IMG/VR virus record: IMGVR_UViG_3300036715_000626
Coordinates: 62,001 to 126,000 of that record
DNA length: 64,000 nucleotides
Direction: 5' to 3' (one strand)
Made by a program: the position numbers and the translations under genes. The notes beneath the pieces were generated by a model, which worked only from the letters and a program-made list of their open reading frames with translations, made no database searches and was not told where the DNA came from. Shown one piece after another: positions 1-64,000 of this stretch. How positions within the stretch are numbered: the first letter of the stretch is position 1; every line of letters starts with the position of its first letter.

Positions 1-52
1 CGCTAGCACTTAAGCTCGCTATTAGAGCTATTATCAAAAGTAGAGTTTTCAT
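1..52 (-). CDS. 5' part of a secreted/membrane protein, truncated by window edge
   Basis: ATG at 52 after GAAGGA RBS; reads MKTLLLIIALIASLSAS, a typical Sec signal peptide. Confidence 0.6.
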   Translation of the reverse strand, partial: MKTLLLIIALIASLSAS

Positions 53-90
53 GGTCATCCTTCGTATCATGATTTAGAATCTCTGTATTA

Positions 91-702
91 TTACAGCGAT
101 CCTCCGTCTGGGTCAGTTGGGTCGATTCCTCCGGCGATCAACCTTTCTACATTTTCCCAGGTATCAAGAACACTCAATTTATCGAATACGTCGAGTTCAT
201 TGTCCTTGTCACTATGATGGTAAGAGTAATGCATAGCATACCCTTCGCCATTACCATCAAACTGCAATACCCCATCCATTACCTGCATATATTCCACACT
301 CTCTTTTCCATGTTGTGGGTTATTATTTATATACGTGTCTTGAAATCCGTAACACATGTTACGTTGGTAGAGTTTATCTACCTCTGGATGTGCCATGATG
401 TATTGTTGCATAATTAGATTAGCGCTTGCAAATGCATCGTAGGCGACGGGATATATTACCGTTTGGTTCATATGTGAACCAGTTTTGAACAGCAACGCTT
501 TTGAAGCGTTTATAATGCTGCTGTCATTGAATCTGTTATACATAGTTTTCACAGTATCTACAAATCTACTACCGATGGCTGTTGTATTATCAATAGCTGA
601 TTGTATATTGTTCTGTAAATAGTTTAACAGATTACTATCAGGTTGTTTGTATAACATAGCGTTTAGTGCTAATTCTCCGCCCTTGATAGTATTTACATAC
701 AT
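91..702 (-). CDS. hypothetical protein (probably conserved phiKZ-like)
   Basis: 203 aa ORF with AAGGAGG RBS, downstream of an early-promoter motif. Confidence 0.7.
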   Translation of the reverse strand: MYVNTIKGGELALNAMLYKQPDSNLLNYLQNNIQSAIDNTTAIGSRFVDTVKTMYNRFNDSSIINASKALLFKTGSHMNQTVIYPVAYDAFASANLIMQQYIMAHPEVDKLYQRNMCYGFQDTYINNNPQHGKESVEYMQVMDGVLQFDGNGEGYAMHYSYHHSDKDNELDVFDKLSVLDTWENVERLIAGGIDPTDPDGGSL

Positions 703-809
703 AATATTAACCTCCTTGTGGTCATTTATAACCTTTCTACAAAAAAATTGTAGAGCTTTATTTAATAAGTCCGTTGCGCAACAGGCTTAGGATGGTTAGT
801 CCTATATTA

Positions 810-818
810 ATAATATAT
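810..818 (-). promoter_or_regulatory. putative early promoter ATATATTAT
   Basis: Repeated intergenic motif; resembles phiKZ early consensus TATATTAC. Confidence 0.65.
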
Positions 819-847
819 GGTTATAATAAAATAAAAAAATATACACA

Positions 848-872
848 TAGCTACTGGTATTACCAGTAGCTA
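848..872. terminator. palindromic intrinsic terminator
   Basis: TAGCTACTGGTA-T-TACCAGTAGCTA just after the stop of 898..1353. Confidence 0.7.
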
Positions 873-897
873 CATCTTTTATCAGTACATGGTGTAA

Positions 898-1353
898 TTA
901 TACCTTAGTCACATTAAGCAAAGTGAGTAGTTTAGTAACCATGTCCGGAGCTTGTTTTCTAAGCTGGTTGTTCTTATTAAAAACTCCAGCTACGCCATTC
1001 TTAACAAACTTATGTTTTTTGTCCTTAGGTATTCTATATGGTAAATTATCCACTTGTTGATAGACTCCCCAAACAGGACTATCCGTAACTTCAGAACACT
1101 TTTTAAAAGTACCAGTTTCTAAATTAACTACAATGCAACCTCTTTCACGTACCAACATCAAAGCTTTCTCTCTAGTAAAATTATCATCACCTGTAGTATT
1201 GATAACGTTCACTACGTCATTAACCATAACCTCACTATTACCAACTGAATCGGACCCATTTGTTGCATATAAAACATCTGCTTTACTACCGTATCTTGAG
1301 TGCAGTGTTATCTTTTTATTCTCAGTAAGCCTGTTGACTAATGCTGGTTTCAT
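898..1353 (-). CDS. hypothetical protein
   Basis: 151 aa ORF with AGGAAAG RBS, flanked by terminators. Confidence 0.7.
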   Translation of the reverse strand: MKPALVNRLTENKKITLHSRYGSKADVLYATNGSDSVGNSEVMVNDVVNVINTTGDDNFTREKALMLVRERGCIVVNLETGTFKKCSEVTDSPVWGVYQQVDNLPYRIPKDKKHKFVKNGVAGVFNKNNQLRKQAPDMVTKLLTLLNVTKV

Positions 1354-1376
1354 AACTTTCCTTTATTAAAAAATAC

Positions 1377-1412
1377 TGTAACTACTGGCAGGAAATCCTG
1401 CCAGTAGTTACA
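1377..1412. terminator. terminator of nvRNAP gene
   Basis: 17-bp inverted repeat overlapping the exon 2 stop, followed by a T-run on the minus strand. Confidence 0.75.
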
Positions 1413-1629
1413 TGTTAACTGTATTTAACAGTTTTGATATTGTATCATCTACTAGATTCTCCGAATCGTCGCTAAGATAATTAGATAAAATACTATTAGC
1501 AGGAGCTAATAAAGTTAAGTTACCTGATACGCTATATGGTTTGGATAAATCTGGGATATTGTAAAACGGTCTAAGTGTTTTAAACTCTTCTGTTAGAAGA
1601 TTATCTAACAAGATAGTGAAGTTTAATTC
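1408..1629 (-). CDS. non-virion RNAP beta' subunit, exon 2 (phiKZ gp56.1-like)
   Basis: ELNFTILLDN... continues the DFDGD motif of exon 1 in frame; exact 3' splice site uncertain (1629, 1632 or 1638). Confidence 0.75.
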   Translation of the reverse strand, partial: ELNFTILLDNLLTEEFKTLRPFYNIPDLSKPYSVSGNLTLLAPANSILSNYLSDDSENLVDDTISKLLNTVNM

Positions 1630-3484
1630 TCTCTTATTCACATAATACGTTACTATTACGTCGCGGCTTTACCCGCTGCTCGATCTTTCGACCGATGACT
1701 GTGTTTTACACAGAAAACCCTCTTAAGGGTGAGTAGACTATATCTTATTTTTGATTGTTTTGTGTTCAAGTCTTCTGATCTTAATATGGGGGTGATCAGA
1801 AAGACTCACTAATTCTTCTAAACTGTGTCTAAGTAAGTACGAGTTTATGTTTGATCTTGGATTACCAGCATCTTTAAATACTCCTAAATACATAGCTAAT
1901 CTGAAGTTACCAAATACATAAAATACTTGTTTACCTTCTTCTCTATTACTATCAATGACTTCATATGTAGCAGCACTAATATCTACATTGTATCTACTGT
2001 TTACTACCTCTTCTTCAGTATAGTTTTTCCAAGTAAAGTCATTAACAGATGATTTTATACCATAGCCTTTAATTATCCAAGACTCATTGCATGTAGACGA
2101 TTTAGCTAATGCCGTACTAATCCTGTGATTATTTACTTGGTTGGATACCGGCTCTTTTGTTAACAAGAAATCAGATACTTCATCAATAGTGTTTAACACT
2201 ATTTCTTCTTTAAGTGTATAATCATACAGATAGTAAAAATGATCTCTCTTGATATATGGTTTAGACAACCATGTTTCTCTTGCTAATATAACTTCTTCTT
2301 TATTAACACTGTTGGGTATTTTAGTAACATCCATAGTTGGAGTAACTAGATAACCCATGGTGTATATATAACCATCTCGATTAAGAAACTTAGATAAATA
2401 TCCAATGGACATACCTGTATTATAAGATACCAACATCATACTGTTATACATAGTCCATGTCTCATCAAGTACATCATATACCCACATCTCCACAGCAGCT
2501 TTACCACTGGTATTAACAGGTCCTAAAACAAACTTATCCTTTAGAGATATAATATACCTATTTAGAATAGGATACTTATCAGAATGTTTTATATGCGATA
2601 CGATAGCTAATGGATTGACATTCAAATATTTAGACATTCTACTAATAGACATAAAAGTTTTTTCAGTATTATCCAGTATATCTTTAACAGTGACTATTGC
2701 ACTGTTCGTCCATAACCCGCTATCAACTGCGTGATTGGTATTCTCTTTACGAGTATTCCAAGCCAAATTCCAAATCCTATTATTTTGTTTATTTCCATCT
2801 TCATGATTAACAGTTGGTTTATTTTCTGGATTAGGTATCCATGCTAAAGCAACCATTCTGTGTACTTTTCTAGGGTTCCTAGCTAAGGTATCAGATGTTA
2901 ATGTGGCGTTAACATAACCATCCGGATCTAGGCTTGTTTTTAAAAGCCCTCCAGTAATAACCCGCAGTCTACCTATATTACTAGCTTCGTAACCTTTATA
3001 CCCGAGCACTGGTTTCCAGAGTTCATTTTTTAATTCCTCCTCTGTATAAGGAATGTGTTTACTTCGTATTACCACTATATTCCTTTTTTAACAAACAACA
3101 CCCCCGTATTATTTGTTCCTTTTATAAAACAATCAAAATCCTTCCGTTTCGATTTAAGGGATTTGATACCCACCCACTTGGGCCCTACTCTACTCCGTTG
3201 AGTACTTATTAGTACCGAGAGCGTCTATAGCTCTCTCATACACTGTCGTGCGTCGTTTCGATAGTCGTTGAGCACATCTCTTCATCTTACATGCTAAGAG
3301 ACTTCGCTGCGTCGATTCCCAAATCCTGATGAGTTTTTACCATTCCTTTATTTCCATTATTACGGTTAAGGTTGTTATACTCTGTTTCCAGGTATAAGTG
3401 GTATCATCAAGCTCTAACGGGGTCCCCGCAATTAGGAAGGTTATTTTACTACGCATCACTGCGTAGGGAGACAAATTATTCTTT
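1630..3484 (-). mobile_element. group I intron (phage IA2-like) in nvRNAP beta', with homing endonuclease in P8
   Basis: P1: exon GGAGAU pairs IGS GUCUCC with the conserved U.G; P element AAUUGCGGGGA; Q AAUCGACGCAGC; R CUCAACGACUAUC; S AAGAUAUAGUCU; several P9 hairpins before exon 2. Confidence 0.9.
1738..3075 (-). CDS. intron-encoded NUMOD4-HNH homing endonuclease
   Basis: WKPVLGYKGYEASNIGRLR (NUMOD4); VHRMVALAW...VNHEDGNKQNNRIWNLAWNT (HNH_3); its TAG stop lies inside the intron S element. Confidence 0.9.
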   Translation of the reverse strand: MVIRSKHIPYTEEELKNELWKPVLGYKGYEASNIGRLRVITGGLLKTSLDPDGYVNATLTSDTLARNPRKVHRMVALAWIPNPENKPTVNHEDGNKQNNRIWNLAWNTRKENTNHAVDSGLWTNSAIVTVKDILDNTEKTFMSISRMSKYLNVNPLAIVSHIKHSDKYPILNRYIISLKDKFVLGPVNTSGKAAVEMWVYDVLDETWTMYNSMMLVSYNTGMSIGYLSKFLNRDGYIYTMGYLVTPTMDVTKIPNSVNKEEVILARETWLSKPYIKRDHFYYLYDYTLKEEIVLNTIDEVSDFLLTKEPVSNQVNNHRISTALAKSSTCNESWIIKGYGIKSSVNDFTWKNYTEEEVVNSRYNVDISAATYEVIDSNREEGKQVFYVFGNFRLAMYLGVFKDAGNPRSNINSYLLRHSLEELVSLSDHPHIKIRRLEHKTIKNKI

Positions 3485-4732
3485 ATCTCCATCAAAGTCA
3501 GCATTGGACGACTTAGCGATGAGACCCGAGATACCAATAGTGTTATCATAGGTATCTGTTTTAAACTTACCTATATACACTGCTTGTGATGAACCTTGTA
3601 GTAGACTTGGATTCCGTTGTGCTAAGACCATAATCTTTCTGTCAGGCGCTTCGTTAATGAGTTCCTGTAACAGTTCATCGATAAGCGGTATGTACCGTTT
3701 AACCGCGTCAAACAGCATGTTACTTGCTTTCTTATACGTCATTTTACGTTGATTAACCAACTTGTTTATAAGATGAGGTCTAAACGCAGTTACTCCGATA
3801 GCCCAAGGTACCCATATCTCGTCATGACGATGTTTACCAGGGATACTTGTAATAACTGATCTGAAAGTAAAATGTGATCTTGCTCCGTATACATGCTTAC
3901 GAAATAATCCTACTTTCTTAGTAATATACCGTTCATAGTAGTTATGATACAATGAAGCTAATTTAGAAATAACTACCGATGTATGAGATGCATTTTTACG
4001 ATGGCTTTGTTTCTCACTTGTAGAGTTAATCTTAATCCACGTCATAACAACATCAATAACATCCGATACCGCTAAGTTAATAAATTTACCTTTAGTGGTA
4101 TTTTCCATAACGAAGAGTTTCTTATTGATAATCGGTAAATAGTTACTGAAGATGAGATCCTTTTGATGGGTATACATGTCCAATAACAAATACAAGTTAT
4201 CTTGTTTATCGATATCTTTAAACTTAGCATGGTTCATCAGATACTGAATGATTTCAGGGAGTTTGATAATAAAGTTCTTATAAGAACGTTCTACCATAAT
4301 CTCTTTGATACCATGAGTAAAGTTTTGGAGTTCCACCGGTGGGTTATACATTGGATCAGTCATCCATCGTACATAATCGATTTTCTTATCGAGAATGTTA
4401 CGTAGCATCAACCAGTAAGCTGGGTTGATAAATTCTAACCCATCTTCTAATTTTTCTAACCAAAGCATAGGATCTACTTTTTCATGCACTTCTTTACAGA
4501 CAGTACCGCATGAACTACATACTTTTTCAAGTAGATAGCGACCTTTAAGGTTACCACAATCACAGGAAGGAATAGTAGATAGTATATCACTGTCATAAAC
4601 AGTAATCAGTTGGTTGTTAACTTCTTCGATGTCATCTACTGAGAAATGATCTAGGTTGTTAACGATTACTTTAAACCCTGTGGAGTGTGCGAAGAATTCG
4701 TCGAAATTGACTAAACGTTGTGTGATAGCCAT
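3485..4732 (-). CDS. non-virion RNAP beta' subunit, exon 1 (phiKZ gp55-like)
   Basis: Zn ribbon CDC...CSSC; RNPSL; catalytic NADFDGD immediately before the intron. Confidence 0.9.
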
Positions 4733-4816
4733 TATGTTCTCCTTTGACTTTAGATATTACCTTGCGCAAGATAATAGGAATACAACAATTGTTTATAGCA
4801 AAAGGTTCCTGCATAA

Positions 4817-4825
4817 ATAATATAT
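4817..4825 (-). promoter_or_regulatory. putative early promoter of nvRNAP beta'
   Basis: ATATATTAT with upstream A/T tract. Confidence 0.65.
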
Positions 4826-4850
4826 GTTTAAAAATAAATAAAAAAAGATA

Positions 4851-4879
4851 ACCCTCACAACACCTAGGTGTTGTGAGGT
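4851..4879. terminator. palindromic terminator
   Basis: CCTCACAACACCTAGGTGTTGTGAGG perfect palindrome. Confidence 0.65.
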
Positions 4880-4881
4880 AT

Positions 4882-4965
4882 TCATTGTAGATCACCACAA
4901 CCTTCTACAGGACAGAACCCTGTAAATCCTTCGATACGAGTTATTGTAATCAGCGGCTCTTCCAT
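4882..4965 (-). CDS. 27-aa Cys-containing peptide
   Basis: AAGGGT RBS; MEEPLITITRIEGFTGFCPVEGCGDLQ; lies between two terminators. Confidence 0.45.
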   Translation of the reverse strand: MEEPLITITRIEGFTGFCPVEGCGDLQ

Positions 4966-5012
4966 TGTAATACCCTTATTAATTATATCACAAATATACC
5001 AAAAAAATAATA

Positions 5013-5040
5013 GTAGGTAACGGGATGTCCCGTTACCTAC
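5013..5040. terminator. palindromic terminator
   Basis: GTAGGTAACGGGA-TG-TCCCGTTACCTAC with T-tract on the minus strand. Confidence 0.7.
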
Positions 5041-5050
5041 GTATATTGTT

Positions 5051-5533
5051 CTATTCGATAATAAAATTATCTAATATCTCGGTAGACTTTAAAGCAGATC
5101 TCTGGACAGTTAAGTTAAACTTTACTTTAATATACTCTTTAGTATTAAGAATCATAATACGCATAAGCACGCATATGAAATCATAATCCGATGGTAAACC
5201 AGGTAACTCATCAACAATAGTGTCAGGAAAATTAAGGTATACTACCTTAACATTTTTATGCGTTACAGCATACTCTATCCTATTAAGAAGTTTTTCCATA
5301 GAAGAAACTTCCGTTAGGATTAGATTCTTATTATTTACCTCGTCAACTGTATAACCGTGTTTGACGAAATCGGTACCGAGTTTATCTAAACCAGACATAC
5401 ATTCAAAATATACTGATTCTTCATTAGTTTCACGTATATTTTGAATCGCATCTTTAACCATATCCATGTTTGTATTTACTTCATAGTCTTCTAACAGATA
5501 GACTGTTATATTGCTAAATTCGATTTTTTGCAT
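5051..5533 (-). CDS. hypothetical protein
   Basis: 160 aa ORF with AAAGGA RBS. Confidence 0.7.
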   Translation of the reverse strand: MQKIEFSNITVYLLEDYEVNTNMDMVKDAIQNIRETNEESVYFECMSGLDKLGTDFVKHGYTVDEVNNKNLILTEVSSMEKLLNRIEYAVTHKNVKVVYLNFPDTIVDELPGLPSDYDFICVLMRIMILNTKEYIKVKFNLTVQRSALKSTEILDNFIIE

Positions 5534-5561
5534 TTTTTATCCTTTTAATAATAAGTATTAA

Positions 5562-5765
5562 CTACTTAACTATATCATCATAGATCGCTCTGGCTACAGA
5601 GTGTACTACAATACCACACTTATTAACATCCAAAACACAGCTACCACGTTCTTTTTCTTTCGTACGTGATATGTTAATGTATGTTACTAAATTACTACTG
5701 CTACATGCCGGACATACTTTATAATGTCTAGGAACTAACGCCTGACAACTATTACACTTTTTCAT
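5562..5765 (-). CDS. small zinc-ribbon protein
   Basis: CNSC...CPAC motif; AGGTG RBS. Confidence 0.65.
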   Translation of the reverse strand: MKKCNSCQALVPRHYKVCPACSSSNLVTYINISRTKEKERGSCVLDVNKCGIVVHSVARAIYDDIVK

Positions 5766-5774
5766 TGCACCTAC

Positions 5775-6476
5775 TTACATAATATCGCTTAATGTCGATA
5801 ACGTAATTAGATTAACTAAAGAACCTAATTCACTATCGCTATAGCTTTCTAACTTACTCCAGAGTTCTTCCAACTCAACTTTGTAATGCTCTACATATTC
5901 AGTATCATTGGTTATATAGCCAGTTCTACTGTATTTAGCCTTAAGATGATCGATAATGTACTTGATTTTTTCACCATAGGCGTCTAAAGAATCTTTAATA
6001 TCGGTAGGAAATTTATTAGACTTAACCATGCGTGAAATGATTGCCTGCAAATCCGGTCTACCTTTATCAGCGATTCTCAGTATTTTACTGTAAATAGAAC
6101 TTGATGATGTAACACTACTAGCTCGGTGCTCACGAACAGCATTCTCTATAATACAGAGTTCATCACTATTAAACATCTTTAGATATTTATCAGAGATATT
6201 TTTAACATAATCACCAGCTAAATCATGATGTTCCTTACGATTTTCATAAACTTTGATATCGTGAAGATACGCACACATGAAAATAATATGGTAATCGATT
6301 GAAGGTGATTTTAGTTTACACGCTAGCATAGCCATATTTTTATAAACATCATCTGCGTGATCGATCTGATGACCTAGATCGTTATGTATATAAAAGGTAT
6401 GTCTATAGTACTCCCTGGCTTCTTTTTGCCATTGATTTCTAAAATACGCCTCTATGGGTATATTTCTATTGCTCAT
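5775..6476 (-). CDS. HD-domain phosphohydrolase
   Basis: H..DH, LHDI, HR, IAD motifs. Confidence 0.85.
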   Translation of the reverse strand: MSNRNIPIEAYFRNQWQKEAREYYRHTFYIHNDLGHQIDHADDVYKNMAMLACKLKSPSIDYHIIFMCAYLHDIKVYENRKEHHDLAGDYVKNISDKYLKMFNSDELCIIENAVREHRASSVTSSSSIYSKILRIADKGRPDLQAIISRMVKSNKFPTDIKDSLDAYGEKIKYIIDHLKAKYSRTGYITNDTEYVEHYKVELEELWSKLESYSDSELGSLVNLITLSTLSDIM

Positions 6477-6505
6477 GATTTTCCTTTAAGTCTTTAAGAT
6501 AAGAT

Positions 6506-6549
6506 ATGTCTATACCAGGATACCGATTACGGTATCCTGGTATAGACAT
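6506..6549. terminator. long palindromic terminator closing the non-coding locus
   Basis: 20-bp inverted repeat ATGTCTATACCAGGATACCG / CGGTATCCTGGTATAGACAT. Confidence 0.7.
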
Positions 6550-6563
6550 CAGTAAAAAATATT

Positions 6564-6940
6564 CAAATCCCGGAGTGCGCCCGAGATTTGGTTTAAAAAG
6601 GGGCAGCATATTTTTTATTATACTCTCCGTAAGACTTAACTATCGGAGAGTCCAGAGTTTCTTTTATCGCTAAGTATATCTCAACTACAGCGGTGAATAC
6701 ATCTGAATTGTTTTCTAATTGAAGCGTCCAACAATTAGAAACACTTAAACAGTTTAAATATCCGTGAGTTATCGAACGCGTAAGGCGTAAACCCGATACC
6801 GATACTACATCGCGATGAGGTAGCCTGACCAACCGCGAAATACCGGCAACGAATACTTAAATAAACTGTTTAAATGGGGTCTATCACGCGCCGTTTAACG
6901 CCGGCCAATAAGCCGGCTGATCGGCACGTATAGAACACCA
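6564..6940 (-). ncRNA. candidate large structured ncRNA
   Basis: GC-enriched; nested helices with many G.U pairs on the minus strand; no credible RBS-led ORF. Confidence 0.55.
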
Positions 6941-7049
6941 GTCAATGTTAATATAACACTCAATGGTATTCTTATGTTATCCACTCGACTAATACTTATT
7001 GTACCGTCAAGCTTTTCGAATATGATGCATTTCATTTCTAACTGATAAC

Positions 7050-7123
7050 TGGTTAGACTAGACAGATTCAAACTGTCGACCTCTGTAGGGTGATACAGTG
7101 CTCTATCGCTGAGCTATAGCCTT
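7050..7123 (-). tRNA. tRNA-like RNA with CCA end and a non-canonical 6-nt anticodon loop
   Basis: AAGGCTA/TAGTCTA acceptor, GCTC/GAGC D stem, CTGTA-TCACCC-TACAG, GACAG-TTTGAAT-CTGTC, ACCA end. Confidence 0.75.
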
Positions 7124-7223
7124 GTATGTTGTCATACAGGCTTGCAATTCCTACATTGTCAGATTTTTGTCTGTGGGCCTGTATAACTGGTGTCATTACT
7201 GACATAAAAAAGTTGCCTGTGCG

Positions 7224-7314
7224 TGGTGGGTGCGGTAGGATTCGAACCTACGACGTTTCTTTAAATGTGGTCGATTATGAGTCGACAGGGCTCGACCGCT
7301 GCCCGTACACACCC
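7224..7314 (-). tRNA. tRNA with CAT anticodon (elongator Met or Ile2), long variable region
   Basis: GGGTGTG/CGCACCC acceptor, GTCGA-CTCATAA-TCGAC, GTAGG-TTCGAAT-CCTAC, encoded ACCA. Confidence 0.85.
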
Positions 7315-7699
7315 AGTATAAATACTTCCTGTGATAATTTGCAACTTATTCACAGGTTGTACTGGTAGGATATGAGCTGCATGTACTACCATTCATGCAG
7401 ATGAGCTGGTCCAGTTGACCCGATATAAAAAGATAGTTTGCTCAACACGTATCTTAACTTAAGTACACTCGATTATTGTCACAGCTCTAAGCAGTAACTC
7501 ACACAGTGCGTACAAAACATCTTACTCAAGGATGCTTCGGGTGACGTATATGTTGTTGAATACCAAAATGCTAGCTGGCGTTACGCCTAGGCTTTTCGCT
7601 ACGGTAATACGGACTATAACGAGTCCGTAACAAAAACATACATTTATCGCCACCACTCAATGCTAATAAAGCACTCAATGGTAACCACAATCTAATATT

Positions 7700-7708
7700 A
7701 TAATATAG
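7700..7708 (-). promoter_or_regulatory. putative early promoter of the non-coding/tRNA operon
   Basis: CTATATTAT motif. Confidence 0.6.
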
Positions 7709-7896
7709 GGGTAAAATAAACTCGAACTTATACGCAACAATAACCTACGACGAAACACATTAGTTATTGTGCATATAAGAGTGTCAACCGTGTACGTATA
7801 ACACCTATCAGTATTAAAGTTAATATTCATAGGTAGTATATTATGGTCATAATAATCTATTCTGATAAAAAATTATTGCATCACCATTACTCATAT

Positions 7897-7917
7897 TGAG
7901 AGGGAACATCCCTCTCA
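7897..7917. terminator. terminator after chimallin
   Basis: TGAGAGGGA-ACA-TCCCTCTCA. Confidence 0.55.
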
Positions 7918-7923
7918 GATCGT

Positions 7924-9786
7924 TTAATAACGACCGAAACCCATATTAGAGTATCCGGTACCGAAGTTCGGCCCAGCGCTAATATTTTGACGAGCAAACC
8001 CAGAGGCATTTGTAATACCAGTGTTTTGATAGTGTTGTCCAACAAGACCGATATTGGTGTTTTCTGTAAACACGATTTCTGGTTCGTAACGAACATCAAG
8101 ACCGGCTGCTGTTGCTGCGTTTGCAAGAGTTGTGATAAAGTCAGCTGTGAATGTAACACGGATAGCTTTACCAGCGATTTCTGCATCAGGCATGATGCGA
8201 GATATGACATCTACACGATTGATAAATGGATCAGATCCACCATTCAAATCACGTGGAAGTGATGAGTAGACATATTTGTTCATAACCGCGGTATCACCAT
8301 TTTTAGCGCATACGAATGCCAAGTCGACATCACGGATATCGCGCTCACCAGATTTATCAGCCCAAACACCAGTAGGTACAACAACACCAGAAGTAGCGAA
8401 GATGTTACCGATTGGGAAATCTGATGGGAAGTTACCATCTGTCAACCAGTTAGCTGCTGCGATAAGCTCTTTAGCCGCTGCTGTTTTGTTTTCGTTGTTA
8501 CCCGGTTGGGCCGCCTGTGAGAATATCGAAAGATATGATGTTTGTGGTCCGAATGACGGAATATCCAAAGATACTACCGGCGCAAGACTGAACATTTGAC
8601 CAATGATCCCGTAGATTTCATCTGTGGTATTTTTCTTACTTGTAAGATCAAGTACCGCGCCGATACCATTAGGATTACCTTCAAGGTTGGTGATCATGTT
8701 CAATACACCTGGGGTACGATCGTTACGTGGAGTAAGAGCTGCCATCCACATATTCTTTTGAGTCATAACCATACCGGCGATCAAACCAAGAAGTGCGAAA
8801 CCTGTTGTAGGCATAGCCACCGCATCACTTGTAATCACAATATGTGGTTTAAGACGTAGTTGTGATACCATAGGCATACCTGGAACTTGCGTTTGAACAT
8901 TGTCAGGAATAGCATCGATATAACCAGAAACCGCAGCAAGTGTTTGACGACCAGTGTCAGCGTTCAACGAATGGAATTGTTGTTGTGTGTTAACACGTAA
9001 CAATTCGATACGCCAGTCTGTACGTACTGGGCGACCTGATTCATCACGAGATACAGGGTTACCCATATTTGACTCTATTTTAAGCATTGATTCACCAGAA
9101 CGACCGACCGCTTCACGGATATTCAAATCACGGGTTGTGCCGCTCGTAAGAGCTGCTTCTACGTTCAACGCGTTGAATGCAATTGGCGCGATACGACGCG
9201 CAAGCGTCGCAACATCTTCATGTGTAGCATGTACGACAAGACCGTCAACGGTGACAAATTCAGTATTTTCACCGTACTCTTTAGAAAGTGCAGATACGAT
9301 GATACGCATCAATTCAGAATCGATTGCGTCGTCAGTTGTGAAGATAAATGGACGAGTATTTGTTTTAATCGCTTGGTTAACTTCATTTGTGATTTCGATC
9401 GCTTTCATAGGACGGCGACCAGTGTCCTCGAGAAGTAACGTATAGTAGTTAACTACGCCGCCGTCCGATTTAGAAATCACGATAGTGCTGTACGCAATAC
9501 CAGTAAAAATTTCTTTGTCAATAACCGTCACACGAGGACGTTGTGCGGTTAGAATTGGTTTGAACGTTTCCAACAATGCGTTACCGATGTTCATAGTATA
9601 TTCTGAACCTTGGTTAGTGGACATTGTGTAAATGTCACGACCGCCAAAACCTATTCCCATAGGGGTTTGCATTTTAGCACCCATATTTGATTTAAGATCT
9701 GCAACTGCTGCGGCTGTTTGCGTAGCTCCTACTGAAGCACCTGCGTTTGGTTTTTGATTGTTGTTAGCATCTGAGTTTACACCCAT
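7924..9786 (-). CDS. chmA: phage nuclear shell protein chimallin (phiKZ gp54-like)
   Basis: 620 aa; flexible N- and C-terminal tails; G.PVR.D motif; lies upstream of nvRNAP beta' as in Chimalliviridae. Confidence 0.8.
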   Translation of the reverse strand: MGVNSDANNNQKPNAGASVGATQTAAAVADLKSNMGAKMQTPMGIGFGGRDIYTMSTNQGSEYTMNIGNALLETFKPILTAQRPRVTVIDKEIFTGIAYSTIVISKSDGGVVNYYTLLLEDTGRRPMKAIEITNEVNQAIKTNTRPFIFTTDDAIDSELMRIIVSALSKEYGENTEFVTVDGLVVHATHEDVATLARRIAPIAFNALNVEAALTSGTTRDLNIREAVGRSGESMLKIESNMGNPVSRDESGRPVRTDWRIELLRVNTQQQFHSLNADTGRQTLAAVSGYIDAIPDNVQTQVPGMPMVSQLRLKPHIVITSDAVAMPTTGFALLGLIAGMVMTQKNMWMAALTPRNDRTPGVLNMITNLEGNPNGIGAVLDLTSKKNTTDEIYGIIGQMFSLAPVVSLDIPSFGPQTSYLSIFSQAAQPGNNENKTAAAKELIAAANWLTDGNFPSDFPIGNIFATSGVVVPTGVWADKSGERDIRDVDLAFVCAKNGDTAVMNKYVYSSLPRDLNGGSDPFINRVDVISRIMPDAEIAGKAIRVTFTADFITTLANAATAAGLDVRYEPEIVFTENTNIGLVGQHYQNTGITNASGFARQNISAGPNFGTGYSNMGFGRY

Positions 9787-10009
9787 AATATCTCCTTGGA
9801 TAGTTTGTCGACAAACTACGATTTGTTTGTATAAGTATAACTTACACTATCTAAATGATATGTGGTTATTTTTTATTCTAAAAACATATTAATTAGATAT
9901 TTCGGTCACAGCGGGTTGTGTATCTACACCATTAGATGTAGTTTACTTTTATCATATATATAGTTATATGTTTAAAAAAATATTTTATTGATTACTTAAA
10001 GGAAATTAC

Positions 10010-11104
10010 ATGTTTAGTTACTTTCTAAATAATAACATAGACACTACTGAATATGTTGTTAAAGAATACTCACGGTTTGAATATTTCCAACGTCGGTACC
10101 GTCACGAACTTGATAAAGTAGTAAACTATTATAAATTAAGAGAACGTACTGTTAACAATAGACACATACTGAGCAGATTAGTCAATATGATAGCTCCTAA
10201 TATAAATCTCGATGATGTTACTTATTTAAAGATAGTAACCGCTACTGCTAAATACGTTAGTAAACAATTTGGTATTACCAGTACTATCAACTATGGAATA
10301 GCTCATGAGAGTATATTTTATGGGCAAAATTCAACAGAGTTACTTATATACACAGAGACAAGTATAGACTTAGCATATGTTGCTAAAAACTATGATGCTA
10401 TAGCTAGTGTAAAACCTATCTATCATGAAGATACCGATTTAGACTATTATGTACCTATGGGTACTAAGGATTTACGTAAACCATCTTTATCTGTTTTTGA
10501 AATAGATATCGTTATGATGCTGATGCAATATAAATACTGGGCTCTTGACAGAATCTATTCAGACCTCGGAACTAACCCCAATGTATTTGTAGCGACTGTC
10601 GTTATTCCTAATATGGTTTACCAAACATTTGATTTAGCCTTATGGAACAGATTTGTAGCTATTCACCGAACGGATTATATTCCTAAGTTTGTTATTAAAC
10701 ACCCATTCCCACTTATAAACTTCGATGATAAAGCGGATAATATCTACCGCGACATCTTAAAATATGTTAGTAATAATATAATACCTCTCAGAGGTCTTTT
10801 AGAGACTATTCCAGCTGCTTATTCTGTTAACATGGATAATGTACTTGCAATAGATATAAATTACTATACTGCTCAATCTGAATGGGTTATATGGTTATCC
10901 CGTATCTTTGTAATAAACGATCTTATTGATATCCTTGGTGAAAAAGGTCGTATTAGAAATGTTCTTTTAATAAATGAGCTTCCTGTTAAAATGCGTTTAT
11001 TAGATAACCGAAGTACTAGACTTGAAGGTATGTTACCTGAAGTTATTTACAATAGATATATCGATACTATCAATTCTATTAAAGAAAAAGTAGGAAAAAG
11101 ATAA
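10010..11104 (+). CDS. conserved phiKZ-like protein next to chimallin
   Basis: 364 aa, AAAGGA RBS, divergent from chmA. Confidence 0.75.
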   Translation: MFSYFLNNNIDTTEYVVKEYSRFEYFQRRYRHELDKVVNYYKLRERTVNNRHILSRLVNMIAPNINLDDVTYLKIVTATAKYVSKQFGITSTINYGIAHESIFYGQNSTELLIYTETSIDLAYVAKNYDAIASVKPIYHEDTDLDYYVPMGTKDLRKPSLSVFEIDIVMMLMQYKYWALDRIYSDLGTNPNVFVATVVIPNMVYQTFDLALWNRFVAIHRTDYIPKFVIKHPFPLINFDDKADNIYRDILKYVSNNIIPLRGLLETIPAAYSVNMDNVLAIDINYYTAQSEWVIWLSRIFVINDLIDILGEKGRIRNVLLINELPVKMRLLDNRSTRLEGMLPEVIYNRYIDTINSIKEKVGKR

Positions 11105-11109
11105 GAAAA

Positions 11110-11180
11110 AAATAGGCTGGATTCGAACCAGCGACCGATAGCCCTTGCGGGCTATAACTCTACCACTGAGCTACTATATA
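11110..11180 (-). ncRNA. anticodon-less tRNA-like small RNA
   Basis: TAGCTCAGTGGTAGAG D arm; ATAGCCC-GCAA-GGGCTAT in place of the anticodon arm; GCTGG-TTCGAAT-CCAGC T arm; weak acceptor, no CCA, ends in a T-run. Confidence 0.7.
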
Positions 11181-11183
11181 ATA

Positions 11184-11192
11184 ATAATATAG
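11184..11192 (-). promoter_or_regulatory. putative early promoter driving the tRNA-like RNA
   Basis: CTATATTAT with upstream TTATAACC and A/T tract like the other copies. Confidence 0.65.
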
Positions 11193-11221
11193 GGTTATAA
11201 ATAAATCAAAATAAAAAGGTT

Positions 11222-11252
11222 AAGATAGCACTACCATTGGTAGTGCTATCTT
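11222..11252. terminator. palindromic terminator
   Basis: 15-bp arms, 1-nt centre, directly after the stop of 11253..11555. Confidence 0.7.
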
Positions 11253-11555
11253 TTAATCTTCATATCCGGAACCGCCACATACATCGCATGTTTTTTCGCA
11301 ACGTCGGTTATCGTCATCGTAAATATCATCATCTACAACACCGGTGCCGCCACATCCATCACATTTATTTTTCTCTTCGTAAGCCATAGTACCCTCCTTT
11401 AAAGAATCTGCTTCTTGACAAATTTGTTTATACGAATTCCGTACTAAAGTCATATACCCGCTACCACCACAATTACTGCATGTTTCTGTAACATTATTGC
11501 TCTTAACATATCCTGTGTGGTTACACGTCGGACACCCAACACTAACACTACCCAT
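11253..11555 (-). CDS. DnaJ-type cysteine-rich zinc-finger protein
   Basis: Four CxxCxGxG-like repeats. Confidence 0.75.
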   Translation of the reverse strand: MGSVSVGCPTCNHTGYVKSNNVTETCSNCGGSGYMTLVRNSYKQICQEADSLKEGTMAYEEKNKCDGCGGTGVVDDDIYDDDNRRCEKTCDVCGGSGYED

Positions 11556-11581
11556 ATAAACTCCTTTGTCATTACAACTTA

Positions 11582-11590
11582 ATAATATAT
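11582..11590 (-). promoter_or_regulatory. putative early promoter
   Basis: ATATATTAT upstream of 11555. Confidence 0.55.
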
Positions 11591-11592
11591 AA

Positions 11593-11778
11593 TTATTCCC
11601 ATGCGGAAATAATCTTTTTATTAGGTACTAAAGTTAATATCCACCCGGTACCTATACACGTAGGACAGATACGTGTAACGATACCATGCTCGGCCTCAAA
11701 CTCTTCTGGGAGTTGTCCTGTGCCAAAACATTCTTTACAATATTCTTTACTCTCTGTAAACCCTTCAATCGTGCACAT
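11593..11778 (-). CDS. small DnaJ-type zinc-finger protein
   Basis: CKECFGTG and CPTCIGTG. Confidence 0.7.
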   Translation of the reverse strand: MCTIEGFTESKEYCKECFGTGQLPEEFEAEHGIVTRICPTCIGTGWILTLVPNKKIISAWE

Positions 11779-11786
11779 AAATTCTC

Positions 11787-14237
11787 CTATATCGTTGTTA
11801 ACTTCATATTGGCATTTACACTTTTCACATCTCCGTACATACTAGGATCCCCTAAGATATTAATATCGCTATTAGTAAATCTTCCATACATACTTTCAAA
11901 ATGCGATACCATGAATATCTGTTTAAAGTGTCCTGCGAAAATTGATTCTATTATATCGTATGCCTTAACTCGATGATGTTTATCAAAAGTTCTAGCAAAC
12001 TCATCCAATATAAGCGGTGCGTCGATTATCTTAGAGTATTTAATAAATACTATTTTAAAAGCTAAATCCACTATCTCCTGCATAGAACTAGATAGTTTAC
12101 TAACATCTTCTATTACTTCACTTCCATCTACTCTAACTGGAAATTTATAATCCAAATCACTACCTTCTGAAATAGTCGAAGGTAATATCTCTATATCGTA
12201 AGACCATACTTTAGATATAATGTTATTCATATCCCGAATATAGTTATTTAAAAAACTATTAATACTTTTAGCGATAATGCCTTCAGAAGGAGATAACTCT
12301 TTTACCAACAACTTAAGAACCTTTTCTTTGGTGGTAAGTATTTCTATTTCATTAGTATCGTTAGTTATCTTGTTAACATACGTATTGTTAGATGCTATGC
12401 GTTGTTCTATTTCAGCCATTTGTTGTTTAAGTTGTGAAACAAGGTCTGTAATATACTTATTACGTACTTGATCCACTGTTACTCCGATACCACGATTAAT
12501 ATTCTTTAGAGTAGTTCGTAACTCAAAATGAGCTTTCTCTATTTTAGTTAGATCTGATATTAGTTTATTATAACCTATAATTTCTTGTTGTTTAGAATAG
12601 ACTATTTTAATATAAGAACTTAGATTTGTTTCTAGTTCTTCTATATTCTTAAGATTATTTTCTTTTATTATCTTGTTAATGGTTTTGATATTTTCAAGAT
12701 CTTTTTCTAACATCTTAAGTTGCTTACTCTTTTCGGCGATACTACACCATTCTTCTAAACGGTTCTTAACCATATTGAGTTTATTAACAACTGAAGCTGA
12801 ACTTTCTTTAAGATTAGTCTCAGTAAGGATATACGTCCATATAGGACGTACTAGAGGAATAGAAAGACTGTAGGTATGTAATTCCTTAACTAACTCTTTG
12901 TATTCGTTATAAGTAGTCAATACGAGACTGTTACTATCGATATAGGTTCTTAACTTATCAAGTTCTACTTTAAGTATATCTTTATCTCTTAGAAGTATCT
13001 TTTGATTATCTTGGTCAAAATGATGATACCAAGAATTACCACATTGTTTACACGATACTTTATTTTCATCAGTTTTGTGTTTTTCAATATGTTCTAACTC
13101 TTTAACAATAAGATTATAACGAGTTTCTTTAGCTTTGTATTCTTTACTAGCTATATCTACCGAACTCATAAGTTTTACCATCTCAGAATTATCTTTATTT
13201 ATGTTCTTATATTCGTCAAGTCTCGCTAGCACACCTATGACTTCAAAATATGTATCGTTTATAACGCTATATATATTTTCTACGTTATCAAGAGTTACGC
13301 CATCTATAGTTAGCTTACTTTCGGATATTAATTTTGTTATGTTTAATATCTCGTGTGTTAGCTCTTCTTCGGATTTAAGAGCTTTACTATCAAAGCTACT
13401 TAGTTTATCCTTAATAGCAGTAATACTGGAATTATAAAAGATAATTTCATTTTCTAATATACTTATTTTACTTTTTATATCATTTACATTAACCGTTAAT
13501 AACCCAACATTAGAACTGTATATTTTGGTTATCTCTCTATTAGCAATGTTTAACTTATCGTACATACTATCTAAGTCTACCGCTCTGTCTACATCGTGCT
13601 TGTAGAGCGAGATAAGATATTCTACATAATTAGATAACATGACCAGATTTGTTTTATAACGTTCTAGTTCTTTATCTTCAATAACAGTAGATTTTATCTT
13701 TAAGATATTCTCTTGTAATATTTTAATACCACCAACGATATCTCTGTGCCTCTGCCGTAATTCATTATATACTCGTAAAGGATATGTGTAGTCGATGTTA
13801 GATATATCGCTAAAGACTTTTTTACGTTCTACCGCCGGCATTGAGGTAAATTTAGTATTTCCTAATAAGATACTGTGTATGTAACCAGTAACTTGAAAAT
13901 GTTCTTTAACCAATTCAATCTGAACTGATTTAGTACCACCTTGATTTAACTCTGTGTTATTAAATAAAAAACTATGTTTATTACCTAACTCACCACCAGA
14001 ACTTAATATATAATAACTGTTGTTATGTTCTATTTCGATTATCTTGTACCCACCTTCGTTAAACTCGCGTTTAAGATCAGGTGGGACTGGTGTTAACATG
14101 TATAGTAGACTACTCTTACCTTGACCGTTACCACCAAGTATCAATTGTATATTTTGTTCTGGAGTATATTCTAACGTTTCAATATTGGATAAAAATAATC
14201 GTTTGTATCTAAATAAAATTAATTTCTTAATTACCAC
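11787..14237 (-). CDS. SbcC/Rad50-like SMC ATPase
   Basis: Walker A GGNGQGKSS; coiled coil with CKQC hook; LSSSMQE signature; LILDE Walker B. Confidence 0.9.
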   Translation of the reverse strand: MVIKKLILFRYKRLFLSNIETLEYTPEQNIQLILGGNGQGKSSLLYMLTPVPPDLKREFNEGGYKIIEIEHNNSYYILSSGGELGNKHSFLFNNTELNQGGTKSVQIELVKEHFQVTGYIHSILLGNTKFTSMPAVERKKVFSDISNIDYTYPLRVYNELRQRHRDIVGGIKILQENILKIKSTVIEDKELERYKTNLVMLSNYVEYLISLYKHDVDRAVDLDSMYDKLNIANREITKIYSSNVGLLTVNVNDIKSKISILENEIIFYNSSITAIKDKLSSFDSKALKSEEELTHEILNITKLISESKLTIDGVTLDNVENIYSVINDTYFEVIGVLARLDEYKNINKDNSEMVKLMSSVDIASKEYKAKETRYNLIVKELEHIEKHKTDENKVSCKQCGNSWYHHFDQDNQKILLRDKDILKVELDKLRTYIDSNSLVLTTYNEYKELVKELHTYSLSIPLVRPIWTYILTETNLKESSASVVNKLNMVKNRLEEWCSIAEKSKQLKMLEKDLENIKTINKIIKENNLKNIEELETNLSSYIKIVYSKQQEIIGYNKLISDLTKIEKAHFELRTTLKNINRGIGVTVDQVRNKYITDLVSQLKQQMAEIEQRIASNNTYVNKITNDTNEIEILTTKEKVLKLLVKELSPSEGIIAKSINSFLNNYIRDMNNIISKVWSYDIEILPSTISEGSDLDYKFPVRVDGSEVIEDVSKLSSSMQEIVDLAFKIVFIKYSKIIDAPLILDEFARTFDKHHRVKAYDIIESIFAGHFKQIFMVSHFESMYGRFTNSDINILGDPSMYGDVKSVNANMKLTTI

Positions 14238-14302
14238 AATATCTCCTTATAGTTCTTACTTAATTTGGTCTTTTATAAAAACTATTTAAGAAAAAAATAC
14301 CT

Positions 14303-14332
14303 AGTTAGTAACGGGATATCCCGTTACTAACT
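14303..14332. terminator. palindromic terminator
   Basis: AGTTAGTAACGGGA-TA-TCCCGTTACTAACT. Confidence 0.7.
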
Positions 14333-15156
14333 TAGTCTTGTTTATCCGTGTTATGGTCGATAACTCTTTTGTAAGTTTCGCTAAGCCATGTTTCAGCATC
14401 AGCTAAAGATAATACCACGTCATCATTAAGATCACTTACGTAGTTGAACATGACAACATTATCTTCAATTACTGTATCAAGGTCGTACATGTTCCAATTT
14501 TTAATATAGGTACCTTCTTTATAGCCATTTGCACTACGTACTAGGTTAAGTGCGTTTTTACCAATATACAGATTTACCATATCGTTAAAACTAAACGAAT
14601 AGTACGTCTCTAACAGGTACTGGATATAATATATGATTTCCAAGTTTTCAGGTAACCTCATAAGACTGTCGGATAACAGTTGGAGTAAATTATCCACATT
14701 ATCAGAATTGGTTCGATGCGTTTCGGTAATAGTATTAAGATCGTCTTTATGAAGTTCTAAAAACTCTTCATATGTATAGACTTCTTCAATACGCGCAATT
14801 GCTGCCGTAATCAACGCCGCGTTATCGTACTCTACTTGTTGATCCTCAGGAAGTTCTGAATTGATTTTCAAAATATCTTTCGCCAACGAAGCCAGCATCA
14901 AACTGATAACAAAATGCCATAAATCAACATACTCGATTTTAAAGTTGTTGATATCCGAAACCATGTCGATGTCTTTCCAATGTTTCCATGGAAAACAATC
15001 CAACATTTCAGATGCTTCCATACTGATACACGTCACCCAGTTAATTTCTTTACCCTTATTGGTAACTCCTGTGATCCATTCATCTCCACTGGTAGCTGTG
15101 TTTAAACTTGCTTGTAACTCTGCAAGTGAAATCAATATCTCTTTTTGTTTTGTCAT
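14332..15156 (-). CDS. dimeric (all-alpha) dUTPase
   Basis: E..E...FPWKHWK; IEYVDLWHF; Y..KNALN..R..NGYKEGTY.K.W; EDN motifs. Confidence 0.85.
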   Translation of the reverse strand: MTKQKEILISLAELQASLNTATSGDEWITGVTNKGKEINWVTCISMEASEMLDCFPWKHWKDIDMVSDINNFKIEYVDLWHFVISLMLASLAKDILKINSELPEDQQVEYDNAALITAAIARIEEVYTYEEFLELHKDDLNTITETHRTNSDNVDNLLQLLSDSLMRLPENLEIIYYIQYLLETYYSFSFNDMVNLYIGKNALNLVRSANGYKEGTYIKNWNMYDLDTVIEDNVVMFNYVSDLNDDVVLSLADAETWLSETYKRVIDHNTDKQD

Positions 15157-15184
15157 ATGGAACCCTTTGTGTTATTATATATAA

Positions 15185-15193
15185 ATAATATAT
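15185..15193 (-). promoter_or_regulatory. putative early promoter of dUTPase
   Basis: ATATATTAT motif. Confidence 0.6.
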
Positions 15194-15206
15194 GCTTAAT
15201 TATTAA

Positions 15207-15626
15207 TTGGAACAAAAATATAATAAGGGATTGATTGTGGCTAAAGAAGCTATCGTTATAAATTTAAATCTAACTGATACGAATGTGTTCATATGTTTTA
15301 ATAGTAATGCCTATAGTAAGGTATACAATAGTCTTGTAGGTGATTATGAGGATTTACATACAGATGGCGTAACTACAGAAATAATGAATACGCGTACTAA
15401 AAAAATAAGTTACATAATTGGACTACAATGTGATTTTGATACATACGATCTTATAAACACTAAAGCTCTATTAGTACACGAGTTGTCACACCTAGTAACC
15501 ATGCATATGAAAGTATTTAATTTTAATTGTGATGAGTTCAGATCGGTACTATTACAGCACTTATATTTAGAGACTATTCCAGCATTAGACAACTATTACG
15601 ACAAAAAAAACAATACCAGTAACTGA
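15207..15626 (+). CDS. hypothetical protein with HExxH (possible zincin metallopeptidase)
   Basis: LLVHELSHLV; start codon uncertain. Confidence 0.6.
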   Translation: MEQKYNKGLIVAKEAIVINLNLTDTNVFICFNSNAYSKVYNSLVGDYEDLHTDGVTTEIMNTRTKKISYIIGLQCDFDTYDLINTKALLVHELSHLVTMHMKVFNFNCDEFRSVLLQHLYLETIPALDNYYDKKNNTSN

Positions 15627-15646
15627 ACCATCAAGGTTCAGTTACT
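15618..15646. terminator. bidirectional terminator
   Basis: AGTAACTGAACC / GGTTCAGTTACT between convergent ORFs. Confidence 0.65.
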
Positions 15647-15846
15647 TAGTTTTTTCTTTTTAGCTAGCAATCTAGACAATCTAGCTTTTTTTTGCTGCTC
15701 TTCATACTTCCTACGGTCGAGATCATTAAGTCTAGCTATATGAAGCCTAGCTATGTGTTTCACGACTATAACTTTATAGTATTTATAACTCTAACTTTGT
15801 GTTTAGGTTTACCCTTAACAATAGTTGTCGTAATTTGTATTTTCAT
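15638..15846 (-). pseudogene. small basic protein interrupted by a 1-nt frameshift
   Basis: GGAGG RBS; MKIQITTTIVKGKPKHKVRVIN... stops after 26 aa, while the -1 frame continues YKVIVVKHIARL...KKLSN. Confidence 0.4.
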
Positions 15847-15870
15847 AATATCCTCCTACCACTTTTAACA

Positions 15871-16329
15871 TTACTTTAATAATATGTAGTTATAATTCTC
15901 TAAGACTATATAACTACTGTCTCCATGATACCATAAGATATCCACTTGAAATTTTTCTACTTTACGGAATACCTTAGGCAACTCTTCTTCTAAGAATTCT
16001 ACAATAGTAGTTTCTATCTCATCTTTGTTTTTAACTAAGTAATCACTAAGATTACTAACATCAAGATTTTTTCTAACACGAGAGGTTCTGTAACTAAGTG
16101 AACGTTTAGAAGTGATATCTGAACGTACATAAGTTGCGTCTCTACAATAGAACCTGTTTACAAAGGATAGTATTGTTGTATTGTTATGTGGTGTTTTAAT
16201 CATTACTTTAAAACTAACATCGTTAGTATTATCATTAGAGTTTACCAATACACTGTTCAGCATACTCTTAACGTTATCAACGATAACCCCACATACATCA
16301 AAATCATTTACAACTATATCTTGAACCAT
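15871..16329 (-). CDS. hypothetical protein
   Basis: 152 aa ORF with AGGG RBS. Confidence 0.7.
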   Translation of the reverse strand: MVQDIVVNDFDVCGVIVDNVKSMLNSVLVNSNDNTNDVSFKVMIKTPHNNTTILSFVNRFYCRDATYVRSDITSKRSLSYRTSRVRKNLDVSNLSDYLVKNKDEIETTIVEFLEEELPKVFRKVEKFQVDILWYHGDSSYIVLENYNYILLK

Positions 16330-16389
16330 CTTGTTTCCCTATAACTGTTATATTAACTATCAACTAAAAAAAAATAAGTTAGAGGGAGA

Positions 16390-16692
16390 TTAACTCTCCC
16401 ACTTAACTTCGGTTATAACTGCCGACTGTGTGTTCGGACAGTTATACATAATTCTACCTTTTTCAAGGTAAATCGGTTTTATGTTATACGGGTTCGCGTA
16501 GACAAAACGCGTATCGTATGTTAATTTAAATAACATAATGTACCATATCCACCCAATGGTGCCATGGAAGACATCATACCAACGCCCAGTACTTTCTTGA
16601 ATGTCGATGATATCACCAGTATCATTGACAACTATATTAAATTGTACACCCGAGATAGGGTCTACAAATCTACCCTTATAACATATTTCCAT
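16390..16692 (-). CDS. hypothetical protein
   Basis: 100 aa ORF with AAGGAG RBS. Confidence 0.7.
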   Translation of the reverse strand: MEICYKGRFVDPISGVQFNIVVNDTGDIIDIQESTGRWYDVFHGTIGWIWYIMLFKLTYDTRFVYANPYNIKPIYLEKGRIMYNCPNTQSAVITEVKWES

Positions 16693-16706
16693 AATACTCT
16701 CCTTAC

Positions 16707-17048
16707 TTATGCGATACGTTGTTTACGTATCGCAATGTTAGCGTGTGATGTAGTATAGATAGCATCTCTGATATCTAATACGTTATAATACGGCTTACGT
16801 TCAACTTTCCAGCCTTCACTTACTAGCCGAGATGATAATCCATTCAGAGGAACGTAAGTTCCTCCAAATGATGTACGTGATAGAAATACATCGCCATTGT
16901 CATCTACTTCTACGTAGTTAATACAATGGATATTTTCACCGATATCGGCACCTAATTTCACTTCTCCTGTAGGAGAAGTAAATACCCATAAACCTACAAT
17001 TCCGATTGTGCCATCTTTTTTATGGCTATCTCTAATAATTACAGACAT
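16707..17048 (-). CDS. hypothetical protein
   Basis: 113 aa ORF with AAAGGA RBS. Confidence 0.7.
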   Translation of the reverse strand: MSVIIRDSHKKDGTIGIVGLWVFTSPTGEVKLGADIGENIHCINYVEVDDNGDVFLSRTSFGGTYVPLNGLSSRLVSEGWKVERKPYYNVLDIRDAIYTTSHANIAIRKQRIA

Positions 17049-17083
17049 TGTTTATCCTTTTCTTTCTAGTTTAATCTACAGTT

Positions 17084-17092
17084 ATAATATAG
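17084..17092 (-). promoter_or_regulatory. putative early promoter
   Basis: CTATATTAT motif. Confidence 0.6.
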
Positions 17093-17132
17093 AACTATAA
17101 AATATTGGAAATAACAAATATGTACTTAAGTA

Positions 17133-17381
17133 TTATACGTTACTATCAGGTAGTCTTTCCCATACTCCATTACGTAAGTAACCATGCCATCTTAACCCAT
17201 TCCATTCAGTAACTAATATACTAGGTTCAACACTTATACTTTTATTATCATGCTCAATTACCGTATGTGCTTCTAAATTACAAAACATAAACATTTCTTT
17301 ATTCTCAGTAGGTATCCTACCGTACCATATACCATCATGCTTAATAACTTGTCCCGGTCTTAATGTAAATAGATTTAGCAT
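17133..17381 (-). CDS. small protein, DUF6527-like
   Basis: H.V......ISV.PSIL.....WHG.L.NG.W pattern. Confidence 0.5.
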   Translation of the reverse strand: MLNLFTLRPGQVIKHDGIWYGRIPTENKEMFMFCNLEAHTVIEHDNKSISVEPSILVTEWNGLRWHGYLRNGVWERLPDSNV

Positions 17382-17510
17382 AGGTTAAATTCCTTTAATT
17401 TGTTATATAATAATAATTCACTTATAAATATTACTTTATTAATAAGATATATATGATACTAATAATTTAAACTTAATTAAACTTATATTATTTTATAATT
17501 ATTTATTATC

Positions 17511-17710
17511 CTAGGTAGTTGATGTATGTATGCACTATTATAACCTATACGACATGAGTCAGACTTATTCTGACGTTGGCAGGTAACACAGGCAGGCAAG
17601 CAAGATAACTTACACTAGATAACTAACTCGGCATACATATATTAATTACTTAGTAATAGATAACCTATCTCTTGTAGAGATAGGGGACGAGGGGCGTAAG
17701 CCCCGAGTCC
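17511..17710 (+). ncRNA. candidate structured ncRNA in the strand-switch region
   Basis: 23-bp helix 17511-17533/17631-17653 whose four non-WC pairs are all G.U; two following hairpins, one with a GTAA (GNRA) loop. Confidence 0.55.
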
Positions 17711-17865
17711 TTAAATAAATAAATAAATAATCACTAATATAGATATTTATTAATTTTATATAAAAGTTACATAAAGGATTAATCGTGATAATAACAGGAA
17801 TATTAGTATCTAAAAAATAAAAATACTAAATAAACAATTTAGTAGACACTAACAAAGGAAATACC

Positions 17866-18306
17866 ATGTTTAACATTATACGTTTATTTATCAATTCTTT
17901 AAAGATAACTTACCTAGATCTTATATTCTATTATAAGCTACAAAGTATTCTTAAACAATTGGTAAACATCAAGATACCTATCAGAACTGTTCATTACGAT
18001 AAGAGAACTAAAGCTATTGTACTAACACATGTTAATTATGGTTCTAATTGTGTAATACTTCATAGGATTAAAACGAATAACCTTTATGGTAAGTACCGAT
18101 ACAATCCTAATAAACCTCATAGTGAAACTATCCTTACCTTAAGAGAAGCTTATAGGTTGTTATTTTTATATTACTCAGAAGGAGCTCCTATTCTAAAAGG
18201 ATTAGATTTTGCTTCTTTACGAGTTATTGAATTACGTATTGAAAAGATCGTCAAAGCAAATAACCAAATGAGGTTTACAGACACATCAAGATTTCATAAA
18301 GGTTAA
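17866..18306 (+). CDS. hypothetical protein
   Basis: 146 aa, AAAGGA RBS. Confidence 0.65.
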   Translation: MFNIIRLFINSLKITYLDLIFYYKLQSILKQLVNIKIPIRTVHYDKRTKAIVLTHVNYGSNCVILHRIKTNNLYGKYRYNPNKPHSETILTLREAYRLLFLYYSEGAPILKGLDFASLRVIELRIEKIVKANNQMRFTDTSRFHKG

Positions 18307-18308
18307 TA

Positions 18309-18827
18309 ATGAAACAGAGACCATTCCATGTTATAGCTAGTATAGCTAATTATAACAAACTAACTGGTTTAGGTTATAACCATGTAAGCGGTAAAAGAAA
18401 GATAGGCGGGTTTAATTTTAAGTATTTTTCCGTAGTTGGTAATGAATTTTTTAATACGGATAACCCTTATGGTCTTAGATACGATATAGTGGATAAAAAG
18501 TTTGAGTTAACAATCTTTCCTAAACCACGAATAGTATGTTTATGCGGTAGTACTAGATACCCAGAGTTATTTAAAGAAGCTGAGCGCACAGAAGCGTTAA
18601 AAGGCAACATTGTAGTTACCGTAGCCATGTTTGGACATACAGAGGGTTTAGACATGCTTAGCGAGGATAAAATGAAGTTTGATATACTTCACTATCGTAA
18701 GATAGAAATCGCTGATGAAATATTTGTTTTAACTAAGGATAAATACATCGGTGAATCTACCAATAATGAAATCTTATATGCTAAGTCCCTTAGTAAGAAA
18801 ATTCGATACCTAGAAGAGATGGAGTGA
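18309..18827 (+). CDS. nucleoside 2-deoxyribosyltransferase-like domain protein with N-terminal extension
   Basis: IVCLCGSTR...KI..ADEIFV...YIGEST..EI.YA...K.IRY pattern. Confidence 0.65.
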   Translation: MKQRPFHVIASIANYNKLTGLGYNHVSGKRKIGGFNFKYFSVVGNEFFNTDNPYGLRYDIVDKKFELTIFPKPRIVCLCGSTRYPELFKEAERTEALKGNIVVTVAMFGHTEGLDMLSEDKMKFDILHYRKIEIADEIFVLTKDKYIGESTNNEILYAKSLSKKIRYLEEME

Positions 18828-19141
18828 TTATGGATAATCTTTATATTGGGTTATTTCTATTAGTATGTTTTGCAATGGTAATGATGTTTATTTGGTTGTT
18901 GATAGGGTTGTTCCACGAAAGCTTACCAGCGAGTGTAACTTGTGATCTACTAAACTACCATAGTGAAATAGAAGACGTTAATTACGATGACCTGGATGCG
19001 GATAAAACATCAGATGTAATAGGGCGGTGTGTAAAGTGTAAAAGACTTATTGAAGTCGGTCCAGATGGTACTTGGATTAAAGTTTCTGCTGAGTTAGAAA
19101 AAGCATGGCTAAAAGATCTTAAAGAAGAACAGAAAGAGTAA
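18824..19141 (+). CDS. single-pass membrane protein with a Cys/His motif
   Basis: Hydrophobic N-terminus; C....H and CxxC. Confidence 0.65.
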   Translation: MIMDNLYIGLFLLVCFAMVMMFIWLLIGLFHESLPASVTCDLLNYHSEIEDVNYDDLDADKTSDVIGRCVKCKRLIEVGPDGTWIKVSAELEKAWLKDLKEEQKE

Positions 19142-19142
19142 T

Positions 19143-19170
19143 ACTACAGTACCCAATTGGGTACTGTAGT
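19143..19170. terminator. bidirectional terminator
   Basis: Perfect 28-bp palindrome between convergent genes. Confidence 0.7.
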
Positions 19171-19173
19171 TAG

Positions 19174-19494
19174 TTATTTTTTAATTATCAAAGAACCTAA
19201 GTCCGGAGTAGCAACATTATTCACATATGATGTTCCGTAACATACTTCAAGAGCTCGTTTTTGTAAAACAACACATTCGAGTAATCTTTGTGTTGGAGTG
19301 TATCCTTCACCTTTAAAGTTACAGGTAACGTTTTGATCAGGACAAGGAACTGGGCGATCAACGTACTGTGTTTTATACTGTATTGTTACCTGTGGCGGTG
19401 GACATGGCTTACATGGTTCTGGAGAATCAAAGATGCATCCAGCAAAATACAAACCAGCGAATACCAACATAATTAAACTAAATATCTTTTTCAT
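19174..19494 (-). CDS. outer-membrane spanin (Rz1-like lipoprotein)
   Basis: Signal peptide with FAGC lipobox; Pro/Cys-rich; overlaps the upstream membrane gene. Confidence 0.7.
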   Translation of the reverse strand: MKKIFSLIMLVFAGLYFAGCIFDSPEPCKPCPPPQVTIQYKTQYVDRPVPCPDQNVTCNFKGEGYTPTQRLLECVVLQKRALEVCYGTSYVNNVATPDLGSLIIKK

Positions 19495-19945
19495 AGTTTA
19501 ACTCCGATATGGATTTATTAAATTGTAGTATTTCTTCCAGCGAAGTTGGTTTGCTACCATTAGTATCTAATAAACCTTCTACTGGTTGTGTGTACTTACC
19601 ATTACCGTTCTTCTTTTTCCAAGCTTCAAAATTAGCAACCGCATCGGTATAGTTTTTACTCAACTGTCCGATATACTGGTTGTTATCGTCAATAGCTTTT
19701 TGTAATGTATTGACATTACCTTCTGATAGCGCTAGTTGTAACTTTTGTGTGTTTATAGTATTAGCATCAGTATAGATCGTTTTATTCATATCTACAATGA
19801 CTGCATCTCTATCAGTGACTTGTTTTTCCAGAGTATTGATAGTGTGGTTTACTTTGTACACACCATACCCAATTACCGCGGTGATCGCTACACCTATGAC
19901 AAAATAAATTGTCAACTTATACGTTTCAAACCAACCATTAAACAT
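19478..19945 (-). CDS. inner-membrane spanin (Rz-like)
   Basis: N-terminal TM helix followed by a periplasmic coiled coil. Confidence 0.7.
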   Translation of the reverse strand: MFNGWFETYKLTIYFVIGVAITAVIGYGVYKVNHTINTLEKQVTDRDAVIVDMNKTIYTDANTINTQKLQLALSEGNVNTLQKAIDDNNQYIGQLSKNYTDAVANFEAWKKKNGNGKYTQPVEGLLDTNGSKPTSLEEILQFNKSISELNYEKDI

Positions 19946-20008
19946 GGGCAGACCTTTGTGTTGAATTTCAAATAATCAAGTTATTTGAATATTTCATAAA
20001 GGATAGTT

Positions 20009-21862
20009 ATGGTAGTCCTAAAATTAAAACCGTGGGAACCTATAAACGGGCTCGTGCATGAATCTACCACATGGCAGATAGCATCTGACTTAGGGTTTAC
20101 AAATATACTCGATAGTTTATTAACAAGTACAGAACATCTTACTGATTTTACAAGTACTGTTGAAGTTCCTCCTAATACTGTTTACTACAGTAGAGCTAAA
20201 CGATTTTTTACTAATGGAACGAGCGCTAGTTGGACAAATACTGAAAAACTAGTTAGTAAAAGTTTCATGTCTAATATCGTAACTTCTAAAAAGATAGTTA
20301 TCGATAAACCAATTGTTATTGTCGACAAAGCGAGTTTAGACCCATCAAGTGATAACATAGTCGTGCGTACATCATCTTTTAAAGGTGAGTATACCGATCA
20401 TATCAGTACCCATTGGATTATTACCAACGATAACGGAGAAGTGTGTTATAAGAGTATTAACGATACTGTTAATCTAACTACATTAAGTATCAATAAGTAT
20501 ATTAACAACTTAATGGATAAAAATGAGTTATTGATATTTGCTATACACAATGGTAATGAGAGTGTAGAAAGTCCTCTCGGTAAAACAAGCATATCTTTAG
20601 GTACATTTAACTATCGTATCTTAAGCAACACACAACGAGTATTGCCATATAATGACTTTGTTTTAAATATAGAAAAAATCGACGTATACGCACCTACACA
20701 TATAACAGGTATTTCGCTTATTAATCCGATTACTAATGAAGCTGTGCAAGAGCTGGTTGTTACAACTGATGATACTACTTTCACAATTCCCGGAGATGCG
20801 TTGTCTCCTTATGCTGAATTCTATTTAGATATTTACAGTATTGGTAATAATGGTATCTACAATTATAAACGCCGCTTACTTAAAACAATAGGTAGTTATC
20901 ATTCAGAAGCTGAGGATAGTGATTATGTTTACAGTAAGAGTTATGAAAGTTACGATTATACAGGAGTGAGTTCTTTAGTAAACATACCGACTAACTTCTA
21001 TACTGAAGAGTTACTAGATGGGTATTTTATATCGGCTAAAACCTTAGGTACCCGGTTATACAAATGTACTTATGATCGACTTACTAAATTGATTACTATG
21101 GGTGCTGTGTATAAGAATATCGGTTTACGGTATGGCGCTGAAGGTGCTAATGATCCAGTTAGCACTAACCATAATAATAACATATTCGTTAAACTATTTG
21201 ATACTAATTATTTACTTCTGGATAACGAAATGACATCTAACGGATCTATGTATCCAGTATTCACTATTTATAGATATCGCCCAAATACAGATGATTTTAT
21301 ATTAATCAGTAGTACACATCTACGTTCAGATGAATTTAGAGCTCTTGGATATACCAATAACTATCTACAAGAAACAGCTACCACGATATTATACATACCG
21401 TATAAGAATAATGTTATTAAACGTTTAGATTTATCTACAGGTAATATAAATATTATAACCACAACACCTTTAGATACCGATGGAGTTAATCTAATATTTG
21501 AGGTGAATAGTGACATGTACATTGTGATAGGTAGTAACACACCTAAAGCATACTACTACGAACCGAGTTCCGGAATATATACAGAAGCATTCGTAATACC
21601 TACACTCTTTAGAAATAAACATTTAAAAGCTAATAAACTTATAAATGGTGATGTCGCTATTACTATAGTAGAACCTATAGACAGTAATGATACGTATCAC
21701 GGTGTATTGTATTTTAATAAAGCAAAAAATCAAATTTCATTAATAGAAACTACTACCATGGTAGATAGCTGGTATCCTGATGTTAACATCAAATTAAAAA
21801 CAGGTGAGTTATTATTGTTAAAAGGTAATGATAGTAATTCTAAATATGCTGTATTACAATAG
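20009..21862 (+). CDS. putative virion structural protein (beta-rich, propeller-like C-terminal half)
   Basis: 617 aa directly upstream of the sheath; repeated xLxxGxxL units. Confidence 0.65.
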   Translation: MVVLKLKPWEPINGLVHESTTWQIASDLGFTNILDSLLTSTEHLTDFTSTVEVPPNTVYYSRAKRFFTNGTSASWTNTEKLVSKSFMSNIVTSKKIVIDKPIVIVDKASLDPSSDNIVVRTSSFKGEYTDHISTHWIITNDNGEVCYKSINDTVNLTTLSINKYINNLMDKNELLIFAIHNGNESVESPLGKTSISLGTFNYRILSNTQRVLPYNDFVLNIEKIDVYAPTHITGISLINPITNEAVQELVVTTDDTTFTIPGDALSPYAEFYLDIYSIGNNGIYNYKRRLLKTIGSYHSEAEDSDYVYSKSYESYDYTGVSSLVNIPTNFYTEELLDGYFISAKTLGTRLYKCTYDRLTKLITMGAVYKNIGLRYGAEGANDPVSTNHNNNIFVKLFDTNYLLLDNEMTSNGSMYPVFTIYRYRPNTDDFILISSTHLRSDEFRALGYTNNYLQETATTILYIPYKNNVIKRLDLSTGNINIITTTPLDTDGVNLIFEVNSDMYIVIGSNTPKAYYYEPSSGIYTEAFVIPTLFRNKHLKANKLINGDVAITIVEPIDSNDTYHGVLYFNKAKNQISLIETTTMVDSWYPDVNIKLKTGELLLLKGNDSNSKYAVLQ

Positions 21863-21919
21863 CATATCGTTTAAATTTTTAAGTTATTAAATGATTTAAA
21901 TATCCCGAAGGAGCAAATT

Positions 21920-24900
21920 ATGGGCTTGTTTAACAACGCATCTCCAGATGTCATTATGCTGGGAGCTAATGACCTAAGCATTAGACAGATTCCGGTATCG
22001 GATCAACCGATTCCACAACACTTACCACTTTTTTATATGTTCTCTGAAAAAGGTCCAACAAAACGTAACTTGGTAGGTGGTTCGGGTCTTACCAATCTCT
22101 ATGGTTCAAAAACTTTTGATATCAATGGTAAATACTTTAACCACCAAACACGTTTCCTACAATCTATCGCTGGTACAGGTAATACTTGTATGGTAAACCG
22201 TCTTGTACCACTTGACGCGGGTGATGAAGCTAATGCTATTATCTACGCATGTGTTCTTGATACCGCTAACAAAAATATCATTGCTCGTAACAGTGATGGG
22301 AGTTATAAAATTGATCCTAGTACCGGTAGTTATGTTATTGATGGTACTGATTCTGTTTATAGTATCACCTTTATGAAAGAGTATACTGGAGATCTTCCTA
22401 AAACTTCGCCGGTTCCAGCTGTTAGCAGTTATGCTAATGGTTTGCATTACCAAAATAACGCTGTGATGTCTTCAGGTACAACAACTGCTGGTGGCTGGTC
22501 TAAATATGGTGAGCTTCCGTTAGATACTGTCTACGCTGGGGCGTATGGTTCCGGTCAATTGAGTAAACATCAAGTTGTTGAAACTAATAGTCGTGTTTAT
22601 ATCATTGGCGGTTTTGAGCAAACTCTTAACGCGCCTAGTGATGCAATCTATTCAGCTTTGAAATACGCTGACGGTAGTATCGGAGAATTCACACTTGAAA
22701 ACTTCAAACTACCACGCGGGGTAGCAGGACATAAATGTCTTATTACAAATGGTTATTTATATGTTATCGGCGGATTATCTTCAGATACAACTTTGAACAA
22801 TGTTTATAATTATGCTATCGATGTTGATGGTACTATTATTCCTGGTACGTATACAGCGCAAGCAAATCTTCCGATACCGGCTAACGGAAGTCAAGTATTT
22901 GTTGTTGGAAGTAAGATCTATTGTGTTGGTGGTGCCGGTAATACAACAATCGCGTATGCGAGTATCGGTAGTAATGGTATCATCAGTAGTTGGTTTACCT
23001 ACACTGGAGCTGGTTACACTATCGATGGTACAAATACTTTAAAAGATGCTGGTGTGTTTGTTACCGCTAAACGCGATAACGCTACAGACGGTATTGCTTA
23101 CAAAGTGTATTTGATTGGTGGTATTAAAACTACTAATGCCGGAGTAGAGAGTCTGTCTTCTACAGTATACCAGTTGATCTTTAACGAAAATGGACAACCG
23201 CTTACATCATTGAGCGGCCAAACATTTATCAAAGCTAATACAGGTGTTTTACCAGCTACTATGGCTGCGTTCCAAATGTATGCTACTAAAGATAAGATTC
23301 ATATCTTTGGAGGGTTAACCGATGGAAATGTTGCTAATATTGAAAAAGTAAGTACTGTTGCGTATACACTTGAACTCGATGCCAATCAAGATTTCATTAT
23401 TGACTCAGTAAGCGGTACTTTGTTTAAAGCTAAAGCCGACTACGATAGTACTTATGTAGGATCCGCATATGGTCAATTGTTTGTAACAACAACCCGTATT
23501 TATGTAGTGGGTGGGTACGCAGGTACTAATTTACCTGTCAACGGTTACGCCGGTGCGTTAGTACCAACGCATGTTTACTACAACGCGGTATTCTCTACTT
23601 TGATCAATGATGGATGGTTAATTAAAACTAACTACGCGTCAGCAGTACCAATGGCTCCTAAGGTTGATATTGGTGCGGTATGCGCTAAACCTATTAAAAT
23701 GGGTAGTTCTACAGGTATAGCTTATCCTATTTTTGAATTCCGTGCTAAAGAAAAAGGTGCATATTACAATAACTTGGCATTTAGTATCTCTCCTATTCGC
23801 GGATCTGACGTTGACACCAAAGCATTACTTGCTAATAAAGCATTAGAGTATACTCTTGCATTGTACTCACGCCCGGATGTAAACAGCTCACCGTCGGTTA
23901 TTCGTAGTTTATACGGTGAAACATCGCTACCATTTACATTTAAAGAAAAAGCTATTCACCCGGTAACAGGTATTCGCTACGATCTTGAAAATGTATTTGG
24001 AAATAACTGGTACAACGAAACCGATAACTTGCTTCCGTACAAACCGTATGAGTTTGACAACATTCATGTTTACCATGATAACATTGACAAACTTTTAACT
24101 ATGTTCATGAAGCGTGAAGCTAGTTATATCGACAGTACTACTATGACATGGTACGATTTTACAACTGATAATGCTACATTGTTGGTACAAGACGAGCGTT
24201 ATCTTTTAGATATGTTTACTTGTAATTCAACATCAGGTATTCCTTACAGTACTCTTGAGTACTTTAAAGATGGTTTAGCGGAACTTACTCCGTATCAATC
24301 AGAAATCATGTTGACTTCAAATACACCGGTATTCTTATCAGGTGGATCTGATGGTAGTCTTACTAATGAGATGTTCGAACTTCTTGTTAAACAAGATCTT
24401 TTGAAATATAACGATACTGAATCAGACGTACAAGATATGGCTATAAACGTTGAGTCTATTCTTTGGGATTCAGGCTTTACAGTTCCTACAAAAATGGAAT
24501 TGGCAAACTTCATTTCATTGCGTAAAGATACTGTTCTTGCGTTGTCAACGCATGATGCATCAATGGGTAACAAAAACTATACTCTGTCACAAGAGCGCGC
24601 TATTGCAGTAGCTTTGAGATCACGTCTTAACCTTACTCCTGAATCTGAGTATTATGGAACGGGTGTAGCTCGTGCTATCATTGTTGCTGGTACTGGTAAC
24701 TTACGTGACGGATCTACCGATGAGCGTATTCCGTTGATCTACGATATCGCTATGAAATCAGCTACCATGATGGGTGCCGGTAATGGTAATTGGAAACAAG
24801 AGTTTTTGTTCGATAAAGCTCCTGGTAATATCGTTACTACTCTTACCAATATCAAACCTGACTTCATTCCGGCTGGTGTTAAACCTACGTTGTGGGCTGA

Positions 24901-25303
24901 TGGAATCGTATGGGCACAACCATTCGATAGAACACAATTCCATTTCCCTGCTATTCAAACAGTGTACTCCGATGATACATCAGTATTGAATTCATTCTTT
25001 ACAGTTATGGTATTGGCGACCTTGAATAAAATTGGTGCTGATGCATGGCGTAACTTTACTGGTTCAACTGCTCTTACTAACGGACAGTTTATCGATGCAG
25101 TTACTGCATATGTAAACAAAAAACTAGTAGATCGTTTTGCTGGTATGGTTACTGTTGTTCCTGAAGTTGTTATTACCGAAGAAGATGCCATCAGAGGCTA
25201 TAGCTGGCGGTTAGTTAACAAACTCTATGCTTCTAATATGAAAACCAAAATGGTATATAGTACAGAAGTATATAGAGCATCTGATCTCACTACGGGAGCT
25301 TAA
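21920..25303 (+). CDS. tail sheath protein (phiKZ gp29-like) with inserted Kelch domain
   Basis: PQHLPLFY..SEKGP; YPIFE..A...G; GGSDG; WDSGF; PES.YYGT..RA; much longer than gp29. Confidence 0.85.
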   Translation: MGLFNNASPDVIMLGANDLSIRQIPVSDQPIPQHLPLFYMFSEKGPTKRNLVGGSGLTNLYGSKTFDINGKYFNHQTRFLQSIAGTGNTCMVNRLVPLDAGDEANAIIYACVLDTANKNIIARNSDGSYKIDPSTGSYVIDGTDSVYSITFMKEYTGDLPKTSPVPAVSSYANGLHYQNNAVMSSGTTTAGGWSKYGELPLDTVYAGAYGSGQLSKHQVVETNSRVYIIGGFEQTLNAPSDAIYSALKYADGSIGEFTLENFKLPRGVAGHKCLITNGYLYVIGGLSSDTTLNNVYNYAIDVDGTIIPGTYTAQANLPIPANGSQVFVVGSKIYCVGGAGNTTIAYASIGSNGIISSWFTYTGAGYTIDGTNTLKDAGVFVTAKRDNATDGIAYKVYLIGGIKTTNAGVESLSSTVYQLIFNENGQPLTSLSGQTFIKANTGVLPATMAAFQMYATKDKIHIFGGLTDGNVANIEKVSTVAYTLELDANQDFIIDSVSGTLFKAKADYDSTYVGSAYGQLFVTTTRIYVVGGYAGTNLPVNGYAGALVPTHVYYNAVFSTLINDGWLIKTNYASAVPMAPKVDIGAVCAKPIKMGSSTGIAYPIFEFRAKEKGAYYNNLAFSISPIRGSDVDTKALLANKALEYTLALYSRPDVNSSPSVIRSLYGETSLPFTFKEKAIHPVTGIRYDLENVFGNNWYNETDNLLPYKPYEFDNIHVYHDNIDKLLTMFMKREASYIDSTTMTWYDFTTDNATLLVQDERYLLDMFTCNSTSGIPYSTLEYFKDGLAELTPYQSEIMLTSNTPVFLSGGSDGSLTNEMFELLVKQDLLKYNDTESDVQDMAINVESILWDSGFTVPTKMELANFISLRKDTVLALSTHDASMGNKNYTLSQERAIAVALRSRLNLTPESEYYGTGVARAIIVAGTGNLRDGSTDERIPLIYDIAMKSATMMGAGNGNWKQEFLFDKAPGNIVTTLTNIKPDFIPAGVKPTLWADGIVWAQPFDRTQFHFPAIQTVYSDDTSVLNSFFTVMVLATLNKIGADAWRNFTGSTALTNGQFIDAVTAYVNKKLVDRFAGMVTVVPEVVITEEDAIRGYSWRLVNKLYASNMKTKMVYSTEVYRASDLTTGA

Positions 25304-25336
25304 GACAAGTTCTTAAGTATATCTTAGAAAGAAAAT

Positions 25337-26212
25337 TTGGAGGAACAAATGACAGTCGCAGACGCAATTTTACAAAAGGGTAGCGTATACGCAGGACACG
25401 GTCCTGCAGCTAACTTAATCTATGGTGGTCAAAATGGCCCAATGGCAAAAATAGGTATGAAGGGACCTGACGGAAAAAACTACGATGAATGGATTTCCAA
25501 TCAAGCGTATGTCCGTCGTAACATCATTCCTATCGTTCTTCGTTATCCTAAGTTCTTTGACTTTATGCCGGATAAAGATAAATGGATTGCCACGTACAAA
25601 GCACTTATTGAACTTCACGCACTCACTATTGATGGGTTAAGTTCTGGTCTTAGTGTTGAGACTGACGAACATCCTGTCGGTGGTGCTGGTGAGATGCAAG
25701 AAGAGATTACTAACGTAACTCGTGCTCGTAGTACACTTACATTTACCTACAAAGAAAAATCTGGTAAAGCTATTCAGAAGTTCTTGGATTACCTTATTCG
25801 TTATGGGTATATGGATCCAGATGCTAAACGTCCTTTGGTATCACAATACATTACTAAAGTCGCGGATATCAGTAATATGTATACTGCTGATTACTATACT
25901 GGTACGGTTATCTTCATCGAGCCAGATATTACACAGAAACTTGTAGTTGATGCTTGGTTATGTACTAACATGTTCTTTAAAGGGAATGGTGATCGTACAG
26001 GTAAACGTGACGTACACAGCGCTGGAGAAGTTCCAGAGTACAGCATCGAATCTTCATGTATCACAATGAATAATGAAGCAGTGTTTACACTTGCTGACAG
26101 TATTCTTTCATCTCTTACTGTTCTTACTACTCTTCCTGATACAGGAATTGTTGTTCCAAGTTCAGGAGTAGATAGCGCATTAGCTGCTACTAAAACCGGA
26201 TTTAATTCATAA
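25337..26212 (+). CDS. tail tube protein (phiKZ gp30-like)
   Basis: 291 aa directly after the sheath; W.SNQAYVRRN; EPD...AWL..NMF. Confidence 0.8.
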   Translation: MEEQMTVADAILQKGSVYAGHGPAANLIYGGQNGPMAKIGMKGPDGKNYDEWISNQAYVRRNIIPIVLRYPKFFDFMPDKDKWIATYKALIELHALTIDGLSSGLSVETDEHPVGGAGEMQEEITNVTRARSTLTFTYKEKSGKAIQKFLDYLIRYGYMDPDAKRPLVSQYITKVADISNMYTADYYTGTVIFIEPDITQKLVVDAWLCTNMFFKGNGDRTGKRDVHSAGEVPEYSIESSCITMNNEAVFTLADSILSSLTVLTTLPDTGIVVPSSGVDSALAATKTGFNS

Positions 26213-26215
26213 TAT

Positions 26216-26248
26216 CATACACTACATAGCATTGCTATGTAGTGTATG
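26216..26248. terminator. bidirectional terminator
   Basis: 16-bp arms, 1-nt centre. Confidence 0.7.
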
Positions 26249-26299
26249 TATCATTTTATCGAAAAAAATAACGGAGAGAGAATATCTCTCCGAAAGCAA

Positions 26300-26743
26300 T
26301 TACTTCAGCAACGCCGCTGTAAGTTCTGCTTCAAGACCTTTGATAAAGGTTTTACCGACTTTAGCATACGGGTCAGTGATCGCGACCCGTATAGTGGATT
26401 TTGTAACATCCGGAGCATCGCCGATACCAGGATAGGTATGTGAACGATCTACGGTTACCGAAGCTCCGCCACGTTTAGATGTTGTATACGGGAACTCGGC
26501 AATAACGCGGTTAACAGATGGATTATTTTCCATCTCTGTTTTAGCAGCGTTAGCCGCGGCAGTAGTACATGCTTCGGTGTAGTCACTGATGTGGTTAAAC
26601 ACTTTTTTCAGGGTTGCTTCATCAACATCAGTTGTTGAAACAAATGCTTCCTCGTCTGTATATTTAAGAGTGACGATTCCGTCAATCTCAGTCCGGTCGA
26701 ATTTTGTAACGTCCAATGTCACAGCTGCAGCTTCTTTAGGCAT
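26300..26743 (-). CDS. hypothetical protein
   Basis: 147 aa, AAGGAG RBS, highly-expressed-type codon usage. Confidence 0.75.
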   Translation of the reverse strand: MPKEAAAVTLDVTKFDRTEIDGIVTLKYTDEEAFVSTTDVDEATLKKVFNHISDYTEACTTAAANAAKTEMENNPSVNRVIAEFPYTTSKRGGASVTVDRSHTYPGIGDAPDVTKSTIRVAITDPYAKVGKTFIKGLEAELTAALLK

Positions 26744-26803
26744 AGGAACTCCTTATAGGATTTAAATTAGAAATGTAAGTAATAGCTATTACACTCTACA
26801 TAA

Positions 26804-26812
26804 ATAATATAT
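26804..26812 (-). promoter_or_regulatory. putative early promoter
   Basis: ATATATTAT motif. Confidence 0.6.
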
Positions 26813-26874
26813 GTCCAAATTTTTTTAGAGTATCTTATTACATACTCTTTTTTTGATTATATAAAGGATACACT

Positions 26875-28170
26875 ATGGCACAAATTACTAATAGAATAGA
26901 ATCATCAGTTATTACTAACCTACAAAGTACCAAATTCGATGTAGCTTCAGAAGCAGTAGCAGTAGCTGGTAAAGAATCACTATCCACAATAGCAGCGCAA
27001 AGTAAACTTTTATCAGCTGGCGGTTGTGCTAGTGCATTAGGCGGTCTTGGTGCTAGTGCATTGGGTTCACTAAGCGGTCTTGGATTAGACGCATTAGGTC
27101 TAAGTGGAGTTAATGAAAAACTAGGTATCTTTAAAGGATCGTTAGCTGCAGCTAAATCACTGTTACCATCATCAGCTACGTTAGCAGGTCTTAAAAACGC
27201 CATTCCTAGAGGCTTACCACCTAAGAGTATATGTGGTATAAGTCTAAAGAATCCTATGGCGTCTATGTCTACTATTCTTAGTGCACAAGGACTAGATACT
27301 AAAAGTCTAATATCCAAAGCTGGGTTACTGGAATCTAAATTATTGGATTCGGTACTTACAAATGATACTAAGAAATTATTAAATAATGCTATAGGTACTG
27401 CTAATGGTTTAAGCTCTGTTAGTATATCTAAAATAAAAGATAGTATTAGTAAACAACTTAGTTTATCAGGCGGTAGTCTTAAAGATAAATTGAATCTTGT
27501 TAAGCTTATAAGTAGCGGAGTAGACATAAATAAAATCTCTGCTTTATCCAAAACCAAGAAGCCAGTGACCATAGCTACCAATACAGCGATCATAAACCAC
27601 CTCACAACGATCGATCCTAGTTTAGCTGCCTCGTATATCCAACAAGCACTAAACGACACGTCTAGCACTAATACTGTGATGACTAAAGAGATCATCATGA
27701 CAAGTATGGCTTCATCACTAACAGCTAACAATGATACACATGTAGAATCTAAGTTATTATTGTTATCAAGCCTAGCAACTACTATAAAAACTGGGTCAGC
27801 TAAAGAGAGTGCCACTTTAAGTGTTGCTACTAAAGGTGTTACAGATAAAGTACTCGCTAATCTAAGTACAGCTGATACGAGTAATTCTACTAGTCCTGTG
27901 AGTGACTATAACAATATAATCACTTCGTTAAACACACTGGACGCTAGTTGGAACAAAGATTCGTTAGGCGAAATAAACTATTCTGTTGTTATGCGAAATA
28001 AACGACTAGTTACATTATCCAATAAGCTAATAGCTACAAATAACGTAGCTCCTGTATTAAATGGTAATGCTGATACAACATTACCAGATTATTTACAAAT
28101 TGCTATATTAAGTAGTATCGCAGGTAACACTGAAGCTCCTGTCAGTAGATGCTCTAAAATAGCCATATAA
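26875..28170 (+). CDS. putative virion structural protein
   Basis: 431 aa, S/A/L/G-rich, within the tail gene cluster. Confidence 0.65.
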   Translation: MAQITNRIESSVITNLQSTKFDVASEAVAVAGKESLSTIAAQSKLLSAGGCASALGGLGASALGSLSGLGLDALGLSGVNEKLGIFKGSLAAAKSLLPSSATLAGLKNAIPRGLPPKSICGISLKNPMASMSTILSAQGLDTKSLISKAGLLESKLLDSVLTNDTKKLLNNAIGTANGLSSVSISKIKDSISKQLSLSGGSLKDKLNLVKLISSGVDINKISALSKTKKPVTIATNTAIINHLTTIDPSLAASYIQQALNDTSSTNTVMTKEIIMTSMASSLTANNDTHVESKLLLLSSLATTIKTGSAKESATLSVATKGVTDKVLANLSTADTSNSTSPVSDYNNIITSLNTLDASWNKDSLGEINYSVVMRNKRLVTLSNKLIATNNVAPVLNGNADTTLPDYLQIAILSSIAGNTEAPVSRCSKIAI

Positions 28171-28171
28171 C

Positions 28172-28203
28172 ATGTACTACATACCATATGGTATGTAGTA
28201 CAT
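28172..28203. terminator. bidirectional terminator
   Basis: Perfect 32-bp palindrome between convergent stops. Confidence 0.75.
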
Positions 28204-28206
28204 AGT

Positions 28207-30378
28207 TTATTGTGCGTTAAGGTTACTAAGTGTTAGAGCGTGGTCTGAAGCAACACCACCTAGTATGAATCTTAGATTCTCACCGGTACGCATACCCCAT
28301 GCTGATGGAGATATTGCTTGGTCTACGTTCATTAACATACGAGATGCTTTCATCTTCAATCTGTTGATAATATACTTATCGGTATTAATATCACGAGATG
28401 CTAATGTAGCTATATAATTAGATAACGGAGTATTATCTTCTAAAGAAACATTGAATACATCAAATACGCTACTATTAACAGGAGCAGCTATCAACGAACT
28501 AAAATCGGTTACTGTAAAACTAACATCTATAGCAAGAGGTCGTTTTTGTTTATTAAATCCTAAGTTACTCGTACCACGGGTAATTGATAAACTTGTGATC
28601 ATACCCATATTTATCTTTTGAACACCTTTGTTATAAAGACGACATAAGAATGGTGACGTATATGATGCTTTACCGGTAGCTAATGGTAACGTACCAGCTA
28701 ATAACATAGCTAACGGAATATACATATTCTGTAATTGTGATAAGGCGTTACCATAAGGCGATATAAGTTGGATATTGTAAGTAATGCTAGGAAAACTACT
28801 ATCGCTATCTTCCCATTTCTTAGGAAGGTCTATGAAACCACCACCTGTTAATGTAGCCAACACACTAGAAGCGCCAAAGGTTACACTGTCTAACGCTCCA
28901 GCTATCATATCTTTACCATACTGTAAAACTTTCTCAACAGTATTTGTAAGGTTACCACCAGCAAGATTAAATTTAACATCTCTAGCTCTACCGCCTACTT
29001 GCTTAAGCATTTGTCCAGAGGATATCTCACCAACACTATTGCTAAAACTTTCACTTACACTACCAACATAGTCAACTGCAAATACCGCGTACATACCACC
29101 ATCACGAACAGTAGAGTCAATAGCGCCAGCAAATTTCTCTAGATAAGTAGCTTCAGGTGTTAAATCAATAGGATAAGTACCGTTTTCATTTTTCTTAAGA
29201 GATGGTTTACCAGGGTCAGCTACTGGAGCTGGTTTACCGGTAGCGTCTGCTGGAGCTGATGGTTGTTCAGGGAGCTGTTTATTTTCTTGTAGATCTGGTG
29301 CTAACCAGTTACCAGATTTAAGGTTTTTAAGATGGTTTATATAAAACATAAATGACCCTCTGGCATTTATATCATTCCAAAATCCAGATCCAGGAGCTGT
29401 GCTATCCAGTTGCGTTGTTTTGGTACCTAATACATAACCCATATAATCTTTACCAGCGGCTAAGCCTTTTCTATCAGCAAGCTCTTTTTCTCTAAGCTGT
29501 TGACTATTAGCCATCGCTTGGGCTCTGGTTGCCATCATAAAGACATCGATATAGTTAGAAGAGCTACTAAACAATCCTGGTATCATATCTCCAATACCAG
29601 GATAATTTTTATCAGTACTATGAATATCATCTGTAGTTATTTTAACAGGAATACCCATTTGTTGTGCTTCTGTTGCGCTAGCCATAAGCTCAGGCATTAG
29701 TATACCCATTTCAGTAGCTAGGTTAGTAACGATAGTATTTACAGTACCCCAGTAAAGATGCATAGCTGGTTCTAAGTAATAATATGAAAATGGTTCATTA
29801 CCAACAGCTAATTTACTTAGACTGGTAATAACCCAAATAGTTACCGTTATAAGTGGAAACGCCGCTAACATAAGTCCACCACCGACTATCTTACCAATTT
29901 TATAAGCGATAGGGCTTCTACCAGTATTAGCAACGACACTGTCTTCATAATCAATAGCTCTAGTAAAGTAATCTATCAATCCATTGAATTTAGGTAACCC
30001 AAATTCTAGGAATACAAATTGTTGGTTATCGTCGATGCTTTCAGAATAATATCTACCCATACCATGACCCCCGATATCGTGCCATGCTGTAGTTACTTCT
30101 TCACGCTTCATACGATCTTTACCCTTTAAATCGCAGTACCGTGTAAATTGTGGTCTACAGTTTATGGCTAGATTACCACCCCAGCTAGTATCGGTAAACT
30201 TTCTACTAGTACTGGAATTAAAACGATTCTTTTTGTCAATAGTTTCTTCTAAACTTGAACTAGGGGTCATAAATCGTGACATAACCCATTCTTTATCAAT
30301 AACTCGTACGTCATCATTAACTTTACTAGTTTTATCACCATTACTGAAAATATTCTTTAAATCATACACGGTTGCCAT
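28207..30378 (-). CDS. conserved phiKZ-like virion (tail/baseplate) protein
   Basis: KFTDTS.GGN.AIN..PQFTRY.D; GMGRYYSE.IDDN motifs. Confidence 0.7.
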   Translation of the reverse strand: MATVYDLKNIFSNGDKTSKVNDDVRVIDKEWVMSRFMTPSSSLEETIDKKNRFNSSTSRKFTDTSWGGNLAINCRPQFTRYCDLKGKDRMKREEVTTAWHDIGGHGMGRYYSESIDDNQQFVFLEFGLPKFNGLIDYFTRAIDYEDSVVANTGRSPIAYKIGKIVGGGLMLAAFPLITVTIWVITSLSKLAVGNEPFSYYYLEPAMHLYWGTVNTIVTNLATEMGILMPELMASATEAQQMGIPVKITTDDIHSTDKNYPGIGDMIPGLFSSSSNYIDVFMMATRAQAMANSQQLREKELADRKGLAAGKDYMGYVLGTKTTQLDSTAPGSGFWNDINARGSFMFYINHLKNLKSGNWLAPDLQENKQLPEQPSAPADATGKPAPVADPGKPSLKKNENGTYPIDLTPEATYLEKFAGAIDSTVRDGGMYAVFAVDYVGSVSESFSNSVGEISSGQMLKQVGGRARDVKFNLAGGNLTNTVEKVLQYGKDMIAGALDSVTFGASSVLATLTGGGFIDLPKKWEDSDSSFPSITYNIQLISPYGNALSQLQNMYIPLAMLLAGTLPLATGKASYTSPFLCRLYNKGVQKINMGMITSLSITRGTSNLGFNKQKRPLAIDVSFTVTDFSSLIAAPVNSSVFDVFNVSLEDNTPLSNYIATLASRDINTDKYIINRLKMKASRMLMNVDQAISPSAWGMRTGENLRFILGGVASDHALTLSNLNAQ

Positions 30379-30425
30379 AAAAGTCCTTTAAACGATATGT
30401 GTTGTAGGGTTACCTACAACACATA

Positions 30426-31220
30426 TTACCAAATTTTCAATATTGAATTTGAGTTATTAAGCGGTGTTGTAGAACGTATGAGCTCGTTAACCATCTCTCG
30501 TTCATCATTGCTTTCTAACGAACAGTTAATACACTCATTGATTTTACCAGCGCTAGATATTTCTGAAATGTCCATACTACATATACTAAGTGTGTCCATA
30601 TAGAAGTTTACTAATGACTCTGAAGAAAGTTTTGTAAATTTGTTAGCTCGTTGAATACCAGGTTCAACTACCCAGTCCCATGTGACGATTTGTGCTAATT
30701 TCTTAACATTAACACCGCCGATCATAACATCCTGAGTAAATGAACGAATACTGAATGCAACGTTACACTCTGGATTGTCAAGATCCTTCTTAAGAGCATC
30801 ACCGTGAATACCGCTTGGTTTAACCCAACCTTCGATAAGAACAGTGTTACCACGACCAGGTAAACCAGAAGGCTCGTTCGTAGGAGTTAGTATGATCTCT
30901 CGAATGTGATGCGATACTAATGGTTGGTGTATACGTAAGTTACGACTAAAGAATTCTGCTTTAGTCATACCTGGTTCATATACAGGATGTCCAGCTTCTC
31001 CTTTTAGATATCCAGCTTTTAATCGGCGAGCTAAACTGTTAGATTCATTCTCGATTAAATCCTTGATACCATCCTCTAAGTAAAAGTCACCTGATGCATT
31101 AAAGGCATTAAGAGCACCCAAAGTTACTCTGTAATATCCATTAGCATCTTGTTCTAATACTTTATTATCTGCAAATGTCTTAATAGACGAAAAAATGATT
31201 TGTCCCATGATTGTATCCAA
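30426..31220 (-). CDS. prohead maturation protease (phiKZ gp175 / T4 gp21-like)
   Basis: GEAGHP (His), FSIRS (Ser), TWDWV.EPG. Confidence 0.85.
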   Translation of the reverse strand: MDTIMGQIIFSSIKTFADNKVLEQDANGYYRVTLGALNAFNASGDFYLEDGIKDLIENESNSLARRLKAGYLKGEAGHPVYEPGMTKAEFFSRNLRIHQPLVSHHIREIILTPTNEPSGLPGRGNTVLIEGWVKPSGIHGDALKKDLDNPECNVAFSIRSFTQDVMIGGVNVKKLAQIVTWDWVVEPGIQRANKFTKLSSESLVNFYMDTLSICSMDISEISSAGKINECINCSLESNDEREMVNELIRSTTPLNNSNSILKIW

Positions 31221-31235
31221 AATTGTTTATTTAAA

Positions 31236-31967
31236 TTAGGCTCTTAATAGGTCCGCTACTAGAGTAGTCTTAGTTTCAGGATCCATGATCGCGTTAGTTA
31301 CTCCGTATCCGTAGTACCCTCCGATTATACGAGCTCCTGTATTATCAAACGCATAATAAATATTATTTAATCCAATGTAAACAGGATCAGCTTTAGCTTT
31401 ATCCAGATTGGTTTCAATAGTTTCGCGTATGCGGATAGTTTTATCATCCTTATGTCTAGCAATAATACTAGTAATGATTTCCATAGTCAATGGATTATTA
31501 CCAACATTACTATCAGCATACTTTTTACTCTCTACCAATAAGTTACTAACATCTTCATAACTTAAGAACCAAGGTATGTTACCCTTAATAAAGAACTCGT
31601 CAAAAATATCGTAAATGAAACTATCTTGTTTTACCAATACTCTCGTAGGCATAAACACATCGTTAGCGTCAAAATGAAGTACCTTATAGACGTTATCGTC
31701 TACAAGTAAGTCAGTTACGTTATTAGGAGATAATTCTTGGAATATAGGAGCACATACGATAGCGTAGTTATTCTCATTATCCAGTACAGCATAAATAGAT
31801 AATAGTCTTATGGTATTACCCATAAAGACTAGTTCTCGGTTCATGTATCGTTCAGGAAATAAAACACGAATGGTTTTAGTAGTTACAACCGTTTCCCCTA
31901 CATTCTTAAAAAATGATTTTACTAACTCAGGGTTACGTTTTAAACTATGAACAGATAACTTATCCAT
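31236..31967 (-). CDS. conserved phiKZ-like protein (gp176-like by position)
   Basis: 243 aa in the protease-vRNAP operon. Confidence 0.7.
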   Translation of the reverse strand: MDKLSVHSLKRNPELVKSFFKNVGETVVTTKTIRVLFPERYMNRELVFMGNTIRLLSIYAVLDNENNYAIVCAPIFQELSPNNVTDLLVDDNVYKVLHFDANDVFMPTRVLVKQDSFIYDIFDEFFIKGNIPWFLSYEDVSNLLVESKKYADSNVGNNPLTMEIITSIIARHKDDKTIRIRETIETNLDKAKADPVYIGLNNIYYAFDNTGARIIGGYYGYGVTNAIMDPETKTTLVADLLRA

Positions 31968-31968
31968 A

Positions 31969-33291
31969 TTACATACGGCTTATATCGTTAACCGTTACTT
32001 GCTGTAGTAAATAGTCCATGATAACTTCAGCGCTTGCTAATGAAGCTGCGTCTTTACCAGAAATACTCGGGTTGATACGGCTGAATTCTAACATATAATT
32101 AACAAAACGGTAGAAGTTAGTTTCCGGTACTAAAATAACACCGACTACTTCTTTAGAGATAAAGTCTACATCCATAAGGAAAGAAGATTCTTTACCACTA
32201 AGCATCGCTTGTAACATTTTATCAGCGTCAGCGTAAGATACTTTGATAAACTCAGTTAGATCACCAGGTACGTTCTCTAACAATTCTCTTAACGAGATAC
32301 TGTAGAACATTTTGTACTTAGAAGCTTCTGTATATGACGCAGCGATTTTATCCAACTTAACTTTTTTGTCCCAAGTAGATTTATACGCATCCGCTTTGGC
32401 AGTAATGTCAGCTAGAGTAGAATTTTCAAGATCATATGATGTTACTGAAGTTAACATACCAAGAAGGACTTCAGATTCATACCCACCTGCAATAAACTCT
32501 TTATATACATCACCAGCTACTGTAAGCGTGAATGGATTCTCGCTACGAATAACAAGACGTTTTACAGAAGTATATGTATCCATAACTTTAATAGCATTTG
32601 CTAGCAAGTTAAGTAACTCATTAACAAAGTAATTCATAGTTAAGTTAAATGTTTCTTCTGGGATGTTTACTCCGGCAGGTCGCTCTTCGCGAAGTTTAAT
32701 AGCTAATACATAAAGTACTGCTACCAAGTCAACATTGTCAACAGGATACAACGAAAGCTCGTTGATAAAGTTATTACCACCACTTACGTTAAGTAGGTAC
32801 TTATTCCAAATACCGACCAGATCTTCTTCAGTATACTGGGAAACGATCATCTGTAGTTTTTTATCCATAAATGGATCTACTAATGTAAGTAAAGACTTGA
32901 TAGGTGTTTCAGGTACCGGAAATGAAAGAACTGTTACTGGAAGAGTACTAGGAGTACGAGCTGGTTGGATAGCACCACTTACTTGTAACGAAATAACAAA
33001 TTCCGGAATATTACGAGGAATAATTCGGTATTGACTATATGGGTTAACTGCAGCCGATTGTGCAATTTTCTCTTTTACCAAATTAGTAAAAGTTTCCATA
33101 AATGGTAGTAATTTTGTTTTAACAAGAATAAGATCGTTCATGCCACTAGCCGCAATAGCTCCAGCTACTTTATTAAGATCTTCTTCTTTATTACCATAAA
33201 GATTCAAAGCAGCGAATACGCTGTTGTTTCCAAATGTTAATGATGCTCGTTTATTAGCTAGAGCGCCAGCAATAAGGTTAGTTGCAATCAT
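31969..33291 (-). CDS. conserved phiKZ-like virion protein (gp177-like by position)
   Basis: Start moved to MIATNL at 33291, which follows an AAGGA RBS. Confidence 0.7.
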   Translation of the reverse strand: MIATNLIAGALANKRASLTFGNNSVFAALNLYGNKEEDLNKVAGAIAASGMNDLILVKTKLLPFMETFTNLVKEKIAQSAAVNPYSQYRIIPRNIPEFVISLQVSGAIQPARTPSTLPVTVLSFPVPETPIKSLLTLVDPFMDKKLQMIVSQYTEEDLVGIWNKYLLNVSGGNNFINELSLYPVDNVDLVAVLYVLAIKLREERPAGVNIPEETFNLTMNYFVNELLNLLANAIKVMDTYTSVKRLVIRSENPFTLTVAGDVYKEFIAGGYESEVLLGMLTSVTSYDLENSTLADITAKADAYKSTWDKKVKLDKIAASYTEASKYKMFYSISLRELLENVPGDLTEFIKVSYADADKMLQAMLSGKESSFLMDVDFISKEVVGVILVPETNFYRFVNYMLEFSRINPSISGKDAASLASAEVIMDYLLQQVTVNDISRM

Positions 33292-33301
33292 GGTTTCTTC
33301 C

Positions 33302-33511
33302 TTAGTCGATTTTAAATGTTTTGCGGAGTTTGTTTTCGATAATAGCATCGAGGTTGTTATTGAGGGTCATTAATTCAGCAGCATTTGTTGGTGCTGTCAA
33401 GATATCGCCTTCAGGATTACTATTAACTAGAATGTCCATAGATCGTTTAGCAACTCTTACAATGATGTCAAGCGCGTACATATTATTCTCTGTTAGATTG
33501 TCAGCAAGCAT
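33302..33511 (-). CDS. small hypothetical protein
   Basis: 69 aa, GGGG RBS. Confidence 0.6.
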   Translation of the reverse strand: MLADNLTENNMYALDIIVRVAKRSMDILVNSNPEGDILTAPTNAAELMTLNNNLDAIIENKLRKTFKID

Positions 33512-33545
33512 AGTTAGCCCCTATATGTTATAATATCAATAAAAG

Positions 33546-33575
33546 ACTAACTGACGCATAGATGCGTCAGTTAGT
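33546..33575. terminator. terminator after vRNAP beta
   Basis: 14-bp arms, AG centre. Confidence 0.7.
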
Positions 33576-36500
33576 TATAAGAATTTAGCATCCTTTTTCA
33601 AAGGATCTTTTTTCTGCATTTCTTTCCACTGGTCAAAAGTTATTACTTTAAACCCATCGATAGTTGTTCCGTCAATAGAAAATAATGATTTATCATTTAC
33701 ATTAGGTACAGCTATTTCATGGATAAAACTTAGATTACCAATATCTAACTGTGCACATTCTGAACCAGGTTTACAATTAGGTTTGTTCAGTTCCTTTTGA
33801 ATTTTTTCAAAGACATCTTTTTTAATACCTATATCCAAATCATTAGGATACCGCAATCCATGTATACCAAGAACAATACTTCCAAATAAAACAATAGAGT
33901 TTTTAGGTACGTCATGTTCAGAACAAAATGTTTTTAGCTCATCTAGCAGAGATTTAACACGCTTACTAATAACATCTTTTGAAGTTTTATCAACCTCTTT
34001 TAATCCTTCAGTAGCTACATCTCCAAAATACATATCGAGTGCTTTATCAGTTATAACAGACAATAATGTGCTAGTTGTCCCTATTAAATCGGGAGAGTTA
34101 ACAATCCTTGCTTTAATCGAAGTATTAGAGAACACAAGATCTATTTCTTTGTTATCCATAGTCTTCATATCATACTCGTATACTTCACCAACAGTAAACT
34201 TAAGTTGGTTACCTAAAATAGCTTTATCTCCGATACCCATAGTGTCTAGTACTTGGATATATATTTTTATTTCTACTTGGTCTGGTAATAATGATGTGCC
34301 ATTAACCCGATAGGTAGAATTAACACGACCCGTTTGTCCTACATCATGTTTAAGATCTTCATCAGTAAGCGCGATTAGATCTTGTAACGATTTAGACATG
34401 GTATCTAATTCACAATTGTAGTAAACTACTATTTTACTAATAGTCCCGCGCAACTTAGCTTTAGGAGAAACGTTTTTAAGATTTTGTAGAATTGCTAACG
34501 CTCGTTCGTCTAACTCTTTACCGTTAATAGAGATACCATCAGTTATAGTAAACAATACGTCACTAGGTTCTAATAAGGTTCCTTTCGGTTTAATGCCAAT
34601 TATATTATCAGTATTGCTAACAATGATAGATTTAACCTTAGTAACGGTAGCAGCCATCTCTTGATTCATTCTCTTAGAGATAGCAGCAGAGTCTTCAAAA
34701 GTTTGAATATCTTCCATCAACGCAACATTAACATAAATACCAGATTTGTAAATAACACGTTTACGATTAAACACATCTGGTTCGAAGAAACTAGTAGCAT
34801 ATGCTAATGTATCATCTTTAACTACAGTATCACCTACTATAAGAGAAGTAGTCATATAGTGGGTGTAACAACTACCAGATTCTTCTTTAGTAGTCCAAGA
34901 ACTTAATTTAATACGCTCTTGTTTTTTATCACTATACATAACCACAATTTCGGATTTAGTTACTTTAGTAACAATTCCGTCAGTACGAGCAATTTTAACA
35001 TATTTACCAGCTGCTTTAATAGGTAAGATAGCTTCATAACCAGTACGTACAAATGGAGCTCTCATATTGATCATCGGGATAGTATGTGAGTTCTGAATAT
35101 TGACGAAGTTCAATCTTTTTACATCCTCAGTTATTGCGAACGGAGCTAGCATAGAACTCGTGCTGAGTATGCTAGAGAATCCATTAGCATCGATGTCAAA
35201 ATTACCCACGATACCACGAGTATTAGATAAATTAGGATTAGCAGACATATAGGCGCTAATACCAACATCACCGCTATCTGGAGAAGATTCAGAAACTAAT
35301 CCTATCTCGCTACTATGCATTTCGCGAGTATCTCTAGACATACCTTCTTTACTTCTACCACCATGCCCTAAGTAGGTAATGGTTTCTGCTTGTTTCACTA
35401 TAGTAATAGGATTAAGATCATCAACCATAACCGTAGTGCTATCCTGATCTATTTTATTAACAACAGCATACGGATATACAGTCATTTTACTTCTACTAAA
35501 GAAACTACGATTACGGTGTTCTTTAATACTATTTACTAATTCACTATAGAGTATAGCAGAGATGCGTTCGTAACCTTTGATACTCATTTCGGTAATATTA
35601 TTAGGATTATTATAATTGTCATCAGAAAGTAAGTCAACTGCTTTTAACAACATACCTTTAAAGTTAACAGGTTGTTTAAGTTGCTCTAGAATAGTCATAG
35701 TCGTAGGATCTATAAACATTTCTTCTAAAAGTTTAATCTCGTTGATATATAGAATACTGAGCTTCATTAAGTTGAAAATGTTAGCAAACTTAGATCGTGT
35801 ATTCAAAGTATCTTTAGGAACACTAACTAAAGTAGTGTTCATAGTAGATAATCCATAGAATACCATATCAGCTTGTTTATGTGTTTTTTCAAAAATATAT
35901 TTATAATCTTTAAACGTTACTACATATTCATTAGCTGCTATGGTTGTTCGTACACTCATAGGAACTATTCTAAACTCAGGTTTTAACAAATGAATAAGAT
36001 TATCAAACCCAATATAATACGCTAGTAAAAATCCTACCGGAAATTGTTCCTTATAAATGCGCACATTAGCATATTCAATAGGTCCAGAATCTTTATGGAT
36101 ATTTAACATCTTAAAGATATCATCGATCTCATGATACTTCTTACCTTCATATCGATACAGCTTACTGTTCATATCCATTACAACAGGAGTAGTTCCAACA
36201 GTACCAACCATAACAGTACCATTATCCTCTATACCTTTAAGCATATCATCAGTCAGGTCTTTTATCATTTTCTTACGGTTATAGTAATCAAAACTAAAGG
36301 AAATGTTTCCGTAACGGAAAGCTTTAATATATCGAGATATAATATTGTAATCTTCAGGAAGAACAGCATCAATATTTTCAATAGTGAGCATAACAATATC
36401 TTTAAGTTTATTGTCTACTTCATATTTAGCTATAAGTTGTTTTCTAAACCAGTAGCCGATGTCATCTTTCTTAAAGGTAGCATTAGTTACGAATAGTTTA

Positions 36501-38281
36501 CCATACTGACTTGACAACGCCACAGTACCACGATCGATTTTACGTATAGGAAGATCCGCACGCATTTTTCTCATCGTATACGTATTACCGGCTAACTTGA
36601 AGGTTCCATCTTCGTTTACCTTCGGTAGTATAACTTTGATAGTAGATGGCTTACCATTAAGAGAAGTCATTTTAACAGTATGCGTTTCAGTTCCACCTAG
36701 AACAGATTCTTCTTCAACCACAGTATGTTCTTCTATAATATTACCAGTATTCTGAACTGCTTGGAAGGTTCTAACGATATCCTTATGCAGCTGTTCTTTA
36801 ATGTATTTTTTATCAATATTAACAACAGTATTGGTGTTGTATTCTTTATCAAAGACAACGGCGTTATCTTCAATTTTAGTATCTTGCTTAGAAACAGCAT
36901 AGTTATCTTTAGAAGTATCTAACAATCCACCCAGTGTAATATCATCATTCTCATATGGAGACTTAGCTTCATTTTGAGTTGTTATTATAGATTGTAATCG
37001 AGCAGATTCTTTCTTAGACATGTAGCCGGATTCACCAAGTACCGATATCTCAGTACTTAATTTATTAATAGGATCGATCTTTTCACTATAGAGAGCTGTT
37101 ATGGTACTTACAGTAGGTGCTGGGGCAATATTCTCTATAATATCATTAAGTTCAGAACTGGTTGTTTTAACAACCTCAGGTTCAGTATCCATATCATCAT
37201 CTGCGAGATCATTACTCTCTACGACGTCATCATTTTTCTCAGGTATGTTTTTATCAAGAACTGAATCGATGTCCACAACAGTAGTTGTGTCACCCACAAC
37301 AGTAGTTTTATCTGTAAGTTCGGTTTTACCAGTAGCTGTGACATCAGATAGTTTAATGGCGATATCTTTATCGTCTTTATCATTAGCGATAGTATCTAGA
37401 GATTCAGATTTACCATTCAGTGTTCTGAATAACATCACGTACAATAACTTACGAACAGTAGCTGCTTTATACTTAGCTAACTTACCTAAACGAGTTTCAG
37501 TGGTGTATTCAGCAACGATACTGGATAACACATTTAGATTAACCATAACTAACTTATTGTCTAGATTCAATAACAATGTTACTTTGTCTAACATACCGTT
37601 ATCGATTTTACTAAATATACTCGACTCTTTTAATTCAGGGGTTAAATACTTCCAGAGTTCTAATACATTCATATACCGATAATCGGTAAAGATATTTAAA
37701 GAACTTCTTGACAGATTAGCTGCGGCTCTGTCAAATTGTTGTCTGGATGGTAATGATGGCGGTAGATCCAGCAATATAAAAACATTACGATCAGTTACAT
37801 ATTTGTTACCACTAGTATTTGCAATTACCGTTTCCATAACATTACTATACTTGTAGTATTCCGCTAACGGGTTAATTACATACTTATACATATGGTTAAG
37901 AGAACCATAGTTAATAACTAAAAGATCCCTAGATAACATAGGAACTGTTTTAACATTTGGTTTAATAAACTTAAAGATCTTTTCATTTTTAGATATTTCT
38001 GTAATTACCGATAACGGAGTTAAGTTCAAATGTCGAAAATGCCCCAATAGCGGAATTTCAGGATACGTCAATATAGTATCTACAAAAAGCTTACCAGGTA
38101 TCTTATCGAAATAAGCATACTCTTTAGTCGGGTTAACTGTTAGATCAGATACTTTTGACCAATGAAAGATGGTGTCCAATGGAAATATAAATTCTTTAGC
38201 ATTTAGGATTACTGGTTCCAGAAAGTTAGATATCTTTCTAATACCGTATTTTCGATAGTGTTGTTCAAAGTGTAATAACAT
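33575..38281 (-). CDS. virion RNAP beta subunit (phiKZ gp178-like) with C-terminal nucleotidyltransferase-like domain
   Basis: TYLGHGGRS; G.VSESSPDSGDVG; NFVNIQNSH; FEDS; GDK...NQLK motifs; extension GS-x12-DLD. Confidence 0.9.
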   Translation of the reverse strand: MLLHFEQHYRKYGIRKISNFLEPVILNAKEFIFPLDTIFHWSKVSDLTVNPTKEYAYFDKIPGKLFVDTILTYPEIPLLGHFRHLNLTPLSVITEISKNEKIFKFIKPNVKTVPMLSRDLLVINYGSLNHMYKYVINPLAEYYKYSNVMETVIANTSGNKYVTDRNVFILLDLPPSLPSRQQFDRAAANLSRSSLNIFTDYRYMNVLELWKYLTPELKESSIFSKIDNGMLDKVTLLLNLDNKLVMVNLNVLSSIVAEYTTETRLGKLAKYKAATVRKLLYVMLFRTLNGKSESLDTIANDKDDKDIAIKLSDVTATGKTELTDKTTVVGDTTTVVDIDSVLDKNIPEKNDDVVESNDLADDDMDTEPEVVKTTSSELNDIIENIAPAPTVSTITALYSEKIDPINKLSTEISVLGESGYMSKKESARLQSIITTQNEAKSPYENDDITLGGLLDTSKDNYAVSKQDTKIEDNAVVFDKEYNTNTVVNIDKKYIKEQLHKDIVRTFQAVQNTGNIIEEHTVVEEESVLGGTETHTVKMTSLNGKPSTIKVILPKVNEDGTFKLAGNTYTMRKMRADLPIRKIDRGTVALSSQYGKLFVTNATFKKDDIGYWFRKQLIAKYEVDNKLKDIVMLTIENIDAVLPEDYNIISRYIKAFRYGNISFSFDYYNRKKMIKDLTDDMLKGIEDNGTVMVGTVGTTPVVMDMNSKLYRYEGKKYHEIDDIFKMLNIHKDSGPIEYANVRIYKEQFPVGFLLAYYIGFDNLIHLLKPEFRIVPMSVRTTIAANEYVVTFKDYKYIFEKTHKQADMVFYGLSTMNTTLVSVPKDTLNTRSKFANIFNLMKLSILYINEIKLLEEMFIDPTTMTILEQLKQPVNFKGMLLKAVDLLSDDNYNNPNNITEMSIKGYERISAILYSELVNSIKEHRNRSFFSRSKMTVYPYAVVNKIDQDSTTVMVDDLNPITIVKQAETITYLGHGGRSKEGMSRDTREMHSSEIGLVSESSPDSGDVGISAYMSANPNLSNTRGIVGNFDIDANGFSSILSTSSMLAPFAITEDVKRLNFVNIQNSHTIPMINMRAPFVRTGYEAILPIKAAGKYVKIARTDGIVTKVTKSEIVVMYSDKKQERIKLSSWTTKEESGSCYTHYMTTSLIVGDTVVKDDTLAYATSFFEPDVFNRKRVIYKSGIYVNVALMEDIQTFEDSAAISKRMNQEMAATVTKVKSIIVSNTDNIIGIKPKGTLLEPSDVLFTITDGISINGKELDERALAILQNLKNVSPKAKLRGTISKIVVYYNCELDTMSKSLQDLIALTDEDLKHDVGQTGRVNSTYRVNGTSLLPDQVEIKIYIQVLDTMGIGDKAILGNQLKFTVGEVYEYDMKTMDNKEIDLVFSNTSIKARIVNSPDLIGTTSTLLSVITDKALDMYFGDVATEGLKEVDKTSKDVISKRVKSLLDELKTFCSEHDVPKNSIVLFGSIVLGIHGLRYPNDLDIGIKKDVFEKIQKELNKPNCKPGSECAQLDIGNLSFIHEIAVPNVNDKSLFSIDGTTIDGFKVITFDQWKEMQKKDPLKKDAKFL

Positions 38282-38354
38282 AGTTATCCTTTAGTCTTCT
38301 TCAATAATGACCGTCGATATCATTATTTTTTGATTACTAACAAAAGGAAATATT

Positions 38355-39146
38355 ATGAACGCTATTATAAAAGCACTTACGGATTTACCATATACTGTTC
38401 CTGTAGAAATATTAAATATTGCTTTTTACGAAAATAGCACACATGTAAATACTATCATTCCGTTAGAAGAACGTATCACTACACAGGTTATACGTCAGCG
38501 TGTATTACAAGATTTAAATATCGTAGGCGGGGTAGAGATACGTATTGATACGGGTCAATGTTTTATGCAACAAGTTAACTACAACGAGTTTACTATTCAA
38601 GTACCAAAAGCAGTTACTGGAGGAAGATCCATTGTTAGTGTGCTTTCGTTGGTAGCTAACAGTATGATGGCTGCTTCTGACACCGCATACACTATACCAC
38701 AACAAACTGAGAACGCGATGCTTAAAATGTATAATAACTTAGCAAGTGCTAATGTTATACAAACTTCACGTTTAGAGTTAATCGGTGAAAATATGGTATT
38801 GGTACAAGATCCTAATCTTTCTCTTATTAATTCAGTGCTGCGATGTACAGTAGAAAACAATAACAATCTTGAAAATATCCACCCTAGATCATATCTAGAT
38901 GTGAGCAAATTAGTGTCATTAGCAGTTAAAAGTTTTGTATATTCAAGACTTAAAATTAAACTTGATCAAGGTTATATTTACGGCGGGCATGAGCTTGGTG
39001 TTATCACAGAGATAGTTGATAGTTATGCGGATGCTGAGGAATTGTATCAAGAGTTCTTAAGAACTAAGATGCGTAAAATTCTGTTTATGAATAACCGTGA
39101 ATCTGTTAATAGACTTATTAAGAGTATGTTAAGCAATAATATTTAA
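38355..39146 (+). CDS. conserved phiKZ-like protein
   Basis: 263 aa, AAAGGA RBS. Confidence 0.7.
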   Translation: MNAIIKALTDLPYTVPVEILNIAFYENSTHVNTIIPLEERITTQVIRQRVLQDLNIVGGVEIRIDTGQCFMQQVNYNEFTIQVPKAVTGGRSIVSVLSLVANSMMAASDTAYTIPQQTENAMLKMYNNLASANVIQTSRLELIGENMVLVQDPNLSLINSVLRCTVENNNNLENIHPRSYLDVSKLVSLAVKSFVYSRLKIKLDQGYIYGGHELGVITEIVDSYADAEELYQEFLRTKMRKILFMNNRESVNRLIKSMLSNNI

Positions 39147-39155
39147 GGAAATAAT

Positions 39156-39623
39156 ATGGGTATCTTTGATAGATTATCTGCGGAAGAAATAAATTCTTTT
39201 AATATTCGTAGGTTAGAAGCGAATCATGAAGATATCTTAGGGGTAAAAAATAGTTTATCAGAAGGTTTTGATACAGAGTATCCTTATAAAACTACTAAAA
39301 AATCTTTTGACACCTATGAATATTATGGGATAATCGACAATGGTTTATATAGTGTTATTGGTGTTGCGTTTGCGGATAAAAATACTAAACCTGATTATAT
39401 TAAGAAAGCTATTAAATCTAAACGCTATATTGTTATTGCTAATTTAGTTTCTAGGAAAAAAGGGAGAGGTAAATTACTCGTGGAGTATGTTCTTAATAAA
39501 TATAGTTCATTCCCATGTTATCTAACCTCACGGACTAAAAGTCTTATACCCTATTATGAACAGTTCGGATTTAAACTAATAGAAACTGATAAAGAGAATC
39601 ACTATCCTATGGTGCGTCAATAG
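39156..39623 (+). CDS. GNAT-family acetyltransferase
   Basis: RKKGRGKLL (motif A) and YYEQFGF (motif B). Confidence 0.75.
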   Translation: MGIFDRLSAEEINSFNIRRLEANHEDILGVKNSLSEGFDTEYPYKTTKKSFDTYEYYGIIDNGLYSVIGVAFADKNTKPDYIKKAIKSKRYIVIANLVSRKKGRGKLLVEYVLNKYSSFPCYLTSRTKSLIPYYEQFGFKLIETDKENHYPMVRQ

Positions 39624-39658
39624 TAACTACACTGCAGCATAGCTGCAGTGTAGTTACT
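39622..39658. terminator. bidirectional terminator
   Basis: 17-bp arms, 3-nt loop, between convergent stops. Confidence 0.75.
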
Positions 39659-40269
39659 TATTTACATTTTTGTGCTTTAACACAGGCCTCAAGTGCGGCA
39701 TGTTTAGCTAGTAGTGCATCGTACCTTACCTTAAGTTCTAAGTACATAGTAAGATGTGATTTATCAACTGTTTTCTTATGCGCAAGAAGTGCTCTAAAAG
39801 TAGCATCCTGATCTTCGCTATACAGTATCACTGCAGAAGCCAATACTGTTTTAGCAACAGAATTAATACCAACAGTGTTATAAACTACTTCTTGTACTTG
39901 TGTTTCCACAAGTGATAAATCATAATCAAGTGGTAACGGTCCCAACGGGATAGCGATTACTTTCTCCATATACTGAACACCGCTAATATCAGGCATAGAT
40001 AATATACGGTTACCAGGAACATAGAATAATTCATTACCCGTAGTAGAAAATACCACGATAGGAATATTGGCATCGACATCAGCTTTAAAGTCCGCTTCGC
40101 TAAGACCTACAGCTTTATAGATAGTGTCGTAAGGTTGTTCATTAGAGTTATAGAGTTCTACTAACGAACGTATACTCGTTACGACGTATATTTGGTTACT
40201 TGGTATAATGGTATTGAAGGGCTCCGAGAATACGAAGACACCTTTACTGTTTATAGGAGGTATTAACAT
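39658..40269 (-). CDS. conserved phiKZ-like structural protein
   Basis: 203 aa next to the spike-like gene. Confidence 0.65.
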   Translation of the reverse strand: MLIPPINSKGVFVFSEPFNTIIPSNQIYVVTSIRSLVELYNSNEQPYDTIYKAVGLSEADFKADVDANIPIVVFSTTGNELFYVPGNRILSMPDISGVQYMEKVIAIPLGPLPLDYDLSLVETQVQEVVYNTVGINSVAKTVLASAVILYSEDQDATFRALLAHKKTVDKSHLTMYLELKVRYDALLAKHAALEACVKAQKCK

Positions 40270-40294
40270 TTATTTCCTTTATAGAACATCTCAC

Positions 40295-41134
40295 TTATTT
40301 TTTAAAACTATCGATTTTAGCTTTTATAGCTTCATATTTAGAAGAACTACCAGGTGATAATGAAGTAGGTGCTCCTAAATTACCAATATGTTGTTCAGAC
40401 ATCATAGCACTGACTAATTCAGATAGTACCGATATCAATTCATTTCCACCATTGGAGATAGACAATTTTTGTAAAGTAATATCAAGGTTTTCTTCGATAT
40501 TCTGTGTGATATTCTTAGTAGCTATTTTAATGTTTTCATTAGTATTAATGGTTAAGGTATCTTCTTTACTATCAAGCATAATAAGATTGTCTTTACCATC
40601 TTCTATTATTAGCTTACCATTACTAGTATCGATTTGTATATCATAGGTAGTATATTCACCGTCACTTATGCTAGTATGCAAACTCACATGTTTATTAATT
40701 GTATCAACTGCCAAAGTGTAATATGGATCATCAGGTGCGTTAGTAACGCTTAGTTTGTTAGAGAACGCATAAATAACTTTTTCTCGTTTACGTAAGTCAA
40801 CTTCGTTATAAAGATTAACCCAGAAATACTTATCAGAATCTCCAAACTTATATAGCCCAACCGTCTCACCTTTACACACCATAGGAGGAGTTATTCTGTT
40901 AGGGTTACCATAGGCTAACCACTTAGCAGTAACGGTTGTTGTTTTAACAACAGTAGTAGTGTTAACACCACCATTAAGATCAGTGCTTGTGATAGTCTTA
41001 CCTACTTCAGTAGAGATGTCACCATCTATATTAGGAAAATGCTCTATTGGAGTAGCATCAATATAAGGTGAGTCTTCTCTGCTATCTTTAGCAACAAGAC
41101 CAAGTGAATGAAATACGAATTGACTCTTTGCCAT
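40295..41134 (-). CDS. putative baseplate central spike (gpV/gp5-like OB fold plus beta-repeat)
   Basis: W...G..NR.TPP.V.KGE.V.L; beta-strand repeats; HxH-like tip MMSEQH. Confidence 0.6.
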   Translation of the reverse strand: MAKSQFVFHSLGLVAKDSREDSPYIDATPIEHFPNIDGDISTEVGKTITSTDLNGGVNTTTVVKTTTVTAKWLAYGNPNRITPPMVCKGETVGLYKFGDSDKYFWVNLYNEVDLRKREKVIYAFSNKLSVTNAPDDPYYTLAVDTINKHVSLHTSISDGEYTTYDIQIDTSNGKLIIEDGKDNLIMLDSKEDTLTINTNENIKIATKNITQNIEENLDITLQKLSISNGGNELISVLSELVSAMMSEQHIGNLGAPTSLSPGSSSKYEAIKAKIDSFKK

Positions 41135-41143
41135 AGTTTTCCT

Positions 41144-43267
41144 TTAATATCCAGATTCGCTAATTAATTTACCGTTATGACGGTAATACCCTACTGACTC
41201 AAGTACAAGATACAGCATATTAAGATTGTCCATAACGATACGTTTCATATCGATAGCTTCAATAATCTCTTCAGGGATACCAGAACTCGCTACAATACTC
41301 ACAGCAGGTCTAAATGTACCTAAAGTAGGTTTGTTATGCTTAACCATAAAGTTCTTTAATCGTTCCTTAATTTCAGGATCTTTTAGATTCTCTAGGTATT
41401 CGTCAGTATCTTTTTTACTCTTTAATTTAGTAGGTATCTTAATAATCATATACGTCGGATCACCAGGAGTGCCATACTTATCAGCAAATACTTCATTCCA
41501 AAGCATGTGATGTATAAATGGTGACTGAGTTGGGTCTAGTTTATAAGAACCAGCTTCTTTAATCTTATCTCGTTTAAAGATAGAAATATCACCACTTTTA
41601 ATTCTGGTTATAAGAGAACGCTCTAACTCAGCGGCTTTATGGACGTATTCGTATAAACTTATTTTTTCATTGTTAGAAATCTTTTTATTAATTTCTTTAA
41701 TTATGTTATGACCTTCTTTAACGATATCTTGGTCAATAGCAGAAGCTAATAGGTGTACACCTTTAAGTTCTAGTTCGGGTTCTGAAAATACGTTACCTTC
41801 TTGCACCGCGGTATCTGCAAAATAGTGCTTACTAACATTAGTTGCCGTAAATACAGGCCAGAAATACTCATTCTTCATTTTTAACAATTCTACTAAAGAA
41901 GTTTCAACATTCATATTCCTAGCGAACAGTTTAAGATTATGGTCAACTACTTGAGTATTGATTGTCATAACAGCAGCTGCTAACCCAACTGCTTCTGGTG
42001 AGAACTTAGTATAACCAAAGTACCACTCAACCCACTTGTCATAACTACCACACGTACTATCAGTATCGGATAACACGATAGCGTCTCTTAACATATCTTT
42101 AATATAAGCAATCCCAGCAGGCATAACACTAGAAGTAAAGAATATTCTAAAAAATGGTTTGTACTCTAATAACGTATCGGTAATATGTTTGGAAGTAGAG
42201 GCTAATGACATTAATAGATCTGGATTACTTTTCGCAAGTTCGCCGTAGTCTATACTCATACCACGAATCTCGTCAATCCAGATATGGTGTGTTAATATGT
42301 TAATACCTTCCGGAGCTTTCTTAAGATCTTTAAGATTATCAACGCTACCAGTAGTTACCTTAGCAGACATTTTTGTTAGAAGAGTTTTTATAAATTCTTC
42401 ATTATAGATACGTAAATGGTGTAAATCATTTAGATACATTACTGCGGCTAGTTGGTATGGAGTTAGTTTCATTAAGAAATCAAGAATAGTTTTCTCAAAG
42501 ACAGGATCTCTCCAATAATGTTTACTAGAATAAATCAAACTATCAAATACTTCAGTAGCGGTAGGTTTATATAGCTTGTATTTTTCTATAACATGCTCAA
42601 CGGTATTCATATGTAGGTTACTTACGATACTTACAATGTAGTTATACATAATCTCAGGACTACGTAAATGCTTGTTACCGGCAATAACAGATTCACTTAT
42701 GGCATTACCTATAGAGGCTACCGATCGTGTGATAGACGTGAGCGTATAGTGCGCTGTCGGGTTATATAGAATAGTAGACTTACTAGCATATGCTCCAGAG
42801 AGTGAGTTATTCTGAATCTTACGTGTTTTTTGTAAAGTTTCATAGTATAAACTACGGTCACCATCACCAGCTTGTTTAAATTTAAAAGCGTTATGTTTAT
42901 CTTGCTTACGTAAGGCTATGTTAATAGACAGAAAGTCAGCGTGTAGACTTTTCTTTTTAGAAGGATGCATGTAACAAGTAAACGAAGGGACAATAACCTC
43001 GCCATTTGCGATAACATCTTTTATATAATCGGTTATTTTATCTTCTTTAACGACAGTGTCACCATTTTCTTCTCTATAACTATACTTAATAATAGGATTC
43101 TTAATAGGTTGTTTTTTAAGAATGGTTTTTACAAGCTTATTAGCTTGCTCTATAGGAATACCTTTATCAATAGCTAAGAATTCTGTAGCTTGGGCAAAGT
43201 AATCTTTTACGGGTGCTAAATTTATCTCATATTCTTCGTTAGGTCTTTTAAAAACGTAATCGCTCAT
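41144..43267 (-). CDS. family B DNA polymerase, catalytic subunit (split phiKZ type)
   Basis: KIQNNSLSGA (motif B) and SDTDST (motif C). Confidence 0.85.
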   Translation of the reverse strand: MSDYVFKRPNEEYEINLAPVKDYFAQATEFLAIDKGIPIEQANKLVKTILKKQPIKNPIIKYSYREENGDTVVKEDKITDYIKDVIANGEVIVPSFTCYMHPSKKKSLHADFLSINIALRKQDKHNAFKFKQAGDGDRSLYYETLQKTRKIQNNSLSGAYASKSTILYNPTAHYTLTSITRSVASIGNAISESVIAGNKHLRSPEIMYNYIVSIVSNLHMNTVEHVIEKYKLYKPTATEVFDSLIYSSKHYWRDPVFEKTILDFLMKLTPYQLAAVMYLNDLHHLRIYNEEFIKTLLTKMSAKVTTGSVDNLKDLKKAPEGINILTHHIWIDEIRGMSIDYGELAKSNPDLLMSLASTSKHITDTLLEYKPFFRIFFTSSVMPAGIAYIKDMLRDAIVLSDTDSTCGSYDKWVEWYFGYTKFSPEAVGLAAAVMTINTQVVDHNLKLFARNMNVETSLVELLKMKNEYFWPVFTATNVSKHYFADTAVQEGNVFSEPELELKGVHLLASAIDQDIVKEGHNIIKEINKKISNNEKISLYEYVHKAAELERSLITRIKSGDISIFKRDKIKEAGSYKLDPTQSPFIHHMLWNEVFADKYGTPGDPTYMIIKIPTKLKSKKDTDEYLENLKDPEIKERLKNFMVKHNKPTLGTFRPAVSIVASSGIPEEIIEAIDMKRIVMDNLNMLYLVLESVGYYRHNGKLISESGY

Positions 43268-43331
43268 GTTCTACCCTTTGTTTAATCAAAAATTACTCAC
43301 TCTTCAAAATTATATTACGGATATAAATAAC

Positions 43332-43361
43332 AGTATACCTAGGGATATCCCTAGGTATACT
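43332..43361. terminator. palindromic terminator
   Basis: 14-bp arms, TA centre. Confidence 0.7.
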
Positions 43362-43745
43362 TTAGAATGTTTTTATATCGAAATTGACATACCCGAGTTC
43401 CAGCATTCTGTTACGTAGAATAGCCAGATCATCACTTGTAACGTTTAAAAGATCAATACGAATATTAGTAGTGGTAACGCTTGTGATAGAATTGACGTCT
43501 AACCACTCATATGCCAATACTACTTTTTCTTTGTTAATGTTTTCTAATAGAACAAAAGTACAAATACCAATATCTGGTAATGCCGGTATAGTATTTTTTA
43601 GAACTGTGTGTAACGTAGACACATCACGATACTTAATAGCTTCGCTAACAGTCATCAGTGCTTTTACGCGCATGTTTGTAAACGAGCTACCTAATACAGC
43701 TGGTGATAAAGTAGAAAATGAATAAGTTTGATTAACTGTTAACAT
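43362..43745 (-). CDS. conserved phiKZ-like small protein
   Basis: 127 aa, AAAGGA RBS. Confidence 0.7.
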   Translation of the reverse strand: MLTVNQTYSFSTLSPAVLGSSFTNMRVKALMTVSEAIKYRDVSTLHTVLKNTIPALPDIGICTFVLLENINKEKVVLAYEWLDVNSITSVTTTNIRIDLLNVTSDDLAILRNRMLELGYVNFDIKTF

Positions 43746-43798
43746 AAATTATCCTTTTGATATTGTCAATTAAAATAAAAAAAAATAACAACGGATGG

Positions 43799-44194
43799 TT
43801 ACCGTTGTTCTGGACATAGTATGACTAATTTATAATCATCTATGGATTGTAAGATCTTGATTCTTGAAATAATCTCCTCTTCGTAGAACTTATCTAAAAA
43901 GATTTTAGTTAATTTTGGAATAATTTCTAAGGACAATGTATTAACAGCTACTTCCATAGGTCTCACCATATGTAAGTTAGCACTAGCCGTATTTAGATAC
44001 TTGATAGCTATGGCCCGCTCAGCATCTGTAGAAGTCTCATCTTCAATACCGTAATAATAGAGCTTACATAGGTTGAAGATAGGATTTAATAAATCCTTTA
44101 TAGTTTGCTTACCATAAATATCGATATATGGTAATAGCTCAGTGGGCGTATCCATAATTAAAATCTTCATCATCATTACTATCATCCTTTTCAA
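43799..44194 (-). CDS. hypothetical protein
   Basis: Member of an overlapping operon; true start may lie downstream. Confidence 0.55.
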   Translation of the reverse strand: MKRMIVMMMKILIMDTPTELLPYIDIYGKQTIKDLLNPIFNLCKLYYYGIEDETSTDAERAIAIKYLNTASANLHMVRPMEVAVNTLSLEIIPKLTKIFLDKFYEEEIISRIKILQSIDDYKLVILCPEQR

Positions 44195-44654
44195 TATGCT
44201 CTACAAGAGCTAGCTTAACACTATCATTAACAGTAGTCCATCGAAATGGTACCAAGTGTTGCGGTATGGTCCCATCAACACGTAAGTCATTGATGTATGC
44301 TACTAGTATACTAGACATAGCATCAGAATGATAATAAAACAAATCATAGTATAACTCATTTGATCTGTCTTCTTTACCATAAATAGGAGCCGTATATTCA
44401 GCATTGTTAGCAGCCTCTACAACAAGATCCTCGAATACAAGATTGTCAGGAGATATTCTAATCACAATGTTGATAGCCTCAATAACCGTTTTGAACAAAG
44501 CCAGCTTATCCATATTCTCAGTACTGCATACCGTATCGACAAATAATTCATACAGCTCTGTTAAATCAACACGCACAAAGTTTTGCAATGTATTTACGTT
44601 ATAAAACTGAAAGCTATCGGCTATACTTTCTTTTATAAGAATATTACTCTTCAT
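44139..44654 (-). CDS. hypothetical protein
   Basis: 171 aa, operonic. Confidence 0.65.
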   Translation of the reverse strand: MKSNILIKESIADSFQFYNVNTLQNFVRVDLTELYELFVDTVCSTENMDKLALFKTVIEAINIVIRISPDNLVFEDLVVEAANNAEYTAPIYGKEDRSNELYYDLFYYHSDAMSSILVAYINDLRVDGTIPQHLVPFRWTTVNDSVKLALVEHIEKDDSNDDEDFNYGYAH

Positions 44655-45042
44655 TCGTATCCTTAAATTTAAAGATTTTAAACACGACCTCCAACTTAAT
44701 ATCAGTATTTACTTTGTAACTATCAAAAACAATGTCAGCTACATCAGGAGGGGTCTTATTTAATAATATATATTCTAAGGTATTTATAAACCCAAAAACA
44801 ATATTAATATAATCACGTTCTCTATAAAAGTGAACGATTTCATCGTAGTGTCGATTAACGTCATCGTTATAAACATGTTTAAGAACTTCATTGGTAAATA
44901 TCCCTATAGGTTCAGTTTCATCTGTGTGATGTAAACGGTATAACTCTATGAGACGTAATTCAAGAAGAACTCCTGGTATCAATTTACCAGCTAACGGTTT
45001 AAGACGTGTTAAATCAACAACAAGAGTTTCTTCTATTATCAT
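44644..45042 (-). CDS. hypothetical protein
   Basis: 132 aa, coupled stop/start. Confidence 0.65.
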   Translation of the reverse strand: MIIEETLVVDLTRLKPLAGKLIPGVLLELRLIELYRLHHTDETEPIGIFTNEVLKHVYNDDVNRHYDEIVHFYRERDYINIVFGFINTLEYILLNKTPPDVADIVFDSYKVNTDIKLEVVFKIFKFKDTNEE

Positions 45043-45632
45043 TATGCTTTCCTGTAAAAACGAATAGTGAGGGTTATTGACGATACTGTTTCGGTAAAGT
45101 AAACTTTAGTGCTGTTATACACATAAAACCGAGATGGTATATCATCATCATTTGGATCGAATCGTCTACCCTGTTCAAAAGATCTAGTCTGGTATGATAC
45201 TACGGTGTTAAGAGTGCTCTTGATAGCTAAGAAGTATTTAAGTAGCGCCATGTCTATATCTAAGTTGTCCTGATTAAACTCGTGGTCAAAATAAGACGGA
45301 ACTCTCCATTTATGGTTTATCTGGTTAGATATCTCATTAAGAACTGACTCAATACTAGAAACACTTACGTTGTTACACGACATACAGTAATCTATTATCG
45401 TTTCAAGAACAATGACATCAATATTATCTAGCATAGACGGTTCCATATTGCGATCAAGTGATAGTAAACGATATATGTCTACAAACGATATATTTGTAGA
45501 GGGTCTAAGAACACTTAGTTGGTCAACATCAACAATCAGCATATCACAATAATGTGACTTAGTATCGCGGAATAGGTCGGTGAAATAGTCGTTAAGTATT
45601 ACATTATACGACAATGTATCTATTAAATCCAT
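45042..45632 (-). CDS. hypothetical protein
   Basis: 196 aa, operonic. Confidence 0.65.
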   Translation of the reverse strand: MDLIDTLSYNVILNDYFTDLFRDTKSHYCDMLIVDVDQLSVLRPSTNISFVDIYRLLSLDRNMEPSMLDNIDVIVLETIIDYCMSCNNVSVSSIESVLNEISNQINHKWRVPSYFDHEFNQDNLDIDMALLKYFLAIKSTLNTVVSYQTRSFEQGRRFDPNDDDIPSRFYVYNSTKVYFTETVSSITLTIRFYRKA

Positions 45633-45635
45633 AGG

Positions 45636-46265
45636 TTACCTTTGTGGTTTAACATTATATTCTATATGATCATGCAGTTCTTCATATCGATAGGCTCGGA
45701 TATCAATACCTATCTCGCATACAAAGTGTTCGGAATCAATATTAAAATATATTGTATTGTTTTTAAGATTATCAGGAATCAAACTATACATATAATCAAA
45801 TATGTCCATTATAGCTTTAGTTATCATACTCATATCAGCACGGGTTATATTGGTTCCAACATAAGAAAGAATGGTATCTTCAATTTCTTCATTCAGTCTA
45901 TTAGTGCTTATAAAAGCATAACTGTACATAGGTATATGTGGGTTAACAACATACAATTCTCTGTAGGAAGTATTCGCTATGTACATGTTTTTTAACACTT
46001 CAGCAACACAAGATACGGAATGAACGGGATAGAATGGCGTATTACTTACCATTTCTATATTACTCCGTGATACAGCAGGTCGCATGTGTTTGTTGTATTG
46101 ATCGTCAATAGGTATTTGTTTATCTCCGGAAGCAAGAGCTACTGGGAAACGAGCACCCCGTACATAAAGAAGATTATCATATACAGGAACATACTTTGTA
46201 AAGATACCGTCTAGTCCGATCAATTTGTCTTCAATGTCTAAGAAGAGTTTTAGATTAATGTCCAT
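45636..46265 (-). CDS. conserved phiKZ-like hypothetical protein
   Basis: 209 aa, AAAGG RBS. Confidence 0.65.
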   Translation of the reverse strand: MDINLKLFLDIEDKLIGLDGIFTKYVPVYDNLLYVRGARFPVALASGDKQIPIDDQYNKHMRPAVSRSNIEMVSNTPFYPVHSVSCVAEVLKNMYIANTSYRELYVVNPHIPMYSYAFISTNRLNEEIEDTILSYVGTNITRADMSMITKAIMDIFDYMYSLIPDNLKNNTIYFNIDSEHFVCEIGIDIRAYRYEELHDHIEYNVKPQR

Positions 46266-46274
46266 GTGTTACCT

Positions 46275-46682
46275 TTATTTTGTAATTCGTATGTGTATAT
46301 TTCTGTTAACTATCATAACCTTAATAAAGTAATGATATTCAATGTTAAGTATTAATACATCCATAAGTATACTATACAATACCATAGATATATATTTGTA
46401 AACACTTTTTAAGTATTGCTCGCTTCTCGGAGGTAATTTCAAAACATCCGTTAATGAACTTTCTGAATACGTAACAACGTAACCTAATTCATTACGCATA
46501 GTATTATAGACAGCATTTTCTATAATTGAATCAGTCATACGCTTAACATTGTATTTGTTATAAGGTATCGGTGCCGTTAATTCAGCCATCTCGACTAAGG
46601 CTTTACGTACCTCATCACTTACGTAATTTATAAGTTCGCTACCATCAAGTATCCAAAGTGTATCTTGTTGATTTTGCGTCAT
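46275..46682 (-). CDS. hypothetical protein
   Basis: 135 aa, GGGGAG RBS. Confidence 0.65.
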   Translation of the reverse strand: MTQNQQDTLWILDGSELINYVSDEVRKALVEMAELTAPIPYNKYNVKRMTDSIIENAVYNTMRNELGYVVTYSESSLTDVLKLPPRSEQYLKSVYKYISMVLYSILMDVLILNIEYHYFIKVMIVNRNIHIRITK

Positions 46683-46732
46683 AATCTCCCCTTTTTATCA
46701 TGTATATGAGATGTTTATAAAAAATATATAAC

Positions 46733-46762
46733 GTATAGGTAGTGGTATACCACTACCTATAC
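46733..46762. terminator. palindromic terminator
   Basis: Perfect 30-bp palindrome. Confidence 0.6.
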
Positions 46763-46815
46763 TTAGAGTGTTTTGATTTGTTATACCCAAAGTATGGACA
46801 TAAGGAATAAAAACA

Positions 46816-46837
46816 ACAGTACGGAATTCCGTACTGT
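46816..46837. terminator. terminator after phuZ
   Basis: Perfect 22-bp palindrome with T-run on the minus strand. Confidence 0.65.
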
Positions 46838-46840
46838 ATG

Positions 46841-47890
46841 TTAGAATACTAAACCGGTATCATCATCGATAACTGCTCGAGATGGAGCATCGATAGGTTT
46901 GTTCACCATTGAATCACGAATGTTATGATAATCATCTACAACTTTAGACAAAGCAGATTCTTCCGCAGTAAAGAAGTTTAAGTATGAAACCATATGCAAT
47001 GGGAATTGACCTTCATAAGTTTCGATAGCATTCTTCTCAGTAACATAACCGACTTTATGATGCATTGGGTTTGGTACATTAATGTCAGGCGATGTTCCGT
47101 GTACTGATAATGTTCTTGTTAACGTAGGTATAGTACCTTTTGGAATATCTACAGTTTTACTGTAGATTCCGATACCACACAAACCAACTGGTACATCAAG
47201 TTTCTTATAAGTACTTGGATCGATAAAGATTTCTAAATCTCTAAAATCCAGAGATTCGTTTTCTCCACTTAAGAATAATGATAACGTACAAAGAGAATTA
47301 AAGATAATCTCATTTACTGTTTCAATAGCTCCAAGAGCACCATGTTCGATGTATGAGTGGTTGTTAACATACATAATCGATAATGGCTTACCTTGTGTAA
47401 GTGAAATATTACTTAAAGTAGCCAGTGTGCCTAAAGTATTGACAGCAGTACCACCGCTAGTACTATCACCAATAACGATCGGTAGAACGTTGATCCCACG
47501 TTCCAAAAGATTTTTTACGTAAAGAGGTCCTATAACAGAACCAGATCCACCACCAGCACTGAAGATAACAATATTGTATTCTCCGGTTACTCGTGATAAT
47601 AGTTTATGTTTATCCATAAACTCTTTAACGTTTACATCAATATCAGAAGTATTGTCACTACGTACACCACCAGAACCACTGATTACAATTTTAGAAGCGG
47701 ACTTACCTTTGACTAACCAAAAGTCATCTTCGTTATGTGTAATGTTCTTAATGTTAGCCCTAGAGGTATCCATATATCGAACTCGGATATCTGCAAACCC
47801 TTCGCCAAGATTAGCGACCGCGCGAATAACTTTATCCGCAATGCTAATGCCAGCTCCGCCGGCACATAGTATGTTAATTTTATTCTTCAT
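46841..47890 (-). CDS. phuZ: phage tubulin PhuZ
   Basis: CAGGAG; GSGGVR; SAGGGSGS tubulin signature; acidic C-tail IDDDTGLVF; start set at MKNKI after AAGAGG. Confidence 0.9.
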   Translation of the reverse strand: MKNKINILCAGGAGISIADKVIRAVANLGEGFADIRVRYMDTSRANIKNITHNEDDFWLVKGKSASKIVISGSGGVRSDNTSDIDVNVKEFMDKHKLLSRVTGEYNIVIFSAGGGSGSVIGPLYVKNLLERGINVLPIVIGDSTSGGTAVNTLGTLATLSNISLTQGKPLSIMYVNNHSYIEHGALGAIETVNEIIFNSLCTLSLFLSGENESLDFRDLEIFIDPSTYKKLDVPVGLCGIGIYSKTVDIPKGTIPTLTRTLSVHGTSPDINVPNPMHHKVGYVTEKNAIETYEGQFPLHMVSYLNFFTAEESALSKVVDDYHNIRDSMVNKPIDAPSRAVIDDDTGLVF

Positions 47891-47891
47891 A

Positions 47892-48254
47892 TTACCTCTT
47901 TTGTTTAACGACATCGATGTGTACGAAATACCCATCTTCTTTCAACTCAGCTACTCTAGCAGCACCTTCTTTTTCTTCATACTGATAACACTCTCTGAAA
48001 GTTCCTTTGTGAAGAACTTCACGATGCGAGAACTTACTAGCATATAATTCATAGCTGTTGGGGATAACACGGGTTTTTTGTTTCTTGTGATCAGGTTTAG
48101 CTAAACCGAATTTACCCTTACCTTCACCACCGGCAATAGAAGCTTTGTAGTGGTTATCGCAAAGTTTATTTTTACGCATAATTTCTTCTGTAGTATGCGC
48201 ACTACATTCAATACCGCATACTTTACATAGGTATTTAGGATAAATGAGTTCCAT
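47892..48254 (-). CDS. zinc-finger protein (paralog 1)
   Basis: YLCKVC...KLCDNH. Confidence 0.7.
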   Translation of the reverse strand: MELIYPKYLCKVCGIECSAHTTEEIMRKNKLCDNHYKASIAGGEGKGKFGLAKPDHKKQKTRVIPNSYELYASKFSHREVLHKGTFRECYQYEEKEGAARVAELKEDGYFVHIDVVKQKR

Positions 48255-48574
48255 TACTTAACCCTGTTAAAGGAAGTATGGTCACATACTTTACAAACAG
48301 ACGGAGCAAAGTGATGTGATTCATTACCACAATGTTTACATTCATATACTGAACCAAGAATACTCTTTATCATGATTTCACGTTGAAAACGTACAACTTT
48401 TTTAGGAGTACGTTTATGTTCTCCATTGATACATTTAAGACATAGTTTACCACGAGTAACAATTTGTTCGAATGACTCAGCTGTTGTCATTTCCTCACAT
48501 TGTTTACATCGATAATCTAGTTCGCCATCTAAAAAACTTTTTTGGTCAGCTACACACGCTTCCATTATAATCAC
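48254..48574 (-). CDS. double zinc-finger protein (paralog 2)
   Basis: YRCKQC...KLCLKC plus CKHC...CKVC. Confidence 0.7.
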   Translation of the reverse strand: MIIMEACVADQKSFLDGELDYRCKQCEEMTTAESFEQIVTRGKLCLKCINGEHKRTPKKVVRFQREIMIKSILGSVYECKHCGNESHHFAPSVCKVCDHTSFNRVK

Positions 48575-48623
48575 CTCGCACTAAAAGATTACATTAAAAT
48601 ATCAAACTCTAATGTCTATATTA

Positions 48624-48632
48624 ATAATATAT
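48624..48632 (-). promoter_or_regulatory. putative early promoter
   Basis: ATATATTAT motif. Confidence 0.6.
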
Positions 48633-48679
48633 ACATGTAGAAATCTGAAACATAAATACACATAGTAAGCTAATGCTTA

Positions 48680-49009
48680 CTATGCGTTAGGCGTGTTACT
48701 ATCAGAAACATCTATTTGGTATAATGGAATTGTTTTACAGGTCTTGCACGTTAACGGTCTTCCTTTGGAAGGCTTCGAAACCCAGCCGCACGAGTAACAC
48801 ATATATGTATAAAATAATCCAGTACCTGCTTTACGTCTACGAAAAGTACTTCTTAAACCATGCCTGTTAACAACAGTTATTGCTTGTTCTTCTTTATCGT
48901 ATTTATTAGCAAAGCACTCTTCACAAAGTTTCTCACGTTTAACAATTAAGTCAAAGTCACTAGTCTCTACAAACTTACTACAACCAATACCTTTACAAGT
49001 ATAAACCAT
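48680..49009 (-). CDS. double zinc-finger protein (paralog 3)
   Basis: YTCKGIGC...KLCEEC plus CYSC...CKTC. Confidence 0.7.
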   Translation of the reverse strand: MVYTCKGIGCSKFVETSDFDLIVKREKLCEECFANKYDKEEQAITVVNRHGLRSTFRRRKAGTGLFYTYMCYSCGWVSKPSKGRPLTCKTCKTIPLYQIDVSDSNTPNA

Positions 49010-49012
49010 AAA

Positions 49013-49423
49013 TCATTTACCTTTGTTCCAAGCTACTCTACCTAAGGTATAGGTATGTTCTATATTCTCACTTTGGGTACTCCACTCTAAGTTGGTATAC
49101 TTGTTATTAGATTTATCACCGTCGAGATGATTTACATAATCCTTACCACGTACTTTAGCTAAGTATAATCTAGCAACAATGATCTGCGCTTGTATGTGTT
49201 GTTTATCTCCATTAGATAATGTTAATACGTACTCCACATAACCATCTTTAGTAATAAAGGGTTTCATCTCTTTACAAACAAAGTATTTTTCAGTTTCATC
49301 ATCAGTTAGTAAATATACGTTACCTTTAGAATCACATACATATCTAGAATCAAAGTCATACTTACCAATACTCTTTAAATTCTTAACTGTTGATTTTAAT
49401 ATCCTAATAGTCTCCGTATCCAT
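49013..49423 (-). CDS. free-standing HNH endonuclease
   Basis: VNHLDGDKSNNKYTNLEWST..EN..H. Confidence 0.8.
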   Translation of the reverse strand: MDTETIRILKSTVKNLKSIGKYDFDSRYVCDSKGNVYLLTDDETEKYFVCKEMKPFITKDGYVEYVLTLSNGDKQHIQAQIIVARLYLAKVRGKDYVNHLDGDKSNNKYTNLEWSTQSENIEHTYTLGRVAWNKGK

Positions 49424-49778
49424 GTGTCAACCTGTCATTTTCTGTTAGTTCTATATTATGTTCTAACACCATAGATGCTAAAACTTCCTGTGTGATAGGT
49501 GCGTAATCTGTTTTAATAAACATATTGTTATCTTTAGATACCAACTCAATATTAAACGCTATAACACCATCTACACCATCGATTATTGGTGTATTTTGCA
49601 ACCAACTATCATTACTAAGATCTATTTCATAACTATGATAGTGATTTCCCGGGTTAGCGTTTAAACGATACGTGTTACTTTCAATACCACTAGTTATGTG
49701 GGTACAAGTAATATACCCACTGTCTATTTCTACGTTGCCTATGAAACTAATTTTTCCTTTTAATAACAATGAACCCAC
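49404..49778 (-). CDS. hypothetical protein
   Basis: 124 aa, operonic. Confidence 0.65.
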   Translation of the reverse strand: MGSLLLKGKISFIGNVEIDSGYITCTHITSGIESNTYRLNANPGNHYHSYEIDLSNDSWLQNTPIIDGVDGVIAFNIELVSKDNNMFIKTDYAPITQEVLASMVLEHNIELTENDRLTHGYGDY

Positions 49779-49786
49779 GGTAATCC

Positions 49787-51415
49787 TTAAAAATCAGTCA
49801 TGTGACCTAAGATAAATTCTAATGGAGCAGTTTTAGCACTATAAGTAATGTGTCCTTCAGGAGTTATATAATATTCTTTCTCGGTGAATGTTCGATCAAT
49901 CTCTTTAATACTTTCATCGGTATAAAGTATGTTCAAACTACACATGTCACCATCAAAGTCAGCCGTTAATCTGCTCAGGTGACAATAATTTGGCGAAAGA
50001 GATGATACTAACTCTTCTTTAAGAATAGGATATTCATTAACAACCATATCCTGACTACCTTCCATTTTAAATGTAACTGTTCTGCCTGTTACGGTAGTTT
50101 TCAAATAGATATTGGTAGGGTATATACCACCCAGTGAAGCTACGGGATAACGTGTTAAAAAAGCAGGGTATTTATTACGGACTGGATAAACAGCTAGGTA
50201 CACAAGTTCTACATATGTAATTGGTCGTAGTTTACTACGATCGTAATCTTCAGGTAGATTTTGTGTATTAGTAATTAACTCAATAGTATCTCCAGTGTCA
50301 TTAACTAAATACATATAGTAATTACCTATCTTAATAGGCTCAGTACGTATACTCTCTTGTCCAAGTTTGCTCAAAATACCGTCAAGCCCTTCTAACGATA
50401 ACCATTCATCACGTTTATTAGCAGGTATATCAACAAGAGTAGATTCCATAGTTTTAGTATCTACTAATAATGTTGAAGTGGTATCCGGATTCATGATGCG
50501 GCTTATGAATTTAGTATTTAAACAATTCATCGTAATCGGAGAAATACCTTTAGCAAATTGGTATAACCCGCATACCGTATCGTTCATACCGATTATACTA
50601 TCGGTTTTATCAAGATCGTTAATATGTATCATAGGCGGAGTAATGACATTACGAGTACCGTACGTAATAGCACGTTTAGCCCACTTACCTTGTATAAACT
50701 TATTCTTGCCATCTAACAATGTTTTAAAATGTAGATAGATATCTAAAATAATATTTTGTATCTTATATCGTACGGGATCTAGTAGATGAATATTATCATC
50801 GGTTATGTTAGTGTTTTTAAGCATCTGTGTGGTGTTAATAAGTTTACGATAGATATCGTTAACTTCATCCTCAGACGGTTTACCGCTATTGTCAACCGTA
50901 TAATCTCTTAATCCAGCTGGTAGCACTAACCACTTATTAATAAGGAAATTATTACCAGAATACTTTTTAATAAATTGTATTCTAAAATTACGTTGGTCTG
51001 AGTCAAGATCTTTGAAATCAATATCTTTAAGATATTTCATAAAAAATGTGAATCCAGTTTGACCGGTAGCTCTATCGGCTAATACAAAATCTTTCTCAGT
51101 TTTATCAAAGTAAGCATATTTAGTACCAGAGATAATATCTTTATAAAGTGAGCGCATTGTAATAAGATGTTGATAGACCAAAGGATGTAATACATTTACT
51201 TTAAGTTCTACATATCCAAAAGAAGTACTTCGCATACTAGAACCAACTGGTCCAAAGATATCTGTGGAAAACAATCCTTTAGGATCGAACATTTGACTAT
51301 TTGATTCGAAAATATTTAATTTAGTTATTTCTTTTAGATACTTAGAATTGTTCGCATCCAGAATTAAAATATCGATATTAAACAACCGATTATCCATAGG
51401 TTTCGGAGCATCCAT
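49787..51415 (-). CDS. virion RNAP beta' catalytic subunit (phiKZ gp180-like)
   Basis: GLFSTDIFG; RYP; ADFDGD. Confidence 0.9.
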   Translation of the reverse strand: MDAPKPMDNRLFNIDILILDANNSKYLKEITKLNIFESNSQMFDPKGLFSTDIFGPVGSSMRSTSFGYVELKVNVLHPLVYQHLITMRSLYKDIISGTKYAYFDKTEKDFVLADRATGQTGFTFFMKYLKDIDFKDLDSDQRNFRIQFIKKYSGNNFLINKWLVLPAGLRDYTVDNSGKPSEDEVNDIYRKLINTTQMLKNTNITDDNIHLLDPVRYKIQNIILDIYLHFKTLLDGKNKFIQGKWAKRAITYGTRNVITPPMIHINDLDKTDSIIGMNDTVCGLYQFAKGISPITMNCLNTKFISRIMNPDTTSTLLVDTKTMESTLVDIPANKRDEWLSLEGLDGILSKLGQESIRTEPIKIGNYYMYLVNDTGDTIELITNTQNLPEDYDRSKLRPITYVELVYLAVYPVRNKYPAFLTRYPVASLGGIYPTNIYLKTTVTGRTVTFKMEGSQDMVVNEYPILKEELVSSLSPNYCHLSRLTADFDGDMCSLNILYTDESIKEIDRTFTEKEYYITPEGHITYSAKTAPLEFILGHMTDF

Positions 51416-51488
51416 GGTTATTCCTTGAATATAGTTTTATCAAGAAAACAGGGTTTTTTAACAAACTTTTTTAACAAAGGAGTATCTA

Positions 51489-54400
51489 ATGGCTAAAAAA
51501 GATGATGACTTAGATTTTGACTTAGACAATTTAGGGTTAGATAATGATTTAGATTCTATCATGGGCGATGATTCCTTATCATCAGGTGGTGGTAAGAAAG
51601 GTGACCGTAATCCAGTTACAAGTACTCTTAAAAATACTGCTAAGGGTATCGCAGATAGTATTAAAGGTGATCCTTTAAAAACTGCTACAGAGATTGCTAG
51701 AAATTCAATACCGAAAGGTATCACAAGTGAAGTAGATGATTTACTCGACATACATGATACCATTAAGTCAGAAGTTAAAACGGCGGCTAGTGATCTTAGA
51801 AAAGCTGGATACTCTTCTGTAAGTGCAGTAGACCGGTTATTATCAGACGGTAGTAAGATTAAAAAACTAACTACTAAGATTAAGAAATTACTAGCTAGCG
51901 ATGAAGATTCTTATAATGGTAAGAACACAGCTCAAATACAAAGTGATGCTATTGCAGATGCTATCGCTAAAACAATAGGTAGTGTAGGTGGTAGTAGCGA
52001 TTCAGCTATTAAAGAACAACTTGCCTTAAATCGACATAAAAGTGCTCAAGAACTACAAGCCGGTATCTATACTAGTATAGATAAGATTCGTAGATTTCAA
52101 TTCGAGATAACTAATAGTTATTATAGAAGATCTCTAGAATTGCAATACAAATCATTATTTACCTCTAAAGAACAACTCGAAGTTCTTAAAACAGGTATCA
52201 ATACTTTTAAAGACCAACTTGATGCTATTGCTAAGAATACTGGTTTACCAGATTTTGTTAAGCTAAGAGCAAGTGAATCTATCAAGGGTACATTTAATAG
52301 TAGAATGACTAATGGAGCTTTAGATGTATTCTTTGGTTCTAAGAGCACTGGTGATAAAGTTAAAGAGAAATTAACAAATACCGTTAATAATGTTAAAAGT
52401 AGTATTATAGAGAGCCTTTTAAATACTGAAGAGTTAGCTAACAATGCTTACGAGTTTAGTGATATGGCTAGTATGATGGGCGGTAAAGCTAACATGGCTG
52501 GCGGGGTAATCGGTGAATATCTTAAATCCATGGCTGGTGATTATGTAGGCGACAAAATAAGTGCGACTAAAAAAGGTCGTAATAATATTTATAACCTTAA
52601 AAACATGATGATGAATCCTGAAGGTTATTTCAAAGCTGCTTCTAGAAAACAAGATTATAACAGCGCCGGTGGTAGATTTAAAGGCGACTTCTTATACACA
52701 CTAGCATCGTTAACCAGTGATGGTAGGAAAGGTAACTCTTTACATACTTTTGAAAGAGAAAATCTAGATAATGCTGCAGTATACGATATACGTACAAAAG
52801 ATAGCATCGTTAAGATCATACCAGGACTATTAGCTAAGATTTATGGGGAAGTCAAAACACTACGTTCAGCTACAGTTAAAGGTGGCGATAATTTAGCTAC
52901 TGGTAATGAAGTTCATTACGATACTGATACCGGTACGTTTAAAACTGTGGTACAATTTAAAAGTTCTATAAAAACTGATTATAAAAAGAAAATGGCTACT
53001 GCTATAGGCATTTATTTAGATTCTTTCATAGGTAGATTAACAGAGAATGGTTTAAAGCTTACTGGTGTGTCTAGATCAGATCTTTCATCAGGTATTATTA
53101 AATATGTGTTAGAGACTGGTAATACTGCTCCTGACATGCTATTAAATTCAGAATTTAATCTTCTTACCTTTATGCCGACTTCTATGCGACCTAAGTTACA
53201 AAAAGCATTAATGCGTGTGTTGGCTAGATCAAGAAGAGATTACTATTATTTAGAAAGCGTTCATTATGAATTAAAAGCCATAAAAGAAAATGCTCCAACA
53301 CTAACTTCTAAACTTATAGATTTACAAAAATCTGGGTTAACAGGTGTTGTAGGTAGTATGGGACTTATGGAAACAGATTCAGTAAGTGGTGTGTCTTTTG
53401 TTAACCGATCTAAAATGTCAGATTTTGCAACTAGAACTGCTAAAGGTATCAGTCAAGCTGATATAACAGAGAGTCTTAAATCTCGTAAAGCATTTATGGA
53501 TGCTGCTGGTATAGTCGAACCTAAGGTAGCAGGTAAAAAACGCAAGCATCGCTATAAAACACCTAAAGAGTTATTAGACGAAGGTCTTAGACGCATAGGG
53601 TTCGATAAAAATAAATTTAACGATAGTGTTAATAGTAAAATTGAAGAAGTAAGTGGGTATACTCCAGAAGAGATATATAATACGGTACATGATAAAGTAA
53701 CTTCTGCAAAAGATAGTATGATGCATAACGCAAAAATACAATCGATTTTAAATAGTATGGCTATCGATAAAGAAGATCCTCGTATTAAGAAGCTTACTTC
53801 ATCACAGCTCTATGCGTTGTTACATTCTAAAGCCATTGATGTAAACAATACGATGGATCTTAAAACCCATATTGCTAAGGTTACCAATAGTAAAGCATAC
53901 ACCGCTATGCGTGATAAATTGTCTGGTATTAATAATAGTGATGTTGCTAATAACGCTCGTAACGGATTTAATACCTTTAAGAAAACTAAGCTTGGTGACA
54001 TGCATAAAAATATGCGTGGAAGAGTCAGTAGATTACGGGATACGTTTAACCCAGTTCAAGGACCGGAATTACCACCTTCAGTAGATGACAATTTAACATC
54101 GTTACCACCAGAAGAAGAAGCAGTGTTGCGTACTATGTATTTCGATAGTCCTGAATATATTTCAGGTAGTGTAAATAACTTCGAAGATTATGCTAAAACA
54201 TTTGGTGTAAAAGTGGATACTAGTAACGATGGTTTACGAACCAGATTCGGTTATGCTAAAGCATATGTTAATAAAATGAAGAAACGTACTTCAGGATATA
54301 TAGCGGATAAGTTAAAAGAACTTAAAGAGAGTTATAAACTTCGTCGTATTAAAAAAGATGAAGAAGACGGTCAACGTACTGAATACTATAACTCTGATGA

Positions 54401-56879
54401 GTACCAAGCAGGGTTAGTAACTGATTTTAGAGAATGGTTACGTAATAAAGGTTTACGTAACACACCATTGATAACTATTCCGTCACTAGCATCTATTCTT
54501 AAGAAAACTCGTGAATGGGATCGTAAGATATTTAAAGCTGGTGCTAGAGGTATCGGTAAAGTATTTAAATTGCTACCACGGTTATTTAAAACTGGTGGAT
54601 CTAAAGGCGGAAGCTTGATGGGTAAACTTGGTAAGTTACCATTGTACGCTATGGATGGACTAATGTCCACAGTAGGGTTAGGTTTTATGGGTGTTAACGA
54701 TGGTTTACCAGCAAGAGCCGTTAAAGGAGCCTATGGCGGTATTAAAAATATCTTTGGTAAGATGTTTGGTATGTCTAGTCCTGATGATGATTCTGGTAGC
54801 ATTATAGACAGTATATTAGGTAAAACTAGAGCTGGCGAAAGAGCAGCTCCTGGGTTTATTAAACGAACTGGTAGTAAAATTGCTGGTGGTTTAGGAACTG
54901 CGGCTGGGTATGGTAGTAAGGCTATTAAAGGTACTCTCGGCGGTATCGGTGGTATGTTAGGTTCTATCTTTGGTAAAGAACCTAAACCTAAGCATAATGT
55001 TAGTGAAGAGTTTGATAAAGATGGTAGTGGTAAGCGTGATGGTGACTGGAGAGATCGACTTAATTTATTCGGTAAGAAAGATAAAGAACATCACGATACT
55101 CCAGCAGGAGTTAAAGAAGATAAGTCTGGTGGGTTAATGGGCATGATAATGACCGGGCTAGGTGCTATAGCTAGTATTGGTATGAAACTCTTTAAATCAT
55201 TAGGTAACGTCCCTAAACTATTAAAATGGATAGGAGAAGGTATCTTTAAACTACCAAGTCTATTAGGTAAATTTGGAGCTACTGCTTGGGCTGCTGTTAA
55301 AGCAGGTACCGGGGCTATAATGGATGTTGGAAGCAAGATCGTTAAAAAAATAACACCTGAAGCGATCAAAGCTGGTTTAGGTAAACTTAAAACACTTATC
55401 ACATCACGTGCCGCTAAAATTGGTGGTGAGGGTCTAGCTAAGAAGTTATTAGGTAAAGTAGCAACTAGATTAGTACCAGGACTTGGTATGGCGATGTTAG
55501 CTTATGATGCAGCTATGGTATCCAAGGATATGATACAAAATAATACACCGTTTTTAAAAGCGGTTTCTATGCAAGTACTTGGTTTCGATGTAACTGATGA
55601 CAGTACACCTATGAGCGACGATGGAGTACCAGTTAAACCTTCAGACGCAGCAGTGGCTGATGCCAATAAAACCAATTCTACAGTAAAACCAGCTACTGTA
55701 AGCTTTATGGATAACGCGCGTAGTACATTATCTAATGCTTACAGTTATACTTCTAATGCTATCAGTAGTGGAGTCAGCGCTGTGAGTGATTTTGGTAATA
55801 AAGTTGGTAACTTCTTGACCGGTGGCGGGTTTACTTTAACAGGAATACCTGCTGCTAAAGGTAAGATATTAAGTATCATAGATAATGCTGCTCAAAAAGT
55901 AGGCGTAGATCCAGGAATACTTAAAGCTATTGCTGGGGTTGAATCTAGTTTTAATCCCAATTCAAATATTGATAAACCAAATGCACATGCTAAAGGGTTA
56001 TTCCAATTTATGCCAGATACATGGAATAAAATGATCGCAAATAACGGTAGTAAGTATGGATTTTCTGAGGATGTTTCGATATACGATCCTGATGCAAATG
56101 CTACCATGGGGGCATTATATGTACGTGATAATATAAATATTCTTAAAAGTAACGGGTTACCAGCCGGCCCTACAGAAGTTTATTTAATGCATTTTCTAGG
56201 AAGTGGTGGTGGTCCTAAGTTTCTTAAATCACCTCCTGATGCTATCGCCGCAGATTTATTTCCAAAAGAAGCACGTCAGAATACAGGTATTTTTTACGAT
56301 GCTAAAAATGGTAATAAACCAAGAACTATAAGTGAAGTATATAATTTCTTAGCTTTTAGACTGCAAGCTGGCGCTAAAGCAGGTGGTTTTCAAGCGGGTA
56401 GTTCAACACTCGTTAATAGTATGCCACCACCAGCTGTTAATATGACTAAACCACCTACCAGTGCTTTTGGTAACACTACTATAAGAGGTGCTCTAGGTAT
56501 GGGTAACAACCCTAGCTATTCACCGAACGCAACGAAGCTTACCACAGCAGCTAATACTGCAGTTCCTGTAACAACAGGTACTACTACACCAGTAGTACCT
56601 AAATCATTAAGTACATCGAGTAGCTATACTTCACCGACAGCAGATTTTAAAACCACTTCGTATAATAACGACGTTACTGCAAATAGTGATGTGCTAGCAG
56701 ATATGAAATCAATTCTATTGAAATCATTAGAAGTACAAATACGTATGGCAGACTCTTTAGATATTATAGCCAATATTAGTAATACTAATAAACAGTTAGA
56801 TTTAGATAATGCAAATAAACCTGCTAACAGAGATACCTTCCCAGATCCAGTTATAGATTTGAGAAGAAAAACATTTTAA
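51489..56879 (+). CDS. large tail protein with lytic transglycosylase domain (phiKZ gp181-like)
   Basis: 1796 aa; KAIAGVESSFNP...AKGLFQFMPDTW SLT motif. Confidence 0.85.
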   Translation: MAKKDDDLDFDLDNLGLDNDLDSIMGDDSLSSGGGKKGDRNPVTSTLKNTAKGIADSIKGDPLKTATEIARNSIPKGITSEVDDLLDIHDTIKSEVKTAASDLRKAGYSSVSAVDRLLSDGSKIKKLTTKIKKLLASDEDSYNGKNTAQIQSDAIADAIAKTIGSVGGSSDSAIKEQLALNRHKSAQELQAGIYTSIDKIRRFQFEITNSYYRRSLELQYKSLFTSKEQLEVLKTGINTFKDQLDAIAKNTGLPDFVKLRASESIKGTFNSRMTNGALDVFFGSKSTGDKVKEKLTNTVNNVKSSIIESLLNTEELANNAYEFSDMASMMGGKANMAGGVIGEYLKSMAGDYVGDKISATKKGRNNIYNLKNMMMNPEGYFKAASRKQDYNSAGGRFKGDFLYTLASLTSDGRKGNSLHTFERENLDNAAVYDIRTKDSIVKIIPGLLAKIYGEVKTLRSATVKGGDNLATGNEVHYDTDTGTFKTVVQFKSSIKTDYKKKMATAIGIYLDSFIGRLTENGLKLTGVSRSDLSSGIIKYVLETGNTAPDMLLNSEFNLLTFMPTSMRPKLQKALMRVLARSRRDYYYLESVHYELKAIKENAPTLTSKLIDLQKSGLTGVVGSMGLMETDSVSGVSFVNRSKMSDFATRTAKGISQADITESLKSRKAFMDAAGIVEPKVAGKKRKHRYKTPKELLDEGLRRIGFDKNKFNDSVNSKIEEVSGYTPEEIYNTVHDKVTSAKDSMMHNAKIQSILNSMAIDKEDPRIKKLTSSQLYALLHSKAIDVNNTMDLKTHIAKVTNSKAYTAMRDKLSGINNSDVANNARNGFNTFKKTKLGDMHKNMRGRVSRLRDTFNPVQGPELPPSVDDNLTSLPPEEEAVLRTMYFDSPEYISGSVNNFEDYAKTFGVKVDTSNDGLRTRFGYAKAYVNKMKKRTSGYIADKLKELKESYKLRRIKKDEEDGQRTEYYNSDEYQAGLVTDFREWLRNKGLRNTPLITIPSLASILKKTREWDRKIFKAGARGIGKVFKLLPRLFKTGGSKGGSLMGKLGKLPLYAMDGLMSTVGLGFMGVNDGLPARAVKGAYGGIKNIFGKMFGMSSPDDDSGSIIDSILGKTRAGERAAPGFIKRTGSKIAGGLGTAAGYGSKAIKGTLGGIGGMLGSIFGKEPKPKHNVSEEFDKDGSGKRDGDWRDRLNLFGKKDKEHHDTPAGVKEDKSGGLMGMIMTGLGAIASIGMKLFKSLGNVPKLLKWIGEGIFKLPSLLGKFGATAWAAVKAGTGAIMDVGSKIVKKITPEAIKAGLGKLKTLITSRAAKIGGEGLAKKLLGKVATRLVPGLGMAMLAYDAAMVSKDMIQNNTPFLKAVSMQVLGFDVTDDSTPMSDDGVPVKPSDAAVADANKTNSTVKPATVSFMDNARSTLSNAYSYTSNAISSGVSAVSDFGNKVGNFLTGGGFTLTGIPAAKGKILSIIDNAAQKVGVDPGILKAIAGVESSFNPNSNIDKPNAHAKGLFQFMPDTWNKMIANNGSKYGFSEDVSIYDPDANATMGALYVRDNINILKSNGLPAGPTEVYLMHFLGSGGGPKFLKSPPDAIAADLFPKEARQNTGIFYDAKNGNKPRTISEVYNFLAFRLQAGAKAGGFQAGSSTLVNSMPPPAVNMTKPPTSAFGNTTIRGALGMGNNPSYSPNATKLTTAANTAVPVTTGTTTPVVPKSLSTSSSYTSPTADFKTTSYNNDVTANSDVLADMKSILLKSLEVQIRMADSLDIIANISNTNKQLDLDNANKPANRDTFPDPVIDLRRKTF

Positions 56880-56887
56880 AAAAAGAT

Positions 56888-56920
56888 ACATACAGTACAG
56901 GCAATGCCTGTACTGTATGT
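56888..56920. terminator. bidirectional terminator
   Basis: 16-bp arms, 1-nt centre. Confidence 0.75.
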
Positions 56921-57822
56921 TATTCTTTAACTTTAGGTTCTTCAGCAACCGTAAACACGTCATCTTCTTGAGATGGAGAAGTCATATCTACGAATTCATC
57001 TGTAGAATCGCATTCGTCAATTTCAACATCGAGTTCGGGATTTAATTCTAAGAACTCGTTTTCAGTAAGTTCTTGATCAATACCGGTATCAGGAAGCCCG
57101 TCAAGAGTTGAACCTGATTCAAGATCCGGTTCTTCTTCGATAATTTTCATAGCACACGCAACACCTTCGTACAAATCAACGTCAGGATTGTTTTTACACG
57201 CTTCTACAAACGTACGAATGTTTTCATCGTTGAAACGGTTTTCATCGAGCATGATTTTGATATGGCGAATAATACTCAAATAGATACCCATACGAGTATT
57301 ACTTACCGAAGTAGCAATGCTTGCGTTCCAAAGATCTATATGTTTGATTTCGTTAAACGAAGTGAAGACAACATTTTTGCCAAGTTTACGGATAAGAGAT
57401 TTAAGTTGTTTAGACATCTTAACACGTTCACAAAGCACCATTGCAACTAATGCCCAATAGTTTGGAACATCAACCGGCTTTAGTTTATAGATAAGATCAG
57501 CTTCGTTTTTGTACAGTTTTGATTTACCCAAAAGTTTTTGTGGATAACCGGTTTTAGTAACATAATCCTGGAAGTTACGGATCGTACCGATAACACCAAA
57601 TGGAGTACGCACTTTAACTTCAAGCGGATAACCAGGAGCAAGTTTTTGACCGATTTCAGTTGTACCATGTTTAGATACATTTATGTAATCAACACCATCA
57701 ATATCTTCAGCCATAATAGTTGGTACCCCAGAGGTACTCTTTAGAATCCAATCGGGTCGGAATGACGCAGGGCGTTTTTTGTTAGAAGTGTTTTTCTTAT
57801 CCCAGTCTATAAATGTTGCCAT
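56920..57822 (-). CDS. conserved phiKZ-like protein with acidic C-terminal tail
   Basis: 300 aa; DG.DYINV...G.T..G..L pattern. Confidence 0.7.
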   Translation of the reverse strand: MATFIDWDKKNTSNKKRPASFRPDWILKSTSGVPTIMAEDIDGVDYINVSKHGTTEIGQKLAPGYPLEVKVRTPFGVIGTIRNFQDYVTKTGYPQKLLGKSKLYKNEADLIYKLKPVDVPNYWALVAMVLCERVKMSKQLKSLIRKLGKNVVFTSFNEIKHIDLWNASIATSVSNTRMGIYLSIIRHIKIMLDENRFNDENIRTFVEACKNNPDVDLYEGVACAMKIIEEEPDLESGSTLDGLPDTGIDQELTENEFLELNPELDVEIDECDSTDEFVDMTSPSQEDDVFTVAEEPKVKE

Positions 57823-57838
57823 AATATTTCCTTAAGTG

Positions 57839-58264
57839 TTATTTTTGTTTACATTCATTAACAAGGTTAATAACCCGTTTAATGTTTAATTTTGTTAGAA
57901 AAAGGACAACGGCGATGTTGTCATTTGTAACGAGTTCATCTACTTTAAGTAGTTTACGCATATTTTCATCAAGAGTACGGGCATATGTAAATGCTTGTGT
58001 CGCGGCGTTAGTAACTTTTTTAAGGTCGGCCGCGGTTATACCTTCAATAGACATATTTGCTATAAACATTACCGTATAATCAAGAACTAGTTCTTGATGG
58101 TCGGTTACTAGTTTTTTTACTAGTTTTATACCGGTATCGTTTAACATAGACGACAATACGATCCTGTCTAGGTCTCTTAAAAATGCGCCCATGGGTTCGC
58201 CTAGATATATTTCATCAAGCTCCCGAATGGTGTTATCCAGTATTTGATTTATTTTTGTCTTCAA
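57839..58264 (-). CDS. hypothetical protein
   Basis: 141 aa, GAGGAGG RBS. Confidence 0.7.
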   Translation of the reverse strand: MKTKINQILDNTIRELDEIYLGEPMGAFLRDLDRIVLSSMLNDTGIKLVKKLVTDHQELVLDYTVMFIANMSIEGITAADLKKVTNAATQAFTYARTLDENMRKLLKVDELVTNDNIAVVLFLTKLNIKRVINLVNECKQK

Positions 58265-58646
58265 CTTTAACCTCCTCTTCTAGGTTATAATCGTTATTAT
58301 TAATATCGATTGTGTGGATTGACTTATCATTGTTAGCATGTGTTAACATGATAGTTATAGTTATCTTTCTAACCGACAAGAAGTTAAAAAGTAAATCTAA
58401 AAATGTTTTAAACGTCATTTCACCAGCAGCTATATTGTTTATAAGACTACTACGTGTTTTACGTTTTACATTAACACTACGACCTTCTAAGATATCGGTC
58501 TTACGAACATACTTATTGACCATGATGTCTATAGCGTAGATGAAGTTGTTTTCTTTAAGTATAGCTCTCCAGAGAGCACTTAAAACACCACCTTCCTTAC
58601 TAGACAGATCGTCAAATTCTACCTTTGACATGATTTCTCCTATCAA
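58233..58646 (-). CDS. conserved phiKZ-like hypothetical protein
   Basis: GVLS.LWR.IL; MTFK.F..L..FL pattern. Confidence 0.7.
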   Translation of the reverse strand: MIGEIMSKVEFDDLSSKEGGVLSALWRAILKENNFIYAIDIMVNKYVRKTDILEGRSVNVKRKTRSSLINNIAAGEMTFKTFLDLLFNFLSVRKITITIMLTHANNDKSIHTIDINNNDYNLEEEVKVEDKNKSNTG

Positions 58647-59131
58647 TATTTCTGGAGATATAGATCGACTATATATTGCGCAATATAATCTAAATTAATA
58701 ATATATGGTTTTAATTTATGCGAATTAGTAAACGCAAAGTGATTAAGATTGTTTTTAGCCCCTTTTTCATAACTAGTAACAAACACAGAAGCCACATCCA
58801 GAAAAGTATTAAATACCTCTCGTTCGTTAGGCAACATTTTACCCGAACTACTACACCATTGGTATAGTTGTAACTTAATGACCCTTTCTGTAGAGATAGG
58901 TTTATATGGATAGTAACCGGTTTCTAAATCAAAGCAGTTTATTCCTTTAAACAATTCAATATAGTCTACAAGATCTTTTTCTTGGGAATATATAGTACCG
59001 CTAGAATAAGGTTTCTCGTAAAGTGATATATTGCATAACTTAAGAAATTTAATACGATCTAATAAAGTACGTATTTTTAATATTTTAAATCGGTAGAGTA
59101 ATAACAATATTTTGTTAATATATAATCGCAT
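58643..59131 (-). CDS. hypothetical protein
   Basis: 162 aa, CAGGAG RBS. Confidence 0.65.
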   Translation of the reverse strand: MRLYINKILLLLYRFKILKIRTLLDRIKFLKLCNISLYEKPYSSGTIYSQEKDLVDYIELFKGINCFDLETGYYPYKPISTERVIKLQLYQWCSSSGKMLPNEREVFNTFLDVASVFVTSYEKGAKNNLNHFAFTNSHKLKPYIINLDYIAQYIVDLYLQKY

Positions 59132-59174
59132 GTTAACTCCTGTTGTTCATTATATGGATGTCGATATAAAAATT

Positions 59175-59206
59175 ATATACACTGTAGCACACGCTACAGT
59201 GTATAT
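59175..59206. terminator. terminator
   Basis: 14-bp arms overlapping the RuvC stop. Confidence 0.65.
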
Positions 59207-59751
59207 AGGATATAAGGAAACTCTCGTATCTCCATTAGTACAGTATAACCAATAGCTATAGCATCTACTTCATGTTCTGATAATATGTATGGGTTAATAT
59301 GGTTAGTAAGTTCGTCTATTGCGGACATAGTTACCATCATATCATCCTTATCAGCACTGCCACCAGCTCCCAAAATACGCTTGATATAACGGGGCATATA
59401 TCTAAACATTTTGATACGGGTATTGAGAGTATACATAGTATGTTCTATAACAGCTACATACTGAGATAGTTGTAATACGGCTTTAGGAAAACGAGTATTG
59501 AGAAAGGACGTTTCTACGCCAAGAGCAATAGGATTATACGCAACATATAGATCAGTTACTATATCCTGTATCACACTTAACTTATAAAGTAACTTATTAA
59601 AATTATCGTCCAATACCGGTATGAGATTTTCGAGCACATAAAGCCTCGTCTCAATATTAACTATGGAAAAATCTCTAACATCTACAGTGATAATAGAAAC
59701 ACCTATGTTATTACCAGGGTCTATCGTCAGTATGTTTATTAAGTTATCCAT
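59194..59751 (-). CDS. ruvC: RuvC-like Holliday junction resolvase
   Basis: TIDPG; VE; G.A.KDDM; HE.DAIAIG; start set at MDNL. Confidence 0.85.
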   Translation of the reverse strand: MDNLINILTIDPGNNIGVSIITVDVRDFSIVNIETRLYVLENLIPVLDDNFNKLLYKLSVIQDIVTDLYVAYNPIALGVETSFLNTRFPKAVLQLSQYVAVIEHTMYTLNTRIKMFRYMPRYIKRILGAGGSADKDDMMVTMSAIDELTNHINPYILSEHEVDAIAIGYTVLMEIREFPYILYTL

Positions 59752-59752
59752 T

Positions 59753-60598
59753 TTAATACCTAAACAATTCCATACCACCGATATCGATACTTCTATAGAT
59801 GTTAGCATTAGAGTTCATATAGATCAATAGATCAAGATCTACTGCTACATGGTACATGATCTGCGAACATGAAACTTCTTTACCATTACAACTAATATCA
59901 TTAACTGGTATTGTCTCTTCTAGACCAGAACAAATACCAATTTCAGTTATGGGTTTGGTAATAGTAACTCCGTTAGTGTTTTTACCATAAATAAGATCCA
60001 TTACGTTATGTAAATCCGTAAGTTCTGTATTCAGTAAGGTAAATTCTAGTTTAGCTGTTTTAGCAGCGTATCGAACGGCATTGAAGTTATCTACAGTGAT
60101 GTCTCTATTAACCGGCGTTGGATTAAGATACACATCAGTACTGGTAGGTAACAAACTCAATACTGAATTATCATTTTCAGTAATAACCTGGTACATGTTA
60201 GCATTGATATATATACTAGGTATCTTTTTAAAATAGTACGCGTAGTAGTCTAGACCATTAATGGTTTTGATAACTTTCATACGATACTTATCCTGCTCTG
60301 AAGCAGTTAGATCGTTGTTAGTTCTACGCATAACAAATGGGATATGCTCGAATAGCCCAGCATCAACCGGAGAATGTTCTGAATACAATATCTGCCCGCT
60401 ACCTGGAAGAATAGTGCCTCCGCCGACACCAATGGTATAGTAACCAATAGTAGGATAGCGACCATCGGGTTTAATATTAGCAATTCGTGCAAACTTTTCA
60501 TTAAGAGATGTATTTGGTAATAAACTATAAGGAGTACCGCACATCATACGCAATGCGAGATCTACTCCATACAGTGTTCGTTGTGAGTTTAAAATCAT
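59753..60598 (-). CDS. conserved phiKZ-like virion structural protein
   Basis: RT.YG..L; T.LNEKF; Y..IG.GG; H.P.DA.LF.HIPFV.R. Confidence 0.7.
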   Translation of the reverse strand: MILNSQRTLYGVDLALRMMCGTPYSLLPNTSLNEKFARIANIKPDGRYPTIGYYTIGVGGGTILPGSGQILYSEHSPVDAGLFEHIPFVMRRTNNDLTASEQDKYRMKVIKTINGLDYYAYYFKKIPSIYINANMYQVITENDNSVLSLLPTSTDVYLNPTPVNRDITVDNFNAVRYAAKTAKLEFTLLNTELTDLHNVMDLIYGKNTNGVTITKPITEIGICSGLEETIPVNDISCNGKEVSCSQIMYHVAVDLDLLIYMNSNANIYRSIDIGGMELFRY

Positions 60599-61008
60599 TC
60601 TTTAGTGTCTCCTTCTATAAAGTCCGCAATCTCAAGTCGTTCAGGATTTATCTCAGCTTCACCATATACAGTATCCAAAGGAATATATTCCTGTGGTAGT
60701 TCTGTAAGCTGTGCTTCTAAGACGGGTCTGTTCATTTGCTGTCTACCGATCGCTTTAAGTGTCTCAGCAACAATTTCTAATGCAGATTGGTTATCACCAG
60801 CTGCTTGGAACTTAACTCTGTTAGCAACACCTGTATGTACTGAACTATCAATAGAATTTAGCACTTCATTAAGCACACGTATCTCTCCAACTTTTTCAGG
60901 TACCTTACCATCTTTTGTCATCGTATTGATTATATTCAAACGATTATTTTTTACTAAATTTAAAAGATCTTCTTCTTCTTGTGTATATACACCAGCTAAT
61001 CCAGCCAT
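60595..61008 (-). CDS. conserved hypothetical protein
   Basis: 137 aa, AAGGA RBS. Confidence 0.7.
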   Translation of the reverse strand: MAGLAGVYTQEEEDLLNLVKNNRLNIINTMTKDGKVPEKVGEIRVLNEVLNSIDSSVHTGVANRVKFQAAGDNQSALEIVAETLKAIGRQQMNRPVLEAQLTELPQEYIPLDTVYGEAEINPERLEIADFIEGDTKE

Positions 61009-61066
61009 AATTAATCCTTATCGTTTATATCAAGAAAAAAGGAAATAAAAAAATGATTACCATGGA

Positions 61067-61444
61067 TTACTCCATGGTATTAATATCCCATACGGTTTCA
61101 ACTTCAAAATTGAATAATATCCAATTGAATATTTCTACCGTAGAAATATCTTTCTCGAGAGATATAAGAAGCTTTTCTTTAGAAGAAAATGATACTTCTA
61201 ATAATACATCGAAAGGTTGGTATGTATCTTGTTGTTCGATACTAACTACAAGTTCTAGACTTTCACCATTGTCACTACCAAGGATAGTGATGCTATCATC
61301 ACCAACGAATACTTCTAAACAAGAATACTCCGCAAGTTTAGTATTTACTTTATTTAAAGCTTTAGCCGCCTCTACGAAGTTACTGCGAACTTCGTTAACT
61401 TTTTTAGCAATATAGAATGCTAATTGCGAATTTGTATAATTCAT
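61067..61444 (-). CDS. hypothetical early protein
   Basis: 125 aa downstream of an early-promoter motif. Confidence 0.65.
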   Translation of the reverse strand: MNYTNSQLAFYIAKKVNEVRSNFVEAAKALNKVNTKLAEYSCLEVFVGDDSITILGSDNGESLELVVSIEQQDTYQPFDVLLEVSFSSKEKLLISLEKDISTVEIFNWILFNFEVETVWDINTME

Positions 61445-61473
61445 TTTATTCCTTAATCTTTATATGTACAGTT

Positions 61474-61482
61474 ATAATATAG
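61474..61482 (-). promoter_or_regulatory. putative early promoter
   Basis: CTATATTAT motif. Confidence 0.6.
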
Positions 61483-61568
61483 TGGTATATTTTATTGGAA
61501 GTACTTGAATATCTTTTTTATAGATCTCAGATACATGATAAACTTAACTATAACTTAGGAATACTTAA

Positions 61569-63035
61569 ATGGAAAATATCGCAGAAACACCAATAATAGA
61601 AGAAATACCTTATAACGTAGCTGTTTGTTATGCTGATGGAAGTGCTATGCCGAATCCAGGATTCTACGGAACGGGTGTACATGGTTATATATACAATACT
61701 ATTAATCTAGATAAGAAAAATGGTGACAAACCAAGTAAGTACGTTATATCAGATATTGGTTATTTAGAAGCAGATCAATTGCTTAAATACAAATATAGAA
61801 CTGTTATACCAGATTATTATATTAACGGGTATGTTAGTTACGACGGCATCGGTACTAATAATATAGGAGAACTTAATGGGTTTATAGAAGTGATCACTAA
61901 CTTAATGCAACAAACTGAATTAGCTATTAAACACTACATTATTAAAACCGATAGTATGTATCTTATCAATGTTGAGAAATCTATATTACGAGATACAGCT
62001 AGAAGTTGGGCAAGTGAATTTGGTAAACCTAATTTACAATACTGGCATGTACTTGAAAAACTTATTCTAGAGATGAAAGAAAAAGATATAACTTATGAAA
62101 TAGTTAAAGTCTTAGGCCATTCAACATCGTTAGGAAATATTCTAGCAGACCGTTTAGCATTATTAGGACGTACTGAATCAACGCGTTTAAACGCAGATAT
62201 CTCTATAATGGTTACTCCTGCTAAGAACTACTGGACTGCTAAAGTTGATAGACATCCGTTCCTAAGTTTTAAACAATTGTTCTTTACTAACACATTACGA
62301 GAATCTAACACTGAAAACTTGTATGCTGTGATGAACTACAAACGTGATGTAGAACCTGGTAAGAAATCACACGAAGCTTGTTTTGGACTAGTACTCTTAC
62401 AAGAACAACAAACCTACATTGAAAGTGTTATTGACGTATATCAAAAGCATCTTAAGACATTATCGATAATTTATACAGCAAATCTAAATGATATTTATTC
62501 ACAATATGCTATCTTGTATAATAGTTTGTTTGGAGATAAAATATATAATTATAACCGTAAGAGAGGAATTCTGAGTGTATTGGAAAGACTTGAATTAGTA
62601 TATGACGTAAGACCTACTGGATTAGCTAACCAAGCTATCGACAAGATAATGGGGCTCTACACAATTATTCGTGAATATCGATCAACTGATAAGGTTCATG
62701 CTAATCGTCTCTTTATAGACGTCACAGATAGCTTCTACGGTGTAGATGAGAAAGGTAAACCAGTTACTGTTATTAAAAACGGTATTAACTCTGTTAACCT
62801 TGAAGTAAACGCTTTCGATACAGATTTGTTTATTCCGATTGAATTAGGAAAAGATACTTTAGAACGTAATGTATTTAAACGTATTGAAAAAGAAAATACT
62901 AAAGTTACTTTAGTGGTCACTAAGATATCTCCGACATTTATCGATTACTATCTTGTAGTTGAAATGGTTAACACTGGAGATATTTCAGTATGGTGTAATT
63001 TCTATAATAATAACATACTTTTACCAAAAAAATAA
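61569..63035 (+). CDS. RNase HI with C-terminal extension (phiKZ type)
   Basis: YADGS..PNPG; TNN.GEL; TDS.Y; VLGHS...GN.LADRLA. Confidence 0.9.
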   Translation: MENIAETPIIEEIPYNVAVCYADGSAMPNPGFYGTGVHGYIYNTINLDKKNGDKPSKYVISDIGYLEADQLLKYKYRTVIPDYYINGYVSYDGIGTNNIGELNGFIEVITNLMQQTELAIKHYIIKTDSMYLINVEKSILRDTARSWASEFGKPNLQYWHVLEKLILEMKEKDITYEIVKVLGHSTSLGNILADRLALLGRTESTRLNADISIMVTPAKNYWTAKVDRHPFLSFKQLFFTNTLRESNTENLYAVMNYKRDVEPGKKSHEACFGLVLLQEQQTYIESVIDVYQKHLKTLSIIYTANLNDIYSQYAILYNSLFGDKIYNYNRKRGILSVLERLELVYDVRPTGLANQAIDKIMGLYTIIREYRSTDKVHANRLFIDVTDSFYGVDEKGKPVTVIKNGINSVNLEVNAFDTDLFIPIELGKDTLERNVFKRIEKENTKVTLVVTKISPTFIDYYLVVEMVNTGDISVWCNFYNNNILLPKK

Positions 63036-63039
63036 CCGA

Positions 63040-63073
63040 TAACTACTACCTAGGTAATCCTAGGTAGTAGTTA
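63040..63073. terminator. bidirectional terminator
   Basis: 15-bp arms, TAAT loop. Confidence 0.75.
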
Positions 63074-63214
63074 CTTAATGAAACTGTGTATGCTGTGTAT
63101 AAAACTAGCAGCATAGTATGTACCTGTCGCTAAAGTCGCGACTCCTAATACTGTGGCTAGAATTTCTTCTAGAACAGTATTCCAATTCCCGGTAACGATA
63201 TTTTTAACATTCAT
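63071..63214 (-). CDS. 47-aa single-pass membrane protein (absent from the ORF track)
   Basis: GGAG RBS; MNVKNIVTGNWNTVLEEILATVLGVATLATGTYYAASFIHSIHSFIK; own promoter motif. Confidence 0.6.
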   Translation of the reverse strand: MNVKNIVTGNWNTVLEEILATVLGVATLATGTYYAASFIHSIHSFIK

Positions 63215-63247
63215 AATAGACTCCTCGGTCTGGTATTAATTAACTAT

Positions 63248-63256
63248 ATAATATAG
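63248..63256 (-). promoter_or_regulatory. putative early promoter
   Basis: CTATATTAT motif. Confidence 0.6.
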
Positions 63257-63282
63257 CTTTATATTTTAATGGAAATGATGTT

Positions 63283-63312
63283 ACACTATGGACGCATATG
63301 CATCCATAGTGT
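63283..63312. terminator. terminator
   Basis: Near-perfect 30-bp palindrome at the stop of the last gene. Confidence 0.65.
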
Positions 63313-64000
63313 TATTTATCGGCTAACTTCTCTACGAGAGTAATAGAATGTTTAAACGTATCTAAACACTGATTGTATACATAGATCATTGTGATAGCAC
63401 TTGTGATTGCTTTAGCGGAGTTCTCTAGCATACCACCAAGATGTTCTAACACGTTACGAGAAATATTCATATCTTTATTATCATTAAGATACTTGTAAAG
63501 AGTGTTAACTCGTTCTGAAATAACTTTGGAAAGAGTTTTAATCTCTTCCATGCGTTTAAGCGTCGCGGTACCGTTTAGTTTAATAATAGTGTCATAACAC
63601 GTATCATAACTATTGATAGACGGAATAACGTTACCTAAGTTAGCTCTATCCTTAACACCGTTCTCATCGATGATTTCTGCGATAAGACCATATAATTTTG
63701 AAGAGATTTCAAAATCGTTTTTATCGCGGAATGGTTTAGTTTGTGTACGGAAATCTTTATTAGTAAGAACTTTTGAAACAGTATCGTCAGTTTCTTTAAG
63801 TATAGCGATAAGTTCCTTATCGATAATATCAAATCCACGCGATACACGATCAAGACTGTCCGGTAATGAAAGTTTCATACCTAACAAGACAGGTACTTGT
63901 ATTTTTTCAACATCAACAAGTTTAACGTTTTGTTTAATCTTATCAATACTCTGACGCATATCAAAGAGTTCTTTACCGCTGCGAGTAAGTTGTTGATCGT
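63312..64000 (-). CDS. 3' part of a conserved phiKZ-like protein (5' end outside the window)
   Basis: Frame stays open from 63959 to the window edge. Confidence 0.65.
   Translation of the reverse strand, partial: DQQLTRSGKELFDMRQSIDKIKQNVKLVDVEKIQVPVLLGMKLSLPDSLDRVSRGFDIIDKELIAILKETDDTVSKVLTNKDFRTQTKPFRDKNDFEISSKLYGLIAEIIDENGVKDRANLGNVIPSINSYDTCYDTIIKLNGTATLKRMEEIKTLSKVISERVNTLYKYLNDNKDMNISRNVLEHLGGMLENSAKAITSAITMIYVYNQCLDTFKHSITLVEKLADK

What the first reader, a model, noticed from the sequence alone, without database searches (positions are those of the whole stretch)
1630..3484. Group I intron at the RNAP catalytic DFDGD whose best 3' splice site ends in A (omega-A)
Seen: P1 fixes the 5' splice site after GGAGAU (3485). 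The 3' end reads ...UAUGUG AAU AAG AGA GAA UUA AAC. Restoring DFDGD-x-LN (DFDGD-ELN) needs the intron to end ...AAGAGA, i.e. in A. The 3' exon start GAAUUA also pairs with IGS UAAUUU (P10), and CUC after P7 could pair GAG (P9.0). The omega-G alternatives insert R (exon from 1632) or NKR (from 1638) beside the catalytic loop. The P7 G-site looks canonical (ACGACUA/UAGUCU). Known: introns at this motif occur in phiKZ-like phages; omega-A is rare (described for a Coxiella 23S rRNA intron).
Basis: partly seen in the sequence, partly recalled or inferred. Interest (0 to 1): 0.7.

Follow-up and report, generated by a model that had tools for sequence, protein, structure and literature searches.

The report
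Phage RNA polymerase intron ending in A
A mobile self-splicing (group I) intron sits right after the catalytic DFDGD motif of a jumbo phage RNA polymerase gene and ends in A rather than the near-universal G, and three related introns in other phage contigs do the same, which points to a small inherited lineage rather than a one-off defect.

Summary

- **The intron.** Window 3484..1630 (minus strand, 1855 nt) is a group I intron. It carries an HNH/NUMOD4 homing-endonuclease ORF in the P8 loop. It lies directly after the GAU codon of the last Asp of NADFDGD, in a phiKZ-gp55-like RNA polymerase beta' subunit of a chimallin-encoding jumbo phage.
- **Empty site.** A 98-99% identical contig (L002) and contigs from two microbial-mat runs join 3485 directly to 1629. 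There is no sliding ambiguity, so the inserted DNA ends in A1630.
- **Protein evidence.** All 42 motif-bearing full-length homologs read D[FY]DGD-[EA][LMIV]N. None has an R or NKR insertion.
- **RNA pairings.** P10 (6 bp) and P9.0 (CUC/GAG) both place A1630 at the omega position.
- **New finding.** Ten introns in homologs of this gene form one family with the window's intron. Three of them also end in A. One sits at the same site; two sit after QRN|P. In the best tree the four omega-A introns group together, but with weak support.
- **G-binding site.** The helix is identical in omega-A and omega-G members. I infer that 3' splice-site choice leans on P9.0 and P10.

Novelty: a new variant of a known kind. 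Splicing itself remains untested.

The parts
3485..4732 (-). Exon 1 of the RNA polymerase beta'-like subunit (phiKZ gp55 type). It has 416 codons and ends NADFDGD. In the unspliced RNA the frame runs on into the intron as K-E-stop.
   Evidence: ORF. Pfam RNA_pol_Rpb1_2 E 4.1e-5, 24.3 bits, just under the 25.3-bit cut-off. tblastn hits at 30-37% identity to jumbo-phage genes annotated as nvRNAP beta'. 309 homologs.
1630..3484 (-). The group I intron, 1855 nt. It starts AAAGAA and ends AAGAGA, so omega is A1630.
   Evidence: Intron-less alleles skip exactly 1630-3484, with 'both' = 0. L002 shows the joined form. Rfam RF00028 partial hits.
3467..3478 (-). Internal guide sequence. GUCUCC (3472-3467) pairs with exon GGAGAU (3490-3485) to form P1 with a U.G pair at the 5' splice site. 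UAAUUU (3478-3473) pairs with exon 2 GAAUUA (1629-1624) to form P10.
   Evidence: Sequence. Register scan: 6 bp at the annotated site, at most 3 bp elsewhere. Coordinates.
3076..3466 (-). 5' ribozyme core: P2 (3466-3449), P3 CCUUCC (3440-3435), P4-P6 with a long P5 extension, J6/7-P7 ACGACUA (3268-3262), several extra hairpins between P7 and P3' (P7.1/P7.2-like), P3' GGAAGG (3145-3140) and the P8 5' strand (3138-3126).
   Evidence: Rfam alignment. Hand assignment and coordinates. P3 covaries with L168 (CCUCUC/GAGAGG) and with L002.
1738..3075 (-). Homing-endonuclease ORF of 445 aa with a GTG start, lying in the P8 loop. Its last codons run through the P8 3' strand and J8/7, and its UAG stop is the first three bases of the P7 3' strand.
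   Evidence: ORF. Pfam NUMOD4 29.0 bits and HNH_3 27.0 bits, both above their cut-offs. 32% identical to the endonuclease of the sister intron in L002.
1735..1761 (-). P8 3' strand AAAACAAUCAAAA (1761-1749), J8/7, and P7 3' strand UAGUCU (1740-1735). The latter holds the C of the G-C pair that forms the guanosine-binding site.
   Evidence: Sequence. It is identical in omega-A and omega-G family members.
1630..1733 (-). 3' domain: P9.0 5' strand CUC (1733-1731), hairpins P9 to P9.4 (1730-1640), tail GAAUAA, P9.0 3' strand GAG (1633-1631) and the terminal A (1630).
   Evidence: Hairpins covary across ten introns: 18 of 21 pairs show compensatory changes. P9.0 register test. Omega-A sits at tail position 10-11, and omega-G at position 9-10 in the nine family members aligned; L006_Q has a 13-nt tail and is not in that alignment.
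1408..1629 (-). Exon 2: 73 codons plus stop, ELNFTILLDNLLTEEFKTLRPFYNI... The spliced protein is 489 aa.
   Evidence: Homologs are 483-508 aa and carry the same continuation. L002:6405-6722 encodes it contiguously.

Best explanation
This is a mobile group I intron. It is IA-like, with extra hairpins between P7 and P3', and carries an HNH/NUMOD4 endonuclease gene in the P8 loop. It is inserted between the last Asp codon of NADFDGD and the following Glu codon of the beta'-type subunit of a nucleus-forming (chimallin-encoding) jumbo phage.

Shown:
- The inserted DNA is exactly 3484..1630 and ends in A.
- The empty site exists in near-identical phage DNA.
- The only exon junction compatible with all homologs is 3485|1629.
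- P1, P10 and P9.0 all fit that junction.
- The intron belongs to a structurally constrained family in which four members carry A at the omega position.

Inferred:
- The RNA self-splices by the usual two transesterifications.
- Exogenous G attacks after the U.G pair of P1. The G-C pair of the guanosine site in P7 is unchanged, which fits this.
- The freed exon 1 then attacks the phosphate 3' of A1630.
- Because A fits a G-C site poorly, the 3' splice site is probably positioned mainly by P9.0 (CUC/GAG) and by the 6-bp P10 that abuts P1. Exon ligation may be slower than in omega-G relatives.
- The endonuclease presumably nicks or cuts the intron-less allele, such as the one in L002, and drives homing during co-infection.
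For: - Intron-less joint 1629|3485 in DNA contigs of two runs, 'both' = 0. It is readable in L002, whose flanks are 98-99.7% identical.
- 42 of 42 motif-bearing full-length homologs have no insertion after D[FY]DGD. Profile scores favour ELN by 6-9 bits.
- P1 with a U.G pair; P10 is 6 bp against at most 3 bp in other registers.
- The P9.0 register is supported family-wide, 17 of 20 pairs against 4-8 of 20 when slid. Compensatory changes are seen: WIN CU/AG, L002 GC/GC, L166 AG/CU, L170 AC/GU.
- Sister introns end in A. L002 4572-6374 has the window itself as its empty site. L165 5126-5667 has no G within 10 nt of its end. L168 5276-5759 ends in A under the U.G rule.
- The ORF-less members L165_Q and L168_D pass Rfam's cut-off.
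- The four omega-A introns plus one omega-G intron form a clade with 95/97 support. The pairs WIN+L168 (89/92) and L002+L165_Q (100/100) have diverged to 67-70% core identity, so A at omega has persisted.
- The 3' domain covaries.
- HNH_3 and NUMOD4 domains are present. A chimallin-like ORF is in the same genome.
Against: - There is no RNA evidence. No RNA run holds the sequence, so splicing at A1630, or splicing at all, has not been observed.
- Base 1630 is seen in only one assembly. The only contig found with the intron-plus allele is the window's own source.
- The guanosine-binding helix is canonical and shows no omega-A-specific change. From what is known of the Tetrahymena ribozyme (my own knowledge), this predicts a poor second step with A.
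- The window alone scores below Rfam's gathering threshold.
- The L168 boundary has a sliding ambiguity (GAA at both ends). A register with omega-G exists there if the 5' exon ended in G.
- Runs X1 and X2 and L002 may come from the same study as the window, so the empty-site evidence may be population-level and not independent.
Confidence: 0.82

Rival explanations
1. The intron splices at a canonical omega-G: G1633, giving DFDGD-R-ELN, or G1639, giving DFDGD-NKR-ELN. The polymerase would tolerate the extra residues beside the catalytic loop.
For: Both are in frame and end in G. The guanosine-binding site is canonical.
Against: No homolog has such an insertion, 0 of 42. The intron-less allele lacks these codons. 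P10 is only 3 bp and 2 bp in those registers. The P9.0 register and tail length match omega at 1630. The sister intron L165_Q has no G within 10 nt of its end. The profile score is 6-9 bits lower.
Confidence: 0.06
2. The intron does not splice. Either the gene is inactivated, or the subunit is made as two polypeptides: exon 1 ending DFDGDKE, and exon 2 starting from GTG 1641. Jumbo-phage polymerases are already split into several subunits.
For: A GTG-initiated ORF 1641..1408 exists, and exon 1 has its own stop. Base A at omega would slow ligation (my own knowledge).
Against: There is no Shine-Dalgarno-like sequence before GTG 1641. The ribozyme core, P9.0 and P10 are conserved and covary, including exon-side changes that keep P10 in the sister introns. 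Full-length relatives are contiguous across this point. A split directly after the Mg-binding Asp triad has no precedent among the homologs retrieved here.
Confidence: 0.06
3. A1630 is an assembly or sequencing error, or a very recent deleterious G-to-A mutation in one genome.
For: Only one assembly covers the intron's 3' end.
Against: Three related introns from independent assemblies (JGI, Logan, ENA) also end in A at the homologous tail position. They have diverged to 55-70% core identity.
Confidence: 0.04

Closest known systems
Coxiella burnetii 23S rRNA intron Cbu.L1917 (Raghavan et al. 2007, J Bacteriol 189:6572)
   Same: A natural group I intron whose last nucleotide is A instead of omega-G. 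It is reported to self-splice. [quoted passage not shown] The details are from my own memory, because the paper is not held.
   Different: That intron is in an rRNA gene of a bacterium and is a single element. Here the host is a protein-coding gene of a phage, so the reading frame and an empty-site allele fix the junction independently. The trait is shared by four diverged introns at two sites, and an HNH endonuclease is present.
PhiPA3 gp210 intron in the virion RNA polymerase beta-subunit gene (Birkholz et al. 2024, PMC11620839)
   Same: A putative group I intron with an HNH homing endonuclease, inserted immediately after conserved catalytic Asp residues of a chimallivirus multisubunit RNA polymerase gene. 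An intron-less homolog in a competitor phage is the target.
   Different: It is in a different subunit (beta, not beta') and at a different motif. Nothing unusual is reported about its 3' terminal nucleotide.
Phage IA2-type introns with HNH nicking endonucleases (SPO1/SP82 I-HmuI, Bastille I-BasI, Pf-WMP3 I-PfoP3I)
   Same: Phage group I introns in essential polymerase genes. They have extra helices between P7 and P3', an HNH endonuclease ORF in a peripheral loop, and a P10 of 4 bp or more (PMC3428280).
   Different: Those introns end in G. The host genes are DNA polymerases.
Engineered Tetrahymena ribozyme with an altered guanosine site (Michel et al. 1989; Been and Perrotta 1991) - from my own knowledge
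   Same: It shows that a group I intron can use A at the omega position.
   Different: That required changing the G-C pair of the binding site to A-U. Here the G-C pair and its neighbours are unchanged.

Membership tests
Group I intron (Rfam RF00028) | P1 helix with a U.G wobble pair at the 5' splice site | tested here: met
   GGAGAU / GUCUCC with U3485.G.
Group I intron (Rfam RF00028) | Conserved core P3-P8 with J6/7-P7 and J8/7-P7' consensus, scoring above the family threshold | tested here: inconclusive
   The window scores 32.2 bits (E 7e-6) and 17.8 bits, below the 50-bit cut-off, because a 1.3-kb ORF splits the core. ORF-less sister introns of the same family score 59.5, 56.6 and 51.2 bits. 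Core motifs are identical.
Group I intron (Rfam RF00028) | 3'-terminal guanosine (omega-G) | tested here: not met
   The last intron base is A1630, as shown by the empty-site allele, the homologs, P10 and P9.0. The Coxiella precedent shows that this feature is near-universal, not absolute.
Group I intron (Rfam RF00028) | G-C pair in P7 forming the guanosine-binding site | tested here: met
   ACGACUA / UAGUCU, identical to omega-G relatives.
Group I intron (Rfam RF00028) | Self-splicing with ligated exons | not testable with these tools
   No RNA run holds the locus.
Subgroup IA2 | P7.1 and P7.2 helices between P7 and P3' | tested here: inconclusive
   About 115 nt with several hairpins lie between P7 (3262) and P3' (3145). 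Helices were assigned by hand only.
Mobile (homing) intron | Intron-plus and intron-minus alleles with identical flanks in one population, plus an intron-encoded endonuclease | tested here: met
   L002 and the X1/X2 contigs carry the empty site, and the flanks are identical for at least 70 nt. X1 also holds endonuclease-gene pieces at 100% identity. The ORF has HNH_3 and NUMOD4 domains. Cleavage activity was not tested.
HNH homing endonuclease (I-HmuI-like) | HNH_3 catalytic motif with NUMOD DNA-binding modules | tested here: met
   PF13392 27.0 bits (cut-off 24.8) and PF07463 29.0 bits (cut-off 23.4).
Multisubunit RNA polymerase beta' (jumbo-phage non-virion type, phiKZ gp55-like) | NADFDGD Mg-binding motif within Rpb1 domain 2, and homology to annotated phage subunits | tested here: met
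   The motif is at codons 410-416. Pfam PF00623 gives 24.3 bits, just under the 25.3-bit cut-off for exon 1 alone. tblastn hits reach 1e-46 to 4e-82 among listed records, including genes annotated as nvRNAP beta'. N, D, D, G and D are invariant in 42 homologs.

The most novel reading that the evidence does not exclude
A whole lineage of phage group I introns has replaced the near-universal 3'-terminal G by A. It has at least four members, at two sites of the same polymerase gene, in phages whose beta' proteins are only 49-59% identical. The lineage still splices accurately with an unchanged G-C guanosine-binding site. On this reading omega-G is dispensable in nature when P9.0 and a strong P10 position the 3' splice site. 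The slower second step might even be used to time polymerase production inside the phage nucleus.
Probability: 0.5. Interest if true: 0.75.

Novelty: new variant of a known kind. Interest (0 to 1): 0.6.

Why it matters
Omega-G is treated as a rule of group I intron chemistry and is used as a rule for annotating boundaries. To my knowledge the only described natural exception is one rRNA intron of Coxiella.

This case is unusually well constrained. The junction is fixed by a reading frame through a catalytic motif, by an empty-site allele and by 42 homologs. The trait is also inherited across diverged introns. Together these give a natural test bed for asking how exon ligation works without omega-G.

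There is also a practical point. Gene callers that insist on a terminal G would add R or NKR beside the active site, or leave the subunit split. The data further show very dense intron traffic around NADFDGD and QRN|P in this gene family, including what appears to be a move of one intron lineage between two sites 126 nt apart.

Tried and rejected
- **Close relatives in phage records.** Megablast of the locus against phage records gave nothing. A distant blastn of the 3' domain gave nothing, and the 5' core gave only weak Vibrio, Shewanella and other phage intron matches.
- **Exact junction search.** There were no hits in viral contigs or metagenome contigs.
- **The search for related loci.** The single-protein query found nothing. 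With the alignment, the patterns required an intact NADFDGD, so they returned mostly intron-less or cellular genes. Only L006 was useful.
- **RNA evidence.** No RNA run holds the locus. X4 and X5 are only related-protein runs, and X4 matched other introns.
- **Independent read of base 1630.** An exact look-up of the endonuclease gave nothing. The exon 1 product returned only the window's own source contig.
- **Compensating change in the guanosine site.** None found. The only omega-A-specific columns are omega itself, two positions in the P9.2 stem and one in a P6 loop.
- **Strong P10 only in omega-A introns.** Rejected. The omega-G intron L170 also has a 6-bp P10.
- **Second intron in the genome.** A weak hit at window 38208-38351 (11.2 bits) was not reproduced.
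- **MFE folding of an ORF-less mini-intron.** It cannot show the P3/P7 pseudoknot, so helices were assigned by hand.
- **Literature.** Raghavan 2007 and Hicks 2011 are not held. A search for other non-G omega cases found nothing relevant.
- **Contigs that ended too early.** L167 and L171 end before exon 2.

Full report
**What is there.** The gene lies on the minus strand.

- An ORF from 4732 to 3476 encodes 416 residues ending NADFDGD, followed by K, E and a stop.
- It matches RNA_pol_Rpb1_2 (E 4.1e-5). tblastn finds 315 jumbo-phage records at under 37% identity, several annotated as the non-virion RNA polymerase beta' subunit.
- The window is part of a 205-kb IMG/VR virus record with terminal repeats. 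That record also encodes a chimallin-like protein, so this is an uncultured nucleus-forming jumbo phage.
- Downstream lie a 445-aa ORF with NUMOD4 and HNH_3 domains (3075..1738) and a 77-codon frame (1641..1408) that reads (V)NKRELNFTILLDN....

**It is a group I intron.** Rfam's RF00028 model aligns to 3494-3177 (32.2 bits, E 7e-6) and to 1889-1715 (17.8 bits). This is a split match, as expected when a large ORF sits inside the core. I assigned the following by hand:

- P1: GGAGAU / GUCUCC, with U3485.G.
- P2: 3466-3449.
- P3 / P3': CCUUCC / GGAAGG.
- P4 to P6, with a long P5 extension.
- P7: ACGACUA / UAGUCU.
- Several hairpins between P7 and P3', as in IA-type phage introns.
- P8: a perfect 13-bp helix whose loop holds the endonuclease ORF.
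- A 3' domain of five hairpins, then the tail GAAUAAGAGA.

The ORF's UAG stop is the start of the P7 3' strand.

**The 3' boundary.** The decisive result came from laying public contigs on the locus. Two microbial-mat DNA runs each hold a contig that joins 1629 directly to 3485, skipping 1855 bases, with no base that could belong to either side.

The same form is readable in L002, a 9.2-kb JGI contig that is 98-99.7% identical to the window. It reads ...GACTTTGATGGAGAT|GAATTAAACTTC... and encodes ...NADFDGDELNFTILLDN... without interruption. The exons are identical for at least 70 nt on both sides. Run X1 also holds 100%-identical pieces of the endonuclease gene, so both alleles occur in one sample.

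The inserted element is therefore exactly 3484..1630, and its last base is A.

**Protein evidence.** Of the 120 listed homologs, 42 are full length with the motif. All 42 read D[FY]DGD followed at once by [EA][LMIV]N (ELN in 30), and none has an extra R or NKR. N417 and D423 of that stretch are invariant. A profile of these proteins scores the omega-A product at 767.2 bits, the G1633 product at 760.8, the G1639 product at 758.1 and the G1631 frameshift at 664.0.

**RNA evidence for the register.** The guide sequence UAAUUU, immediately 5' of the G of the U.G pair, pairs with the first six bases of exon 2. Every other register from -6 to +6 gives at most 3 bp. CUC, two bases after P7', pairs with GAG just before A1630 (P9.0).

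**A family of related introns, some with A.** Many homologs in the protein search are truncated at NA, NAD, NG, DFDG, DFDGD or QRN, which indicates introns at many positions. I fetched contigs for a sample and defined ten more introns by the protein alignment. All share these features:

- J6/7-P7 reads GUUCAACGACUAUC, with G[CU]UC in two members.
- J8/7-P7' reads GAUAUAGUCU.
- The same series of 3' hairpins.
- A tail beginning GAA (AAA in L168).

The terminal base at each site is as follows.

| Site | Ends in A | Ends in G |
|---|---|---|
| After DFDGD | window; L168 | L004, L006, L165, L166, L170 |
| After QRN\|P | L002; L165 | L006, L169 |

- For L002 the window itself is the empty site, and there is again no sliding ambiguity.
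- For L165_Q there is no G within 10 nt of the end.
- For L168 the ends share GAA. A register with omega-G exists if the 5' exon ended in G, but the U.G rule and a 5-bp P10 favour A.
- The ORF-less L165_Q and L168_D score 59.5 and 56.6 bits for RF00028, above the cut-off.
- After the last hairpin, omega-A lies at tail position 10-11. Omega-G lies at position 9-10 in the aligned relatives.

**Covariation.** Across ten introns, P9.0 forms 17 of 20 possible pairs in the annotated register and 4-8 of 20 when slid by 1-4 bases. It shows double changes such as CU/AG, GC/GC, AG/CU, AU/AU and AC/GU. The 3' hairpins show compensatory changes in 18 of 21 predicted pairs.

At the QRN|P site, the two omega-A introns are followed by CCU UCN, which pairs with the guide AAGG. 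The intron-less allele and the omega-G introns have CCA AGY or CCC AGC instead. The exon side of P10 therefore travels with the intron.

**Descent.** An IQ-TREE analysis of the cores was run with omega and P9.0 removed.

- The four omega-A introns plus one omega-G intron (L165_D) form a clade with 95/97 support.
- WIN+L168 are paired at 89/92, and L002+L165_Q at 100/100.
- The best tree has the four omega-A introns as one group, but only at 50/10 support.
- One origin is therefore compatible with the data but not shown.
- Either way, A at omega has persisted through divergence to 55-70% core identity. It has also persisted through a change of insertion site within the gene, and through gain or loss of the endonuclease ORF. 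The two endonucleases are 32% identical.

**Mechanism.** The guanosine-binding helix and its flanks are the same in omega-A and omega-G members. The only columns specific to the omega-A group are omega itself, two positions in the P9.2 stem and one in a P6 loop.

I infer that the first step uses exogenous G as usual. I also infer that the second step relies on P9.0 and P10 to place the phosphate 3' of A1630. From what is known of the Tetrahymena ribozyme (my own knowledge), ligation is probably slower than with omega-G. None of this has been observed: no RNA run holds the locus, and base 1630 is covered by a single assembly.

**Comparison with the known.**
- Mobile group I introns with HNH endonucleases next to catalytic Asp residues of chimallivirus polymerase genes are known. 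An example is PhiPA3 gp210 in the beta subunit (PMC11620839).
- A terminal A is known from one Coxiella rRNA intron. I saw the title only; the details are from memory.
- What is new here is the combination. The case is in a protein-coding gene where frame, homologs and an empty site fix the junction. The trait is also shared by several diverged phage introns with an unchanged G-site.

I rate it a new variant of a known kind, of moderate to good interest for ribozyme and phage-intron specialists. It is also a practical warning for annotation.

Noticed in passing
L002:4572-6374 (equivalent to window 3611|3610): The 98-99% identical phage in L002 lacks the DFDGD intron. Instead it carries a related omega-A intron with its own HNH endonuclease, 126 nt upstream, after ...AQRN|P. 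The two variants are each intron-plus at one site and intron-minus at the other.
   Followed up: yes
window 849-1365 (ORF 898-1353, minus strand): A 151-aa ORF just downstream of the polymerase gene is absent from L002, where 6764 abuts 6771. This is a presence/absence polymorphism of a small gene.
   Followed up: partly
window 11108-11180 (minus strand): A tRNA scoring 46.5 bits in Rfam, for which ARAGORN reports 'tRNA-???' with a two-letter anticodon (ca). The anticodon loop has an unusual size.
   Followed up: no
window 7053-7123 and 7224-7314 (minus strand): tRNA-Met is 91 nt long with a long insertion after the anticodon stem. A further tRNA-like gene at 7053-7123 was missed in the window scan. 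It scored 43.7 bits in the identical stretch L002:1063-1133.
   Followed up: partly
window about 8083-8850 (minus strand, within a 640-aa frame): A chimallin-like protein (PF25677, 30.2 bits). In relatives (L004, L165, L168, L169) chimallin lies directly upstream of the beta' gene.
   Followed up: partly
homologs P0002-P0120: Truncated products show introns at many different codon positions within N-A-D-F-D-G-D (after NA, NAD, NG, DFDG and DFDGD) and after QRN. L006 and L165 each carry two introns in this one gene.
   Followed up: partly
L004, L165 (5794-7251), L170: In several omega-G relatives the endonuclease ORF lies upstream of the ribozyme core (P1 loop in L004 and L170, between P1 and the core in L165_D), not in P8. 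L166 and L169 appear similar. In L166 the guide GUCUCC mismatches the local exon GGUGAU at one position.
   Followed up: partly
run X4 on window 3055-3405: A wastewater library holds very deep contigs (word depth 400-900) that are 85-95% similar to the 5' core of this intron. Relatives of this intron family therefore seem abundant elsewhere.
   Followed up: no

What the first reader, a model, noticed from the sequence alone, without database searches (positions are those of the whole stretch)
6506..7708. A 1.2-kb protein-free early operon between chimallin and nvRNAP
Seen: early promoter (7700), structured leader, CAU tRNA, tRNA-like RNA, large structured RNA, then a 20-bp terminator (6506). 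There is no credible protein gene. Known: chmA and nvRNAP beta' are normally close neighbours in the core block. Inference: a polycistronic RNA processed by host RNase P/E into several functional RNAs, i.e. an RNA-based accessory system.
Basis: partly seen in the sequence, partly recalled or inferred. Interest (0 to 1): 0.6.

Follow-up and report, generated by a model that had tools for sequence, protein, structure and literature searches.

The report
Non-coding tRNA island beside chimallin
The 1.45-kb gene-free stretch after the nuclear-shell gene of an uncultured jumbo phage looks like a self-contained non-coding transcription unit holding the phage's only plausible tRNA, a structurally preserved tRNA look-alike that probably no longer reads codons, and conserved RNA hairpins of unknown role.

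Summary
Window 6477-7923 (minus strand) is the largest ORF-free stretch of a 205-kb chimallivirus genome. It starts with a promoter motif that recurs across the genome and shares its core with the experimentally mapped early (virion RNA polymerase) promoter of phage AR9. It contains a CAU tRNA and a tRNA-like RNA with a 6-nt anticodon loop. It ends in an intrinsic terminator followed by a 20-bp hairpin.

No ORF in it is conserved or matches any family. Against the closest relative (chimallin 61% identical, four-fold sites 45%), three blocks stay 60-83% identical and change by compensatory substitutions:
- the promoter plus a 5' hairpin motif;
- a hairpin with an invariant loop;
- the tRNA-like RNA plus a 75-nt 3' element and a second copy of the hairpin motif.

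The CAU tRNA itself and the 'large structured RNA' are not conserved in sequence, though the counterpart region in the relative is equally structured.

All tRNA-family genes of this genome (3) and of a 222-kb relative (7) lie beside chimallin, and most have no usable anticodon loop.

Best reading: an early tRNA-operon-like unit processed into a tRNA and several stable RNAs, as in the T4 tRNA cluster. No RNA data exist, so transcription, processing and function are inferred.

The parts
7898..7916 (-). Hairpin (8 bp, 3-nt loop) just after the chimallin stop codon; likely the chimallin terminator, upstream boundary of the island
   Evidence: Read. The arms differ from L003 but stay complementary in the alignment.
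7692..7725 (-). Promoter: T-rich tract, ACCCC, TATATTAT (7707-7700), six bases, then A7693/G7692 as the predicted start
   Evidence: recurrent genome-wide motif, enriched about 7-fold in intergenic DNA and correctly oriented 25-110 nt before ORFs. Conserved in L003. Same core and start spacing as the AR9 early consensus AAATATATATTAT-(6N)-G (PMC5312081).
7652..7682 (-). 5' hairpin motif, copy 1 (12 bp with two conserved mismatch positions), about 10 nt after the predicted start; followed by GGCGA
   Evidence: five copies in three genomes (window x2, L003 x2, L005), 88% of cells paired, 3 pairs with changes on both sides. Model R1 finds no other convincing copy in 219 kb.
7514..7546 (-). Conserved CGUCACCC (7546-7539) plus an 8-bp hairpin (7538-7514) with the invariant 9-nt loop CUUGAGUA(A/U). 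CGUCACC can alternatively pair with GGUGGCG at 7654-7648.
   Evidence: 8 of 8 pairs kept in both genomes, 3 with changes on both sides, loop unchanged. The long-range pairing appears in the L003 minimum-energy fold.
7224..7314 (-). tRNA with anticodon CAU (Met or Ile2), 7-nt loop CUCAUAA, encoded CCA, one extra base before the D stem, 17-nt variable region
   Evidence: Shares the acceptor top GGGU/ACCC, discriminator A and CCA with the CAU tRNAs found after chimallin in L003, L007, L027 and L029.
7050..7123 (-). tRNA-like RNA derived from tRNA-Val: full cloverleaf, encoded CCA, 6-nt anticodon loop UCACCC
   Evidence: Orthologue of the L003 tRNA-Val(UAC). 22 pairs are 97.7% kept, with 5 changes on both sides, including the tertiary pair 19:56 (A:U against G:C). 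Contigs of two other samples show no indel at the loop.
6976..7049 (-). Conserved 3' element directly after the CCA: outer helix GUUAUC/GAUAAC enclosing a 12-bp hairpin and a 32-nt conserved single-stranded stretch
   Evidence: 70-83% identity against 45% at four-fold sites; 18 of 18 pairs kept in both; 1 double and 3 single compensatory changes. The same fold is predicted for both genomes.
6937..6967 (-). Hairpin motif, copy 2
   Evidence: 55.8 bits with R1.
6600..6936 (-). Lineage-specific run of stable hairpins, including a 135-nt hairpin at 6876-6742 whose tip (6765-6810) varies between strains
   Evidence: z = -7.7 for 7052-6550. The L003 counterpart has z = -8.7. Sequence identity to L003 is at background. 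The strain variant of the tip folds equally well, -49.8 against -50.6 kcal/mol.
6554..6590 (-). Intrinsic-terminator-like site: 11-bp stem with 5 G-C pairs, 5-nt loop, then AATATTTTTT
6506..6549 (-). 20-bp perfect hairpin with a 4-nt loop and no U-tract, 30 nt before the start codon of the HD-hydrolase gene; a back-up terminator or 5'/3' end protector
   Evidence: Unchanged in the strain variant of run X1.
11108..11191 (-). Outside the given span but of the same kind: a stand-alone tRNA-like gene whose anticodon arm is a 7-bp stem capped by a GCAA tetraloop. It has its own TATATTAT promoter (11191-11184) and a T-run right after the T arm.
   Evidence: (46.5 bits).

Best explanation
Window 7725-6506 (minus strand) is an autonomous, protein-free transcription unit of a deep-branching chimallivirus. 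It works like a phage tRNA operon that also yields non-tRNA stable RNAs.

Inferred mechanism:
1. The injected virion RNA polymerase starts at about 7693/7692, a fixed distance downstream of the TATATTAT promoter element, and reads about 1.1 kb to the terminator at 6590-6554. The 20-bp hairpin at 6549-6506 acts as a second barrier.
2. The two cloverleaves are recognised by host RNase P at their 5' sides (7314 and 7123). Their 3' sides are trimmed back to the encoded CCA by host RNase E or exonucleases.
3. This would release a 5' leader RNA of about 380 nt, the CAU tRNA, a 100-nt spacer, the Val-derived tRNA-like RNA and a 3' RNA of about 460-490 nt.

The CAU tRNA is the only product likely to decode. 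It probably reads AUA as a lysidine-modified Ile2 tRNA, or AUG; AUA is 32% of this phage's Ile codons.

The Val-derived RNA has probably lost decoding. It has a 6-nt loop and anticodon CAC, which would read a codon the phage rarely uses. Its L-shape is nevertheless kept by selection. It most likely serves as a processing handle that defines the 5' end of the conserved 3' RNA, or as a non-decoding tRNA mimic.

The repeated hairpin motif with conserved mismatches, at the start of the leader and again inside the 3' RNA, is most likely a protein-binding or end-protecting module.

Shown: sequence features, absence of conserved ORFs, conservation, compensatory changes, recurrence of the promoter motif, clustering of all tRNA-like genes beside chimallin. 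Inferred: transcription, timing, processing, and every function.
For: - Non-coding: no conserved or family-matching ORF, and it is the largest ORF-free stretch of the genome.
- Promoter: TATATTAT-(6N)-AG is enriched about 7-fold in intergenic DNA. It stands 25-110 nt before about 20 ORFs, including the nvRNAP beta'-like gene, a dUTPase and small unknown genes, none of the tested ones structural. It is conserved in L003. Its core and start spacing match the mapped AR9 early promoter, and that paper states that vRNAP promoters of phiKZ-related phages are extended AT-rich elements with a start 6 nt downstream (PMC5312081).
- tRNA and tRNA-like.
- Selection on RNA: blocks of 60-83% identity against 45% at four-fold degenerate chimallin sites. 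Compensatory changes occur in the tRNA-like RNA (5 of 22 pairs, including tertiary 19:56), the loop hairpin (3 of 8), the 3' element and the hairpin motif.
- Strain comparison: in a strain variant from another sample the island carries at most about 0.6% substitutions outside one hypervariable hairpin tip, against 2-6% in the HD gene and chimallin.
- Clade level: a CAU tRNA follows chimallin in L003, L007, L027 and L029. All 3 tRNA-family hits of this genome and all 7 of the 222-kb relative lie next to chimallin.
- Codon use: ATA is 32% of Ile codons and GTG only 10% of Val codons.
- Termination.
- Precedent: the T4 RNAs RNAC and RNAD of unknown function (PMC9697503). That they lie in the T4 tRNA cluster and are processed with it is from my own knowledge.
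Against: - No RNA-seq run holds this phage, so no transcript, 5' end, 3' end or processing site has been observed.
- Only one alignable relative exists (L003/L004), so covariation rests on 2-5 sequences and the shuffle controls are weak.
- The CAU tRNA and the large 3' hairpins are not conserved in sequence with L003. The CAU tRNA lies at a different position than in L003.
- The low strain-level divergence could reflect a recent sweep or a mixed assembly rather than selection, because the 3' end of chimallin on the same contig is also nearly unchanged.
- The promoter class is assigned by analogy only. Chimallin itself, an early gene in phiKZ-like phages, has no exact TATATTAT within 220 nt upstream.
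- The HD gene has no clear promoter of its own, so read-through, meaning the island acts as a long leader, is not excluded.
Confidence: 0.58

Rival explanations
1. An ordinary phage tRNA locus. Only the CAU tRNA matters, the second cloverleaf is a decaying tRNA-Val pseudogene, and the rest is spacer that folds because it is G+C-richer than the genome.
For: The CAU tRNA is the one element found after chimallin across the clade. The 6-nt loop and the U34-to-C change look like loss of function. The large hairpins are not conserved in sequence.
Against: The supposed pseudogene and its 3' flank are the best-conserved part of the island (70-83%). All helix differences from L003 are compensatory, including a tertiary pair. 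The 6-nt loop is the same in contigs of two other samples. The hairpin motif recurs in three genomes. The non-tRNA hairpins show compensatory changes.
Confidence: 0.17
2. The tRNA-like RNAs are anti-defence decoys. They would be early-made tRNA mimics without a cleavable or readable anticodon loop that occupy or inhibit host tRNA-targeting nucleases or other tRNA-binding factors, and the island would be an RNA-based counter-defence locus.
For: Non-decoding cloverleaves recur in this clade. Examples are the window's 6-nt loop and its GCAA-capped arm, the L007 arms capped by UACC and CAAA, and the long-arm forms in L005, L007 and L030. They carry an early-type promoter, in one case a private one. 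Phage tRNAs are known to neutralise PARIS and retron effectors, and anticodon-loop changes are proposed to evade nucleases (PMC11464382 and PMC11555353).
Against: The known cases work by supplying a functional, uncleavable tRNA, which an anticodon-less mimic cannot do. No defence target is known and the host is unknown. Nothing here tests binding.
Confidence: 0.12
3. The island is the long structured 5' leader of the downstream HD-hydrolase operon (5775-6476 and following), acting as a cis-regulatory RNA with embedded tRNAs, rather than a separate unit.
For: The HD gene starts 30 nt after the 20-bp hairpin and has only a 7-of-8 match to the promoter octamer. The 20-bp hairpin lacks a U-tract.
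Against: A good intrinsic terminator precedes the hairpin. L003, L005 and L007 keep the island but not the HD gene. L003 has an exact TATATTAT just before its first downstream gene.
Confidence: 0.06
4. A DNA-level element, such as a replication origin, a packaging site or operator sites for a DNA-binding protein; the 'hairpin motif' would be two direct repeats of CATTGAGTG about 20 bp apart.
For: The motif can be read as direct repeats just downstream of a promoter. The perfect 20-bp palindrome is unusual.
Against: There is no GC-skew inflection at the island. Changes between copies keep the two arms complementary rather than keeping the repeats identical. The tRNA genes and CCA ends show the region is read as RNA on one strand.
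Confidence: 0.04
5. The gap hides small protein genes (39-80 aa ORFs).
For: Six ORFs of 39-80 aa can be drawn. One relative has a called 49-aa ORF with a ribosome-binding-like site in its island (L007 9551-9700).
Against: There are no family matches. The start codon is lost, stops are present, and 1-, 2- and 9-nt indels occur in the best-conserved block against L003. Differences between the two hairpin-motif copies would all be non-synonymous.
Confidence: 0.03

Closest known systems
Bacteriophage T4 tRNA gene cluster with the stable RNAs RNAC and RNAD
   Same: A phage transcription unit without proteins that carries tRNAs together with other small stable RNAs of unknown function (RNAC and RNAD 'of yet unknown functions', PMC9697503). 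Co-location and processing by host RNase P are from my own knowledge.
   Different: T4 has eight decoding tRNAs, and RNAC and RNAD are classed as late. Here there is one plausible decoder, an early-type promoter, a tRNA mimic with a 6-nt loop, and a fixed position beside chimallin. There is no sequence or Rfam similarity.
tRNA-like processing handles: plant mitochondrial t-elements, MALAT1/mascRNA, gammaherpesvirus 68 tRNA-miRNA units
   Same: A non-decoding cloverleaf placed directly next to another RNA so that tRNA-processing enzymes define that RNA's end (t-elements: PMC1920247; the other two from my own knowledge). Here the tRNA-like RNA and the element that begins right after its CCA are conserved together.
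   Different: Those are eukaryotic or organellar systems. No cleavage has been observed here. An encoded CCA argues for 3' trimming rather than an RNase Z cut.
Phage tRNAs that counter tRNA-targeting defences (T5 tRNA-Lys against PARIS; tRNA-Tyr against retron Eco7; anticodon-loop variants in mycobacteriophages)
   Same: tRNA genes carried by a lytic phage, with departures in the anticodon loop (PMC11464382, PMC11555353).
   Different: The known examples remain functional decoders with 7-nt loops. The RNAs here have 4- or 6-nt loops or long arms and cannot replace a cleaved tRNA.
Early (virion RNA polymerase) promoters of AR9 and phiKZ-like jumbo phages
   Same: An extended AT-rich element with the core TATATTAT and a start a fixed 6-7 nt downstream, present in tens of copies per genome (PMC5312081).
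   Different: The consensus here has a C-rich AACCA/ACCCC box just upstream. Timing and polymerase are untested. AR9 is not a chimallin phage.

Membership tests
tRNA (Rfam RF00005), element 7314-7224 | Cloverleaf scoring above the family's gathering score | tested here: met
   49.3 bits against 29. ARAGORN calls tRNA-Met(cat). The cloverleaf is the minimum-energy fold.
tRNA (Rfam RF00005), element 7314-7224 | 7-nt anticodon loop with U33 and a purine at 37 | tested here: met
   The loop is CUCAUAA.
tRNA (Rfam RF00005), element 7314-7224 | Class I geometry: two bases between the acceptor and D stems, 4-5-nt variable loop | tested here: not met
   There is one inserted base before the D stem and a 17-nt variable region with at most a 3-bp stem.
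tRNA (Rfam RF00005), element 7314-7224 | Aminoacylation and decoding | not testable with these tools
   This needs charged-tRNA sequencing or in-vitro charging. Met and Ile2 identity cannot be told apart from sequence here.
tRNA (Rfam RF00005), element 7123-7050 | Cloverleaf scoring above the family's gathering score | tested here: met
   43.7 bits against 29. 22 pairs are kept against the L003 tRNA-Val, with 5 changes on both sides.
tRNA (Rfam RF00005), element 7123-7050 | 7-nt anticodon loop presenting a three-base anticodon | tested here: not met
   The loop is the 6-nt UCACCC, and ARAGORN reports a two-base anticodon. The L003 orthologue has the 7-nt loop UUUACCC. Independent contigs show no indel. 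I therefore file it as tRNA-like, not as a tRNA.
tRNA (Rfam RF00005), element 7123-7050 | Elbow contact G19:C56 and an encoded or added CCA end | tested here: inconclusive
   The pair is A19:U56 here and G19:C56 in L003. This is a compensated change that suggests the contact is kept, but G18-G19 is not canonical. CCA is encoded.
Jumbo-phage early (vRNAP) promoter | Extended AT-rich consensus repeated across the genome, with the start a fixed few bases downstream | tested here: met
   TATATTAT-(6N)-AG: 32 of 67 copies are intergenic and about 20 are correctly placed before ORFs. Compared with AR9's AAATATATATTAT-(6N)-G.
Jumbo-phage early (vRNAP) promoter | Activity early in infection and independent of new protein synthesis | not testable with these tools
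   There are no RNA runs. Indirect support: the motif precedes the nvRNAP beta'-like gene, which must be made before the nvRNAP exists.
Intrinsic terminator | G+C-rich stem-loop followed at once by a U-tract | tested here: met
6590-6564 plus AATATTTTTT.
Known large or structured bacterial and phage RNAs in Rfam (tmRNA, RNase P RNA, 6S, GOLLD, ROOL, OLE, riboswitches, group I/II introns and others) | Match to a curated covariance model | tested here: not met
   Permissive cmscan of 5500-12000 at E up to 1 gave only the three tRNA hits and chance-level rows. The same was true for the relatives' islands.
T4-type tRNA operon with co-processed stable RNAs | One transcript carrying tRNAs and non-tRNA stable RNAs, matured by RNase P and other host RNases | not testable with these tools
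   One promoter motif and one terminator region bracket all elements. No transcript data exist.
Protein-coding gene | A conserved open frame, or similarity to any protein family | tested here: not met

The most novel reading that the evidence does not exclude
A deep-branching chimallivirus clade keeps a dedicated early-expressed RNA locus next to its nuclear-shell gene. The main products would not be decoding tRNAs but a family of anticodon-less tRNA mimics (6-nt loops, tetraloop-capped arms, long arms) and partner RNAs marked by a shared hairpin motif. They would act in the first minutes of infection, for instance by occupying host tRNA-targeting nucleases or tRNA-processing enzymes, or by serving as handles for sorting RNA between compartments. 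This would be a previously undescribed RNA-based take-over or counter-defence module of nucleus-forming phages.
Probability: 0.2. Interest if true: 0.78.

Novelty: new variant of a known kind. Interest (0 to 1): 0.55.

Why it matters
Nucleus-forming jumbo phages are studied almost entirely through their proteins, and their non-coding RNAs are barely charted. A 2026 review says only that phiKZ expresses non-coding RNAs with potential regulatory roles (PMC13282480).

Here all tRNA-family genes of two large genomes sit in one island beside the most characteristic gene of the family. Most of them cannot decode, yet they are kept in shape by compensatory evolution.

If the RNAs are made early and are stable, they give a defined, small and testable set of candidates for RNA-level host take-over or counter-defence in a lineage with no cultured member. 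They would also be a clear bacterial-virus example of a tRNA fold kept for something other than translation.

If only the CAU tRNA accumulates, the locus is an ordinary phage tRNA gene with unusually structured flanks.

Tried and rejected
- Nucleotide search of the island against 50,697 phage records found no match. The nearest cultured chimallins are only 24-27% identical.
- A single-protein search of IMG/VR with chimallin found nothing. The alignment-based search gave only L039 (no island) and L040, which is the same record as L007.
- Exact-pattern scans with three conserved island motifs in IMG/VR and a 19-mer in the metagenome contigs returned 0, 7, 7 and 8 loci. None shares anything else with the island, so they are chance matches. 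The single metagenome scan is thereby spent and did not even recover L003.
- The covariance model of the hairpin motif found no further convincing copy in 219 kb. One weak hit lies at 7796-7838 (21.5 bits, E about 0.02).
- Sequencing runs: only three DNA runs hold the phage (microbial mat, sediment) and none is RNA. Laid contigs gave strain variants but cannot show transcripts.
- A sigma-70-like site at 7344-7315 ends 1 nt before the tRNA. The scan as a whole is not above shuffles (19 found against 16 expected). Rejected as a promoter.
- I looked for phage enzymes that could repair or splice tRNA-like RNAs (RtcB, RNA ligase, CCA-adding/poly(A) polymerase family). There were none in this genome or in the 222-kb relative.
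- The HD hydrolase next door is YedJ-like and of unknown function, with no link to tRNA shown.
- The ARAGORN 'intron' calls for long-arm tRNA-likes in relatives give inconsistent anticodons (His, Asn, Ile, Asp). I do not take them as real introns.
Its contigs, which would give a third alignable island, could not be fetched.
Full report
**Context.** The window is bases 62,001-126,000 of a 205,015-bp IMG/VR virus record with direct terminal repeats. The 620-aa ORF at 7924-9786 (minus strand) matches the Pfam chimallin family. The gene at 3476-4732 carries an RNA polymerase Rpb1 domain 2 (E 4e-5, 24.3 bits, just under Pfam's 25.3 cut-off), as expected for a non-virion RNA polymerase beta' fragment. 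The gene at 5775-6476 is an HD hydrolase. The phage has no close cultured relative: the best chimallin matches in 50,697 phage records are 24-27% identical. The DNA occurs in microbial-mat and sediment metagenomes.

**The observation.**
- a TATATTAT element at 7707-7700;
- a CAU tRNA at 7314-7224 (49.3 bits);
- a second cloverleaf at 7123-7050 (43.7 bits) with a 6-nt anticodon loop;
- a very stable fold of 7052-6550 (z = -7.7);
- a classical terminator at 6590-6554;
- a perfect 20-bp hairpin at 6549-6506.

The ORFs of 39-80 aa that can be drawn in the gap match no Pfam or PHROG family. The gene-free span is 6477-7923 (1,447 nt). Once those ORFs are set aside it is three times longer than any other gap in the genome. 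It is also G+C-richer than the neighbouring small genes.

**The promoter.** The octamer TATATTAT occurs 67 times in the genome. 32 copies are intergenic, although only about 7% of the genome is intergenic. About 20 copies lie 25-110 nt upstream of an ORF on the same strand, usually as T-rich tract, AACCA, TATATTAT, six bases, AG, followed 20-30 nt later by a ribosome-binding site. The genes behind it include the nvRNAP beta'-like gene, a dUTPase, a small DnaJ-type zinc-finger protein and small unknown proteins. None of the seven tested is structural.

The mapped early promoters of phage AR9 have the consensus AAATATATATTAT-(6N)-G(+1). That paper states that vRNAP promoters of phiKZ-related phages are extended AT-rich elements with the start 6 nt downstream (PMC5312081). 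The assignment 'early, virion polymerase' is therefore reasonable but rests on analogy. The predicted start is A7693 or G7692.

**Relatives.** A word-based protein search found 32 related chimallins at 33-61% identity. I fetched the genomic context for twelve of them.

- Seven have a gene-poor stretch right after chimallin:

| Locus | Size of stretch | tRNA-family content |
|---|---|---|
| L003/L004 | 1.3 kb | tRNA-Met(CAU), tRNA-Val(UAC) |
| L005 | 1.3 kb | tRNA-like RNAs with long anticodon arms |
| L007 | 2.3 kb | seven tRNA-family hits |
| L026 | 0.85 kb | none found |
| L027 | contig ends after 0.6 kb | Met(CAU), Leu(UAA) |
| L029 | 0.33 kb | Met(CAU) |
| L030 | 0.28 kb | a long-arm tRNA-like RNA |

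- Five (L006, L008-L011) have no such stretch. In four of them chimallin is followed directly by a 375-419-aa gene; in L010 a TnpB-type gene comes first. In L009 the nvRNAP beta'-like gene comes next after that.

On a quick chimallin tree the island-bearing genomes fall in several lineages and the island-less ones in three others. That tree is unrooted and the search was not completed.

**Where the tRNA-family genes lie.** The whole 205-kb genome has only three tRNA-family matches, all within 4 kb of chimallin. The 222-kb relative has seven, all within 1.5 kb directly after chimallin. In both genomes only one, the CAU tRNA, has a normal anticodon loop.

**What is conserved.** Only L003/L004 can be aligned with the window outside the tRNAs. 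Chimallin is 60.6% identical at the protein level, and four-fold degenerate sites are 45% identical, which I use as the neutral level. Against that background:
- 7723-7650 (promoter and first hairpin) is 60-72% identical.
- 7545-7515 is 65% identical.
- 7136-6960 (tRNA-like RNA, the element after it, second hairpin) is 70-83% identical.
- The rest is at 30-45%. This includes the window's CAU tRNA and the hairpins between 6936 and 6600.

The best-conserved block contains 1-, 2- and 9-nt indels and loses the only possible start codon in L003, so it is not coding.

**Structures.**
- *tRNA-like RNA.* It is the orthologue of the L003 tRNA-Val(UAC). All 22 cloverleaf and tertiary pairs but one are kept, with five changes on both sides: three in the T stem, one in the acceptor stem, and the tertiary pair 19:56 as A:U against G:C. 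Its anticodon loop has lost one base and reads UCACCC. The three-base reading CAC would pair with GUG, which is only 10% of this phage's Val codons, while GUA is 39%. Contigs from two other samples cover the loop without an indel, so the 6-nt loop is not an assembly error. The RNA has apparently given up decoding but not its shape.
- *3' element.* Directly after the CCA lies a 75-nt element: a GUUAUC/GAUAAC helix around a 12-bp hairpin. All 18 pairs are kept in both genomes, and the same fold is predicted independently for each.
- *Loop hairpin.* The hairpin at 7538-7514 keeps 8 of 8 pairs, three with changes on both sides, around an unchanged loop CUUGAGUA.
- *Hairpin motif.* A 31-nt motif of the form ACCAYURAGU...AUUKAVUGGU occurs twice in the window (7682-7652 and 6967-6937), twice in L003 and once in L005. 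It has 12 pairs, 88% of cells paired, two positions that are mismatched in most copies, and three pairs with changes on both sides. A model built from it finds no other convincing copy in 219 kb.

With two to five sequences these counts are consistent with RNA structure but have little statistical power.

**Strain-level data.** Contigs of run X1 represent a variant strain. They show about 32 substitutions in the HD gene (5.8%) and 2-4% in chimallin. There are none in 6504-6764, a cluster of about 11 changes confined to 6765-6810 (the tip of the 135-nt hairpin), and at most 7 in the remaining 900 or so nt of the island. Small indels occur in the promoter-to-hairpin spacer. The variant tip, which X2 shares, folds as well as the window's. 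This fits purifying selection with one free loop. A recent sweep or a mixed assembly cannot be excluded.

**The other tRNA-like RNAs.** At 11180-11108 there is a cloverleaf (46.5 bits) whose anticodon arm is a 7-bp stem closed by a GCAA tetraloop. It has its own TATATTAT promoter at 11191-11184, and the predicted start falls inside the 5' acceptor strand. A T-run follows the T arm. L007 has two cloverleaves with arms capped by UACC and CAAA, and three with arms extended by 30-35 nt. L005 and L030 have homologous long-arm forms. Neither large genome encodes RtcB, an RNA ligase or a CCA-adding enzyme detectable by Pfam models. I therefore do not read the long arms as introns.

**Interpretation.** The most economical reading is a tRNA-operon-like early transcription unit. 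Host RNase P and 3' trimming would cut it into a CAU tRNA, a tRNA mimic and flanking stable RNAs.
- The CAU tRNA is useful to a 35% G+C phage in which AUA is 32% of Ile codons.
- The joint conservation of the tRNA mimic and the element that starts right after its CCA suggests the cloverleaf is kept as a processing handle. This is the principle of plant mitochondrial t-elements (PMC1920247) and, from my own knowledge, of mascRNA and the gammaherpesvirus tRNA-miRNA units.
- The nearest phage precedent is the T4 tRNA cluster with RNAC and RNAD, whose functions are still unknown (PMC9697503).
- A decoy role against tRNA-targeting defences is attractive given recent work (PMC11464382, PMC11555353), but the known cases use functional tRNAs.

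None of the steps after DNA sequence has been observed. No RNA run holds this phage.

**Rivals** are listed with their evidence in the Rival explanations section. In brief:
- The pseudogene-and-spacer reading is contradicted by the pattern of conservation.
- The long-leader reading is weakened by the terminator and by the lack of the HD gene in relatives.
- The DNA-element reading is weakened by arm-complementary changes and the absence of a skew inflection.
- The hidden-ORF reading is contradicted by frame-breaking differences.

**Verdict.** The locus is a new variant of a known kind (phage tRNA cluster with accompanying stable RNAs). Its unusual traits are the fixed position beside chimallin, the early-type promoter and the predominance of non-decoding tRNA mimics.

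Noticed in passing
window 3177-3494 (-), with ORF 1738-3075 (-): A group I intron-like match (32.2 bits, E 2e-5, below Rfam's cut-off of 50) starts within the last bases of the nvRNAP beta'-like ORF (3476-4732). It is followed by a NUMOD4/HNH endonuclease ORF. This suggests the polymerase gene is interrupted by a mobile intron. L003 has a similar match (46.6 bits) at 14255-14593.
   Followed up: partly
window 11108-11191 (-): A stand-alone tRNA-like gene with a GCAA-tetraloop-capped anticodon arm, a private TATATTAT promoter and a T-run. It is absent at the equivalent place in L003.
   Followed up: partly
L007 10190-10396 (+): Two tandem tRNA-like units with long anticodon arms share one acceptor stem: 5' half before the first, 3' half after the second. 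This looks like an internal duplication of D arm, long arm and T arm.
   Followed up: no
L010 9100-10269 (+): In one island-less relative the slot directly after chimallin holds an IS605 OrfB/TnpB (Cas12f-like) gene. The site seems to be a hot spot for insertions.
   Followed up: no
window 17092 and 61482 (-); genome 53355 and 175223 (-): Four promoter regions share a much longer near-identical stretch of about 30 nt, TTCCAATATTTTATAGTTC before TATATTATAA. They form a distinct sub-class of the promoter motif.
   Followed up: no
window 6765-6810: About 11 substitutions and indels between strains are packed into 45 nt at the tip of a 135-nt hairpin, while the surrounding 500 nt are unchanged. 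Runs X1 and X2 share the same variant.
   Followed up: partly
window 7692-7713 and 7879-7890: The strain variant in run X1 has small deletions (2, 4 and 2 nt) around the predicted start site and insertions after the chimallin terminator. The TATATTAT octamer itself is untouched.
   Followed up: no
window 7796-7838 (-): A weak third match to the hairpin-motif model (21.5 bits, E about 0.02) lies between the chimallin terminator and the island's promoter.
   Followed up: no
window 10010-11104 (+) and equivalents in L003, L005-L009, L011, L026, L030: A 362-365-aa protein without any Pfam or NCBIfam match is encoded divergently just upstream of chimallin in nearly all relatives. It is a conserved, uncharacterised neighbour.
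   Followed up: no

What the first reader, a model, noticed from the sequence alone, without database searches (positions are those of the whole stretch)
6564..6940. Candidate novel large structured ncRNA (~380 nt)
Seen on the minus strand: ACGUGCCG/CGGCGCGU enclosing GCCGGC-UUAUU-G-GCCGGC; a >20-bp discontinuous helix UUAAACAGUUUA..AAGUAUUCGU / ACGGAUAUUUAAACUGUUUAA enclosing GCCGGUAU/GUAUCGGU, UCGCGG/UCGCGA and AUCGGG..ACGC/GCGU..UUCGAU; then hairpins GUUUCUAAUUG/CAAUUAGAAAAC, ACUCUCCG/CGGAGAGU and AAAUCUCGG/CCGGGAUUU. The non-WC pairs are largely G.U on this strand, which argues for RNA rather than DNA structure. I could not match it to RNase P, SRP, tmRNA or 6S. Large tRNA-adjacent phage RNAs such as GOLLD and ROOL are the nearest precedent.
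Basis: partly seen in the sequence, partly recalled or inferred. Interest (0 to 1): 0.7.

Follow-up and report, generated by a model that had tools for sequence, protein, structure and literature searches.

The report
Hairpin-rich RNA behind phage tRNAs
An uncultured jumbo phage that builds a nucleus-like shell carries, behind two tRNA genes next to its shell-protein gene, about 380-500 bases of non-coding sequence that fold into a chain of very stable hairpins ending in a terminator; it is probably a new, lineage-restricted phage RNA, but neither its expression nor its function has been shown.

Summary
The minus strand of 6564-6940 folds at -133.8 kcal/mol (z -6.7). The fuller unit 6554-7052 gives z -8.8. 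The RNA strand is the minus strand, the same as all neighbouring genes and tRNAs: it forms 17 G.U pairs against 7 on the plus strand. No Rfam family matches. The only ORF (79 aa) has no homologue.

The window is a chimallin-encoding (nucleus-forming) jumbo phage from microbial mats. The element closes a 1.45-kb gene-free tRNA/RNA island between the chimallin gene and an RNA-polymerase subunit gene. It starts right after a tRNA, runs through a conserved leader and a conserved hairpin (R1), and ends at an intrinsic terminator.

A second strain differs at 5.4% and 2.2% in the flanking genes. In the RNA it differs at 0.3%, apart from one replaced 50-nt arm that still folds. Helix substitutions keep pairing through G.U.

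The main weakness is the nearest relative (61% chimallin identity). It keeps the tRNA, leader, R1 and a terminator, but its body is unrelated in sequence and architecture. The fold is a string of local hairpins, not an ornate GOLLD- or ROOL-like RNA. No RNA data were listed.

Verdict: a plausible new tRNA-operon-linked structured RNA of narrow distribution and moderate interest.

The parts
7924..9786 (-). Context: chimallin (phage-nucleus shell protein) gene, immediately upstream of the gene-free island
   Evidence: Pfam PF25677 at E 4.9e-10. 32 homologues all carry PF25677. tblastn hits the Goslar 'nuclear shell protein'.
7643..7690 (-). R1 hairpin, copy 1. A weaker copy 0 lies at 7796-7842.
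   Evidence: R1 covariance model: 54.1 bits for copy 1 and 26.4 bits for copy 0.
7227..7314 (-). tRNA-Met (CAU) with a long variable-region insertion
   Evidence: Rfam tRNA 49.3 bits; ARAGORN.
7050..7123 (-). tRNA-like gene with encoded CCA. It is orthologous to tRNA-Val(UAC) of L015, but has a 6-nt anticodon loop and an A1.A72 mismatch.
   Evidence: Rfam tRNA 43.7 bits in the local search. ARAGORN does not call it. Aligned to L015 10622-10697.
6976..7049 (-). Conserved leader: helix GUUAUC/GGAUAAC enclosing a hairpin that starts GCUUGACGGUA
   Evidence: About 74% identical to L015 while the body is not alignable. Consensus fold with compensatory changes. z -3.1. The R2 model finds it only in the window and L015.
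6928..6975 (-).
   Evidence: R1 model 60.6 bits. The model's only hits in the 205-kb genome lie in this island. Across 4 copies, 6 of 17 pairs show compensatory changes and 92.5% of cells are paired. z -5.2.
6880..6934 (-). D1: 13-bp helix enclosing the GCCGGC hairpin
   Evidence: -32.0 kcal/mol, z -5.4.
6743..6876 (-). D2: Y-shaped domain with a long A/U-rich closing helix and two G+C-rich arms
   Evidence: -46.9 kcal/mol, z -5.4. Substitutions at 6868, 6816, 6815 and 6765 in a second strain keep the pairs.
6765..6816 (-). Polymorphic patch inside D2 (arm B and the 3' strand of arm A). Two alleles exist, and both occur in run X2.
   Evidence: 10 substitutions and 3 deleted bases within 52 nt. 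Both alleles fold to the same overall energy, -153.2 against -153.4 kcal/mol.
6709..6742 (-). H3: perfect 10-bp hairpin GUUUCUAAUUG/CAAUUAGAAAAC
   Evidence: z -4.0. The CRISPR-repeat-mimic idea was tested and not supported.
6651..6703 (-). Weakly structured segment
   Evidence: z -0.3.
6615..6650 (-). H5: hairpin ACUCUCCG/CGGAGAGU
   Evidence: z -3.7.
6593..6614 (-). Unpaired A/U-rich linker holding a CCCC run. L015 has a longer C-rich unpaired stretch at the same place.
   Evidence: Unpaired in the MFE and centroid structures. L015 sequence and fold.
6554..6592 (-). Intrinsic terminator: 11-bp stem at 6564-6590 followed by AAUAUUUUUU. This is the probable 3' end.
   Evidence: Terminator scan; z -4.7.
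6506..6549 (-). Perfect 20-bp hairpin between the terminator and the HD-domain gene (starts at 6476)
   Evidence: z -9.6.

Best explanation
The segment is the last module of a non-coding tRNA/RNA operon. In one sub-clade of uncultured chimallin-encoding jumbo phages, this operon sits between the shell-protein gene and an RNA-polymerase subunit gene.

Proposed mechanism:
1. The minus strand is transcribed together with, or directly behind, the two tRNAs.
2. Processing of the tRNA 3' end (the CCA is encoded at 7050-7052) frees the 5' end.
3. The conserved R1 hairpin may be a second cleavage or protein-binding site. It is a helix of about 19 bp interrupted by mismatches, which is the format of phage RNase III sites.
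4. Transcription stops at the intrinsic terminator at 6554-6592.

The product would be a nuclease-resistant RNA of about 380-500 nt, made of stacked local hairpins, with a short unpaired C-containing linker before the terminator. By position it corresponds to the stable RNAs of unknown function at the end of the T4 tRNA cluster.

Shown here: the structure, the strand, the non-coding status, the synteny, the terminator, and the conservation between strains.
Inferred only: co-transcription, processing at R1, accumulation as a discrete RNA, and any trans-acting role.
For: - Fold statistics: z -6.68 for 6564-6940 and z -8.76 for 6554-7052 on the minus strand, against -4.19 on the plus strand. Six sub-domains are individually significant.
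- Strand: 17 G.U pairs on the minus strand against 7 on the plus. This is the strand of all neighbouring genes and tRNAs.
- No Rfam match at the gathering score or at E<=10.
- ORF79 has no homologue in the relatives or in 5.8 billion proteins.
- Island G+C is 0.40-0.46, against 0.24-0.35 in most neighbouring sequence; the chimallin gene itself is 0.40-0.49.
- A terminator lies at the 3' end.
- A second strain (runs X1 and X2): the RNA outside one patch has 1 change in about 360 nt, and the rest of the island about 4 in 888. The HD gene has 30 in 557 and chimallin 25 in 1112.
- All 4 helix substitutions outside arm B keep pairing. Three of them do so as G.U on the minus strand only. The replaced arm refolds, and the total energy is unchanged.
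- The closest relative, L015, has the same order: tRNA, leader, R1, a strongly folded body (z -7.75), then a terminator.
- R1 shows compensatory changes and an invariant G.U, and occurs only in this island.
Against: - No RNA-seq run holding the sequence was listed, so neither transcription nor a discrete product is shown.
- The body is not conserved with L015 in sequence or architecture.
- In L015 the sense strand is not the better folder: -94.8 against -101.8 kcal/mol.
- More distant relatives have no island at all.
- Many helices are perfect palindromes, which is typical of terminators or DNA sites rather than of ornate RNAs.
- The genome is structure-rich in general.
- Between-strain divergence is mosaic, so low divergence could reflect recent recombination rather than constraint.
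- The polymorphism test rests on only four substitutions.
Confidence: 0.45

Rival explanations
1. It is a cis-acting structured spacer, not a discrete functional RNA. The hairpins, two tandem terminator-like stems (6564-6590 and 6506-6549) and R1 would serve only to process the tRNAs, stabilise transcript ends, and insulate the early chimallin/tRNA transcription unit from the downstream genes (the HD-domain gene and the RNA-polymerase subunit). Any released RNA would be a by-product.
For: - Everything from 91 to 9786 is on one strand.
- Two consecutive terminator-like hairpins precede the HD gene, leaving only about 30 nt before its start codon.
- The body is replaceable between relatives, while the flanking signals (leader, R1, terminator) persist.
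- The helices are local and often perfect.
- Other strong hairpins in this genome are plain terminators.
Against: - About 340 nt of highly stable, G+C-enriched structure is far more than termination or processing needs.
- The body is nearly invariant between strains whose flanking genes differ by 2-5%, and its replaced arm keeps its fold.
- L015 lacks the HD gene but keeps the module, so it is not a leader specific to that gene.
Confidence: 0.3
2. It is a DNA-level element: a recombination or cassette-exchange hot spot, or a replication or packaging site. The palindromes would act as DNA, and the R1 repeats would act like the repeated promoter/stem-loop motifs that shuffle cassettes in T4-type phages.
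For: - The chimallin-RNAP interval is an insertion hot spot in this clade: tRNAs, small ORFs and an HD gene come and go.
- The body differs completely between the window and L015 downstream of a conserved R1.
- A 50-nt patch looks exchanged between strains.
- The L015 hairpins are strand-symmetric.
Against: - The window shows a strong minus-strand G.U bias, and R1 has an invariant G.U.
- Strain substitutions are tolerated only as RNA pairs on the minus strand.
- R1 has only 3 copies, all in one island and all in one orientation.
- No sigma-70-like promoter accompanies R1.
- No other copy of the body exists in the genome.
- The palindrome TAAACNGTTTA is not a genome-wide site: 3 occurrences against 0.8 expected.
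Confidence: 0.12
3. It encodes a small protein: the 79-aa ORF at 6593-6832 on the minus strand, with a TTG start.
For: The ORF stays open in the variant allele because the deletions sum to 3 nt.
Against: - No homologue in the related loci or the phage's own genome, nor in the 5.8-billion-protein collection.
- The only Pfam hit is below threshold and is noise.
- The start is TTG with no obvious ribosome-binding site.
- About 12 of 20 residues change in the variant patch.
- The ORF runs through several perfect hairpins.
- By my own rough estimate, an open frame of this length is not unexpected by chance at this composition.
Confidence: 0.03
4. It is a member of a described RNA family (GOLLD, ROOL, group I intron, tmRNA, 6S, RNase P, retron RNA), or a CRISPR-repeat mimic (an RNA anti-CRISPR) built on hairpin H3.
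For: It lies next to tRNAs in a phage, as GOLLD and ROOL do. H3 begins GUUUC and ends GAAAAC, like many CRISPR repeats.
Against: - No Rfam 15 match at the gathering score or at E<=10.
- ARAGORN finds no tmRNA.
- The H3 pattern occurs only as 5 isolated single sites in 185,579 prokaryote genomes, never as an array.
Confidence: 0.02

Closest known systems
Phage T4 stable RNAs 'species 1' and 'species 2' (rnaC, rnaD) at the distal end of the T4 tRNA gene cluster (from my own knowledge, not tested here)
   Same: Non-coding, structured RNAs of unknown function. They are encoded directly behind phage tRNA genes on the same strand and are presumed to be made from the same precursor by processing. Species 1 RNA is a known RNase III substrate, which parallels the R1 hairpin proposed here.
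   Different: The T4 RNAs are about 120-140 nt, against about 380-500 nt here. No sequence or model comparison was possible. Expression of the present RNA is unproven, and the host and phage lineage are unrelated.
GOLLD and ROOL large RNAs (Rfam; often in prophages or phages near tRNA genes)
   Same: A large non-coding RNA next to tRNA genes in a phage genome, with unknown function.
   Different: There is no match to either covariance model. Those RNAs have conserved multi-helix junctions and pseudoknots with wide phylogenetic covariation. This one is a chain of local hairpins seen in one phage and its strain variants.
RNase III processing hairpins of phage early transcripts (T7 R0.3-R1.3 type)
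   Same: R1 is a helix of about 19 bp interrupted by small conserved mismatches. It is repeated between functional modules of one transcript.
   Different: R1 shows strict sequence conservation (ACCAYURAGU ... AUUKANUGGU), which RNase III sites do not need. Cleavage is untested, and the host is unknown.
PeSL (promoter-early stem-loop) cassette-shuffling motifs of T4-type phages (from my own knowledge)
   Same: A repeated stem-loop motif that borders variable cassettes in a hyperplastic region.
   Different: There are only 3 copies, all in one island. No sigma-70 promoter accompanies them. The cassettes are RNAs and tRNAs, not ORFs.

Membership tests
Any Rfam 15 family (GOLLD, ROOL, HEARO, OLE, raiA, 6S, RNase P, SRP, tmRNA, group I/II introns, small ribozymes) | Score at or above the family's gathering threshold with its covariance model | tested here: not met
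   The whole window at the gathering score gives only two tRNAs. The range 6300-7400 at E<=10 gives only tRNAs plus chance microRNA-type hits on the perfect hairpin. The rest of the island and the L015 island also give nothing.
tRNA / tmRNA | Cloverleaf or tmRNA architecture within 6564-6940 | tested here: not met
   ARAGORN and the Rfam tRNA model hit only 7227-7314, 7053-7123 and 11108-11180. A 25-nt resemblance between 6869-6893 and part of tRNA-Met is 76% identical and may be chance.
Rho-independent terminated small/large bacterial-type ncRNA gene | G+C-rich hairpin followed by a U run at the 3' end, on the strand of the proposed RNA | tested here: met
   Stem at 6564-6590 (11 bp) followed by AAUAUUUUUU; z -4.7.
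Rho-independent terminated small/large bacterial-type ncRNA gene | Own promoter and a discrete transcript | tested here: inconclusive
   No sigma-70-like site lies in the leader. One lies in front of tRNA-Met at 7344-7315. The host and phage promoters are unknown, and no RNA run was listed.
Structured ncRNA family supported by covariation | Compensatory base changes across homologues | tested here: inconclusive
   For the body, no alignable homologue exists beyond strain variants. Four helix substitutions all keep pairing. For the R1 hairpin, 6 of 17 pairs are compensatory across 4 copies. For the leader, a few compensatory pairs are seen across 2 sequences.
T4 rnaC/rnaD-type tRNA-cluster stable RNA | Encoded at the 3' end of a phage tRNA cluster on the same strand | tested here: met
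   The order tRNA-Met, tRNA-like gene, leader, R1, body, terminator lies on the minus strand.
T4 rnaC/rnaD-type tRNA-cluster stable RNA | Sequence or structure homology to the T4 RNAs; accumulation as a stable RNA | not testable with these tools
   No model of these RNAs matched or was available, and no expression data exist.
RNA anti-CRISPR (CRISPR-repeat mimic) | Near-identity of a hairpin to the repeat of a CRISPR array in a host genome | tested here: not met
   The H3 pattern gives 5 isolated sites in the genome collection and no arrays. The host is unknown, so the test is not exhaustive.
Protein-coding gene | ORF with homologues, or conservation of the reading frame | tested here: not met
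   No homologue was found. The ORF does stay open in the variant allele.

The most novel reading that the evidence does not exclude
A sub-clade of nucleus-forming (chimallin) jumbo phages carries, next to the shell gene, an operon of tRNAs, odd tRNA-like genes and exchangeable, R1-hairpin-delimited structured RNA cassettes. Under this reading the 380-500-nt RNA is a genuinely new large non-coding RNA with a trans-acting role in infection. Candidate roles are a decoy or sponge for a host RNA-targeting defence or nuclease, or a regulator acting through its unpaired C-containing linker. A phage-encoded or host factor would recognise R1.
Probability: 0.15. Interest if true: 0.7.

Novelty: new member of a known kind. 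Interest (0 to 1): 0.35.

Why it matters
Nucleus-forming jumbo phages resist DNA-targeting defences and are exposed mainly through their RNA. Their own non-coding RNAs are almost unexplored; for phiKZ only one predicted sRNA is reported, and it could not be confirmed by northern blot (PMC8244752).

A large, stable, tRNA-linked RNA beside the most strongly expressed early gene would be a concrete candidate for RNA-level host takeover or counter-defence. The repeated R1 hairpin would be a handle for finding the factor that processes or binds it.

If it is only a processing and termination spacer, it still documents how these phages organise a tRNA island inserted between two core genes.

Tried and rejected
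- **Phage GenBank records.** blastn of 6300-7400 found no match.
- **Single-protein locus searches in IMG/VR.** Chimallin and the HD protein gave nothing. A chimallin alignment gave 2 viral and 11 metagenome loci.
- **nhmmer and blastn of the RNA against all related loci.** Only the tRNA, leader and R1 match, and only in L015, L016 and L017. Nothing matches the body.
- **Degenerate R1 pattern in IMG/VR.** 119 chance hits, none a true hairpin relative.
- **Leader pattern in IMG/VR.** One unrelated G+C-rich phage.
- **R2 model (leader plus R1).** Found only in the window and L015.
- **CRISPR-repeat mimic idea for H3.** No arrays found.
- **Antisense targets.** No complement of 15 nt or more elsewhere in the phage's own genome.
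- **Palindrome TAAACNGTTTA as a genome-wide operator.** Rejected.
- **More relatives through the 160-aa neighbour gene.** One lineage was found, without an island.
- **RNA sequencing runs.** None was listed.
- **First whole-window z-score scan.** It timed out. A lighter scan used mononucleotide shuffles.
- **eval_structure on the mirrored plus strand.** It gave an uninterpretable energy and was ignored.
- **Shared block between L018 and L019.** They share a block of about 75 nt, but I could not relate it convincingly to the window's body.

Full report
**What the window is.** The window is bases 62001-126000 of a 205-kb IMG/VR virus record with direct terminal repeats. The gene just upstream of the finding on the same strand (7924-9786, minus) is a chimallin, the shell protein of the phage nucleus. 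It hits Pfam PF25677 at E 4.9e-10. All 32 of its database homologues carry that domain. By tblastn it also reaches the annotated nuclear shell protein of phage Goslar and the corresponding genes of Burkholderia phage FLC9 and Bacillus phage AgentSmith. Near-identical DNA is held by microbial-mat and sediment metagenomes. The finding therefore sits in an uncultured nucleus-forming jumbo phage.

**Check of the observation.**
- The range 6564-6940 on the minus strand gives -133.8 kcal/mol, z -6.68 against dinucleotide shuffles. The plus strand gives -110.3, z -4.19.
- Folded separately, the sub-domains score as follows: D1 (6880-6934) z -5.4, the Y-shaped D2 (6743-6876) z -5.4, H3 (6709-6742) z -4.0, H5 (6615-6650) z -3.7, and the terminal hairpin with its U run (6554-6592) z -4.7. 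Only 6651-6703 is unremarkable.
- The G.U argument holds: 17 G.U pairs in the minus-strand MFE against 7 in the plus-strand MFE.
- One caveat applies. A coarse scan of the window shows a structure-rich genome (mean z -1.2) in which some coding regions and convergent terminators score as low. The island holds the 3rd, 7th and 8th most extreme of 638 windows, so it is exceptional but not unique.

**Anatomy and true boundaries.** A 1.45-kb stretch without credible genes separates chimallin from an HD-domain gene (5775-6476). Reading the minus strand, it contains in order:
1. A weak R1 hairpin (7796-7842) and a strong one (7643-7690).
2. About 330 nt of moderately structured sequence (z -2.8).
3. 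tRNA-Met (7227-7314).
4. A tRNA-like gene with encoded CCA (7050-7123).
5. A 74-nt leader (6976-7049).
6. A third R1 hairpin (6928-6975).
8. An intrinsic terminator (stem 6564-6590 plus U run).
9. A perfect 20-bp hairpin (6506-6549), followed by the HD gene start.

The unit 6554-7052 folds with z -8.76.

**Known families and coding potential.** No Rfam 15 family matches, either at the gathering score over the whole window or at E<=10 over the island. The only hits are the tRNAs and chance microRNA-type hits on the perfect palindrome. ARAGORN finds no tmRNA. The only sizeable ORF is 79 aa with a TTG start (6593-6832, minus). It has no homologue in the related loci or the phage's own genome, nor in the 5.8-billion-protein collection. 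It does stay open in a variant allele, so a small protein is not strictly excluded, but I rate it at about 3%.

**Relatives.** Chimallin homologues of 33-61% identity come only from metagenomes. I fetched their loci.
- Across the clade the RNA-polymerase subunit gene (the window's 3476-4732) follows chimallin.
- In distant members it follows within 70-500 nt, and cultured relatives have ordinary genes there.
- In a sub-clade a gene-free island of 0.6-2.3 kb with tRNAs has been inserted. This sub-clade is the window, L015-L017 at 61%, L018 at 52%, L019 at 51%, L003 at 48% and L154 at 54%.
- The nearest relative, L015, has the same order as the window: tRNA-Met, tRNA-Val, leader, R1, a strongly folded body (z -7.75) and a terminator.
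- Only the tRNA, the leader and R1 align, at about 74% over about 200 nt. The consensus fold shows some compensatory changes.
- The L015 body is shorter and unrelated in sequence, and its hairpin layout is different. Its sense strand is not the better folder.
- A model of leader plus R1 finds nothing convincing in L018, L019 or L003.

What is conserved across species is therefore the slot and its flanking signals, not the body.

**The R1 hairpin.** Four strong copies exist, two in the window and two in L015. They share ACCAYURAGU ... AUUKANUGGU around an upper stem that covaries (G-C/A-U and U-A/C-G). A G.U pair is invariant, and there are two conserved 1x1 mismatches.
- 92.5% of cells are paired and 6 of 17 pairs are compensatory; slid-register controls collapse.
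- A covariance model built from these copies hits nothing else in the 205-kb genome. It finds weaker copies in the islands of L018 and L019.
- The invariant G.U, and the lower scores on the opposite strand, argue for an RNA-level element.
- Its size (about 19 bp interrupted by mismatches) and its position between modules suggest a processing or protein-binding site. That is inference only.

**Population evidence.** Logan contigs of runs X1 and X2 carry a second strain. Its divergence from the window is as follows.

| Region | Differences | Rate |
|---|---|---|
| HD gene (5920-6476) | 30 in 557 | 5.4% |
| Chimallin (8057-9168) | 25 in 1112 | 2.2% |
| 3611-5011 | 10 in 1401 | 0.7% |
| Island, 7037-7924 | about 4 substitutions in 888, plus indels in A/T-rich spacers | about 0.4% |
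| RNA 6564-6975 outside one patch | 1 in about 360 | 0.3% |

- The patch (6765-6816, inside D2) carries 10 substitutions and 3 deleted bases. Both alleles co-occur in X2.
- When the variant is rebuilt, the MFE is unchanged (-153.2 against -153.4 kcal/mol) and arm B refolds with a new sequence.
- The four substitutions at paired positions outside arm B all keep the pair: C-G to U.G, A-U to G.U twice, and U.G to C-G. Three of these are tolerated only on the minus strand.
- This is compatible with selection on a minus-strand RNA fold. However, four events are few, and the mosaic divergence means that recent recombination could also explain the low divergence.

**Other ideas tested.**
- H3 looks like a CRISPR repeat, but its pattern occurs only as isolated single sites in 185,579 prokaryote genomes.
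- The RNA has no complement of 15 nt or more elsewhere in the phage.
- The palindromic arms of D2 are not a genome-wide operator.
- No RNA run that holds the sequence was listed.

**Conclusion.** The most likely reading (about 0.45) is a lineage-restricted, tRNA-operon-linked structured RNA of about 380-500 nt. It would be released by tRNA 3' processing, perhaps also by cleavage at R1, and ended by an intrinsic terminator. By position it is analogous to the T4 species 1 and 2 RNAs.

The main rival (about 0.3) is that it is only a cis-acting processing, termination and insulation spacer. DNA-level cassette or recombination roles (about 0.12), a small protein (about 0.03) and membership of a known family (about 0.02) are less likely.

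It is not GOLLD- or ROOL-like in architecture. Interest is moderate. It would be a new RNA family in a much-studied kind of phage, but its distribution is very narrow, the body has no cross-species covariation, and there are no expression data.

Noticed in passing
window 7053-7123 (-), 11108-11180 (-); L003 8420-8497, 9382-9454; L006 8341-8435: Several tRNA-like genes in this phage clade have 6-nt anticodon loops; ARAGORN reports them as 'tRNA-???' with 2-base anticodons. The window's 7053-7123 is the orthologue of a normal tRNA-Val(UAC) in L015, but it lacks one loop base and has an A1.A72 mismatch. They could be pseudo-tRNAs, or they could be decoys or variants that are insensitive to anticodon nucleases.
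   Followed up: partly
window 7227-7314 (-): tRNA-Met(CAU) carries an insertion of about 14-17 nt in the variable region, giving 88-91 nt in total. The orthologue in L015 is a standard 76-nt tRNA.
   Followed up: no
window 6928-6975, 7643-7690, 7796-7842 (-); L015 10044-10093, 10784-10832; L018 4823-4871, 5061-5117; L019 9914-9960: R1 is a repeated, covarying hairpin with conserved mismatches and an invariant G.U. It is confined to the island downstream of chimallin. It may be a processing or protein-binding site.
   Followed up: yes
window about 7514-7546 (-) and L015 10163-10189: A second small conserved hairpin lies upstream of tRNA-Met. Its stem covaries and its loop CUUGAGUA(A/U) is conserved. 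The hexamer UUGAGU also sits in the 5' strand of R1.
   Followed up: no
window 6506-6549 (-): A perfect 20-bp hairpin (z -9.6) lies between the RNA's terminator and the HD-domain gene, leaving only about 30 nt before the start codon. The HD gene therefore seems to depend on read-through or on a promoter inside the structured region.
   Followed up: no
window 6765-6816: A 52-nt patch differs by about 25% between two otherwise nearly identical alleles, and both alleles are present in run X2. The changes are not adenine-specific, so a diversity-generating retroelement is unlikely.
   Followed up: partly
L002/L004 9638-10245; L150 7641-8012 and beyond; L152 7100-7643: In several relatives the RNA-polymerase subunit gene (homologue of the window's 3476-4732) is split by an insertion of about 0.5-0.6 kb. 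In L150 and L152 the insertion is followed by an HNH/NUMOD homing-endonuclease gene. This looks like an intron, but there is no Rfam group I hit in L002, the only split locus scanned.
   Followed up: no
L018 5420-5500 and L019 10400-10480: These two relatives share a non-coding block of about 75 nt (UAUAGACCU, an A run, then ACGUGGU) with a conserved enclosing helix. It sits in the last part of their islands before a terminator and may be another RNA of this island family.
   Followed up: partly
window 3405-3611: A contig in run X1 skips 205 bases here. That would remove the 3' end of the RNA-polymerase subunit gene (which ends at 3476) and the adjacent spacer in that strain, or the skip may be an assembly artefact.
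   Followed up: no
window 26212-26300 and 16500-17100: Other very stable structures exist in the window. One is a 15-bp perfect hairpin pair between convergent genes, likely a bidirectional terminator. The other is strong local structure inside two small coding ORFs.
   Followed up: partly

Follow-up and report, generated by a model that had tools for sequence, protein, structure and literature searches.

A conserved tRNA-shaped element with a predicted sealed anticodon arm in a phiKZ-like jumbo phage

Introduction

What does a phage gain from a gene that keeps the body of a tRNA while both of the ends through which a tRNA works appear to be disabled? The usual accounts of tRNA genes in phages are that they supply codons or replace tRNAs that host nucleases have cut. 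Neither explanation accounts for a locus in which the whole body is selected and both functional ends are abolished, and such a locus would point to a role by shape alone. The question is raised by a 73-nt tRNA-shaped RNA gene on the minus strand at 11108-11180 of a 64-kb window (the whole stretch of DNA analysed here), which is part of the 205-kb viral contig IMGVR_UViG_3300036715_000626. The gene comprises cloverleaf positions 1-72 plus a discriminator U, and is supported by ARAGORN, by Rfam and by its counterparts in two other assemblies (L070 and L003). An original prediction, made from the DNA letters without stating the strand, had described the locus as a stand-alone, promoter-driven tRNA mimic with a GNRA tetraloop in place of the anticodon. 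Here we ask how far this description holds, whether the element is under selection, and which function best fits its structure, its surroundings and its relatives.

Results

The source phage has no close cultured relative

The 46 proteins scanned in the window include chimallin, a PhuZ-like tubulin, split multisubunit RNA polymerase subunits, a divergent family B DNA polymerase, and phiKZ-type tail sheath and tube proteins. The presence of chimallin, PhuZ-like tubulin, split RNA polymerase and phiKZ-type tail genes therefore identifies the source as a nucleus-forming, phiKZ-like jumbo phage. The window has a G+C content of ~35%, and an HNH/NUMOD4 homing-endonuclease-like gene (1738-3075, minus strand) lies immediately 3′ of the gene for an RNA polymerase beta′-like subunit (3476-4732). 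A megablast search of cultured phages with the window gave zero matches, and the proteins beside the element share <30% identity with their best matches; judged by these sequence comparisons, no cultured phage is close to the source phage. Near and distant DNA searches of cultured phages likewise returned no relative, only generic tRNA matches, the best of which to the element body were Bacillota tRNA-Asn.

The element combines a tRNA core with a sealed arm and a weak acceptor

The Rfam tRNA model RF00005 matches the element at 46.5 bits (E = 9e-7 for the 64-kb window; gathering score, 29 bits), and ARAGORN labels it 'tRNA-???' with a two-base anticodon 'ca'. The D arm, variable loop and T arm are those of the original prediction, and all are on the minus strand. 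The D arm, GCUC/AGUGGUA/GAGU (11157-11171), has a 4-bp stem and a 7-nt loop containing A14, G18 and G19, the variable loop is CGGUC (5 nt), and the 5-bp T arm, GCUGG/UUCGAAU/CCAGC (11116-11132), also fits a terminator-like pattern when taken together with the U-run that follows. The tertiary core is complete, with U8, A9, A14, G18 G19, R15:Y48, G53-C61 and the UUCGAAU T loop all in place, and the element thus offers each of the features expected of a tRNA tertiary core (U8-A14, R15:Y48, G18/G19 with the T loop, and G53-C61).

The departure from a tRNA is found in the equivalent of the anticodon arm (11138-11155), which has 18 nt instead of 17. An independent assembly from a different sample (L070) carries an element identical to that of the window, so the additional base did not arise through faulty assembly. 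The arm forms the predicted 7-bp stem capped by the GNRA tetraloop GCAA (11145-11148), and its central octamer, CCGCAAGG, is self-complementary and is unchanged in the sister phage L003. Folding predictions favour the closed cloverleaf by 7.8 kcal/mol over one that leaves the 8-nt loop open, and give the two added C-G pairs a pairing probability of at least 0.998. In an ordinary anticodon arm, a 5-bp stem carries a 7-nt loop that stays open and contains U33 as well as a purine at position 37; the element does not conform to this, and has C33 where U33 is universal.

The acceptor is weak in the window. It has five Watson-Crick pairs out of seven, close to the number first proposed, with U1.U72 and U3.U70 mismatched, and the predicted probability of its pairs is only ~0.25. 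The 3′ acceptor strand CUAU followed by seven U (11106-11112) occupies 11106-11115 and has no CCA, as the original prediction had also noted, and this U-run is probably the 3′ end or terminator of a small RNA. CCA is not encoded at the element in either the window or L003, while it is encoded in the tRNA-Met and tRNA-Val-like genes of the phage.

The element lies between a promoter-like motif and a convergent gene

A copy of the motif TATATTATTA (11182-11191, minus strand) stops one base short of cloverleaf position 1, and the AT-rich stretch upstream of it, to ~11209, is conserved in L003 too. The window contains eight exact copies of this motif, all on the minus strand (808-817, 10771-10780, 11182-11191, 11580-11589, 44761-44770, 48622-48631, 58696-58705 and 61856-61865), against 2.4 expected on both strands. 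Several copies are intergenic and 5′ of minus-strand genes, and the same motif is found 5′ of small zinc-finger genes in the relatives L004 and L007. The motif resembles the mapped early promoter of the AR9 virion RNA polymerase, AAATATATATTAT-(6N)-G+1 (PMC5312081). Early promoters of phiKZ-like phages are highly conserved AT-rich sequences of ~10 nt whose centre lies near -10, and transcription begins 6 nt further on (PMC7598289, PMC5312081), and the tRNAs of phiKZ possess their own transcription start sites (PMC8244752). By analogy with these phages, TATATTATTA is probably an early promoter of this phage clade. The proposed placement of the element just downstream of a promoter copy thus stands as to the motif itself and needs correction as to the spacing, given that the gap is a single base and the start is predicted inside the acceptor. 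Transcription would begin at about cloverleaf positions 4-7, within the acceptor 5′ strand, and because the AR9/phiKZ spacing puts the start there, the acceptor helix of the primary transcript may be just 2-4 bp. Several copies of the motif have a G 5 nt further on (e.g. ...ATATAG), and two copies lie antisense within plus-strand genes. A sigma-70-type promoter overlapping the motif (9 of 12 matches) was rejected, being at chance level in AT-rich DNA and not conserved in L003.

Upstream of the element, on the same strand, are genes for an SbcC-like protein, a 61-aa zinc-finger protein and a 100-aa DnaJ-type CxxCxGxG zinc-finger protein (11253-11555; Pfam PF00684). The last of these evolves fast, with 45% identity to its L003 orthologue compared with 82-89% for the flanking core genes. 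The two small Cys-rich proteins next to the element (11253-11555 and 11593-11778, both minus strand) are DnaJ/anti-TRAP-like, and their counterparts in relatives have 43 to 53 aa. The terminator predicted at 11222 is a bidirectional hairpin at 11222-11252, with a 14-bp stem, T-runs on both sides and compensatory changes in L003; transcription of the minus-strand genes upstream ends here, as probably does that of the convergent gene on the plus strand. Its loop reads CAATGG in the window and CATTGG in L070, a one-base difference between otherwise identical assemblies, the two versions being mutually reverse complementary. On the other side of the element, the U-run adjoins the stop codon of the convergent gene (10010-11104, plus strand), which encodes a 364-aa conserved chimallivirus protein matching the family phrog_3938.

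This arrangement raises the possibility of a role in cis or in antisense, in which the element would be an insulator or terminator, an RNase P/Z processing signal, or an antisense RNA to the 3′ UTR of the 364-aa gene that couples early and late expression. The element sits exactly between the convergent gene and the bidirectional hairpin, its T arm and U-run match a terminator pattern, and, from the layout of the DNA, the transcript of the 364-aa gene must cross the element antisense to reach the hairpin. However, the hairpin alone suffices in relatives, the conserved 15:48 pair, D loop and T loop would be needless for a terminator or roadblock, and the members of the class found in tRNA arrays (see below) lie away from convergent junctions. 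We therefore consider a cis or antisense role unlikely, though it is the best of the alternatives weighed here.

The element is a lineage-specific insertion under purifying selection

A search with the 364-aa neighbour protein found nine relatives, the closest of which, L003, comes from another sample and has 87% protein identity. It carries the element at the same place (L003:2534-2606; 84% identical). In L004-L011 (63-64% protein identity) and in L012-L015 (41-44%), the element is absent from the site and the hairpin directly follows the convergent gene. Its presence in the window phage and L003 and its absence from the site in L004-L015 thus indicate a lineage-specific insertion. Exact and degenerate pattern scans for this element recovered nothing but the source contig from IMG/VR, and nothing but an unrelated GC-rich element from JGI metagenomes. 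Retrieval by way of proteins yielded a single sister phage and a single identical copy; the more distant relatives that it brought up lack the element, and a search with the neighbouring zinc-finger protein gave nothing additional.

The element is thus represented by two independent sequences, window/L070 and L003, and all covariation comes from one comparison. Between them, 12 of 73 bases differ (16%), against 41% of third codon positions and 48.5% of fourfold-degenerate sites in the 364-aa gene, so the element changes more slowly than silent sites (binomial p about 6e-6). Half of the 12 differences make up three double compensatory changes: pair 31:39 is C-G in the window and G-C in L003, pair 49:65 is G-C in the window and A-U in L003, and the tertiary Levitt pair 15:48 is G:C in the window and A:U in L003. 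The probability of at least three such events among 12 random substitutions is 7.5e-4. As for the other stem changes, one converts a pair to G.U and one breaks a pair. The two acceptor positions that are mismatched in the window are paired in L003, where the acceptor is a perfect 7 bp, and the four acceptor pairs left by the predicted start are invariant between the two phages. The octamer, the T loop and the remainder of the D loop are unchanged as well, while five of the ten stem positions flanking the octamer are altered. The G.U pairs, at 10:25 in the window and in L003 alike and at 30:40 in L003, are compatible with a minus-strand RNA only. The zinc-finger neighbour is only 45% identical and the flanks are 82-89% identical, and the conservation is therefore specific to the RNA. 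Taken together, this sequence comparison indicates that the element is under purifying selection. The original prediction had allowed for the case that relatives carry an ordinary tRNA here, with the stem extension not conserved; L003 keeps the sealed loop and has no ordinary tRNA in this place.

These observations bear on the view that the element is a relic, a tRNA gene with a Bacillota tRNA-Asn-like body that was inactivated by a 1-nt insertion and now drifts. The 8-nt loop, the missing U33 and CCA and the two acceptor U.U mismatches would all suit such a history, as would the absence of the element from the next relatives and the damaged loop of the phage's own tRNA-Val orthologue (see below). 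The GCAA loop and U73 would also suit a former tRNA-Cys origin. A tRNA pseudogene is expected to change at the neutral rate and to lose pairing at random, and the element does neither. Its 16% divergence from L003 compares with 41-49% at silent sites, three changes are compensated doubly, and the octamer is invariant though half of the flanking stem positions changed. In addition, a perfectly paired, GNRA-capped extension is unlike random decay and recurs in unrelated phages. On the one pairwise comparison between the window and L003, a drifting pseudogene is ruled out, and we regard the relic explanation as improbable overall.

All three tRNA-type genes of the phage are unusual

The original prediction had counted a second, independent anticodon-dead tRNA shape at 7050. 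This gene (7053-7123, minus strand, with CCA at 7050-7052) proves instead to be a tRNA-Val orthologue, which scores 43.7 bits with Rfam and is missed by ARAGORN. Its counterpart in L004 (3072-3147) is an ordinary tRNA-Val with anticodon UAC. The anticodon loop of the window gene, UCACCC, has 6 nt compared with 7 in the L004 gene. In the T stem, every change from the L004 sequence is compensated, and ACCA is retained, with an A.A mismatch at 1:72. The third tRNA-type gene is a tRNA-Met(CAU) at 7224-7314 (minus strand) in which comparison with orthologues reveals an insertion of ~14 nt in the variable region. The insertion can form a short imperfect hairpin, while in the L004 and L007 orthologues the variable loop has its normal 5 nt. 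None of the three tRNA-type genes of the phage is therefore ordinary, which may reflect either a shared selective pressure on anticodon arms or relaxed constraint.

The structure does not favour decoding or charging

Could the element still be a working tRNA with an expanded 8-nt loop? It would then serve in +1 frameshift or quadruplet decoding, or read with a Cys (GCA) or Leu (CAA) anticodon, once its 3′ end had been trimmed and had received CCA. In Bacillota, RNase Z normally processes the products of tRNA genes that lack CCA and are followed by U, and the identity of tRNA-Cys involves U73 and GCA; the element would suit both, and in L003 its acceptor is a full 7 bp. The arm is also exactly one base over normal, as in suppressor tRNAs of the SufB2 type, SufB2 being characterised in one account as a frameshift suppressor with an expanded anticodon loop (10.1101/2020.12.31.424971). 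The resemblance ends with the length of the arm, since SufB2-type suppressors have an open decoding loop with U33, and in the element the additional base completes a helix instead. The loop is self-complementary and predicted to be closed with a probability of at least 0.998, C33 replaces U33, and an open U-turn loop is not available. Moreover, the acceptor is poor in the window, the predicted start lies inside the acceptor strand, the real tRNAs of the phage encode CCA, and a non-systematic look through the ORF list of the window found no frame-split gene. A decoding role is accordingly quite improbable.

The least probable role is that of an amino-acid carrier for a non-ribosomal reaction, with CCA added, charging by an anticodon-blind synthetase and a sealed loop that bars the ribosome: sealing the anticodon would effectively keep a charged tRNA out of translation, but the element has no CCA, a weak acceptor and no transferase gene nearby, and G3.U70, a long variable arm and G-1, the usual identity sets for anticodon-independent charging, are absent. 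Non-proteinogenic tRNAs and pseudo-tRNAs do exist in Bacillota. The pseudo-tRNA of Bacillus cereus retains an open anticodon loop and a CCA end, and is chromosomal, whereas the element is phage-borne. As quoted in a later paper, this 'tRNA-Other' is non-canonical, has a non-translational role and comes from a low-GC Gram-positive host (PMC3399842 cited in PMC8007984).

Sealed tRNA-likes recur in other viral contigs

We scanned for similar arms with an IUPAC pattern that joins the end of the D stem, an 18-nt arm with a central GNRA, and the T loop. In IMG/VR, the scan found further viral tRNA-likes in which pairing extends through the whole arm up to a tetraloop (GNRA or UAAA, 6-8 bp). They include a GUGA-capped arm of 8 bp (L032:768-842), two tandem copies capped by GAAA and UAAA (L043:7684-7758 and 7773-7844), a GCGA-capped arm (L020:571-643), further sealed arms at L038:1025-1097 and L036:7354-7427, a GAAA-sealed tRNA-like (L016:635-708) located ~40 nt downstream of a permuted tmRNA, and a GCAA-sealed tRNA-like (L033:5160-5240) with relatives in L034, L037, L039 and L040. 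Within this last family of five viral contigs (41-186 kb), stem changes go from G.U to A-U and from G.U to G-C. When the same pattern was run against bacterial and archaeal genomes (596 Gb), few matches lay in a tRNA context (L044, L060 and L059); the sealed tRNA-like of L059 (847-921) lies in a dense tRNA array of a phage-like kind.

Both extension pairs are complementary in seven of nine families, compared with 25% expected from a pattern that fixes only G/C at the two extension positions (p = 0.0013). Most sealed members lie within phage tRNA arrays and score 41-48 bits with the tRNA model. In L032 and L059, the sealed member is without CCA while the neighbouring tRNAs have an encoded CCA. 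Comparison with the adjacent tRNAs rejected a recent duplication both for L032, despite a GUGA loop that could recall its tRNA-His neighbour, and for the sealed elements of L043. No convincing neighbour protein is common to the sealed families, the sole link between contigs being a weak 38% match, with no family assignment, between small proteins of L032 and L033. Judged from these sequences the recurrence of sealed tRNA-likes is real, and it may be convergent and heterogeneous rather than the trace of one family.

Several of these contigs have further features of their own. The L033-family tRNA-like has an unusually long D loop and an encoded GCCA end, and the L033 contig carries two tRNAs with the amber-reading CUA anticodon. 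The L043 array holds 33 tRNA genes, a tmRNA (113 bits) and an ochre-reading tRNA with a UUA anticodon (coordinates 6413-6804 and 11224-11300). The permuted tmRNA of the viral contig L016 (382-598) matches RF04321 at 63 bits.

Discussion

Our analysis leads us to favour, with moderate confidence, the view that the locus encodes a selected, non-decoding, tRNA-derived small RNA that acts through its body. Because the element is kept by selection, its tRNA-shaped RNA probably works by binding and not by reading codons. According to this explanation, selection would maintain the L-shaped tRNA body, that is, the elbow formed by the D and T loops together with the tertiary core. Both working ends would be disabled, the anticodon by its enclosure in a 7-bp GNRA-capped helix and the other end by a CCA-less U-run and a short, weak acceptor. 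The locus would be an accessory insertion with signals of its own, the promoter motif on the 5′ side and the T arm with the U-run on the 3′ side, yielding a transcript of ~70 nt that is probably early and probably made by the virion RNA polymerase. Such an RNA would decode no codon, accept no amino acid and offer no loop for cleavage. Given no decoding, no charging and no loop for an anticodon nuclease, selection would therefore have to act on the body, meaning the elbow, the core and the short acceptor/T helix.

We suggest that the small RNA may occupy a factor that recognises the tRNA body, as its ligand or as a competitor for it. Candidate targets would include the processing enzymes RNase P and RNase Z, enzymes that add CCA or modify the T loop, and immune proteins docking on the body or the 3′ end of a tRNA. 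The original prediction had proposed a decoy for tRNA-sensing or tRNA-cleaving immunity, or a ligand for elbow-binding proteins, and a decoy for the classic anticodon nucleases is the less likely form of this idea; it is doubtful because the loop that those enzymes recognise is gone. Among the 46 proteins scanned in the 64-kb window, we found no partner gene for tRNA repair, a CCA-adding enzyme, Ro/TROVE or an RNA ligase. Circumstantially, an accessory function related to conflict would suit a unit that stands alone, was inserted in one lineage and has a fast-evolving neighbour.

Comparison with known systems helps to define what is particular to the element. It shares with canonical tRNA (RF00005) the standard D arm, T arm, 5-nt variable loop and tertiary core, and differs in that its 8-nt 'loop' consists of two extra pairs and GCAA, and in having no U33, no encoded CCA and a weak acceptor. 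Stable RNAs C and D of phage T4 (species 1 and 2) are likewise phage small RNAs in or near a tRNA cluster with tRNA-like parts. They were rejected as the same structure, as rnaC is 139 nt long, its tRNA-like parts are limited to a T arm and an acceptor-like stem, and it does not match the tRNA model. The tRNA-like domain of a tmRNA, an acceptor/T-arm module joined to a tag reading frame and pseudoknots, was rejected also: the element is a self-contained 73-nt cloverleaf, and neither ARAGORN nor Rfam called a tmRNA in the window.

Another parallel is the tRNA-like domain of the bacterial Y RNA YrlA, which acts with Ro/Rsr, occurs in some phages as well and is a non-decoding mimic of the body and elbow of a tRNA. 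In YrlA, both RNA ends build a long stem that binds Ro, whereas the element is flanked by a promoter-like motif and a U-run. Jumbo phages sometimes encode a TROVE protein together with a tRNA-like partner (PMC7824862). A Y RNA/Ro arrangement was nonetheless rejected here, there being no end-formed Ro-binding stem and no TROVE match among the 46 window proteins.

Eukaryotic cells offer further tRNA-shaped RNAs. The mascRNA of MALAT1 and the vtRNAs of gammaherpesvirus 68 are not aminoacylated, have a degenerate anticodon end, and are RNase P/Z products of longer Pol II or Pol III transcripts. These RNAs have no homology to the element and belong to a different biology. Non-decoding tRNA look-alikes are hence already known elsewhere, and the general kind is not new. 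The claim of a previously undescribed kind probably holds in a narrower sense, as similar sealed tRNA-likes recur in unrelated viral contigs and a literature search found no description of tetraloop-sealed tRNA-likes in phages.

It is tempting to extend the proposal from this locus to the class. Sealed-anticodon tRNA mimics could be recurrent, undescribed phage small RNAs, often CCA-less, that occupy or inhibit a host factor recognising the tRNA body, such as an immune effector or a processing enzyme, with the jumbo-phage copy as a stand-alone, early-expressed member. We offer this only tentatively, and consider it appreciably less probable than a body-borne function for the single element. 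If the recurrence in tRNA arrays holds, the 'tRNA-???' and 'undetermined' calls that annotation pipelines discard may conceal a functional RNA class, which would bring a player at the RNA level into the phage-host conflicts that revolve around tRNA. A GC-rich metagenomic tRNA-like (L028:7123-7215, the same as in L029) has a 7-bp stem capped by GGAA instead of an anticodon loop, along with a D-loop insertion of ~20 nt, and receives no ARAGORN call.
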